Shown here piece by piece: positions 1 through 64,000 of a stretch of DNA of 64,000 nucleotides. The position numbers and the translations under genes were made by a program. The stretch is from Bugula neritina (taxonomy: Eukaryota; Animalia; Bryozoa), in NCBI GenBank assembly GCA_964035545.1, contig OZ037772.1, positions 13,018,818 through 13,082,817 of the forward strand, given 5' to 3'. Position 1 is the first letter of the stretch; the number at the start of each line of letters is the position of its first letter. The notes below the pieces were generated by a model that worked only from the letters and a program-made list of their open reading frames with translations, was not told the DNA's origin and made no database searches.

Positions 1-125
1 CGAGCAAGGTCTATTTTGTGCGAGAGATCTGAAGCTAAGGTCAGCTATATGCTGCTATACTAACTCATACTGACATTTATCACTAACCAAAGAGGCACTC
101 CACGTTTGCACCATAACGGTGACAT
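1..125 (-). CDS. Possible 5' end of a divergently transcribed gene (exons 125-88 and 34-1, runs off window); MSPLWCKRGVPLCFRSLAQNRPCS, resembles a mitochondrial targeting peptide
   Basis: Minus-strand ATG at 125, GTTAGT donor at 87, CTGAC..TTAG acceptor at 35 (53-nt intron), frame open to the window edge; R/S/L-rich with no acidic residues. Too short to verify. Confidence 0.25.
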
Positions 126-654
126 TGAGTGTTCTATCGTCTACAAGGTGAGTTACTGATACGACTAACTACTAAACTAGTACTAGTAGTTATACTAAAA
201 GTCAAACTTAAAAACTAACATTAACAGCCGGGAAACTAAAATTCACGCGATAGCAAATTAAAATAAACTAAAACTTGAAGTTGAATTCATAATGATGAGA
301 ATTGTTAATTCTTGTTGATCTTCATCTTGATCTTGTGATGGAGGGTAGTTCAGTTCAGTTTGGGAGAGTTTCCCACTAAGAACCCCTGGAGTTTCCGTGT
401 ACTAAATAACCATAGGCCTACTCATACTGATACTAAAAGTAAATGCATAAAATATAAGTGTAAGAATAATATTAATTATAAGAATAATAATAATATCAAT
501 TTCAAATTTACTTATTTTAATTTAGGTCTCAGAGTGAGACTGAGAGTCCGTCTCAGTCTGAAGCAAAATGGAAACTAAAAGTAAAAGTAAATCTACTACG
601 AGTACGACAACTACTACCTTCAACCGTTGAGTAAAATTCACAGCCTTGTAGTAA

Positions 655-885
655 ATCATTGGTAATCGGCATTGCTGAACTAGCTTTTACCCAAACTTTT
701 AACATCCTTGAAGTTTCACACGTCCGTTGCCGCGGAAAGCTAAAGCCACAGCAACAGCTGCTTGAGTTTTAGCCACATGAGCCTTAACCTTGAACTTAAT
801 AAGCGGAAGTTCTTTAGGCCACGTTTGTTTACAGCGTAGAATTAGCCAATAATAATTAGACAAATAGGCTTGATCAGCCAATCAG
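655..885 (+). promoter_or_regulatory. BiP promoter region with CCAAT boxes and a CCACG motif (UPR-type half-elements)
   Basis: ATTGG 658-662, CCACGT 819-824, CCAAT 846-850 and 878-882, upstream of a probable non-coding exon ending at 1031 (GTAAGT donor 1032; TTGCAG acceptor 2019). No canonical CCAAT-N9-CCACG spacing. Confidence 0.4.
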
Positions 886-2080
886 TTACTTACAAGTTGT
901 CGACCGGTATTACTATTGTAAATCTTCTTTCTCGCTACTCATTCATTGATTAGAAAGTTGGTTATTGTCACGAATCACCATTTTGTTCTACAGAAACGAT
1001 CGACTATTTTTCTTCGTCGTCGTGATACCTGGTAAGTGTTTTTGATAGTTATTTATCATAATTCAATATGCAGGTTTCAGTTTTTGTAAGATAGAAATCG
1101 TAATCTGCATGCGGATGTTCCCTGTCAATGAGCTGTGAGTGTGACAGTTTGAGAATGAGATTCAGATTCAGATTGGTTGAGATTCAGATACACTCGTTCA
1201 GGTTGACTTTGAGTTTGAAGTTTATGGAATATTAATATTTATTACATTTGAAAGCGTGTATAAATGTTAATATTTTTAGTTGTTTTGAATTTATTTATTG
1301 AGTGTGACTGTTCAAACTGAAACTTTGACTTTGAGTTGAACTCGGAACTGAAGTCTTGTTCAACTTTATGGTGAACTTGATCAGTTGGTTGAAGTTCTTA
1401 CGTTAATTCCATTGAGTTATCCTGAGTTCTTGAGTTACACAATTATCTATGTAATTAATACTATGGATATGAATAGAAGTTTTATTTTAGGTCACTTAAA
1501 TTTGTTACATTCACATTGTCATTGTGATGGATACTAAATTTAATAATTATTATATTAATAAAATCGAATGCTTTTTTGGTTATGTTATTCAAATTACCTG
1601 CAATAAACATGTTAGCAGACTGGTCAAAAGTTTTTTGCCTATTGAGCTTGAAATATCTTAATCCAGTCCCAGCAATTCAAATGTCAAACTCAATTTATTT
1701 TTAGCAATCTTTGACACAGGGAAACCACAGTTAAATTGCAAGTAATTTTGTAATGGCAAAATGAAATGTACACATAAATCTTTTAGGCTTAGAGTGAAAT
1801 AAATAATGGTAATAATTAATTGTCAAAAGTGGAATGGTTTATTATCAAAAACTTATTTACTACTTTATTAAGTTTTTCCAATGAATTTCATCTTTTAAAT
1901 ATACTGGAGTAGCTAGATTTTTCATGTGGTGATATGTTTTGGTATTCTGAAATCTGGGTATTTCCAATTGAAAGAATTTCAACCATTATTAATACAAATT
2001 GTCTTTTTTTCTGTTGCAGATAGAATTCTATATAAACAAAAGTGGTATTAAACTAAAATAACTAGGAAATTCAAGTAACA

Positions 2081-5757
<3,677 letters not shown>

Positions 5758-7027
5758 ATCTCACCTCACCCTCTCACTCACACTCTCTCTCTCCTTATTA
5801 TATATAATACAATATATCATTGTGCTGCAATATACAGACAGTCTAGTTGATATCATACGAGTAATGGTAGCTGGTGATACACCACATTCCGTCATTCACT
5901 GCTAACTACTCCACATTTGTGGACTGGAGTTGTCCACACTACGAGTGATCAGTTAATTAGATATTCATGTACAGAAATACCTCTCCTATTAACCAATTAA
6001 ACTATTATCTGTGTGCTATACTAATGTAACATGTAATTAGTAAATCATGCTATGTTTTAAAATCATGTGTATAGTTACCCATGGTTACTGGTCAGTCAGT
6101 CACTAAATAAATTATTTTGAACTCTGAATTAACAGTTCTTTTATTATTAGTACAACTACATGTAACATTGGCAGTGTCTTCTAGGAGGATGGCTTGTCCT
6201 TAAAACCAGCATAATTACTCAAAAATCCAAAAGAAATTTGTCTTGGAAGTTTTAATCTAAGCTATTTCTTGGTGCTTGTCATAATGGTGAGCAAATAAAT
6301 AGCCTAGGCCAACACCTGAGCATCAGTAAGCCCTGAATACTTCTCTTCTCTGCAGCAAATGTAACCAGTAATGCTGGGAGTTGCCCTCCCTATCTGTTCT
6401 TGAGCAGACCATGTATACTGTGGCTAAGCTAGAACACAATATTGCACTATTAAAGCATGTCTCAAAGACTTTCATTTCACTAAATTTGTAGTTGTAAATG
6501 GGCATACAAACTGCACATTCTATTGTAAAACAGTGCAACTTTTACTAGTGGAAACTATACAGCACGCCTAACAGGCCTAGTTGTTATGGCATTAATATAG
6601 GGTTGTACATGTATTACTATTGTATGGCAAACTAACTGTTTCCTATATTTTTTTCATATGATAAATAAAATGAACAAACGGTGTGTCACTGTCAAAAAGC
6701 CAATTCAACAGTCTTTCAAGTACCCCATTAACCTGTCTGTTATTGGTATTGAGGTTTAGAGTTACTGCAATACATACTACAGTATGCAGTGATTATACTG
6801 GCCATGCAGTGGTTAACTATGGTGTAGGCTAAGAAACTATGTTACTGTGGCTCTGCATTCTACTCAACTATCCCATAATGCTAACATTTACCCATGGTAA
6901 CAAACAACCTACAAATGAATGGTACAGTATGCATTGCACATAGTCAAGGCAGGGAAATGAATACTTGTATATGAACTGTGAACACATACTCCATGATACA
7001 ATTAATATAACTGCATGAATCAACATA

Positions 7028-7710
7028 ATATGATATGATATACTACATATGATATGATATACTACATATGACATGATATACTACATATGACATGATATAC
7101 TACATATGATATGATATACTAAGTATGATATGATATACTACATATAATATGATATACTACATATGATATGATATACTACATATGATATGATATACTACAT
7201 ATGACATGATATACTACATATAATATGATATACTACATATGATATGATATACTACATATGACATGATATACTACATATAATAATATCATACGTAGTATAT
7301 CATATCATGTGTAGTATATCATATTATGATATACTACATATGATATGATATACTACGTATGATATGATATACTACATATAATATGATATACTACATATGA
7401 TATGATATACTACATATGATATGATATACTACATATGACATGATATACTACATATAATATGATATACTACATATGATATGATATACTACATATGACATGA
7501 TATACTACATATAATAATATCATACGTAGTATATCATATCATGTGTAGTATATCATATTATGATATACTACATATGATATGATATACTACGTATGATATG
7601 ATATACTACATATAATATGATATACTACATATGATATGATATACTACATATGATATATGATATACTACACATGATATGATTTGATGTACTACATATATTA
7701 TATGATATAC
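7028..7710. repeat. AT-rich about 20-nt minisatellite (ATATGATATGATATACTAC) with two short inverted segments
   Basis: Direct reading; inverted blocks near 7285-7325 and 7515-7560. Confidence 0.9.
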
Positions 7711-7966
7711 AAAATATGGTTAAATTATAAAGAACTCCACTACTAAACAGCACCTTCTTTCTCCTAAACCATTTAGCTGCACATATTTGCAGAAAACATG
7801 AATCAACTAAATGCATGGTGTTCTTTATCTTCTTTATCCTTTTTATCAGTTGACATCATGAACTCTGTTTTTATATTTATAACTATTCAGCCAAATCATT
7901 CAACTGTGAAGAGAAACTTTATACTACTTGATTGAGCCAAGACTTGCGCCAATAAACTAACTCTGT

Positions 7967-7976
7967 GGGAAAACCC
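7967..7976 (+). promoter_or_regulatory. Candidate Rel/NF-kB (Dorsal-type GGGWWWWCCM) site upstream of IAP copy 1
   Basis: GGGAAAACCC about 200 bp before ATG 8173; same motif at 32533-32542 before copy 3. Confidence 0.35.
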
Positions 7977-8172
7977 ATGCTGAGTAATAAGTCCACATGT
8001 TTTGACACAGTCAAGAAAATAGTAACCTAGTCAACATTTCTCAGAGTATATATTTAATAATGAACATTGAACTGCTTCTTTATCTCGAATCATTTAGCTG
8101 AGTAGCCTGTCACTAGAAACACGGTATTATAACACTAGCTGAAACTAAACTCATACATACAAGTTTATTACA

Positions 8173-11100
8173 ATGGCAGAATCTAATATGTTCAGAATGG
8201 AGGTCAATCAGGTATGTTCTCTTCTTTAGTAATATTCTACCTGCAGTATACACATACATACATTATTTAGTGATATTCTACCTGCAGTATACACATACAT
8301 ACATTATTTAGTAATATTCTACCTGCAGTATACACATACATACATTATTTAGTGATATTCTACCTGCAGTATACACATACATACATTATTTAGTGATATT
8401 TTACCTGTAAAGAGAGAAGTAGGTGCAGTAATGGAGAAATTGAGAAAAGCCTGTGTTCTAGATTAGAAATGTAAAACAAGAAGTTATGTTCTTGCAAGAA
8501 TTCCAACCCAAACCAAAATTTATAAAGACATTTAAAGAACTTAGGCTATCTTAATTTCTCCACTAATGTACCTAAAAGTAAATGTAAAGGGAAACACATT
8601 TGCATGTGACTGACTTGTGCAATGGTTTCACGTCTATGCAAAAATTTACAATATGTATATGTAGCATGAAAACTTGGTCTAAGTTGTAACCTTAAAAGAT
8701 TTCTAAAATCTGTCCAATAGAATGCTGACAAGTGACTGATAGCGACAATAGGATAATCTCAAATAATTCTATCAAAAGCTGACGTACCCTGTATTCTATT
8801 CAGGCAGGCAAACATAGCAGCATTGCATTATACGAGTAACAACTTGCTTTGCATTGTCCCACAATTAGTAGCACTGAAGTTCAGTTTTGTCTTTTATACA
8901 ATAGCGTATGATATAATATTGTTGTTGTATGTCAGAAAGGAGGCGAGTTTTAGACTTGCTTGTCTAAGCTTATAGCACCAGATCTAACTGATAACCAACT
9001 AACATGGCTAGTTATATTCTATGAGTCGTGAACCAGAATTGTTTATCTTTAGTTGGACCAAGATGGCTCGTTGAGTAGGGGAGACAACCTCCCACTGCAA
9101 GAATCGTCCAGCAGTTCAACAAATCAACTGCCAGAAATAGAAGTTGAGAATTTGAGTCATTCCTTTCTCAAAGAGCTCCCTCCGGAGGACAAGCAGTTGA
9201 AGACGGTTGATGTGCAGTCAAAAGACTTGTCTCAGCAACTTCTGAAACAGTTTGACTGCACATTGGAGAGAAGCTCCCCCACCTTCAGCGCAGTCTCTCT
9301 AGCTAAGTGTGGTTTTGTCATGTACAGAAAGTCAAGTAGTGTAATTTGCCCAAACTGTAAGTTAGAAGTTGAGTTACCTTCACAATATATAAACATGCTG
9401 TCTGTCCACTTAGTATTCAGTCCCTCGTGTAGACTAGCTGCAGCACTCTATGACCAACAGACAAGGATCTCCTCCCTCTCAACCAGCAGACGTACAGCTG
9501 AACACGGTGAGTCATCAGCTTATTAAAAGTATTTAAAAGTAAACAAATTTCAAAGTGTAAATGTTACAGAAATGAAATTAACTCATAACACATTTTTTTA
9601 CTGATTGAATAATAGTTGAAAAATAAATTATAAATAATATATTGTTTTGATCTTCTAACATTTATAGGCAGTAAACTTAAACATTAGAAAACCTATAACA
9701 CTCAAACTCTTAGAGGTAGAAGTTTCATTTTTTCTATTTTTATCGGACTTTGGTTAGTCTTGTAGAAGGATTAAATTCATTTGTAAACATATGTTATAAT
9801 GTCTTCTTAGGGCTTGGAAACATAAACTTTCCCGAGCCTATGAACCACAGAGTTATAGATGGTAGAGGAGGTGTACAAGACAGCCTTCCTCCCACAGAAC
9901 AGGAACTACATGCAAAACTTTTACAGCTTTTAGAAAGCTTGTAAGCTCTTCATAGCACCTGACCCATCAATTAGCTGATTGCTTAGTACTGATGACTATA
10001 ACTCAATTCTATTAGTTACTATAGGTTTTATATTTTACTAGGATCTAAGGAGCTTAATTTATATTTTTCCAGAGACCAGAGCAACCTGCAAGCTGTTGAG
10101 AAAGAAATACAGCTTCCGAGATATCAAGATGCTTTCACTGTTGAAAGAAGCAGAACAGAAACATTTTCTAACATTTCATCTGCAAAAAAACAAACTACTA
10201 ACTTCCTTTCCTCAAAAGGTCTTTATCTGCAAGGTAAATAATTTAGTTAACAGTGATGTTGATAATCATATTTAGACAACTAATATCTTGCAACAATATA
10301 TGGAATTATAATTTTACCACAAGGTGGCAATCTAAGATATTGTCTGTAGAGCACAAAGCCACTGACTGCTATAAACAGTATATTTTATTTACCTATAATC
10401 AATGCCTTGTAACCCCAATTAATACTATCTATATAGCCAATATACAATTTTACAATTGTATGACACTGCAAAAACTCACTCTGTAAGTTGAAATGCAATT
10501 ATTGCATTGGATTTTGAGAAAGTATACCCAGGCAACTTACTTGAGAGCAAAAACCATATTGATATGAGCATTCTACACAGTCTTATAGTTTATATTTCAA
10601 AGATTTACGATTGAATATTCTCAATCTTACAGCACTTACATATATGTATCAATTATTCATAGAGATATTGTTTTTGACAGGCAAAAAGATTAAGTGTCAG
10701 TTCTGCAACTTCAGCAAAGACTTGAGACAGGAAATGCTAACTGCTGGTCCAGCTGCGATGGCTTTACACAGGGAGCATCTTGAGAATCAGTGCCGATTTC
10801 TAATTGGTAATTACTAAATTAATATTTCACAAGATTCGTGTACCAAAGTTGCTGATTTTGTTAAGAGCTTCCAGCAGGATGTAGGAATAAAGGTACTTAC
10901 ATATGTAGGTTCAGAGCCAACAGAGAACATTCCGAACATCTTTAATGGAATAAACTTTGATCCAATAACCAAACCCAGTCAGCTACAAGGTCCACGTGAT
11001 TTTCCAGCCAATGAAGGAAAACTAAACTCAGGTATTTTGCTCTAAAATTTTCAGCTCAGCTCTTTCTTTCATTTATATGCAAAATTTATTTAACAAGCTT

Positions 11101-13038
11101 TTGTTGTTGATAATTACAAGAACTTGTAGATTTGCAGACAAGCAGTATTACTGCTGAAACCGAGTCCGTCTCCAATTCAAGGAACATAAGTGTCTCATTC
11201 TCTCAGACTGACTTGGGCAACCTCGGCATCAACGTGAATTTGTCGGAACATCCGGAGATGGCTGTGACGTCACGGAGATTGGCCTCCTTCCTGACGTACC
11301 CGTACAAGTCAGCTAAACATCCTGAGCAGCTGGTGGAAGGAGGATACTTCTATTCTGGTATCCCATCTGTTTCTAGTCTGAAGTGTGTGCTCTGGTCATT
11401 AGAGAGTAGACTGGGGCTACTTCTATCCTAGTTTGATTGTCTAAAATATTTTGTGATTTCAGTGATTTCAAAGATTTTACTACTTCCACTAAAAAGATGC
11501 ATTCTATACATGTCAGATCATGCCACAGTATACTTAGTTGATAGGTACATGATTATTTCCAGTGCAAGTTTCAGAAGCTTTCTGCTTGACTCGAATCATC
11601 AATTTGATTAAAATATTGATTAGATTTTTGATTTATTAATTAATTTCTCCTTTTATGAAAATGAAAAGTGTAAGTAAATGTTTTATTTCGGGATAATGAA
11701 CTAGTTATAGTGTTTCCTTATCAAACTGCACATTGAGTTGTGCTGACAAGCTTTCACTGTAGGAGACGGTGAAAGTGTGACGTGCTACTCCTGTGGAATA
11801 GTGTCATCTGGTTGGACGTTTAGATGTGATATTTTTAATCGTCACGCGAGGAGTTCTCCCACCTGTGCTCACATTATCTCCACCAGAGGGCAGCAGTTTG
11901 TTGATGATGTTCTGGCAGAGTTTGGTTCCTACCATTCTAGACCAGCTGAGGATAAGATTACCGTGAGTTTATTCTAATATATAATATAGTATAATATAAT
12001 ATAATATAGTATAATATAATATAATATAGTATAATGTAATATGATATAGTATAGTATAATATAATATAATATTTATATAGTATAATATAACATGATATAA
12101 TATACGAGTAGTATAATATAATATAGTATAATATAACATGATATAATATAATATAGTATAGTATAGTATAATATTGTATAATATAATATAATATTTATAG
12201 TATAATATAATATAATATAATATGATATAATATAATATAGTATAATGTAATATTTATACTTCCTGTTGACTAGACGGTAACGAATAGAATGCTCAGACCC
12301 CGAATGGACTCAATACCAGTACAGAAAACTCTGGATATGGGCATCTCTAGTCAGGCGGTCAGGGCGGTGGTGGCAAAGAGAATTAAGGTGGACTTTATTT
12401 TATAGTTTGGATTTCTAATATTTTTTCTATTATTGTCAGAAAATTGCAGTTTAAAAGTTTAATTACAACCATCATGTAAGAGATAAGCACTAGTGGATTT
12501 ATCTGTATATAATATTTACTGATGTTTCTGGTTACCTTAGAAAGGAGCGCCAGATTTCAAGTACATCTCGGAGATAGTACAGGAAGTGAAAGAGCTGAAT
12601 GTTCCGGAAGTTCAGTTGGGAGAAGCCGGAAATACTTCTGTTGTGTTACCTAAAGTACTGAACCTACCAGAATCTGTGAGTGACAGAGAAGAGGAAGTGA
12701 TGTCATCAGCAGACGTGCAGATGGATGAATCAGCTGAACAGAGTAGCCATGTGGAGGACAGAACAAACTCAACAGTTGAAGTGGATAATAAAGAAGGTAG
12801 GATTCATATTCTTAGTGCATAAACTTATTGTAAACTACTACATTCTGCTGCTGTAACATGATGGCTTGCTTTTCATCTTATCATTAGTTGTTAACGTATT
12901 ATAATAGTTATATATATTGTTACAGTAGTTTTGATATGTATAGTAATACAGAAGAAGTGTATAGATACAGGGGTGAATATAGATACAGGAGTGGATATAG
13001 ATACAGGGGTGTGTTTTATAGATACAGAGGTGTACACA

Positions 13039-13111
<73 letters not shown>

Positions 13112-13947
13112 TTGTAGTTATAACTTAACTATAATTTTCAACTTTCAGCTCTTTGAACTACCTATAAGATGATTTATAATGTATTTGTAATGAAAACCCA
13201 TTGAGTTACAGTCCAAAGCACAGGTTTCTGCTCTCATGTAGTGAAGGTACAAAAGAGTTTAGTTGTACAGGAAGCAAAGGCCTCTCATTTTAACACAAAG
13301 TGGTGCTAACAAGATTGTTTCACTTTCAGTAGTTGCAGACGTCAGAACGGAGGCGACTCAACTAAAGTCTGAACTTCTCTGTAAAGTGTGTATGACGGAA
13401 GCTGTGTCTATGATATTCCTGCCTTGCTCACATCTCGGTAAGTCTGTACTGTAGCAGTGTACGTACTGTAGTAGTGTATGTACTGTAGCAGTTTATGTAC
13501 TGTAGTAGTGTATCTACTGTAGCGGTGCATGTACTGTAGCGGTGCACGTACTGTAGCGGTGTACGTACTGTAGCAGTGTACGTACTGTAGCAGTATACGT
13601 ACTGTAGCAGTGTACGTACGTACTGTAGCAGTGTATGTACTGTAGCAGTGTATGTACTGTAGCAGTGTATGTACTGTAGCAGTGTATGTACTGTAGCAGT
13701 GTATGTACTGTAGTAGTGTATGTACTGTAGCAGTTTATGTACTGTAGTAGTGTATGTACTGTAGCAGTGTAGTGTATGGCTATACGTACTATTATACACA
13801 TTGATCAGAGAGACACATATTTTACTGTTAACACTGCTGCCTCTGTTTACAGCCTGCTGCTCTATTTGCACCACCGCCATGGTGAACTGTCCACTGTGTA
13901 GAAAGGATGTGGTTGGAACCATCAAGATCAAGTTCTGTGGCAGATAA
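8173..13947 (+). CDS. Inhibitor-of-apoptosis protein copy 1 (3xBIR-UBA-RING, about 677 aa); exons 8173-8211, 9053-9506, 9811-9940, 10073-10233, 10681-10806, 10909-11031, 11130-11357, 11763-11962, 12274-12387, 12541-12796, 13330-13437, 13853-13947
   Basis: BIR1 LAKCGF..CPNC-x16-H-x6-C; degenerate BIR2; BIR3 RRLASF..LVEGGYFYSG..CYSC-x16-H-x6-C; UBA-like VQKTLDMGISSQAVRAVV..FKYISEIVQEV; RING CKVC..FLPCSHLACCSIC..CPLCR; phases sum to 2034 nt. Confidence 0.9.
8225..8408 (+). repeat. 41-nt tandem repeat (about 4.5 units) just after the first IAP-1 donor
   Basis: TTTAGTGATATTCTACCTGCAGTATACACATACATACATTA; only a single partial unit at the paralogous site near 32793. Confidence 0.9.
13446..13778 (+). 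repeat. 17-nt tandem repeat TACTGTAGCAGTGTATG in the RING intron of IAP-1
   Basis: Direct reading; same repeat at 26967-27400 in copy 2. Confidence 0.92.
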
Positions 13948-13990
13948 CCTTGGCAGAATTTACCAAGTGTGCTGCTGCTTCTGTTTACAG

Positions 13991-14076
13991 CGTGCTGTTC
14001 GGTCTGCTCAGCTGCCATGGTGAGCTGTCCACTGTGCAGAAAGGACGTGGTGGGAACCATCAAGATAAGCTTTTAG
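13991..14076 (+). CDS. Duplicated alternative terminal RING exon of IAP-1 (ACCSVCSAAMVSCPLCRKDVVGTIKISF*)
   Basis: 138-bp tandem duplicate of 13853-13947 with intact CTGTTTACAG acceptor, same phase, open frame and stop. Confidence 0.65.
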
Positions 14077-14609
14077 ATATATTTAACTGCAACACACTTG
14101 CCGTTAGCTACTCAGTGGCTCTAATATGGTGCTGAAAAATATTATTTTGTTTAAATTATTGTATGTATATAAATGACAGTATAAGATTAACTTTAGCTCC
14201 CACCTGCATAGATTGACTGCATGAGGGAGTATTAGTTGAAGTAATATTCTACATGATAAACGTCCCATAATATACTATAGTATGATCGAGTGTGCTACAC
14301 TTAGCTGAGACAAGACTTGGAGCGCTGCTCCTCTATTACTTGGAACTAAAGGGACAATATTTAAGTAATACTCAAATATGTATGATGATTAACAAAGAAC
14401 AGAGGATATGAAGATCCAGAGCTCATGTCCAGCTTAACTTACTATAAACTATGTAGCTGCTCTGGATAAGAGCTTCTTGACCCTGAAATGTACAGCTACT
14501 ATATAAAACCTGTGAGGTGGTTATAGGGCTACTTGGCGAACTCTCCACCTAAAAAAAGAGTAACGCACCGAGTGTCTACCTCCAGGGTGGTGTGGAAATG
14601 ACACAAGTA

Positions 14610-14892
14610 TGCAGGGTGTACACGGTGTACAGGGTGCCCAGGGTGCCCACGGTGTACAGTGTGTACAGGGTGTACAGGGTGAACATGGCGTACATGATGT
14701 ACATGGTGTATACGGTGTATACGGTGTATACAGTGCCCACAATGTACATGGTGTACAGGGTGTACACGGTTTGCACGGTGTACACCCTGTACACCCTGTA
14801 CACGGTGTACATAGTGTACAGGGCGAACAAGGAGTGTACATGGTGTACAGGGTGAGCAAGGAGTGTACAAGGAGTGTACAAGGAGTGTACAG
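14610..14892. repeat. Degenerate 9-nt repeat (GGTGTACAS)
   Basis: Gives low-complexity ORFs in most frames. Confidence 0.9.
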
Positions 14893-15027
14893 CTACTTTA
14901 TATTTTTAAAGAATTTAAAGTGCAAATGTTGTTTATTAACTTGCAAACTTATGATCCATTGGCCTAATTTTCATAATTATTTTATATTGCTTCGGAGAAG
15001 GTGCAACAGGAAACATTTAATATTATT

Positions 15028-15178
15028 GTACAGTAGTACAGTAGTACAGTAGTGCAGTAGTGCAGTAGTGCAGTAGTGCAGTAGTGCAGTAGTGCAGTAG
15101 CGCAGTAGCGCAGTAGCGCAGTAGCGCAGTAGCGCAGTAGCGCAGTAGCGCAGTAGCGCAGTAGCGCAGTTGTACAGT
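15028..15178. repeat. 8-nt repeat CAGTAGTG grading into CAGTAGCG
   Basis: Direct reading. Confidence 0.92.
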
Positions 15179-15654
15179 TGACATTGACAAACATGGGCAT
15201 TATTAGGATATTTTTATTTGTGCAGGTTTTATGAAAGCATTGAATTAGTAACTCTAACCTAGATGTGATTATTTTGATTTACACTTTCCCCATTTGATTT
15301 CCAGAGCACAAGAGTATATAATTATAATGAACACAGTACTACTTCTATGCTAGACTTTGCATTTCTGTTTAGCTCACAATTCTGTCTGAGTCTATTATAA
15401 TTTATCTCCAACAACAGATACGTTGATATTATTTTGAAACTGTATTGCTAAAGCATGTGATTATATAATTCTAGTAGTCTTCATATACGATAGAAGTACC
15501 TGTTTATTCTCGGTAATGGAGAAGTTAAGTGGCAATGAAGTGATCTGTTTACTGGCTCAGTATAAATTCAAAGGGAAATAAAGAATGGCAATAAGAAGTT
15601 ACACAGTAGTTACTTGATGGTTTCTTCTAGAAAAAGAGCTTTGCTGTATACAAT

Positions 15655-16425
15655 TTATTATAAATACTATAATATATTCCATTACATATACTATAATATA
15701 TTCCATTATAAATACTATAATATATTCCATTATATATACTAATATATTTCATTATATATACTAATATATTTCATTATATATACTAATATATTTCATTATA
15801 TATACTATAATATATTCCATTATAAATACTATAATATATTCCATTATATATACTAATATATTTCATTATATATACTATAATATATTCCATTATATATACT
15901 AATATATTTCATTATATATACTATAATATATTCCATTATAAATACTATAATATATTCCATTATATATACTATAATATATTTCATTATATATACTAATATA
16001 TTTCATTATATATACTAATATATTTCATTATATATACTAATATATTTCATTATATATACTAATATATTTCATTATATATACTAATATATTTCATTATATA
16101 TACTATAATATATTCCATTATATATACTATAATATATTCCATTATATATACTATAATATATTTCATTATATATACTAATATATTTCATTATATATACTAT
16201 AATATATTTCATTATATATACTAATATATTTCATTATATATACTATAATATATTTCATTATATATGCTATAATATATTTCATTATATATGCTATAATATA
16301 TTTCATTATATATACTATAATATATTTCATTATATATGCTATAATATATTTCATTATATATGCTATAATATATTTCATTATATATACTATAATATATTCC
16401 ATTAGATATACTATAATATATTTCA
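15655..16425. repeat. AT-rich 22-24-nt minisatellite TATATATACTATAATATATTTCAT
   Basis: Direct reading. Confidence 0.92.
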
Positions 16426-17818
16426 CACAAGCAACTGCTTTCTTGCACAAGGGTTTTACATATACTGAAGGCCAACTACTTAACACCACAAAATACTGTT
16501 AATAAGTCAAACACACTATAGCATAACTTCACCAGTGAGACCAGTGATTGCCAAACATGAGTTCAGAAACTTGTGAAGAAGCTATTATGATAGTAATAAA
16601 CTGCAATGCATTGCTAGAGGTAATACTGTGCTAGCATACTAGCATATACTATTATAATATATATACTAACATATACTATCTGAATTACATATAATAATAT
16701 GATAATTATTATTCTTACAAGATGTGCTGGGATTGGGCAATGCTGACAGTCACAACCAATAAGCAATGTTTAAAATAAGTTTTGTATTTCTAATGAGTCA
16801 TTCATCTAGCTTTTATAAAAAATATCCTGAGTGTTTTGTCCTACACAGCTTAGCTCTTTTTTTTCTAGGCCTTCCCTGTGCTTGGAAAATATATGTTATA
16901 ATTTTTCTTTTAAAAGTATGACCTAGTCAAAACAACTTTAGATTTTGCACTGTGTGCTATTTATCAGCCCATTCTTCTCCTAATCAATAGCATTGTATTA
17001 AAATGTGTATATAACTTATGACTTTATCAGAGCTACTGGTACATTTGAACAGTCACCTTCTAGTTATGGGAATACTCAAATAAAAGGACAGCAGTTTGAA
17101 AGAGGTGAGATAAATATAAGTAGCATAATATTTTAGTTTCAATTTGGTTACTTGTTATTCTTAGTTAGGTGAAGCAAATATATCAGCTTTAAGTGAAATG
17201 CTACAATAAATGCTGATTTAACATTTTTCAGAGCTACCAATCACTCAGACCAGAGGCTTTGCTTAAAATTTAAGTCACCCTCGGAAACTTTAGAAATATT
17301 TGAGTAAATTCTGTTTCTGCGCATTTCTTTGTTTCATGCATTTGGGTATTAATAAATGGTCATGTGATAAACCAAGCTAGTTCCACCAACTGTTAGTTTA
17401 TACAAAAAGGCACGTGTAACTGTAGTGCGCTGTATAACCTGTAGCAGGGTCGGACTTCTGGCATTAATTAGCTCAATTTTATACTCTTCAAAAGTAAAGG
17501 TTCAATACAAAGAACAACAAAGAGACATAGTAAAGAATAGCACCATAGAGACAATTTTCTCAATATATTATTTCATTCTAACATTCTAACACACTTTTCT
17601 TAACCCAAGTAACATTTTTTATATAGAATAGTGATAGGTTCCATTTCTATGTTCTTTGTTTTTTGTTACTGATAGCAAGTAGCAAGTAAAGACAGAGGGT
17701 TGAGGTTAGAGGGTAGAGGGTAGCGGGCAGAGGGTAGCCATGGTACTGTCAAACTATTGAAATCTTTCTGCTATATGTTTTAATGGTGGCTGACTACTGG
17801 ATGCAGAGAATGGTGTCA

Positions 17819-18250
17819 TCCCAGATAGGCGTTTCCCATTTAGATGCTATTTATTTATTTTGGTACAATATATATTTTATGTGCAATTTATTTGAACATT
17901 ATTGAATTATATGTATATTTAAATAAAGCACATGTTAAGCATATATTAATAAATTTCTTTGATCTGCATTAACAGATTAACTTTGCATATTTTACACCTC
18001 TTGTTTGAACAGATATTTTGTTAATGAGTATTCATCAATTAAAGATAATGTCTATTATTAATATATTACTGTTTTTTGTCCCACAACAATCTGTGGAAAT
18101 TAGAATATTATTCCAGATAATTCATGTTAGCCATTAAAGCTATTAGCATATTAGCTATTTAGCAATCAATGCAACAGTTATATAGGTATATTACTATAAT
18201 AAAATAACCAAATAAAACTTAGCGTCCAAGTGGGAAACATCTATCTGGGA
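17819..18250. mobile_element. MITE-like element, about 430 bp, imperfect about 45-bp terminal inverted repeats
   Basis: TCCCAGATAGGCGTTTCCCATTTAGATGCTA... versus ...TAGCGTCCAAGTGGGAAACATCTATCTGGGA; AT-rich non-coding interior. Confidence 0.6.
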
Positions 18251-18854
18251 AGCAGCTATCTAGGAAGAAACCCTATATAATCACCAAACGCTGTGGAAGT
18301 CAAAACAAAGCAGAGCATTAGGTTACAGCTGGATAATTTTACTGTTGGAAAAGTTGATGATTGACTGTAGACTACAGTAATTGACTTTAACAGCAGCAGC
18401 AGCTGTTGTTGAGCAAAGTCCCTTTTCAGTTTTGCTTTACATGAGCATCTATATCCGTGAACGTTGATGTCAGTACTTGGAAAGTTCTATCTTTATCTCG
18501 GCATTGTTAATTGTATTGCTATAAGGTCACATACTTGTGCAAGATAGTTTTACTGGTGACAACTTGTAGTGCTGAGTTTACTCGCAGTGGTGTAATGGTT
18601 TGAATGGGGGGGGGGGGGCAAAAGTTCTATATAACTATAAGCAGGCTCTCCAAAAATAACTATTTTTTAAAATTAGTGAAAACTTTGGGGCATGTTGCTT
18701 CCTTCACTGGACTCATTCAAACTTCTTGCTGAGTGGCACCACTTCCCCCTCCCCTATTCTAACACAACAAGTATTCCTTAATTGGAGCTGCTAAAGAGAG
18801 TATACTAAGCACAGCCTATAAGCAAATGCAATTTCATTAATAATCATTTTAACC

Positions 18855-19026
18855 CATATAAGCACTCGCAAACACAGATGAGCACATATAAGCACAAGTA
18901 AACACAGATAAGCACATATAAGCACAAGTAAACACAGATAAGCACATATAAGCACAAGTAAACACAGATAAGCACATATAAGCACATATAAACACAGATA
19001 AGCACATATAAGCACATATAAGCACC
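18855..19026. repeat. 30-nt (3x10) tandem repeat AACACAGATAAGCACATATAAGCACAAGTA
   Basis: Direct reading. Confidence 0.9.
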
Positions 19027-19739
19027 TACTGTCACCAGCTGCTGAACATAACTTAAGTAGTTGAGTAGTTGAGCTCCTGTGGTGTCTAAACCAAGACGGG
19101 TGGTAGCATACGTAGCCCTTGTAATATGAATGGTGACAGATCAGAGTAATACAAAACTAAAGTTGATAAACATGACAAAAAGGTAAGCTAGTCTACGTAA
19201 CTGCTTATCCATTTCATTGGGCAATTGCATTACTTGACGCAGTTTGCTGTCAATAAGTGCTTTGAGTTAAATGACATGCAGACTGGAAGCTGTAAATAAG
19301 AATCAGAATCACCCTTTCTAAAATGTGCATTTCATAATAATTTGCATTAATGTGTTGTCTGATTTAGTTCTACTGCCTAATTAAACCAACAAATGTGTTG
19401 CTTTTGAAGCTGTTGGATTTCAGTTAACCAACTCGGGGAGTACTTTTTACCTAATATTATAGCTTATTCACCCTAAACAATACAGCTACACTCAGTTTGG
19501 AAATTTATTGTAATGAATGCTACATTTTTTCTTGTAAGAGGACCATTGAAGGAGAAGTTATTGTGTCGTTGTTATGTAGTTGTTTGGTTGAATAAATGGA
19601 AATCAATAACTACAGTTAACTTCATAAAAGGTGACTCTTAAGCATTACGGTAACCGAAGCCTAATAACATAATGCACAGCAAATAAACCATTCATTACTA
19701 TTGTTTTATACTTCAAATAGTGGAACTCTCCATCAGTTT

Positions 19740-19982
19740 GCTTGTTATTGTTGTTGTATTAAAAAATCAAGTTTATAGTCACTATTCCTGTGAGAAACCC
19801 CTAATGGAAAAGGTTTTTGTTTAAAAAACAGGCAAAAGACTTACTCAGATGTAGCGCATCCTGCAGGAGCAATTATGACTACATAGTCTTCCTAATATCC
19901 CCAATGGCTTTTACAGGGAATAAAACCCGATGATTATGGGCTTACTTTAAGCCAGCGCTCTAACCCCTAGACCATGGCTGCT
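19740..19982 (-). mobile_element. Degenerate tRNA-derived SINE
   Basis: Minus strand begins AGCAGCCATGGTCTAGGGGTTAGAGCGCTGGC (A-box-like), then GGGTTTTATTCCC (degenerate B box), and ends in an (AAC)n-like tail. Confidence 0.45.
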
Positions 19983-20847
19983 TTCCTTCCTGTTATCATA
20001 TTATAACCATATTTCAAATGTGGCAGACACCTGCCTCTCTATATTTCAACTATTAGTTATTTAGATATAATGTGTATATAATTCATCAACTCTGCTCACT
20101 AGTCTACTGTCTGCACCATGCAATGGAAGCAGATATATAAAACACTTTTTGCCTTAGCAATGATTGAATTGCAGCTACTTTGAAAGTTCTTTAAATATTG
20201 CATTCACTGGAGACAGAAGAATTGTCTTGCAGAGTTAATTATCATTTGTTTATTTCACCAAAGTTTCGTATAAACCTTACATTGTGCAAACTAAAATATA
20301 TAACTGGCTTTTTATTCAAAAATATATATAATTTTAGGCAGTAAAAAACTTTAAAATGTTTAAATTCAGTTTAATACAACAGCGTCTGCCAAGACACTAT
20401 AATTATGCTAAGAATGAAAAGCCACATGAAGGCTATTGAATAAATATGCATGATTTGTAACAGTAACTAACCAGTGAATTCTATCTAAGGGTGAATGTAA
20501 CACTGTATTATATAATACAGTTATATAACAAAAAAATGTATATTTCCATAGTTTTAAAGCAAAAATATAAGCTTGTACCAGCAAAAACTACTTGCAAGTG
20601 GCTATCATGGTTAGTAGTATAAATGCAATATTTACACATGCAATGTATAGCTGAATCCTTATGGCTTTCAAAATAAGAGCAACCACGTTTCTGCATTTTG
20701 TCCACAAATTCATAGAGCAAAATATTCTAAATACTTTTCGGCAGAAAATCTCTGTGTGCAGAGGATTTGACTAGATAGCCACCCAAACTACTTCTTATCC
20801 CTTTTGTCTTCCAGCTGCAACTCCATAAGCTCTCCAGTCCAGGAAAA

Positions 20848-27967
<7,120 letters not shown>

Positions 27968-28010
27968 CCTCGGCAGAATTTACCAAGTGTGCTGCTGCTT
28001 CTGTTTACAG

Positions 28011-28105
28011 CATGCTGTTCGGTCTGCTCAGCTGCCATGGTGAACTGTCCACTGTGCAGAAAGGACGTGGTGGGAACCATCAAGATCAAATTCTGTGGCA
28101 GATGA
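28011..28105 (+). CDS. Duplicated alternative terminal RING exon of IAP-2
   Basis: 138-bp tandem duplicate of 27873-27967, intact acceptor, encodes TCCSVCSAAMVNCPLCRKDVVGTIKIKFCGR*. Confidence 0.6.
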
Positions 28106-28337
28106 CCTTGACACAAGTTACTAAGAATGAAAATAATCTTCTGAAGAAGAAATCTTTATCTCATCTCTTGAACATGCAAACAATTTCTAATTCTAGTGGA
28201 AATTTTATATAAATTAGAACAGCACTTCTGATTTGGCCAAAAATGATCATAAATTGACATTTAAAGCACATATAGAATAAAAATATACAAATATAGAATA
28301 AAAAGTGCTTCAACTTTCTTAAGAATGATTTGGGAGA

Positions 28338-28466
<129 letters not shown>

Positions 28467-29097
28467 GTATATATATACTTATTTATTTATAATATCATAA
28501 CATATTTCCGAATTTCTATACAGAAACTTATAGGTCCTACAAATGTTATATAAAATATGTGTTAGACAATAAGTCGCTCAAACAAAAAATACAAATGAAA
28601 GTAACAATATGTGGGTTGATCTTTGACCCTTAAGCTGTAATATATGTCTAAAGTGACAAAGATGCATAAAATAAGTCATTTATTAGGATGGATTACATCC
28701 TGGCACAAAACAATAACACAAATAATAAAAAGTACACTGTCTATAAGTACCAGTCTAAGTGAGTGTCTATGTATATGCATTTATCTTTCGCTAAACAAGT
28801 TTATGCATCTCAAAATATATATTAAACGAAGAGTCAATTAAAATACTTATATTGGATTCAATATGCCAATTATAGTGTATGGTTGCATTCCCTACTTATA
28901 TAGCTATCTTACAAAGCATTTACATGCAATGATATCACAATTTCAGAGTTGTATGCCCATGTCCAGTCTCCAAAATCAGAGCAGTAGAGAAATAAGGCCA
29001 AGTATTAGTGAACATAGTAATAGCTGAAACATATTACTCTCTAGACTTGCTTGTTGAGGTGGGTTGACACAGAAAATAAAGTTGTTGTCATGTTGTC

Positions 29098-29725
29098 ATG
29101 ACTACGTAAAGTTGCATGTTGATAGTTTTTGAATCATTGATATTATATACAATTAAATAATATAATACAAGTATTATATAATATACAATTAAATAATATA
29201 ATACAAGTATTATATAATATACAAGTAAATAATATAATACAAGTATTATATAATATACAAGTAAATAATATAATACAAGTATTATATAATATACAAGTAA
29301 ATAATATAATACAAGTATTATCTAATATACAAGTAAATAATATAATACAAGTATTATATAATATACAAGTAAATAATATAATACAAGTATTATATAATAT
29401 ACAAGTAAATAATATAATACAAGTATTATATAATATACAAGTAAATAATATAATACAAGTATTATATAATATGCAAGTAAATAATATAATACAAGTATTA
29501 TATTATATACAAGTAATGCACATGATGGCTATAGGCAAGTAGGCAACTTAGTACTAGAATATGACCCAGTCATAAGTTACCAGCAAGTAGGAACTATAAC
29601 TTAGTCACATGCTATAGGAACTTTGGTTGACTGCATGTGACCAATGAAAGGTGGTAACATGATGAGGCAATGATGATTCCCCCAGTCTTAATAACCAATC
29701 AACATGCAACTTGATGTATAGTCAT
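29098..29725. mobile_element. Possible foldback/MITE remnant: about 30-bp imperfect inverted repeats enclosing a 36-nt minisatellite (29145-29516)
   Basis: ATGACTACGTAAAGTTGCATGTTGATAGTT versus AACCAATCAACATGCAACTTGATGTATAGTCAT. Confidence 0.4.
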
Positions 29726-30324
29726 ATGCTTGGAAAAAAGTTCCAATCCAAGAAGTAAGTCCAGTGCAGATACTTCCTATTCCAAACGATTGCCATTACT
29801 TGTAGTGGAAAGAAAATTGGAAAAATTATCAATTTTTACTTATGAAAATCCCTTTCTATTGATTATAAAATGAGTAGACTACCAGCTGATCTGAGGGCGT
29901 AGCAGTGAAAACCTAATATCAGCAGATTCCCCCATAGTTGTGGAAAAGGCAATAAATGATTCACATACCACCTACATACCGCTGTACTTTACACTGATTC
30001 ATATACCAAGAAAGCTGGAGCTCTCCATATAATTATAGGAAAGAATAGTTAATTATCTACTTTATTACGTCATAGTAGATTGCAAATACTCTTATTATAC
30101 AATTCAGCTAATTATGTATGGTGCCTTAGGGACACTTATCTTCATCACTAAACAATTATTAGCATTGTATACTTGCATCATATTAAATATGAGAGCCTTG
30201 GCTTATATTGCCGTGTGAATTCCCAACTTCTTCTGGTTTTTATTTTATAAATACACCAAAACTTTGCGGTGAACAATTAATTTGATGTACAATGAATCAG
30301 TATTCTAATTCTAATTTTAATTTC

Positions 30325-31182
<858 letters not shown>

Positions 31183-31325
31183 AATACAGTACATGCAGTA
31201 CACAATGAGGAAGCTCTTTAGCTTTTAAGAGATGAACAAGCTGTCATTGGCTTGAACTGTCAACTAGTCTATTAATAAGCTAAGCTGTTCACTTTTAAAC
31301 TGTGAGAGAATTATTATGGAACAAG

Positions 31326-31489
31326 CACTGCGTTTCCATGACTGCGCATAATGCGAATGAATGCTTCGTACGGATTATTTGTGGTTTGTGGTTTGCATTA
31401 CCTTATAGTTGCGGTTTCATCCGATGTAACTGTTTCCATTAGCCGAATGAAAAAATCCATTCGCATAATGCGATAATGGAAACGCAGTG
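31326..31489. mobile_element. Short MITE (164 bp) with terminal inverted repeats
   Basis: CACTGCGTTTCCAT..CGCATAATGCGAATG versus CATTCGCATAATGCG..ATGGAAACGCAGTG. Confidence 0.65.
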
Positions 31490-32122
31490 AAGCTGTTAGT
31501 TTTCGACAGGCATTATTGCAAGTGCTTGAAGAAATGCAAATCACTAATAATATTTCGCTGATTACAACTAGCCTCAGCTTACTAAACGTGCATATATATT
31601 ATTATATAACTATAGGACAATTTTTCAGCAACAATCATTTGTCATTTATTTCCTTATATAGCATTTTTATCAAATTGCCAAATGTTATTTGATTAGATTA
31701 TAGTTGAATTAGGTCACATAAGATGAACTGTATTGAAGAGTTAAATGAACGTTCATCATAATATGTCACAGTGGCTGATATCATCTCTCAGTAACATACA
31801 ATATACTATATATATATCCTCAAATACAGTTGACAATGAATAGATCAACTGTATATATACTGAGTGACTTCACATTGACACTTTTCTCAGCACAGGCAAT
31901 GTATAGCCTTACGTTTTTAGGGTACAACAGTCATGATCCAAAGTCCACCTCGCAGACGGGACTAAAGCAACACAGACAGTAATCTGAATAATTCATGCTG
32001 CAGTTTGTTATCCATAAACTATTACAATATGCAAAAACTTGACTTCTATTTTCCATCTTCTTTTGTGGCCACAAAGAAATTGATCGTTTCATAATCTAGT
32101 CTCAACAGCTTGCTAGAGAAGC

Positions 32123-32268
32123 TTCCCACAGGGATAGTGAGCATGTAGAGTGTGCTAGAGTTGGTTCCCACAGGGATAGTGAGCATGTAGAGTGTGCTAG
32201 AGTTGGTTCCCACAGGGATAGTGAGCATGTAGAGTGTGCTATAGGAAGCCTTCCCACAGGGATAGTGA
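32123..32268. repeat. 42-nt tandem repeat, about 3.5 units
   Basis: TTCCCACAGGGATAGTGAGCATGTAGAGTGTGCTAGAGTTGG. Confidence 0.9.
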
Positions 32269-32738
32269 CTCTATCAATAGAAATGTTGACCTAGTCAAAA
32301 CATTTCTAAGCTATGTTATATATTTGATATGAATGCTTCTTTCTCCTATACCATTTAGCTGCACATATTTGTAGAAAACATGAATCAACTAATTGCACTG
32401 TGTTCTTTATGTTTCACCATTTAGTTTACATCAAGCAATCTGTTTTTATATTTATAACTATTGGTTCAACTGTGAAGAGAAACTTTATACTACTTGATTG
32501 AGCCAAGACTTGCGCTATTAAACTAACTCTGTGGGAAAACCCATGCTGAGTAATAAGTCCACATGTTTTGACACAGTCAAGAAAATATTAACCTAGTCAA
32601 CATTTCTCAGGGTATATATTTAATTATGAACATTGGACTGCTTCTTTATCTCGAATCATTTAGCTGAGCAGTCTCTCACTAGAAACACCGTATTATAACA
32701 CTAGCTGTAACTAAACTCATACATACAAGGTTATTACA

Positions 32739-35700
32739 ATGGCAGAATCTAATATGTTCAGAATGGAGGTCAATCAAGTATGTTCTCTTCTTCAGTGATA
32801 TTCTACCTGTATATGATAAGTATTTGCATGTTGTGATTGACTTGTACAATTGTGTCATTCTTATATCTTCTTATAATTATATACTTATATGCTATATATG
32901 TTATTTGCTGTATTATAACATTACAGTTCCGTATAAACTAGTATTTACTTTGAAGAGTCTTGAAATCTGCCCAATAGAATGCTGACAACTGACTAATAAT
33001 TATAAGTCTATAGAAAGCCAACACTGCTGTAGCTGGGCTAGTTGGTTATATCAGCTATTAGCAATGTGCTCTGCCACGCTATTCTCTTCACTACCAACAC
33101 TATAATATTATGGATCATAATCTAGTCGCCATTACACTATAGCAACAGACCCGCCCAATGAGGGGCGTGTCTTAGTAATAGCCCAATGGCGTGGCTATGT
33201 TAAATGGTTCAAACCCATGTACATAGGCGTATCATATAAAGCATGTAACATATAACTTAATACACACCCTCGAAGTTTTAGCTTGTAGGTGAAATAAAGG
33301 AGACACAATAAGGAATATAAATGTCACAATCAATATATCAGGGTACAAGTGCAGGTCTCATGATAGTCTCTTTGTGGTAACTATTTGAACATAACAAAGT
33401 GCTGCACTTGATAATAGTTATACTGGTTATTTTCCACATGAATAATTTCTTCATCATGATGAATATAGTAAACCTATAAATCAATGTAATGTAAGATAAT
33501 CAGTGCATGTCTACAGGCTGCATATTTGCTGTTTGGTAATATGTAATATATTCAGCTGACAAAGACAATGTCAGCTGAAAGGTTTAGTAATCCAATTATG
33601 TGTGCTCTGGGTAATTAGATTATGTGTATTTCCATGTCACTGCTACTATATACTGTATATCTCTATGGGAAGATATGTAGAAAGATGAGACAATTCTTAT
33701 TTAAAAGATCTATACATGCAGTAATATCCATGCTGCCATGATATAGTGTGACGTTATAAACAGGCACCTGTATGGCGTGTCATGAAGCTTAACGAATCAC
33801 TTTGTTTACCTTTGTTGACATATGAAAGGCTGCTGGAGTAAACAGGATCAGCAGATATCAGACCATGATGTCAAGAGTTAGCTGAGCTAATATGTAGTTA
33901 GTTTGGATACAGAGTTCAATTGTTTTGCTAAATATTTATTTTGGAAAGGATTGCGCCAAGAGAACACAGTTTCTCTACAAGGAGCTGCAGCATTGAAAAC
34001 TGACACAAGTTCCGTATTATAAATGTTATAAATAAAACAAAGCTTTTACTGGGTAGTTTGACCCCCCAACCTGATATGCTGTATTGTTGTGCTTAGAACA
34101 CCTGTTAACATAGAAATGTGACAAACTGGCGGTTTAACGAAACTTCAAATCAGAGAGCAATGAAAGCTTGATTATGAAACAAATAAACTAAAAGATTAAT
34201 TGGAATAGCTATAATATGATCTCAACTAATATAATGATTTCAAAATACCTGTTTCCTCCTAGAGGTAGAGAGAAGATTACTCCTAATCAGCTCAGAGCTA
34301 GTGTTAATTAGGAGTAATCTGCCCTTCTCCTAGAGTTGGAGAGAGTGGGCTACTCCTATTTAACAGTGGGCCAACTGCAATATCGTTATATTTATTCATA
34401 TTTATGTTAACATTTATATTTATTTTCATTTCAATTCTGCAGAATTGTCTCTTGAGTGTCTATTTGCAAGAGAAAATTCTGTAGTATTGTAAAAGTAGAG
34501 AGCTGATAAACTCTCACCAATACTGTTACCTAAAGCAGTTTATTAATTTCTGTTATAATACTATATCATAACTTCTAATAACTGTAAGATGATAATTAAG
34601 ACTGGGTAGATTAACCCCTCCCTGTAATTTAGGAATGCATCTAGTATATATTTTACAGTGTCACATAACCAGAATAGTTGTGTTTAAATTGTATACATGA
34701 AATAAGTTTATATTTTCTGTTGTTTTATTCTTATGCAATAGCTATGAACATTTTAAAATACATTTTTAGAAAATTCATTATGTTAAGTTTAAAACTTAAG
34801 ACAATAATAAATGTGCATATTATAGTGTTATATAGATGCTGTATGGGGCAATGCTCTAGTTATAGTTGGGTGAAATAGTTACAGGAGAAGCTAACTCTGA
34901 TATTTTCTCAAACATTTGTAATACACTGTGGTAAACTCTAGAAACAAACAAACCTTTAATAAAACAACAACAATGCATTTACTAGCAGAAGGTGCAATCA
35001 TTACTCTGAGCTTGTTTTATAGGAAGTTGATCAGAAGACTAGGTGTGAGAAGAATCCCCGACGTGATTCTGCATATGGTGCTTCTCTCACCTCTGCAGAA
35101 GGTAAGAAAGGGTCAGCAGGCAGCACTAGAGGTCAAGGTCAGGCCAGCACATCATATGCCGGAGATCATCACGGTTTCCAATTACACACCAACCAGCTGG
35201 CTGCCCCTGTTACACCAGACAACTTTCCTAATGAACAGGAAAAGGTGAAAGGTTTGCCACAGAACTCTGAGGAGGTGGTGCCAGATGGAGCGGCAGTGGC
35301 AGCAGATATCCTCAGAGCTGCAAATGGTGTGCCTACCTTGTCTAGAAGCAGCGTTTCTGCTGCATATGAAGGGAAACGTTTTGAATCTCTCTCTTCTAGT
35401 GGTGAAAAGTTAGTTTCAGGTTTTCTTGGAGCCAGCTTTGAGGAGCCAGTGAGGGAGGAGCCAGTGAGGGAGGACAAGGTGTTGGAGATGGTGGACTTGG
35501 AGTCAGGAGTAGACCTGTACATACAGATCTTAATCTTAGTAAATTTATCCTGCATGCTGGAGAGAAGCTCCCCCATCTTTAGTGCAGTTTTCCTGGCTTA
35601 CTGTGGTTTTGTCATGTACAGAAAGTCAAGTAGTGTAAGTTGCCCAAACTGTAAGTTAGAAGTTGAGTTACCTTCACAATACATAAACATGCTGTCTGTA

Positions 35701-38700
35701 CACTTAGTATTCAGTCCCTCGTGTAGACTAGCTGCAGCACTCTATGACCAACAGACAACGATCTCCTCACTCTCAACCAGCAGGCGTACAGCTGAACACG
35801 GTGAGTCATCAGCTTCCAGAATCTTCTCTTGAAATAAAATAGAGCAAAGCTTTTGATAATAATGTTTTACTAATTTGATTGTGTTATAAAACTGTGCCAA
35901 AAGTATCATTACAATAAACAATAATAGTGACAAGTTGCTTTCACAATGCAAGGGGACACAACCTTCCCATATGTGATTCTATTATATTCCGGTAGCAGCC
36001 AATCACAGACTGTGATACTTATGTGCTTTCTGTTTGTCCAATCAGCAGCTGGAACAGATATCTCAGAATACGTGGTGCGGAGGCCAGATGAAACAGGAAA
36101 TGAGCCTGACAGCAGTCCTGGCAGCACTGATGAAGAAAGGAAGAAGACGCAGTTACTAAATCTTACAAAAAAACAGTGAGTCTACTTTTTAATAATTATA
36201 CAAGTGATAAGTGAAGTTGTCTCCACCTCGCCATGGCTGACCTACTGGACTCCATATTCTGGTATTGTAACTTTACTGCGTAGAATTATAATTAGTTTTA
36301 TAACAGTAAATAAATACTTTTAACCGTATAGTTGATTGAAAACTGTAACTGATCAACTTATTCTCTTTACTCTCATTTCCTGCTATAGAGAAACTCAAAA
36401 TATTGAGTGTCTTCAACTTCAGAGAAATGAAAACAAGATGGAGAACTCGTACTTGTGTGAGAGGTTTAGAAAACAGAGCTTCGTAGACAATGGCTTCCCT
36501 GACAGTCCCAGAATGCAACTGCTGACTTCACGAGGGCTATATTTGAGTTGTGAGTACCGGCTTGTTATATACTCCACCCCACATGTAGCTCAGTATCTCT
36601 CTATTCTATCTACAGATATACTCTACCCTACATATAGCTCAGTATCTCTCTATTCTATCTACAGATATACTCCGCTCTACATATAGCTCAGTATCTCTCT
36701 ATTCTATCTACAGATATACTCCACCCCACATGTAGCTCAGTATCTCTCTATTCTATCTACAGATATACTCCACCCCACATGTAGCTCAGTATCTCTCTAT
36801 TCTATCTACAGATATACTCCGCTCTACATATAGCTCAGTATCTCTCTATTCTATCTACAGATATGCTCCGCCCCACATGTAGCTCAGTATCTCTCTATTC
36901 TATCTACAGATATACTCCACCCTACATATAGCTCAGTATCTCTCTATTCTATCTACAGATATACTCCGCTCTACATATAGCTCAGTATCTCTCTATTCTA
37001 TCTACAGATATGCTCCGCCCCACATGTAGCTCAGTATCTCTCTATTCTATCTACAGATATGCTCCACCCTACATATAGCTCAGTATCTCTCTATTCTATC
37101 TACAGATATACTCGGCCCTACATATAGCTCAGTATCTCTCTATTCTATCTACAGATATACTCCACCCTACATATAGCTCAGTATCTCTCTATTCTATCTA
37201 CAGATATGCTCCACCCTACATATAGCTCAGTATCTCTCTATTCTATATCTACAGATATACTCCGCTCTACATATAGCTCAGTATCTCTCTATAGATTAAC
37301 ACGCTGCATATGCATTTCTTAACCTGATGATTCCCCTTACCAGCTCATCTGGAATAACGACTAATGGTTCACATTCAACTAGTTTCGTATCATTTGAGAA
37401 GCAGCCTGTCTGAGTCAGCTGAGTGGAGACTTATTACTCATTGCTGATTGCTGTCTTTATTAGCCAATAAAAAGAAGAAAGAAATTAAGTGCTTTCAATG
37501 TAATCTACGGAGAGACTTCAGACCAGAGATGCTGCTGGAGGTTGAGGCAGCCTCCTCTTTAGATAAAGATCATCTCAACAACAACTGTGGTCACATCAAT
37601 GGTGAGCTGTGGTTACACTGCTGCTTACAGTACTGCCTTGCTTGACTTAAAGTGTTTACTCGTAACTCAGAGAATTGAGTGAATTGAGTCTATCGTCTCC
37701 CCTCGCAGGCTCTCAACTGACGGGTAACATACCAGATGTCTGCAACCTGCTAGCTTATCAATATGGCCGACAAGCAGACGCCAGCGACTTGCTGACACAG
37801 ACAGACTCACTGAATGAGTTCGAGGGTCTCGGCATCAACGTGAACCTGTCGAAACATCCGGAGATGGCTGTGATATCACGGAGATTGGCCACCTTCCTGA
37901 CGTACCCGTACAAGTCAGCTAAACATCCTGAGCAGCTGGTGGAAGGAGGATACTTCTATTCTGGTATCTCATAAGTTTCTAGTCTAAAGTGTGTGCTCTG
38001 GTCACTAGAGAGTAGACTGGGCGTCTGTAATGTAAATAATACTCAGCTCTTACCATAGGGAGGGGGGACTACATTGTATGAAGCCATGCTTGTCTTTAGT
38101 TTACCATTGTGTAGCTTAGTTCTGTCTGATTCCTGTACTGTGGTAATAGACAACATGGATACAGTATCATGTTTGGCTGACAAAACTTTACAAATGTATT
38201 TCATAACTTTTTATCATTTTCATTAGATATATATGCATTGAAAGTTGATATAGCATATATGTTACCCTGACCTAACAGGGATATGCTACCCTGACCTAAC
38301 AGGGATAAACAGAATCATAACTTTGACGAGGAAGTGGTGGAATCAAATCCATAGAATAACTTCCTTGTAGTTTAAACTAATAGAGCTCACATGTCTGCTA
38401 CAACAATATTTTCTGGATGATTTCATAGCAAAAGAGTTTAATGGGAAAAAATCTCCTTGAACAGTTTCACACAATCATTTATACAACACCAAGATGAGCT
38501 GACTTTAATGTTATGAATAGCAAGTGAATAGTGTTAGCCTAGGGCCACACTGTGCGTATTTTCGCATGCGAAAATTGAAACCACAAGTAGCAAAGGTGTC
38601 CACTGTAGCTTCAGTGAGATTGAAAAACTACTAGCCAATAATATTTGAGTTAAAATTTACTGCTCGCCTTGTTGCTATGGCTACAAGTGCGAGATAGATG

Positions 38701-41514
38701 AAGTTTTCATTTTTAAATCGCACTCGCTTTCAAAAAAATGCAATTTACTGAAATGTAGCACTAAAATAAAGGAATTGGACTCGCTAAATAACTACTAGCC
38801 AAATAGGTGACGACGACAGAGACGATTCGCACTTGCGTTCAGAATGCTGAGCGACAAGTGCGAATGTTTTCTCAACGCGTACAGTGGACACCTTTGCTAC
38901 TTGTGGTTTCAATTTTCGCATGCGAAAATACGCACCGTGTGGCCCTAGGTTAAGTAACACAAATACTTTGGAGCTAAGAAAACAAAATACTTTATGTTTC
39001 TTCTCACACTGAAATATATACCTGTACACGTGACTACCTGCACATGTCACTACCTGTACACGTGACTATCTGCACATGTGACTACCTGTACACGTGACAA
39101 CCTGCAACTGTGACTATCTGCACATGTGACTATTTGTATATGTGACTATCTGCACATGTGACTATCTGCACATGTGACAACCTGCACATGTGACTACCTG
39201 TACATGTGACAACCTGCATATGTGACAAACTATTTTTACAGGAGACGGGGAAAGCGTGACATGCTACTCTTGTGGAATAGTGTCAACTGATTGGACGTCC
39301 AGATGTGATGTTTTTATTCGTCACGCGAGGAGTTCTCCCACCTGTGCTCACATTATCTCCACCAGAGGGCAGCAGTTTGTTGATGATGTTCTGGCAGAGT
39401 TTGGTTCCTACTATTCTAGACCAGCTGAGGATAAGATTACCGTGAGTTTATTCTAATATATAATATAGTATAACATAGTATAATATGATATAGTATAATA
39501 TAGTATAATATAGTATAATATAATATAATGTAATATGATATAGTATAATATAATATAATATAGTATAATATAATATAATATAATATAGTATAGTATAATA
39601 TAATATAATATAATATTATAGTATAATATATTATAGTATAGTATAATATTGTATAATATAATATAATATAGTATAATATAATATTTAAAGTATAGTATAA
39701 TATAGTATAATATAATATAATATAGTATAGTATAATATAATATTTATACTTCCTGTTGACTAGACGGTAACGAATAGAATGCTCAGACCCCGAATGGACT
39801 CAATACCAGTACAGAAAACTCTGGATATGGGCATCTCAAGTCAGGCGGTCAGGGCGGTGGTGGCAAAGAGAATTAAGGTGCACTTTACTTAAGTACTCCC
39901 TGTCCTTCATATCTTGTCACAGCCTCTCTGTCCATGTTGTTTTTACAGATAAACTGCTTTAGTTGATTTGACAGATTTCTCTGGACTTGCATTTGTAAGA
40001 GGGCTAGACATCATTAGTATAGTACAAATCAAAGGGCTAGAATCTAGTAGATTTATCTATATATAATATTCACTGATATTTCTGGTTACCTTAGAAAGGA
40101 GCGCCAGATTTCAAGTACATCTCGGAGATAGTACAGGAAGTGAAGGAACTGAATGTTCCGGAAGGTCAGTTGGGAGAGGCCGGAGATACTTCTGTTGTGT
40201 TACCTAAAGTACTGAACCTACCAGAATCTGAGAGTGACAAGGAAGAGGAAGTGATGTCATCAGCAGACATGCAGATGGATGAATCAGCTGAACAGAGTAG
40301 CCATGTGGAGGACAGAACAGCTCTCTCTATAGAGACAGATAAGATAAAAGGTATTGATGTCTTATGAAATATGATCAGTGAATTTTAAGGATTATTAATT
40401 TTTTTTCATTCTAGATGCATTTGTAAGCTTTTTATCCTATTTTGTTGTATCTTCAATAGAATACAAATATTTGCAATGAAAACCCAGCAGATTAAAATCC
40501 AAAGCACAGGTTTCTGCTCTCATATGGTGAAGGTACAAAAGGGTTTAGCTGTACCGAGACTACAAGCATCTCTCTTTAATACAACGTGGTGCTAACAAGA
40601 TTGTTTCACTTTCAGTAGTCGCAGACGTCAGAACGGAGGCGACTCAACTAAAGTCTGAACTTCTCTGTAAAGTGTGTATGACGGAACCTGTGTCTATGAT
40701 ATTCCTGCCTTGCTCACATCTCAGTAAGTCTGTAGACATCGTGGAGGTTCATTTAGCTATAATAATAGCTTCATAGTGACTGTGAATGCCGGTTTTCTAA
40801 ATCTAAGTCATGTATTATCAACAATTATAATTATAATAACTATAATAAGATGAAACGGCAAAGTAAAACTGCAAATTCCCCCCTCCCCCCCCCCCCAGCA
40901 GGCTGCTTATATTTTAAAACATAATTTGTTAAGAAAATATTTGCAATGCTATAGGTCAAGTTACAATATAAAGGGCTTTAATGTTCACATTCCTTATAGC
41001 ATTTACCTGATATGGTGCACCTAAAATATATCAAATAACAATTCTTTAGCCACGCTGTCATTCCTGAAATTTAAACATTTATTTTGACTCAATGCTTTAT
41101 AATTGATGCATTTCTATAGCTATAATACAATTGAATCGTAATAAGAAAACTTTCTAAACTTGATTCTTATTTATTCAATTGCCATTATTGCTATTCTATT
41201 AAACTTTCTATTATTTAAAGTGAAACTTCCGACAATTTATTCTTCTGTGAAACTAAAGATGGAGGTGTGGGGTATCAAATGCACTAAAACTTTGCTCTTC
41301 ATAAAGTCACGTAAAGTCCGCAATAACAAACACTCTGCTCATTAATAATTAATTTGTATTTTGAAAGAAATTTCTTAAGTTTATGAATTTACTAAGTGTG
41401 CTGCTGCTTTTGTTTACAGCGTGTTGCTCAGTCTGCTCAGCTGCCATGGTGAGCTGTCCACTGTGTAGAAAAGATGTGGTGGGAACCATCAAGATCAAGT
41501 TCTGTGGCAGATGA
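32739..41514 (+). CDS. IAP copy 3 (3xBIR-UBA-RING, about 757 aa); exons 32739-32777, 35023-35800, 36046-36175, 36389-36549, 37464-37601, 37709-37963, 39242-39441, 39764-39877, 40095-40350, 40616-40723, 41420-41514
   Basis: First exon MAESNMFRMEVNQ as in copy 1; BIR, UBA and RING motifs intact; phases sum to 2274 nt. Confidence 0.9.
36567..37292 (+). repeat. 49-nt tandem repeat (about 15 units) in the BIR2 intron of IAP-3
   Basis: TATACTCCACCCCACATGTAGCTCAGTATCTCTCTATTCTATCTACAGA. Confidence 0.93.
38538..38949. mobile_element. MITE, about 410 bp, with about 70-bp near-perfect TIRs, in the BIR3 intron of IAP-3
   Basis: CCTAGGGCCACACTGTGCGTATTTTCGCATGCGAAAATTGAAACCACAAGTAGCAAAGGTGTCCACTGTA and its reverse complement at 38880-38949; flanked by TTA/TAA; absent from the same intron in copies 1 and 2. 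Confidence 0.85.
39020..39228 (+). repeat. 16-nt repeat TGTGACTAYCTGCACA abutting the BIR3 acceptor of IAP-3
   Basis: Direct reading. Confidence 0.88.
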
Positions 41515-42742
41515 CCTTGGCAGAAGACGTTAAGATGGATGACTTCAGAAGAAGAAATTGAGATTGTCAACGGGAAACGTGAGAAGAATTGGTCAATAAA
41601 GAAAGAGGTAACAGGAGTGATGGCCAATAAAAAAAGAGATGACAAATGAGAGGGCCAATGGAAAGAGAGATAGCAGAAGATTAGGGTTGCTGAAGAGATA
41701 GCAGAAGATTAGGGTTGCTGAAGAGATGGTAGAAGATAAGGGTAGCTGGGCATGTGACAGGAAGTGAAAATGGAGTAACGATAAGAGAAGAGACATGCTG
41801 AGAGAAGGGAAGCTGATGGCGCTGAGAGATTTATTGCCGGAACATCAATTGAGATGTCGGCTTATATGATTGGATCATAAGTGCTGACTGTGCTGACTGA
41901 AAGACATATTATAAATACTTAAACTAACTAATAGAATCTCGCAGTATGAGTGGACAGAATGTAAACAGCTAGCATAGCTATTGTCGGGTATCACGATGCG
42001 CCATTGCTGTGTTCGGAAAAATGCAGTTGAAAATGCGAGTCGTCTTGCAGTCATAAAATATTCTCTTCTATGCTAGTAGAAGATTCTACCTGTCCTTATG
42101 CATTACTCCTCTTACCTGTACATACACTAACTCACCTGTACATCCACTAACTTACCTGTACACACGTTTACCTCCAGTCTATAAATATTCTCTTCATCTG
42201 ACCTGCACTTCTTTGCCAGATTTTAAGACAGGATATCCCAGCATTGTGTAGTTATATTATTCAAATATTTATCCAGTTTTAGTTTAAAATGCAGTTGGTA
42301 GATCAACTATATAAGGTAGATAATTCTTTAGCATTTCATTTCATTTCAAGGGAAAAGGTTACAGTCAGATTTTCTGAATAACTCTGCAAAACTAAAAACA
42401 GATAAATGCTGCAGGTTGTTTGTTTGTTTGTAGCCAAAGACTGTCCTGAAGAGGAACTCTGCCTCAGATGTATTGTAGATCTGTCCTTCACCTTAGATAG
42501 ATAGGTATCCTTCTGCTTATCTGTCTGCGTAGAAATATTCCTTGTATTTACTTCTACATTTCCTTACCATCACATTTATAGCGCTCTGTTTATTGGCAGG
42601 AGATGTCAGGTGATGTCAGGTGCTGCCGGGTGCTGAAGAACGCTGCCGAGAATCTACTATCATTGGACTACTCTGACGTCACATTTCCTCTGTTTGCTGA
42701 GCAGTTACTCTGTTCGTAGAGTTGAGTATTTCTTAGTGTATC

Positions 42743-43052
42743 ACTCTTACTATAACATACTAACAGTATATAACTCTTACTATAACATACTAACAGTATA
42801 TAACTCTTACTATAACATACTAACGGTATTTAACTCTTACTATATAACATACTAACAGTATTAATTTAACTCTTACTATAACATACTAACAGTATATAAC
42901 TCTTACTATAACATACTAACAGTATATAACTCTTACTATAACATACTAACAGTGTATAACTCTTACTATAACATACTAACAGTGTATAACTCTTACTATA
43001 TAACATACTAACAGTATATAACTCTTACTGCAACATACTAACAGTATATTAC
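42743..43052. repeat. 30-nt tandem repeat ACTCTTACTATAACATACTAACAGTATATA
   Basis: About 10 units. Confidence 0.9.
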
Positions 43053-43847
43053 TCCTAAATATTATGAAAATGAAATAAAAGAAATTTTTTTCTATTAAAT
43101 CATGTTTTTATTTGAGCATAAAGCTGATTTCTAATATGTATATTGACTAATTTTGTAGATTGGAATTTCATACCAACAGGCAATGAAGGAGCCCTTTTAC
43201 AGAAATAGTAGGTACACCATATTTACATAAATATGCCTAGTAAAGAATTTTTAATAAAAGTTAGCAATTGAATTTATTGTCATGGAATTTTTAAAACTTG
43301 AATATTTTGTCCCAGGTCGTTTGAAAAATAAAACTGCACATTGTTTGTGAACCATTTTATAATACTTTCAAGGTAAGCCCAAGCAGAGGTTCGTAGGGTT
43401 AACTGACTTAGCACAATGTGTGTGTATGTGTGTGTATGTGTACGTATATGTGTGTGAGTATGTGTTACTATACAACTATATGTTGTAAGTGTATTCAGCT
43501 ATTGTAGTGGCAGTAAAACACATCTGGTGAAAGACAGCATGCAGTTGCTTTGCCTTGAATCAAATCAAACCCAGCAGCTGATCTAATCACATCATATCTA
43601 GCTCTCCAACAAGTATAACTTTAACCTTGCTTCAAGTCCCACTAGTAAATTATGCTGAAATAATTTCCTCAGATCGTGATTTTTGTTTCAATTCCTCTTT
43701 CAACATTAATTTTGATTTACATTATAATTTATATTTTTGGGGTAAATCTTCTAATATTTGTTTTAAACATGTTGGCCATGCAGGTAACCAGTTAGTCAGC
43801 TAGAATAGGCTAGCATGTTAGATGCTGTCTGCCAGATAAATACTTAT

Positions 43848-44216
43848 CACACACCTGTCACATGCATGTCACATGCATGTCACATGCCTTCACACACATA
43901 TCACATATTTGTCACAGGCACTCTCATGTGCATGCCGCACACCTGTCATATGCCTGTCATAGCCAAGCTTGTCACATAATTTCCACATGCAATTCCTATG
44001 CTTGTCAGAAACCTGCCTACACACACCTGTCACACATGTCATATACTTATCACTTACTTATCACACACTTGTCACTTATCACAAACCTGCCTCATAACTG
44101 TCATACACCTGTCACACACCTGTCATATACCTGTCACATACCTGCCACATACCTGCCACACACCTGTTACTCACCTGTCACACACTTGTCACACACCTGT
44201 CACACACCTGTCACAG
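43848..44216. repeat. Degenerate CACACCTGTCA repeat
   Basis: Direct reading. Confidence 0.8.
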
Positions 44217-44327
44217 GTTTCATCATAGTATATTTTGATTCTGAGAATGCTCAAAAGCTGATATTCAGGTCACTGGAAAATGAAATCTGCAGCTGAAATC
44301 GTTGAGTATGCATAAGTAGCTCTTAGC

Positions 44328-44400
44328 GTAGGGCCATGCAGGGTGTATTTTCGAAGACGGAAATTTGCACCACAAGTAAAAAAAGGTATCCACTGTAGCG
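44328..44400 (+). mobile_element. Decayed solo TIR related to the 38538 MITE
   Basis: TAGGGCCATGCAGGGTGTATTTTCGAAGACGGAAATTTGCACCACAAGTAAAAAAAGGTATCCACTGTAGC aligns by eye with the 38538-38610 TIR. Confidence 0.6.
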
Positions 44401-44431
44401 CTTACTAGGGCTATGACTGGTTAGTCAAACA

Positions 44432-44583
44432 TTGGCTGATTGATTGATTGGTTGGTTGGTTGGTTGATTGATTGATTGGTTGGTTGGTTGGTTGATTGAT
44501 TGATTGGTTGGTTGGTTGGTTGGTTGATTGATTGATTGGTTGGTTGGTTGGTTGATTGATTGATTGATTGGTTGGTTGGTTGG

Positions 44584-44618
<35 letters not shown>

Positions 44619-44840
44619 GTTGGTTGGTTGGTTGGTTGGTTGATTGATTGATTGATTGGTTGGTTGGTTGGTTGATTGATTGGTTGGTTGGTTGGTTGGT
44701 TGATTGATTGATTGATTGGTTGGTTGGTTGGTTGGTTGGTTGATTGATTGATTGGTTGGTTGGTTGGTTGGTTGATTGATTGATTGGTTGGTTGGTTGGT
44801 TGATTGATTGATTGATTGGTTGGTTGGTTGGTTGATTGAT
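44432..44840. repeat. Compound (TTGA)n/(TTGG)n tetranucleotide microsatellite
   Basis: Direct reading. Confidence 0.97.
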
Positions 44841-47450
44841 CATGCAAGAAAGCCTGACGTTTGTACATTTATTACTTCTGAGTTCTCAAATTCCTCTCAG
44901 AGATCGAATTATTAAAAGCTAGTTTTGTGAGGATTCAACAGCAAGTTAGATTCTTCTATATCTGAATTCTGTCCTTAGAGAATGCCTGACATGCACCCCT
45001 CACTGATTCAGTATTAAATACTCATATACATCTTAGCTATAATCTACAGACTGTTGGGGGGGGGGGCTGTGTATAGGCTACAGTCTTTTTTAGATTCAAT
45101 TCTGTGCAAACATGTCCTAAAATTATTTGGGAGTTTTGTGACTGCATGTAAAGTTTTCAGTCAGCTCAAAGTGGGTGGTATTACAAATTCAATACTGATT
45201 ATTGATGAATAGTCAAACCATTTTATTGAAATATTGGGAATAAGAAAATGAAATTACCTAATTTCAGCAGATTGTGCAAACACGCAGCAAAATAATTTTG
45301 ACTACCCATCTTTAAGAAACAAGACTCCTCATTCTTCTGCTTCAAATTCTTCATTTCATACCCTAAAAGCTCTTCACGTAGAGTTCTGCAAAATAAAGTC
45401 ACATTTTCAACTGCTGTAAAAAATAAAAGCATTATTTCAATTGACTCCCGAACATTGCGATTGCTTGCAGTGGTTGCTAAGAAGAGGTGTTTTATTATTA
45501 CCTATTTTACCAACCACTGTGAGGTCATCAGGCTATAAACTCTGGTGATACTGAGGCTATAGCTAATCTAGTAGCGTTCACGGTTTACGTGTTCACTCAT
45601 ACTGCGCAGTCTTGAAAACTTTTAATAGATGCTTAGTAAGTTTGGTGTGACAAATTAATTGTAAAATCATTTTAGATACGGAAGTTTTTAGCTTTGGAAA
45701 CTTTTGCTTTGATTTTTGTTGTAAATTACTCCGTGGTGCTAAATATATGGTATTGTATTCATTTACTGTTGACTTGTAATTACTATTTTATATTCTATTG
45801 TCTTGCTAAAATTACTGTGATAAACTTGATTGCGTTTTAATTTGTCAATTTTTCAACTATATACTTGATGTTAATATATTTATAATTGTTTCAGTGTAAT
45901 ATTTCATTGTACTCTATGATAAAACATATGTGTTATAATTGAAATATACTTGCATGGGTAATATCAGCACTACACTTTGGAACCATTTTATTATACTTGA
46001 AGTCCCTTAGGTACCACTCAAACCTTTTAAGTATACCAAGAAATATTTGCAAACATGTCAATAACATGAAGGACTTTACTTTAGCTTTATCTTTAGTTAT
46101 CAGTGAGCTCTCGCTATGAGTAGATACAGAATTCCAATACAGATTAATTTGTATAGCTCATCATATATACCTATGTACTTTATATATCTAAATAACACCT
46201 ACTTAGGGGAGATAACACCTATTCCAGGAAGGGAAGATAATACTATAAGTCAACAGTTTAAGCTATTTATATGCACTATAAATTAGCATCATATCTTATT
46301 CAGTTTGAATTACAATACAAACACAGTTGGTTTAAGGTCATACTTTTCATTTTCTGGCTCTTTGCCAGGTGCTTTACGTTCTATATGAACAATGTTCCAC
46401 TGATAGCTCGAACAGGTTGAATGTCACAGGAACAAAAAAAATATGAAAAGATAAAGAAACTTATGTTCTCCAATATACTTTTTTATTTTTTTCAAAAGCC
46501 AATTCATGTTTAAGTTATAGCTTGTTGAAAAACATAGTCCCCCTTCCACATTCTTTAGAATAAATGTTTGCATATACATATGAAGCTATATTAACCACAA
46601 CCTGATCTATCTATAATATGCCCATGGTTCGAGTTGGCCCCAGTAACACCTATGACACAGTTATACACCGTATTCGTAGCTGTGAGCTACAATCATATAG
46701 CAAATAGCTCTACTGAGTACTAAATGGAGATGGTACTGATTCAACTTGGTGATTTAATAGACTCATCTTTATTCACTTATAAAGTGCTTGAGAACACTGC
46801 AACTTGTCTATAGCCTGCTTTCCTGTAATTCTCAGAGCCATAGCTTCTGTTCCAAACAATGCTAAACACTACTGTCAACATGTGATAGCAAATCTTAGAA
46901 ATATATTTAATATTTAGAGTTTGTCTCGACATGAAGTTAGTATAACTGGGCAAACATTATTAGGAAAGAAATGCAACTGATATACAATAAAAAGCCTTTT
47001 TAAAAGCTTTACTTTAAATTTTCAAATAACATTTAGCAGAATAATTATTTTTTCAAAACAAGCAATAATAAAAACTTTCACACCATTATTTATTCTTTAA
47101 CAACTTGACTAAACAGAAGTGACCGCGACAGCACAGCGACAGCACTCTTGTACTCAACTATTCTATAGCAATCTATTATGCTTCTAAGTTAGTAGTTGCC
47201 TTCTCATGGATATATAATGGCGTACTCAACTATTCTATAGCGATCTGTTGCTACTATCTACACTAATCGAGGGAATTTTAGTAACTCTGTACTAGAAGAA
47301 CTTGAATACTAAATAACTTGAATAGACTATTATATAGTTCATTGAGTGTTAAATACAATCATCTAGTATGTCACACAGTGACTCGCACATCTTCAATTAG
47401 TTTCTAAGATGAGTCATCTAGTTCAATGACCCTGTGACCTTCTCAGCTGC

Positions 47451-50400
47451 TTACAGTATCTACAACAGAATTGGATATATAAACATAACATAACAGATAA
47501 ATAATATAACATATATAAATAACATAACAGATAAATAATATAACAGATAAATAATATAATAGATAAATAATATAGCAGATGAATAATATAACAGATGAAT
47601 AATATAACAGATAAATAATATAACAGATAAATAATATAATATACAAAGATATAGCTACTTACAGTGCAAGATTTGTCCTTGAGCCCAAGTTTGTCCTCTG
47701 CCCTTCCAATCCACTTCTCCTCAGGCACGGCATCATCCTGCTGCTCGTTCTTCTGCTTCAACTGTTCTGCCAGCTGCTCCATTCTCTTCCTTTCTTCTCT
47801 CATTCTCTCTTCCGCCTGCCTCAACAGTCTCTCGCGAGTTGTTTCTTTCGTCTTGATTTCAGTTTTTAGCATCTCCAATTCATCTTTTTCCTTCCTCTGC
47901 TGCTCCATTTCTTTCATTCTCTGTTCACCTTCCACGGCCTCCTGGCGCTTTTGATTTTCTTTTTCCTTTCGTTCTACTTCTGCCCTTTGCTTCTCTAAAA
48001 GTGCCTGTTGCTTTTCTTTCTCCAACTTCTCCCTCCTCTCCGCCTCTAACTTCTCCCTCCTCTCCACCTCCATCTTCTCTCTCTTCTCAGCCTCCTCTTG
48101 TAGCAGACGTGCTTGCCTTACATTCTCTCTCCTTTCAGCCTCAGCTCGATTTTTCTCCAACAGAGCTTCCTTTTCTTCAAGCTGGCGCTGTTTTCTCCGG
48201 TTCTCCTCCATTAGCACTTCCTTCTCTTTAACTTTCCCCAACTGGCCGCTGACTCCTTTCTTGACAGCTGCTGCCGCTTCATCTGCCAGCGTCTTCTGCT
48301 GGGTTTTCTTCTCCTGTTCCTTTTGCTTTCGTTGCTCAGCTAACTTTTGATACTTAGTTTTTAGTTCCTCCACACTTCTCTGTTGCTGGAGAATTTTCTT
48401 TTCAAACATTTCCTTTTCTCCTTTTAGGTTTGTCGCATCCATTATGAACTTTGTCTTCTCCGTGAGACCGTCTTTCTTCTGCACCAGCAACTCCAGGTAC
48501 TTCCTGCGGGGAGAATAAGGTGTATATTAGTGAGTAGAATAAGGTGTATATTAGTGAGTAGAATAAGGTGTATATTAGTGAATAGAATAAGGTGTATATT
48601 AGTGAGTAGAATAAGGTGTATATTAGTGAGTAGAATAAGGTGTATACTATATTATGCATATACTATTAAACTTACTTTCTTGTAGGCGACTCTTTATACT
48701 TCTGAATGGTTTTCTTGTTGCGGAAATTTTCTACTGTCTCATCCACAATATTTACTAAAACAGCCAACAGTTCTTCTTCCGTCTCAAAGTGTTGGTCATA
48801 CACCTGGAGAAGAGTTGGTAGTGAGTAGTTACTGTTAGTGAGTAGTTACTGTTAGTGAGTAGTTACTGCTAGTGAGTAGTTACTGTTAGTAAGTAGTTAC
48901 TGTTAGTGAGTAGTTACTGTTAGTGAGTAGTTACTGTTAGTGAGTAGTTACTGTTAGTGAGTAGTTACTGCTAGTGAGTAGTTACTGTTAGTGAGTAGTT
49001 ACTGCTAGTGAGTAGTTACTGTTAGTGAGTAGTTACTGCTAGTGAGTAGTTACTGTTAGTGAGTAGTTACTGCTAGTGAGTAGTTACTGTTAGTGAGTAG
49101 TTACTGTTAGTAAGTAGTTACTGTTAGTGAGTAGTTACTGCTAGTGAGTAGTTACTGTTAGTGAGTAGTTACTGCTAGTGAGTAGTTACTGCTAGTGAGT
49201 AGTTACTGTTAGTGAGTAGTTACTGTTAGTGAGTAGTTACTTGACTAAGATTAAAATGAAGACGAGAATACAACCTTGGTCATCATGTTGTCGTAGAATT
49301 CAGTCGACTCAATGAACGCCTGACCGAGCAGCGACTCTTGAAATGCTTCTGAGGCTGTCTGTATCTTGATTCCACCAATGTCTGGGTCTATGATGCGGTC
49401 TCTTAGTGACTGTAAGTATGACAAGCAGGTGAGTGACAAGCAGGTGGTTACAGGTGAGTAGACAAGCAGGTGGCTACAGGTGAGTAGACAAGCAGGTGGT
49501 ACTAGGTGGGTAGAAAAAATTATAAAGCCGTACTCTGAATTTCTTGACCACGTATTTCCCTTTTTGCAGATCTGAAGGTTTGGGACTTTCAATAAAAAGA
49601 CGGTGGAAGAAATCTTTGGCAGCCATTAGATAGTCTTCACCAATATCTGAAGAATGACGGATATGTTATGTTTCTTCTCAACACACAGCACACAGCTTAT
49701 GTTAGTATAATATCTGCTTCCCATAATGCATCAGCAAGATAACTCAGATAATCCCCTGACAATCACTTGTACTGGTTACTCAACACATTTGGTGAACTCC
49801 ACTCACCTACAGAGTTGACCCTAACTTTGGTCTTCCCATCATCTGAAGATCTGGTGATGTTTGGGCCAGGATGGGGCAAGGCATACGTGGTGACTGATTT
49901 AAACGCCCTTTTTATTCCTCGCCCAAACTTCTTGATTACTTCAGCTTTGGCCTCTTCCATCTGGCAATCAGTTAGTGTATCAGTTACTATACCAGTTACT
50001 ATATCAGTTAGTATATCAGTTAGTATATCAGTTAGTATATCAGTTACTATATCAGTTACTATACCAGTTACTATATCAGTTAGTGTATCAGTTAGTATAC
50101 CAGTTACTATATCAGTTAGTATATCAGTTAGTATATCAGTTAGTATATCAGTTACTATATCAGTTAGTATGCCAGTTAGTATATCAGTTAGTATATCAGT
50201 TAGTGTATCAGTTAGTATATCAGTTAGTATATCAGTTAGTATACCAGTTAGTATACCAGTTAGTACATCAGTTACTGTATATCAGTTAGTATACCAGTTA
50301 GTGTATCAGTTACTATACCAGTTACTATATCAGTTAGTATATCAGTTAGTATATCAGTTAATATATCAGTTACTATATCAGTTACTATACCAGTTACTAT

Positions 50401-53400
50401 ATCAGTTAGTGTATCAGTTAGTATACCAGTTAGTATATCAGTTAGTACATCAGTTAGTATATCAGTTAGTATATCAGTTAGTATACCAGTTAGTATATCA
50501 GTTAGTATATCAGTTAGTATACCAGTTAGTATATCAGTTAGTATACCAGTTACTATATCAGTTAGTATATCAGTTAGTATATCAGTTAGTATATCAGTTA
50601 GTATACCAGTTAGTGTATCAGTTAGTATACCAGTTAGTATATCAGTTAGTATATCAGTTACTGTATATACTGATAGAGCTCACAATATCATTGAATTCTT
50701 CCTTCTTCTCTCCGAGTTCATCGTCTCCCTCCCAGTCACGGATGAGAAAGATGAGAGAGTTGAACAGCGCCTTGCTCTCGGGGTCTGCTTCGGCGTAGTC
50801 TGCACACAACTGTCACCAAATATACAGCAACTCTGTTGAGTTTTCCTTCACAATTTGGAGTTGTCTACTCAAAGCTAAGTACGAGACAGTGGGTTTGGTT
50901 TGGTGGAACTAGATGACTAAGAGTTGTGTACTCTGCTAATGCATGCACATCTCCAGAGCTTCTAAGTCTATTATATATTTGAGAGCTTTAGTGTGCAGTA
51001 TAACTTAAGGGATGAGATATTTCAACTACTTCATTCTAGAGAACTTTAGATAATATTTTTAGATATATAAAATAAATAGGTTTGCATTTACATTAACCCA
51101 CAGAAAAATAGGTTTGTATTTACATCTAAGCGCTCCATATCAGTAGCCTGTAGAACCCCTTTAAGGTTGAGAATCTGAATGCTTGCCATTTGGACTCCCA
51201 TGTAGAGGATGAGGTTGTCCAGAGTTGGGCTGCTTAGCCTCGCGTCTCCAGTTCCCTGGCAGTCCATCAGCAGAATGGCTACCTGGAGTATTACATAATA
51301 ACTATACTATATACCTGTAGTATTACATAATAACTACTGTATACCTGGAGTATTACATAATAACTACTATATACCTGTAGTATTACATAATAACTACTGT
51401 ATACCTGGAGTATTACATAATAACTACTATATACCTGTAGTATTACATAATAACTACTGTATACCTGGAGTATTACATAATAACTACTATATACCTGTAG
51501 TATTACATAATAACTACTATATACCTGGAGTATTACATAATAACTACTGTATACCTGGAGTATTACATAATAACTACTATATACCTGGAGTATTACATAA
51601 TAACTACTATATACCTGGAGTATTACATAATAACTACTGTATACCTGGAGTATTACATAATAACTACTATATACCTGTAGTATTACATAATAACTACTAT
51701 ATACCTGGAGTATTACATAATAACTACTATATACCTGTAGTATTACATAATAACTATACTATATACCTGTAGTATTACATAATAACTATACTATATACCT
51801 GGAGTATTACATAATAACTACTATATACCTGGAGTATTACATAATAACTACTATATACCTGGAGTATTACATAATAACTACTATATACCTGTAGTATTAC
51901 ATAATAACTATACTATATACCTGGAGTATTACATAATAACTACTATATACCTGTAGTATTACATAATAACTACTATATACCTGGAGTATTACATAATAAC
52001 TACTATATATCTGGAGTATTACATAATATCTACTGTATATCTATGATATTATCTACACAACTGAACAAACCCCATTAACAATGAACGGATGATCCCAAAG
52101 CCAGATGCCGTGAGTCACAGCTGTTTTACTCTTAGCCCACCTGCCATCTGTGATCTTCATGTTGCTCTCCTCCCACCCTTCGTCTGTCCCCTCCTACAAA
52201 GGGGAGATAAACCCGAAATTTGGTGACTGGGTAATATTTTCTATAAATTTGGTTAGTTTTGGTGGTTGATGAGCAAATAGTAAGAGCTATTGCTGTAAAC
52301 AAACTATGAATAAACAAAGATGACTTTGATTTCTAATGAATATAATGTCTATAGATTTAACCACTGCCCTGCTGCCAAGCATGCTGTCACTATTGCAATG
52401 ATGATGTCACAAAAATATAAACCTAAAGAGCAACTCCTAATTAATACCACTTTGATATAAACTTCATATCATTCCGGCAGCGTAGCGGTATGATACTATT
52501 TACGTCAAGCATGGTTAAGGCCTTAGAAAGATGTGAACTCACAACTTGGGTACAAATCCATTTCCTACACATAATGTGCCTGTATTTGGTAGTATGGGTG
52601 AGCACATGTTTGGGGACTAGGGAGAGAACCTTTACTTAATGATAGTATGTATATATAATTACAACTTTTAGTGTACTGCACACGACATTGATGGTTTTTA
52701 TAAATAACAAAGTGGTAATAGTACTATCAGTACTATAGTAGTACTACTATCAGTACTAGTACTAGTACTAGTACTGATAGTAGTACTACTATCAGCGCTA
52801 CAGTAGTACTACTATCAGTACTAGTACTAGTACTAGTACTGGTACTAATAGTACTAGTACTACCAGTAGCAGTTCTAGTACTAGTACTGCTACTGGTAGT
52901 AATAGTACTATCAGTGCTACTATAGTACTAATACTACTACTAATAGCAGAGTTCTATGACTTACAAAGTGGTAATAGTCAAGGTACGTCTTCATAAGGTT
53001 CAGAATGAAAGACTTTCCAGATCTGAGAACTCCGGTTATGGAGACAATGAAGACGGGCATATCCTGAGCGTTCCCCCTGTCTATCACATTCCTGAACTCT
53101 TTCACCAGGAACTCCGGTGTCCCGGCTTCCACGTCATCTGGGAACTTGATTATAGCCGTTGGCTTGGCGGGAATTATCCAGTCTTTCACAGTTTGCTGAG
53201 AGTAACATACATGTAGTTATACTCACAGTAACACACATGTAGCTATATTCACAGTTTGCTGAGAGTAACATACATGTAGTTATATAATGACACATAATAA
53301 TTATATAATATATATAATGACACATAATAATTATATAACATATATAATGACACATAGTAATTATATAATATATATAATGACACATAATGATTATATAATT

Positions 53401-53448
53401 GTACTCTAAATATAAACTCACTATCAGAGTGGACACGGCTGCTTCCAT
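47451..53448 (-). CDS. Atlastin/GBP-family (GB1/RHD3) large GTPase with coiled coil and C-terminal CaaX, about 681 aa; exons 53448-53422, 53195-52965, 52193-52071, 51282-51124, 50809-50684, 49960-49807, 49646-49534, 49409-49275, 48803-48676, 48503-47663, 47459-47451
   Basis: G1 IVSITGVLRSGKSFILNL, G2 AVTHGIWLW, G3 LLMDCQG, G4 LIFLIRDW, YALPHPG; about 270-aa E/K/R/Q-rich tail; ends KDKSCT|IL*; all junctions GT-AG and in phase. Confidence 0.88.
47488..47642 (-). repeat. 16-nt repeat ATATTATTTATCTGTT in the terminal (CaaX-splitting) intron
   Basis: Direct reading. Confidence 0.85.
48512..48646 (-). repeat. 24-nt repeat TACTCACTAATATACACCTTATTC running into the acceptor
   Basis: About 6 units. 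Confidence 0.9.
48818..49241 (-). repeat. 17-nt repeat AGTAACTACTCACTAAC (about 25 units)
   Basis: Fills intron 49274-48804. Confidence 0.93.
49967..50668 (-). repeat. 12-nt repeat ATACTAACTGAT (about 58 units, variant ATAGTAACTGAT)
   Basis: Fills intron 50683-49961. Confidence 0.95.
51280..52040 (-). repeat. 30/32-nt repeat GTATATAGTAGTTATTATGTAATACTCCAG (about 24 units); last unit is the true acceptor
   Basis: Fills intron 52070-51283. Confidence 0.95.
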
Positions 53449-54815
53449 GCTTAAATGGTCTAAACTATGAACAGAATGATTTTTAAGCGTTTCCCCAAGT
53501 AACTATTGTCAGTGATTCAAGCAATTGCAATTTTAATATCAAAGCCAATTCTCTGGACGTGTGCTGATGGTGCTTACACCTTGTTGCAATCTCTTGAGCT
53601 GTAATAATTTACCATTTCAAGTACAAATGGCACAGGTAATAGTGGCACAGGTAATAATAGTACAAGGAATAGTAGCACAATTGGAAAATTAGATAAAAAT
53701 GGCACACTGATGTTAAATTTGCCGAAACCCCAAACTCAACCCCCCCCCCTCCAAAGCCCCATATTATAAATGTGTCAATTTTTTGATTTGTGCCATTTTT
53801 ACCTAAAATCATAGTGACTCACCTAGGTGAGATCTAAAGCACTAGCTCACAGTTATAGGTACTCACACACGCAGTAACTCACAGTTATAGGTGCTCACAC
53901 ACTGCAGTATAGTTGGATGAATTTAGATAAGACCCAATAGCCTAATATCCAACAGCTGGGTGTGTTCTTCAAAGTCGGGACATCTAACTACCACCCCTAA
54001 CCACGAGACAGAGATTATTTTAAGAGATACAGCTACGCACTAACACCTTGTTTGACTAGCCATCTGTGAAGGGGAATTTTGGCTTCTACTTGAGATTGTC
54101 AGCAAGCCCTATCAGTGTGGTAGATCACTGAGTAAACAATCAGAGGCTAAGACCCAAGCGGGTGGTGATAACAGAATATACCGCATATCTTCAGATCTTA
54201 GCAGCTCATAATTTTATATTATTATCATAATACCATTATATAATATTATGATATACTGTAGAATAATATAATATTATGATAGAATGTATAATAATATAAT
54301 ATTATGATATACTGTATAATAACATAATATTATGATATACTGTATAATAACATAATATTATGATATACTGTATAATAACATAATATTATGATATACAGTA
54401 CAATAACATAACATAATAAACATAATATAGAGTGTCACAAAGAAATATCTGAGTTAAATTCTTGTCGAGCTTCAAAGTCAGCATTTTATGTGATTAATAC
54501 AGAGCCAAAGGTTGACTGGTACAGCTCTACTGTGAGCACCAAGTATAGAGTGGCACAGCTCTACTGTGAGCACCAAGTGTAGAGTGGCACAGCTCTACTG
54601 TGAGCACCAAGTGAAGAGTGGCACAGCTCTACTATTTGCTGATAAGGTAAGAGTTTACAGTGTAGATTGTAGACAAAAACCACCGGCTAGATTATCAGCT
54701 CCTATTGACTTTACAGACGGAGTAAGAGCTGTGATAGTAGAATTACCTGGTGTACTTGCTCAACAGTCCTTAGCACTTGAAAGGTAAGTAGTAGGTAGTG
54801 TAGCATTATAATATA

Positions 54816-55231
54816 TAATAGTAAGTAACACATATATAGGAGTAAGTAACACATATATAATAGTAAGTAACACATATATAATAGTAAGTAACACATATAT
54901 AGGAGTAAGTAACACATATATAATAGTAAGTAACACATATATAATAGTAAGTAACACATATATAGTAGTAAGTAACACATATATAGGAGTAAGTAACACA
55001 TATATAATAGTAAGTAAGTAACACATATATAATAGTAAGTAACACATATATAATAGTAAGTAACACATATATAATAGTAAGTAACACATATATAATAGTA
55101 AGTAAGTAACACATATATAATAGTAAGTAACACATATATAATAGTAAGTAACACATATATAATAGTAAGTAACACATATATAATAGTAAGTAACACATAT
55201 ATAATAGTAAGTAACACATATATAATAGTAA
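54816..55231 (+). repeat. 21-nt repeat GTAAGTAACACATATATAATA (about 19 units)
   Basis: Follows AAG|GTAAGT at 54784, a possible 5'UTR donor of the plus-strand GTPase. Confidence 0.93.
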
Positions 55232-55474
55232 TTCAGAAGTTTATAGTAGTAAGTGTGTTATGCAGGCTTGTGTTATGCTACTTTCTCTAAATTTTCTGTT
55301 GTTAAAATAGAGCCTGCATGAAACCTGTCTACAAGACTCATAGAGCTTTGTCAAGTTTAACACGCTAAGTTGACCTTGACACGCTAAGTTGACCTTGACA
55401 GGCTGCATTGACTTTGACAGCGATATCTTCAGACTAATGTAAAAAGACATCAGGAGCTATAGTGAGGGTGAGAG

Positions 55475-58400
55475 ATGGCCACACTGACCTCTTACCAAGT
55501 GGTAAGTGTTGTAGCTATGCAGTCACATTGACTTCTACTCTGCCTATATCAGAATACTATTGGACAATGTATGATAACACGGTTTGCTATTGGCTGATAC
55601 ATGACATAGTTTGCTACATACTCAGTAACACAGCTTGCTATTGGCTGCTCTATATGTACTATTAGACCAGTGAGTTTCAACAGCACTTCATTGATCCCAA
55701 TGCCAAGCCTGTGGAGATTGTCACATTTCCTGAAGATATCGAGAACGGCGCCCCGACATTCCTACTGGAAAGGTTCCAGAGTATCCTGGAGAAGCAGGGA
55801 GCTAAGAAGTTGCCCGTCTTCATCATATCCATCACCGGGGTGTTCAGATCCGGCAAGTCTTTCCTGCTCAACCTGATGAAGACCTACATTGAGTACTACA
55901 GTACGGTGAGTAGCCCACCCCTCCCGAGTAGTGTATGATACCCAGTCTATACTCTCAGTCTATACTCTCTCAGTCTATAAATCAGCACCACTGCTAGCTA
56001 CTGTTACAAGAGGATTTGATACACTTATTGTATTTGCTTATAAACTGACTGCAGAATACTAGGATAGACATGTCTGTCCTAGTATTCTGCTAGGTGTAGT
56101 AATACATGCTACTTGGTGTACTAATACATACTACTAGGTGTACTAATACATACTACTAGGTGTACTAATACATACTACTAGGTGTACTAATACATGCTAC
56201 TAGGTGTACTAATACATACTACTAGGTGTACTAATACATACTACTTGGTGTACTAATACATGCTACTTGGTGTACTAATACATACTACTAGGTGTACTAA
56301 TACATGCTACTAGGTGTACTAATACATACTACTAGGTGTACTAATACATACTACTAGGTGTACTAATACATACTACTAGGTGTACTAATACATACTACTT
56401 GGTGTACTAATACATACTACTAGGTGTACTAATACATGCTACTTGGTGTACTAATACATACTACTAGGTGTACTAATACATGCTACTAGGTGTACTAATA
56501 CATACTACTAGGTGTAGTAATACATACTACTAGGTGTACTAATACATACTACTAGGTGTAGTAATACATACTACTAGGTGTACTAATACATACTACTAGG
56601 TGTACTAATACATACTACTAGGTGTACTAATACATGCTACTAGGTGTACTAATACATACTACTAGGTGTACTAATACATGCTACTAGGTGTACTAATACA
56701 TACTACTTGGTGTACTAATACATGCTACTTGGTGTACTAATACATACTACTTGGTGTACTAATACATACTACTAGGTGTACTAATACATACTACTAGGTG
56801 TAGTAATACATACTACTAGGTGTAGTAATACATACTACTAGGTGTACTAATACATACTACTAGGTGTAGTAATACATACTACTAGGTGTACTAATACATA
56901 CTACTAGGTGTACTAATACATACTACTAGGTGTACTAATACATACTACTAGGTGTACTAATACATACTACTAGGTGTACTAATACATACTACTTGGTGTA
57001 CTAATACATACTACTTGGTGTACTAATACATACTACTAGGTGTACTAATACATACTACTAGGTGTAGTAATACATACTACTAGGTGTACTAATACATACT
57101 ACTAGGTGTAGTAATACATACTACTAGGTGTACTAATACATACTACTAGGTGTACTAATACATACTACTAGGTGTACTAATACATACTACTAGGTGTACT
57201 AATACATACTACTAGGTGTACTAATACATACTACTTGGTGTACTAATACATACTACTAGGTGTACTAATACATGCTACTAGGTGTACTAATACATACTAC
57301 TAGGTGTAGTAATACATACTGCTAGGTGTACTAATACATACTACTAGGTGTACTAATACATACTACTAGGTGTAGTAATACATACTACTTGGTGTACTAA
57401 TACATGCTACTAGGTGTACTAATACATACTACTTGGTGTACTAATACATACTACTTGGTGTACTAATACATACTACTAGGTGTACTAATACATACTACTT
57501 GGTGTACTAATACATACTACTAGGTGTACTAATACATGCTACTAGGTGTACTAATACATGCTACTTGGTGTACTAATACATACTACTAGGTGTACTAATA
57601 CATACTACTTGGTGTACTAATACATACTACTAGGTGTACTAATACATACTACTAGGTGTACTAATACATACTACTTGGTGTACTAATACATACTACTAGG
57701 TGTACTAATACATGCTACTAGGTGTACTAATACATGCTACTTGGTGTACTAATACATACTACTAGGTGTACTAATACATACTACTTGGTGTACTAATACA
57801 TACTACTAGGTGTACTAATACATGCTACTAGGTGTACTAATACATGCTACTAGGTGTACTAATACATACTACTAGGTGTACTAATACATACTACTTGGTG
57901 TACTAATACATACTACTAGGTGTACTAATACATACTACTTGGTGTACTAATACATACTACTAGGCGTACTAATACATACTACTAGGTGTACTAATACATG
58001 CTACTAGGTGTACTAATACATACTACTAGGTGTACTAATACATGCTACTAGGTGTACTAATACATACTACTTGGTGTACTAATACATACTACTAGGTGTA
58101 CTAATACATACTACTAGGTGTACTAATACATGCCACTAGGTGTACTAATACATACTACTAGGTGTACTAATACATACTACTAGGTGTACTAATACATACT
58201 ACTAGGTGTACTAATACATGCTACTAGGTGTACTAATACATACTACTTGGTGTACTAATACATACTACTAGGTGTACTAATACATACTACTAGGTGTACT
58301 AATACATACTACTAGGTGTACTAATACATACTACTAGGTGTACTAATACATACTACTAGGTGTACTAATACATACTACTAGGTGTACTAATACATACTAC

Positions 58401-61400
58401 TAGGTGTACTAATACATACTACTAGGTGTACTAATACATACTACTAGGTGTACTAATACATACTACTAGGTGTAGTAATACATACTACTAGGTGTACTAA
58501 TACATACTACTTGGTGTACTAATACATACTACTTGGTGTACTAATACATACTACTAGGTGTACTAATACATACTACTAGGTGTACTAATACATACTACTT
58601 GGTGTACTAATACATACTACTTGGTGTACTAATACATACTACTAGGTGTACTAATACATACTACTAGGTGTACTAATACATACTACTAGGTGTACTAATA
58701 CATACTACTTGGTGTACTAATACATACTACTAGGTGTACTAATACATACTACTAAGTGTACTAATACATGCTACTAGGTGTACTAATACATGCTACTTGG
58801 TGTACTAATACATACTACTAGGTGTACTAATACATGCTACTTGGTGTACTAATACATACTACTAGGTGTACTAATACATACTACTTGGTGTACTAATACA
58901 TACTACTAGGTGTACTAATACATACTACTAGGTGTACTAATACATACTACTAGGTGTACTAATACATGCTGCTAGGTGTACTAATACATACTACTAGGTG
59001 TACTAATACATGCTACTAGGTGTACTAATACATACTACTAGGTGTAATAATACATACTACTAGGTGTACTAATACATACTACTAGGTGTACTAATACATG
59101 CTACTAGGTGTACTAATACATACTACTAGGTGTACTAATACATACTACTAGGTGTACTAATACATACTACTAGGTGTACTAATACATACTACTAGGTGTA
59201 CTAATACATACTACTAGGTGTACTAATACATACTACTAGGTGTACTAATACATGCTACTAGGTGTACTAATACATACTACTTGGTGTACTAATACATACT
59301 ACTAGGTGTACTAATACATACTACTAGGTGTACTAATACATACTACTAGGTGTACTAATACATACTACTAGGTGTACTAATACATACTACTAGGTGTACT
59401 AATACATACTACTAGGTGTACTAATACATACTACTAGGTGTACTAATACATACTACTAGGTGTACTAATACATACTACTAGGTGTACTAATACATACTAC
59501 TAGGTGTACTAATACATACTACTAGGTGTACTAATACATACTACTTGGTGTACTAATACATACTACTAGGTGTACTAATACATACTACTAGGTGTACTAA
59601 TACATACTACTTGGTGTACTAATACATGCTGCTAGGTGTACTAATACATACTACTAGGTGTACTAATACATACTACTAGGTGTACTAATACATACTACTA
59701 GGTGTACTAATACATACTACTAGGTGTACTAATACATGCTACTAGGTGTACTAATACATACTACTAGGTGTACTAATACATGCTACTAGGTGTACTAATA
59801 CATACTACTAGGTGTACTAATACATGCTACTAGGTGTACTAATACATACTACTTGGTGTACTAATACATGCTACTTGGTGTACTAATACATACTACTTGG
59901 TGTACTAATACATACTACTAGGTGTACTAATACATACTACTAGGTGTAGTAATACATACTACTAGGTGTACTAATACATACTACTAGGTGTAGTAATACA
60001 TACTACTAGGTGTACTAATACATACTACTAGGTGTACTAATACATACTACTAGGTGTACTAATACATACTACTAGGTGTACTAATACATACTACTAGGTG
60101 TACTAATACATACTACTTGGTGTACTAATACATACTACTTGGTGTACTAATACATACTACTAGGTGTACTAATACATACTACTAGGTGTAGTAATACATA
60201 CTACTAGGTGTACTAATACATACTACTAGGTGTAGTAATACATACTACTAAGTGTACTAATACATACTACTAGGTGTACTAATACATACTACTAGGTGTA
60301 CTAATACATACTACTAGGTGTACTAATACATACTACTAGGTGTACTAATACATACTACTTGGTGTACTAATACATACTACTAGGTGTACTAATACATGCT
60401 ACTAGGTGTACTAATACATACTACTAGGTGTAGTAATACATACTGCTAGGTGTACTAATACATACTACTAGGTGTACTAATACATACTACTAGGTGTAGT
60501 AATACATACTACTTGGTGTACTAATACATGCTACTAGGTGTACTAATACATACTACTTGGTGTACTAATACATACTACTTGGTGTACTAATACATACTAC
60601 TAGGTGTACTAATACATACTACTTGGTGTACTAATACATACTACTAGGTGTACTAATACATGCTACTAGGTGTACTAATACATGCTACTTGGTGTACTAA
60701 TACATACTACTAGGTGTACTAATACATACTACTTGGTGTACTAATACATACTACTAGGTGTACTAATACATACTACTAGGTGTACTAATACATACTACTT
60801 GGTGTACTAATACATACATACTACTAGGTGTACTAATACATGCTACTAGGTGTACTAATACATGCTACTTGGTGTACTAATACATACTACTAGGTGTACT
60901 AATACATACTACTTGGTGTACTAATACATACTACTAGGTGTACTAATACATGCTACTAGGTGTACTAATACATGCTACTAGGTGTACTAATACATACTAC
61001 TAGGTGTACTAATACATACTACTTGGTGTACTAATACATACTACTAGGTGTACTAATACATACTACTTGGTGTACTAATACATACTACTAGGCGTACTAA
61101 TACATACTACTAGGTGTACTAATACATGCTACTAGGTGTACTAATACATACTACTAGGTGTACTAATACATGCTACTAGGTGTACTAATACATACTACTT
61201 GGTGTACTAATACATACTACTAGGTGTACTAATACATACTACTAGGTGTACTAATACATGCCACTAGGTGTACTAATACATACTACTAGGTGTACTAATA
61301 CATACTACTAGGTGTACTAATACATACTACTAGGTGTACTAATACATGCTACTAGGTGTACTAATACATACTACTTGGTGTACTAATACATACTACTAGG

Positions 61401-64000
61401 TGTACTAATACATACTACTAGGTGTACTAATACATACTACTAGGTGTACTAATACATACTACTAGGTGTACTAATACATACTACTAGGTGTACTAATACA
61501 TACTACTAGGTGTACTAATACATACTACTAGGTGTACTAATACATACTACTAGGTGTACTAATACATACTACTAGGTGTACTAATACATACTACTAGGTG
61601 TAGTAATACATACTACTAGGTGTACTAATACATACTACTTGGTGTACTAATACATACTACTTGGTGTACTAATACATACTACTAGGTGTACTAATACATA
61701 CTACTAGGTGTACTAATACATACTACTTGGTGTACTAATACATACTACTTGGTGTACTAATACATACTACTAGGTGTACTAATACATACTACTAGGTGTA
61801 CTAATACATACTACTAGGTGTACTAATACATACTACTTGGTGTACTAATACATACTACTAGGTGTACTAATACATACTACTAGGTGTACTAATACATGCT
61901 ACTAGGTGTACTAATACATGCTACTTGGTGTACTAATACATACTACTAGGTGTACTAATACATGCTACTTGGTGTACTAATACATACTACTAGGTGTACT
62001 AATACATACTACTTGGTGTACTAATACATACTACTAGGTGTACTAATACATACTACTAGGTGTACTAATACATACTACTAGGTGTACTAATACATGCTGC
62101 TAGGTGTACTAATACATACTACTAGGTGTACTAATACATGCTACTAGGTGTACTAATACATACTACTAGGTGTAATAATACATACTACTAGGTGTACTAA
62201 TACATACTACTAGGTGTACTAATACATGCTACTAGGTGTACTAATACATACTACTAGGTGTACTAATACATACTACTAGGTGTACTAATACATACTACTA
62301 GGTGTACTAATACATACTACTAGGTGTACTAATACATACTACTAGGTGTACTAATACATACTACTAGGTGTACTAATACATGCTACTAGGTGTACTAATA
62401 CATACTACTTGGTGTACTAATACATACTACTAGGTGTACTAATACATACTACTAGGTGTACTAATACATACTACTAGGTGTACTAATACATACTACTAGG
62501 TGTACTAATACATACTACTAGGTGTACTAATACATACTACTAGGTGTACTAATACATACTACTAGGTGTACTAATACATACTACTAGGTGTACTAATACA
62601 TACTACTAGGTGTACTAATACATACTACTAGGTGTACTAATACATACTACTAGGTGTACTAATACATACTACTTGGTGTACTAATACATACTACTAGGTG
62701 TACTAATACATACTACTAGGTGTACTAATACATACTACTTGGTGTACTAATACATGCTGCTAGGTGTACTAATACATACTACTAGGTGTACTAATACATA
62801 CTACTAGGTGTACTAATACATACTACTAGGTGTACTAATACATACTACTAGGTGTACTAATACATGCTACTAGGTGTACTAATACATACTACTAGGTGTA
62901 CTAATACATGCTACTAGGTGTACTAATACATGCTACTTGGTGTACTAATACATACTACTAGGTGTACTAATACATACTACTAGGTGTACTAATACATACT
63001 ACTAGGTGTACTAATACATACTACTAGGTGTACTAATACATGCTACTAGGTGTACTAATACATGCTGCTAGGTGTACTAATACATGCTACTAGGTGTACT
63101 AATACATGCTACTTGGTGTACTAATACATACTACTTGGTGTACTAATACATACTACTTGGTGTACTAATACATGCTACTAGGTGTACTAATACATACTAC
63201 TAGGTGTACTAATACATACTACTAGGTGTACTAATACATGCCACTAGGTGTACTAATACATACTACTAGGTGTACTAATACATACTACTAGGTGTACTAA
63301 TACATACTACTAGGTGTACTAATACATGCTACTAGGTGTACTAATACATACTACTAGGTGTACTAATACATACTACTAGGTGTACTAATACATACTACTA
63401 GGTGTACTAATACATACTACTAGGTGTACTAATACATACTACTAGGTGTACTAATACATACTACTAGGTGTACTAATACATACTACTTGGTGTACTAATA
63501 CATACTACTAGGTGTACTAATACATGCTGCTAGGTGTACTAATACATACTGATATCAAGCCATAGAAAGAAATTGGTAATCTTTAGAGGAGTATTAGAGT
63601 TTACAAATAAATCTGCTCATGTTGTTTCAGAATGACACAGATGACGGTTGGGAGAAAAGTTTAGAACAGCCAATAAAGGGTGGAGCTTGGGCTAAGAGTA
63701 AGAGAGCTGTCACGGAGGGGATATGGCTCTGGGACAGTCCGTTCATTATCAATGGGGTGAGTCTACAAGTTATGTCGGGATCAATAAATAGGCAGCAGGA
63801 AAATGTGTTACTTCACTCACATGAATATCTTCAGAAATGGCTAAATTATTGGTAATATTTTGTTGTGTTCCACTGATAGAAGTGAGATTGAACTCTCAGT
63901 TTACCAAATCACATACAATTGAGTGGTTTTATTTTCAGGTAGCGATCTACTTAATGGACTGCCAAGGGTCGGGGGACGCTGTGCGCAGCAGCCCCACATT
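55475..64000 (+). CDS. Second atlastin/GBP-family GTPase, 5' part only; exons 55475-55501, 55666-55905, 63631-63756, 63939-64000 (truncated)
   Basis: IISITGVFRSGKSFLLNL, WAKSKRAVTEGIWLWDSPF, VAIYLMDCQG; intron positions and phases match the minus paralog, including a 9-codon first exon. Confidence 0.88.
56090..63550 (+). repeat. About 7.46-kb 22-nt satellite GGTGTACTAATACATACTACTA (about 340 units) inside intron 55906-63630
   Basis: Direct reading; few recurrent variants. Confidence 0.98.

What the first reader, a model, noticed from the sequence alone, without database searches (positions are those of the whole stretch)
47451..53448. Atlastin-type GTPase with GBP-like architecture: no TM hairpin, long coiled coil, CaaL prenylation motif
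Seen: GxxRxGKS with the arginine finger, DCQG, FLIRDW and LPHPG, then about 270 aa of charged helix and KSCTIL*. Known: DTQG, RDW and LPHPG typify atlastins, which are TM-anchored ER fusogens; GBPs have DTEG and RDF, a helical tail and often CaaX, and coat pathogen membranes; CaaL is a GGTase-I substrate. Inference: a lineage-specific soluble, geranylgeranylated atlastin derivative convergent on GBP design, possibly a cell-autonomous immunity effector. Automated models could miss the 9-nt last coding exon.
Basis: partly seen in the sequence, partly recalled or inferred. Interest (0 to 1): 0.8.

Follow-up and report, generated by a model that had tools for sequence, protein, structure and literature searches.

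The report
Lipid-anchored atlastin-like GTPase of a bryozoan
This bryozoan gene encodes a relative of the ER-fusing GTPase atlastin that has no membrane-spanning anchor and instead carries a very long charged helix and a lipid-attachment (CaaX) signal; it belongs to a family of at least 14 such genes, a design otherwise known from vertebrate immune GBP proteins.

Summary
An 11-exon minus-strand gene (53448-47451, 681 codons) carries GVLRSGKS, DCQG, FLIRDW and LPHPG. A 280-aa last large exon is 51% charged. A 9-nt terminal exon gives KSCTIL*. Spliced contigs from four public runs confirm all eight junctions from e1 to e9. None covers the last junction.

That junction rests on comparative evidence:
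- The head-to-head neighbour has the same split (KSKCM|IM*).
- Other paralogs end CKVM* and CPVL* without an intron.
- A Watersipora relative ends KCTIL*, encoded as one piece with the same last nine bases.

The GTPase head is nearer atlastin than GBP: profile comparison gives E 1.5e-28 against 1.4e-15. It forms its own long-branched bryozoan clade outside canonical atlastins. No TM segment is present. The tail looks more like an ER/K single helix than a coiled coil.

The genome has one canonical atlastin and at least 13 further paralogs with varied C-terminal anchors. No canonical GBP was found on its chromosomes.

Prenylation and an immune role are untested. TM-less atlastin paralogs are already published (BmAtlastin-n). 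The scan had already noted two paralogs of this family on other DNA (s1-442929, s1-447303). Verdict: a real new variant of a known kind, of moderate to high interest.

The parts
53422..53448 (-). First coding exon e0, ATG..ATA (MEAAVSTLI), donor GTGAGT, phase 0
   Evidence: Read from the sequence. The neighbour paralog has the same 27-nt, 9-codon first exon (MATLTSYQV, window 55475-55501), spliced the same way in the B. neritina model P0002. It resembles MGAAESSMA of P0059. No RNA was laid here.
52965..53195 (-). Exon e1: N-terminal strand and P-loop GVLRSGKS with the in-loop arginine
   Evidence: Pfam GBP E 1.7e-4. Acceptor 53195 and donor 52965 are confirmed by spliced contigs. PDB best hit atlastin-3, 1.1e-3.
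52071..52193 (-). Exon e2: atlastin-type insert (GW..W..) and switch I VTHGIW
   Evidence: Junctions confirmed. It aligns to the atlastin-specific W..PL.GF.WRGG..TTGI segment in hhalign. PDB hit RNF112, 0.035.
51124..51282 (-). Exon e3: G3 motif DCQG and switch II
   Evidence: Pfam GBP 1.2e-5. Only atlastin-1/-3 hit in the PDB. Same exon boundaries as the genome's canonical atlastin. Junctions confirmed.
50684..50809 (-). Exon e4: G4 motif FLIRDW
   Evidence: The e3-e4 junction is canonical. The e4-e5 joint is reported 4 nt offset, with the same skipped length of 723.
49807..49960 (-). Exon e5: ALPHPG, ends in phase 1
   Evidence: Junction 49807/49646 confirmed in three runs.
49534..49646 (-). 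Exon e6: start of the helical middle region
   Evidence: Junctions confirmed. Homologous to P0059 residues 252-286.
49275..49409 (-). Exon e7: middle region
   Evidence: Junctions confirmed.
48676..48803 (-). Exon e8: middle region, ends in phase 2
   Evidence: Junctions confirmed.
47663..48503 (-). Exon e9: 280 aa, 51% D/E/K/R, with about 170 aa of nearly uninterrupted ER/K-rich helix; then EEKWIGRAEDKLGLKDKSCT and the donor ACT|GTAAGT
   Evidence: Composition and heptad scan. Acceptor confirmed. 20 synonymous against 11 nonsynonymous differences to the RNA contigs.
47460..47662 (-). Last intron, 203 nt, a 16-nt minisatellite. It holds no AG between position 7 and the terminal TAG. It is open in frame, so retention would add a hydrophobic tail.
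   Evidence: One X2 contig (depth 2.9) runs 27 nt into it.
47451..47459 (-). Terminal 9-nt coding exon ATA CTG TAA (IL*), completing the CaaX box CTIL
   Evidence: It follows the first AG after the donor region. It is the only one of 10 downstream two-codon acceptor options that gives a CaaX. The neighbour has the same split with ATC ATG TGA. Watersipora P0040 ends TGT ACT ATA CTG TAA without an intron. Not covered by RNA contigs.
47089..47450 (-). Probable 3' UTR up to the first AATAAA (starts at 47094)
   Evidence: X2 contigs cover 47250-47449.
55475..55899 (+). Head-to-head neighbour paralog: e0 55475-55501, e1 55702-55899. Its e2 (63637-63756) and e3 (63939 onward) follow after an 8-kb intron, and the gene runs off the window.
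   Evidence: Its end KSKCM|370-nt intron|IM* is at L012 3708-3710 and 4081-4089.

Best explanation
A real, expressed, selectively constrained gene of a bugulid bryozoan. It encodes a 681-aa large GTPase whose head descends from the atlastin side of the GBP/atlastin superfamily. The atlastin TM hairpin and amphipathic tail are absent. In their place is a helical middle region, an ER/K-rich helix of about 170 residues, a short Trp-containing segment and a CaaX box (CTIL).

Inferred mechanism:
- GGTase-I geranylgeranylates the Cys, followed by -TIL removal and methylation, so the protein is tethered to the cytosolic face of a membrane by its C-terminus.
- The long stiff helix holds the GTPase head tens of nanometres from that membrane.
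- GTP binding drives head-to-head dimerisation or oligomerisation, as in atlastins and GBPs. The P-loop arginine, switch I Thr, DxxG and RD motifs are all intact.
- The result would be nucleotide-controlled tethering or coating of membranes rather than fusion.

It is one member of a bryozoan family (at least 14 genes in this genome) that keeps the head and swaps the anchor.

Shown: gene structure for e1-e9, expression, constraint, atlastin-type head, lack of TM, CaaX recurrence. Inferred: use of the last micro-exon, prenylation, dimerisation, tether or coat function.
For: Gene and expression:
- Eight junctions are reproduced by spliced contigs from four runs of four studies.
- Of 39 listed genome-versus-contig differences, 26 are synonymous and 13 nonsynonymous.

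Head:
- Pfam GBP hits e1 and e3.
- PDB hits of e1 and e3 are atlastins.
- The family profile against atlastins gives E 1.5e-28 over 280 columns, including the atlastin-specific insert. Against a true GBP it gives 1.4e-15.
- P0040 against ATL1 gives 1e-14, against RNF112 3e-11, against GBP5 5e-4.
- An AF2 model of relative P0054 (pLDDT 83) best matches the ATL1 cytosolic domain.
- Exon boundaries are shared with the genome's canonical atlastin.

No TM: the highest KD19 value is 1.34, at the P-loop strand.

CaaX:
- The neighbour ends CMIM, split at the same point.
- C9:6.69 Mb ends CKVM* and C5:14.24 Mb ends CPVL*.
- Watersipora ends CTIL and CSIM.
- The last intron is free of AG before its acceptor.

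Family: 15 e1-type loci in the genome, one of them the canonical atlastin. They have the same exon structure. The clade is monophyletic at 100/99.
Against: - No RNA contig spans the 47663->47459 junction, and one low-depth contig continues 27 nt into the intron.
- The runs are only guessed to be RNA, although spliced joins argue for it.
- Prenylation, GTPase activity and dimerisation are inferred from sequence alone.
- The structure model is of a relative with about 40-45% identity per exon, and its alignment is dominated by atlastins.
- In the tree the family sits on a very long stem (2.28), with only one GBP protein as outgroup, so 'derived from atlastin' rests mainly on profile scores, the shared insert and intron positions.
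Confidence: 0.6

Rival explanations
1. The same protein works as a cell-autonomous defence effector, a GBP analogue. It would be recruited by its lipid anchor to pathogen- or symbiont-containing membranes and coat them in a GTP-dependent way.
For: - The family is expanded and clustered (at least 14 loci on C5, C6, C8 and C9), with fast-diverging tails and anchors.
- No canonical GBP (LG + GBP_C) was found on the chromosomes. The only such hits lie on contigs with ciliate-code genes.
- There is a precedent: TM-less BmAtlastin-n restricts BmNPV and microsporidia (PMC4926086). A review asks whether atlastins take over GBP roles in invertebrates (PMC9005921).
Against: - There are no induction, localisation or infection data.
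- The listed differences show purifying, not diversifying, selection (26 synonymous: 13 nonsynonymous).
- The exon-by-exon genome search for GBPs is insensitive.
- Family expansion alone is weak evidence.
Confidence: 0.22
2. The 9-nt exon is not used. The mRNA retains the last intron or ends elsewhere, so the protein has no CaaX. Read-through would add about 75 aa of Tyr/Ile/Leu-rich hydrophobic sequence encoded by the minisatellite.
For: - No contig shows the junction.
- X2 record 6 runs from 47860 to 47636, 27 nt past the donor.
- The frame stays open to 47423.
Against: - That contig has depth 2.9 against 20-44 for the other exons of the same run, which fits pre-mRNA.
- The repeat is open in every frame simply because it lacks AA, AG and GA.
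- The donor is ACT|GTAAGT and the acceptor is the first AG after a T-rich tract.
- The resulting CTIL equals the contiguous Watersipora end. The neighbour keeps the same split with conservative changes.
Confidence: 0.12
3. It is an ordinary member of the GBP family proper, with a divergent GTPase domain.
For: - Pfam files the head under PF02263 'GBP'.
- NCBI names one relative 'guanylate-binding protein 4-like'.
- It has a CaaX end and a long helical tail like GBP1/2/5.
- Foldseek also hits GBP1/2 at 1e-14 to 1e-15.
Against: - PF02263 also covers atlastins.
- No GBP_C (PF02841) is found in any exon or in the full-length relatives.
- Profile and sequence scores favour atlastin by about 10-13 orders of magnitude.
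- The atlastin-specific insert is present.
- In the tree the clade is separate from Strigamia GBP.
Confidence: 0.04
4. It is a decaying duplicate with no function.
For: It lies in a family with many copies. One paralog (C8:11.79 Mb) has lost the P-loop arginine (GAQNSGKT).
Against: The 681 codons are open across 11 exons. Transcripts are spliced in four runs. Synonymous differences are in excess. All the catalytic motifs are intact.
Confidence: 0.02

Closest known systems
Atlastins (human ATL1-3, Drosophila atlastin), ER-fusing dynamin-like GTPases
   Same: - P-loop with the in-cis arginine (GxxRxGKSF).
- The insert W..P..G..WR between G1 and switch I.
- RDW and LPHPG.
- Shared intron positions with the canonical atlastin of the same genome.
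- Best sequence, profile and fold matches.
   Different: - No two-TM hairpin and no C-terminal amphipathic helix.
- DCQG instead of DTQG.
- A long ER/K helix and a CaaX box instead.
- It lies outside the tight bilaterian atlastin clade, on a long branch.
- Fusion is unlikely without the TM segments (from established knowledge of atlastin).
Guanylate-binding proteins GBP1/2/5 (interferon-induced, prenylated)
   Same: The overall plan is shared: large GTPase head, helical stalk, and a C-terminal CaaX. CTIL compares with GBP2 CNIL and GBP5 CVLL, which are geranylgeranylated (PMC9005921). The family is multigenic.
   Different: No GBP_C domain is detected. The head is much closer to atlastin. The tail is ER/K-rich rather than the alpha12/13 GED.
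BmAtlastin-n of Bombyx mori (PMC4926086)
   Same: It is an atlastin-family paralog with a GTPase head and a 'coiled-coil' region but no TM segments. It is cytoplasmic, and silkworm also has several such paralogs.
   Different: It was not retrieved by any search here, so it is not a close relative. It has 770 aa and a C-terminal domain of unknown function. No CaaX is reported in the passages I read. Its antiviral role was tested; this gene's role was not.
Macrostomum lignano 'GB1/RHD3-type G domain' proteins (P0010, P0183, P0186, P0063)
   Same: They are atlastin-like heads without TM and with charged helical tails. Some models end in CaaX (CVLM, CSIQ).
   Different: They form a separate clade nearer canonical atlastins (96/97). 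They show weak GBP_C hits. They are uncharacterised database models, several of them tandem fusions.
RNF112 / neurolastin (PDB 9jju-9jjx)
   Same: It is an atlastin-related GTPase head at similar sequence distance (P0040 E 2.9e-11; e2 best hit).
   Different: From my own knowledge, RNF112 has an N-terminal RING finger and TM segments. No RING is present in e0 or e1 here.

Membership tests
GBP/atlastin superfamily (Pfam PF02263) | Large GTPase domain matching the PF02263 profile | tested here: met
   e1 scores 21.3 bits and e3 25.1 bits against a cut-off of 21.1. Full-length relatives P0054 and P0040 score 71-81 bits.
Atlastin | Atlastin-type head: P-loop Arg, G1-G2 insert, RDW, LPHPG; closer to atlastin than to GBP profiles | tested here: met
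   Motifs. hhalign gives 1.5e-28 (atlastin) against 1.4e-15 (GBP). The PDB hits of e1 and e3 are atlastins. G3 is DCQG, not DTQG.
Atlastin | Three-helix-bundle middle domain | tested here: inconclusive
   hhalign stops in the first helix after the head. The AF2 model of relative P0054 aligns over about 415-425 columns to ATL1 1-447, but the alignment used for the model was rich in atlastins.
Atlastin | Two adjacent TM segments and a C-terminal amphipathic helix | tested here: not met
   The highest Kyte-Doolittle 19-residue mean in any exon is 1.34 (at the P-loop strand), and 0.21 in e9. Segments spanning exon borders were not scanned, because exons were not joined.
Atlastin | Nests within the canonical metazoan atlastin clade | tested here: not met
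   Bryozoan relatives form their own clade (100/99), outside canonical atlastins (89/96) and outside the Macrostomum group. The window gene itself was placed only by exon-level identity to those relatives.
GBP (guanylate-binding proteins) | C-terminal helical domain PF02841 (GBP_C) | tested here: not met
   No hit in e6-e9 or in P0054, P0040 or P0058. The Strigamia GBP control scores 406 bits.
GBP (guanylate-binding proteins) | GBP-type head (DTEG, RDF; nearest to GBP sequences) | tested here: not met
   The gene has DCQG and RDW. GBP5 gives E 5e-4 against ATL1 1e-14. Some paralogs do carry DCEG or RDF.
CaaX prenylation substrates (GGTase-I class) | Cys at -4, aliphatic a2, X = Leu at the true C-terminus | tested here: inconclusive
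   CTIL* results if the 9-nt exon is used. The splice is supported by paralogs and by Watersipora but not by RNA.
CaaX prenylation substrates (GGTase-I class) | Actual lipid modification | not testable with these tools
   Needs labelling or mass spectrometry.

The most novel reading that the evidence does not exclude
Cheilostome bryozoans lack canonical GBPs. From atlastin they built a GBP-like arsenal of their own: a family of large GTPases that keeps one catalytic head on a long ER/K spacer and exchanges the membrane anchor. The anchors include geranylgeranyl or farnesyl CaaX, a polybasic CaaX, a Gly/Ala-rich hydrophobic hairpin and an amphipathic end, plus N-myristoylation-like starts in some members. 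Different members would thereby be addressed to different membranes for cell-autonomous defence or for control of the bryostatin-producing symbiont.
Probability: 0.15. Interest if true: 0.8.

Novelty: new variant of a known kind. Interest (0 to 1): 0.6.

Why it matters
Atlastins are thought of as TM-anchored ER fusogens and GBPs as prenylated immune coats. The question of whether atlastin relatives take over GBP roles in invertebrates without GBPs is open in the literature (PMC9005921).

This family offers a natural experiment. An atlastin-type head has been moved onto a lipid anchor, with at least three other anchor types among its paralogs. That makes two things directly testable:
- what an atlastin head does when it cannot fuse membranes;
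- whether the GBP design arose twice.

It also shows that automated models in bryozoans truncate these genes and miss the lipid-anchor signal.

Tried and rejected
- All work on the window gene was exon by exon, and full-length analyses used database relatives.
- The search for homologous proteins cannot see full-length kin of single exons. The exhaustive search with e1 returned mostly exon-sized fragments.
- The profile word search scored only the 8000 candidates sharing most words, probably coiled-coil words. Its bryozoan-only result is therefore weak evidence of absence elsewhere.
- The mixed atlastin/GBP profile search listed only atlastins, so no vertebrate GBP, Sey1 or RNF112 sequences were available for the tree. 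The GBP outgroup is one Strigamia protein (three units). With three clades the tree cannot by itself say which side the family came from.
- The first AF2 run with 6 sequences failed in the head (pLDDT 56). Only the 37-sequence run was used.
- Foldseek does not separate atlastin from GBP well (E 1e-17 against 1e-15).
- Read laying gave no joint at the last intron, and my stretch ended at 53249, so e0 is unseen. The run X2 contig with about 502 further upstream bases could not be read.
- Literature searches for atlastin with bryozoa, 'atlastin-like' with prenylation, and LOC432253 found nothing relevant.
- A spliced-junction DNA pattern search was considered and left out, because it would be a joined model.
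- No complex-prediction job was sent, because dimerisation is inferred from the family and would not have been tested on the window's own protein.
Full report
**1. What is in the sequence**

The window is animal DNA with 35% GC. Introns are filled with minisatellites.

On the minus strand I built an 11-exon model:
- e0 53448-53422
- e1 53195-52965
- e2 52193-52071
- e3 51282-51124
- e4 50809-50684
- e5 49960-49807
- e6 49646-49534
- e7 49409-49275
- e8 48803-48676
- e9 48503-47663
- e10 47459-47451

It totals 2046 nt, or 681 codons plus the stop.
- GVLRSGKS in e1
- VTHGIW in e2
- DCQG in e3
- LIFLIRDW in e4
- ALPHPG in e5

e9 ends ...EEKWIGRAEDKLGLKDKSCT before ACT|GTAAGT. After a 203-nt intron, TTGTAG|ATA CTG TAA gives KSCTIL*.

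Pfam's GBP model (PF02263, which also covers atlastins) hits e1 and e3 above its cut-off. No other family hits any exon.

**2. Is the gene real and expressed**

The look-up of sequencing runs gave runs that are only guessed to be RNA. Laid on 47250-53249, contigs from four runs of four studies contain joins that remove the introns between e1 and e9.
- Seven joins are listed with GT..AG ends.
- The e4-e5 join is reported 4 nt offset with non-canonical ends. The skipped length is identical (723), so the frame is unchanged.
- Joins that remove exactly the predicted introns are what spliced mRNA gives, so I read them as evidence that the gene is transcribed and spliced. The tool did not check whether the joined forms also occur in DNA runs.

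The contigs differ from the genome by 2-8%. Of the 39 differences the tool listed, 26 are synonymous and 13 nonsynonymous. That excess indicates purifying selection, and it holds in the charged tail too (20:11).

Two ends are not covered.
- No contig shows the e9-e10 join. One low-depth contig (2.9 against 20-44 elsewhere in that run) continues 27 nt into the last intron.
- e0 lay outside the laid stretch. One 763-nt contig carries about 502 further bases upstream of the e1 acceptor that I could not read. These are probably 5' UTR exons. There is an acceptor-like TTTAG 11 nt before the ATG (read from the sequence).

**3. The terminal micro-exon and the first exon**

Evidence for e10 is comparative and structural.
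- The last intron has no AG between its 7th base and the terminal TAG, and it is 57% T.
- Of 10 downstream AG sites that would add two residues and a stop within 1.2 kb, only this one makes a CaaX box.
- The head-to-head neighbour paralog ends ...AKTKHKSKCM|GTTAGT, then a 370-nt intron, then TTGTAG|ATC ATG TGA. The CaaX box is therefore split at the same point. The changes are a synonymous Ile codon, Leu->Met and TAA->TGA.
- The paralog at C9:6.69 Mb ends PSKCKVM* and the one at C5:14.24 Mb ends SGFCPVL*, each on one exon. C5:16.74 Mb may end CIIS*.
- In another genus, Watersipora subatra P0040 ends AKCTIL* and P0054 ends KCCSIM*. P0040's end is contiguous DNA, TGT ACT ATA CTG TAA, with the same last nine bases as e10.

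Evidence for e0:
- The neighbour has a first coding exon of the same length and phase (MATLTSYQV, 55475-55501, donor GTAAGT).
- That exon is spliced to its e1 exactly as in the Bugula neritina model P0002.
- Our MEAAVSTLI resembles MGAAESSMA of P0059.

**4. Organism and family**

The named relatives are all cheilostome bryozoans: Watersipora subatra and Bugula neritina. B. neritina proteins are 77-95% identical to paralogs in this genome. The window therefore comes from a close relative or sibling lineage of B. neritina. The genome is 216 Mb.

e1 has 15 matches in the genome.
- One (C9:6.56 Mb) is the canonical atlastin, 50-71% identical per exon to a snail atlastin.
- The others share this gene's exon structure.
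- They fall into three sequence groups:
  - C8/C9, with DCQG
  - C5, with DCEG, RNY and PHPG
  - C6, with DIQG and RDF

Their C-termini differ:
- CaaX boxes.
- Gly/Ala-rich hydrophobic hairpins (C5:17.52 and C5:12.01 Mb).
- An amphipathic ...LFKRFF end (C8:12.74 Mb).

Some relatives start MGxxxS, which is like an N-myristoylation signal. This gene does not.

The public B. neritina models of these genes are fragments or truncated.

**5. Atlastin or GBP**

On the window's own exons:
- e1's best PDB hits, after spurious matches to designed PPR repeat proteins, are atlastin-3 at 1.1e-3 against GBP5 at 0.17.
- e3 hits only atlastin-1/-3.
- e2 hits RNF112.

On full-length relatives, P0040 gives:
- ATL1 1.1e-14
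- fly atlastin 3.9e-13
- ATL3 1.4e-11
- RNF112 2.9e-11
- GBP5 4.6e-4
- no Sey1 hit

Profile against profile:
- Family against 16 atlastins gives E 1.5e-28 over 280 columns. This includes the segment W..P..G..WR..T.GI between G1 and switch I, which GBPs lack.
- Family against a true GBP (Strigamia, GBP+GBP_C, ending CVIL) gives E 1.4e-15 over 206 columns, with a gap there.

e3's borders map to the same residues as an exon of the genome's canonical atlastin.

In a G-domain tree (34 rows, LG+C20):
- The bryozoan proteins form one clade (100/99) on a stem of 2.28 substitutions per site.
- That clade lies outside canonical atlastins (89/96), outside a Macrostomum soluble atlastin-like clade (96/97) and apart from the GBP units.
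- The tool warns of long-branch attraction, and with three clades the tree cannot be polarised.

Overall the head is atlastin-like and is not a member of the canonical atlastin clade. It does not sit in a GBP clade. No GBP_C is detected in the exons or in the relatives.

An AF2 model of P0054 built with a 37-row alignment (pLDDT 83, pTM 0.71) best matches the ATL1 cytosolic domain (E 4e-17, about 415 columns). GBP1/2 and RNF112 lie only two to three orders of magnitude behind. The fold search alone does not discriminate.

**6. The tail**

No exon has a TM-like stretch (KD19 maximum 1.34).

e9 is 51% D/E/K/R and has a single Pro.
- Between residues ~89 and ~258 there is one Gly.
- Mean hydrophobic occupancy of heptad a/d positions is 0.39, and 0.25 through the centre.
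- There are 50 i/i+4 opposite-charge pairs.

That profile fits an ER/K single alpha-helix better than a canonical coiled coil. If it is a single helix, about 170 residues would span roughly 25 nm (inference).

A Trp-containing segment (EEKWIG / ENWIDE / EEKWSE / PTWAEE) precedes the anchor in several paralogs.

**7. Mechanism**

The committed reading, with the steps marked as inferred, is given under Best explanation. In brief: the protein would be geranylgeranylated at CTIL (X = Leu directs GGTase-I, from established knowledge). It would be anchored by its C-terminus, with the head held far from the membrane. GTP-driven head dimerisation would give tethering or coat assembly, not fusion.

An immune role is possible but untested.
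- For it: family expansion, anchor diversification, and no canonical GBP on the chromosomes. The only GBP+GBP_C hits lie on small AT-rich contigs whose gene is open only under the ciliate code. There is also the BmAtlastin-n precedent (PMC4926086) and the question raised in PMC9005921.
- Against it: no functional data, and purifying selection in the differences seen.

**8. Novelty**

TM-less atlastin paralogs are published for silkworm. Prenylated large GTPases are known as GBPs. Uncharacterised Macrostomum models combine an atlastin-like head with CaaX.

I found no paper describing an atlastin-type head with a prenylation signal, or this bryozoan family.

The scan itself had already noted two paralogs. 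s1-442929 is the CKVM gene and s1-447303 is the neighbour. I saw both ends independently.

I rate this a new variant of a known kind.

Noticed in passing
G000 contig C208:24200-26930 (L037 701-3430); also C191:8981-10018: A 910-codon GBP+GBP_C-type ORF is open only under the ciliate nuclear code (56 TAA, 17 TAG and 0 TGA in frame; GC 27%). It sits on a 32-kb contig, which is probably ciliate contaminant or epibiont DNA in the assembly. These contigs are the only canonical GBP-type hits in the genome.
   Followed up: partly
window 47485-53399, introns of the gene: Eight of the ten introns are largely filled by different tandem arrays (units of 6, 12, 16, 17, 24, 26, 30 and 30 nt, up to 58 copies). 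Several units contain splice-site-like words, such as CCAG|GTA on the gene strand in intron 2 and CAGGTGAGT on the opposite strand in intron 6.
   Followed up: partly
G000 C5:17.50-17.52 Mb (L023+L034) and C5:11.99-12.01 Mb (L025+L035): Paralogs of the family end in two Gly/Ala-rich hydrophobic stretches separated by Pro (for example ...GVAIGLAVGAFAAAVGAFVAVPYVLAAGAAVAGVSAVTGLLTFLFGK*) instead of a CaaX box. This looks like a hairpin or tail anchor.
   Followed up: partly
P0054, P0058, P0059 (relatives); window 53422-53448: Several relatives begin MGSEES / MGSGAS / MGAAES, which looks like an N-myristoylation signal. P0054 would carry both that and CCSIM. The window gene begins MEAAVSTLI, with Glu in place of Gly2.
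   Followed up: no
G000 C8:11.79 Mb paralog (L015): The P-loop reads GAQNSGKT, without the arginine finger, and G3 is DCKG. This may be a catalytically altered member.
   Followed up: no
window 53196-55474: The gene and its closest paralog are arranged head to head, with about 2 kb between their start codons. That suggests a shared bidirectional promoter region. The neighbour's first intron after e1 is about 7.7 kb.
   Followed up: no
window 47729-48065: A contig of run X1 differs from the genome in the ER/K region by an 18-letter replacement and a compensating +1/-1 indel pair (47971/47978). This suggests length and sequence polymorphism in the charged helix.
   Followed up: no
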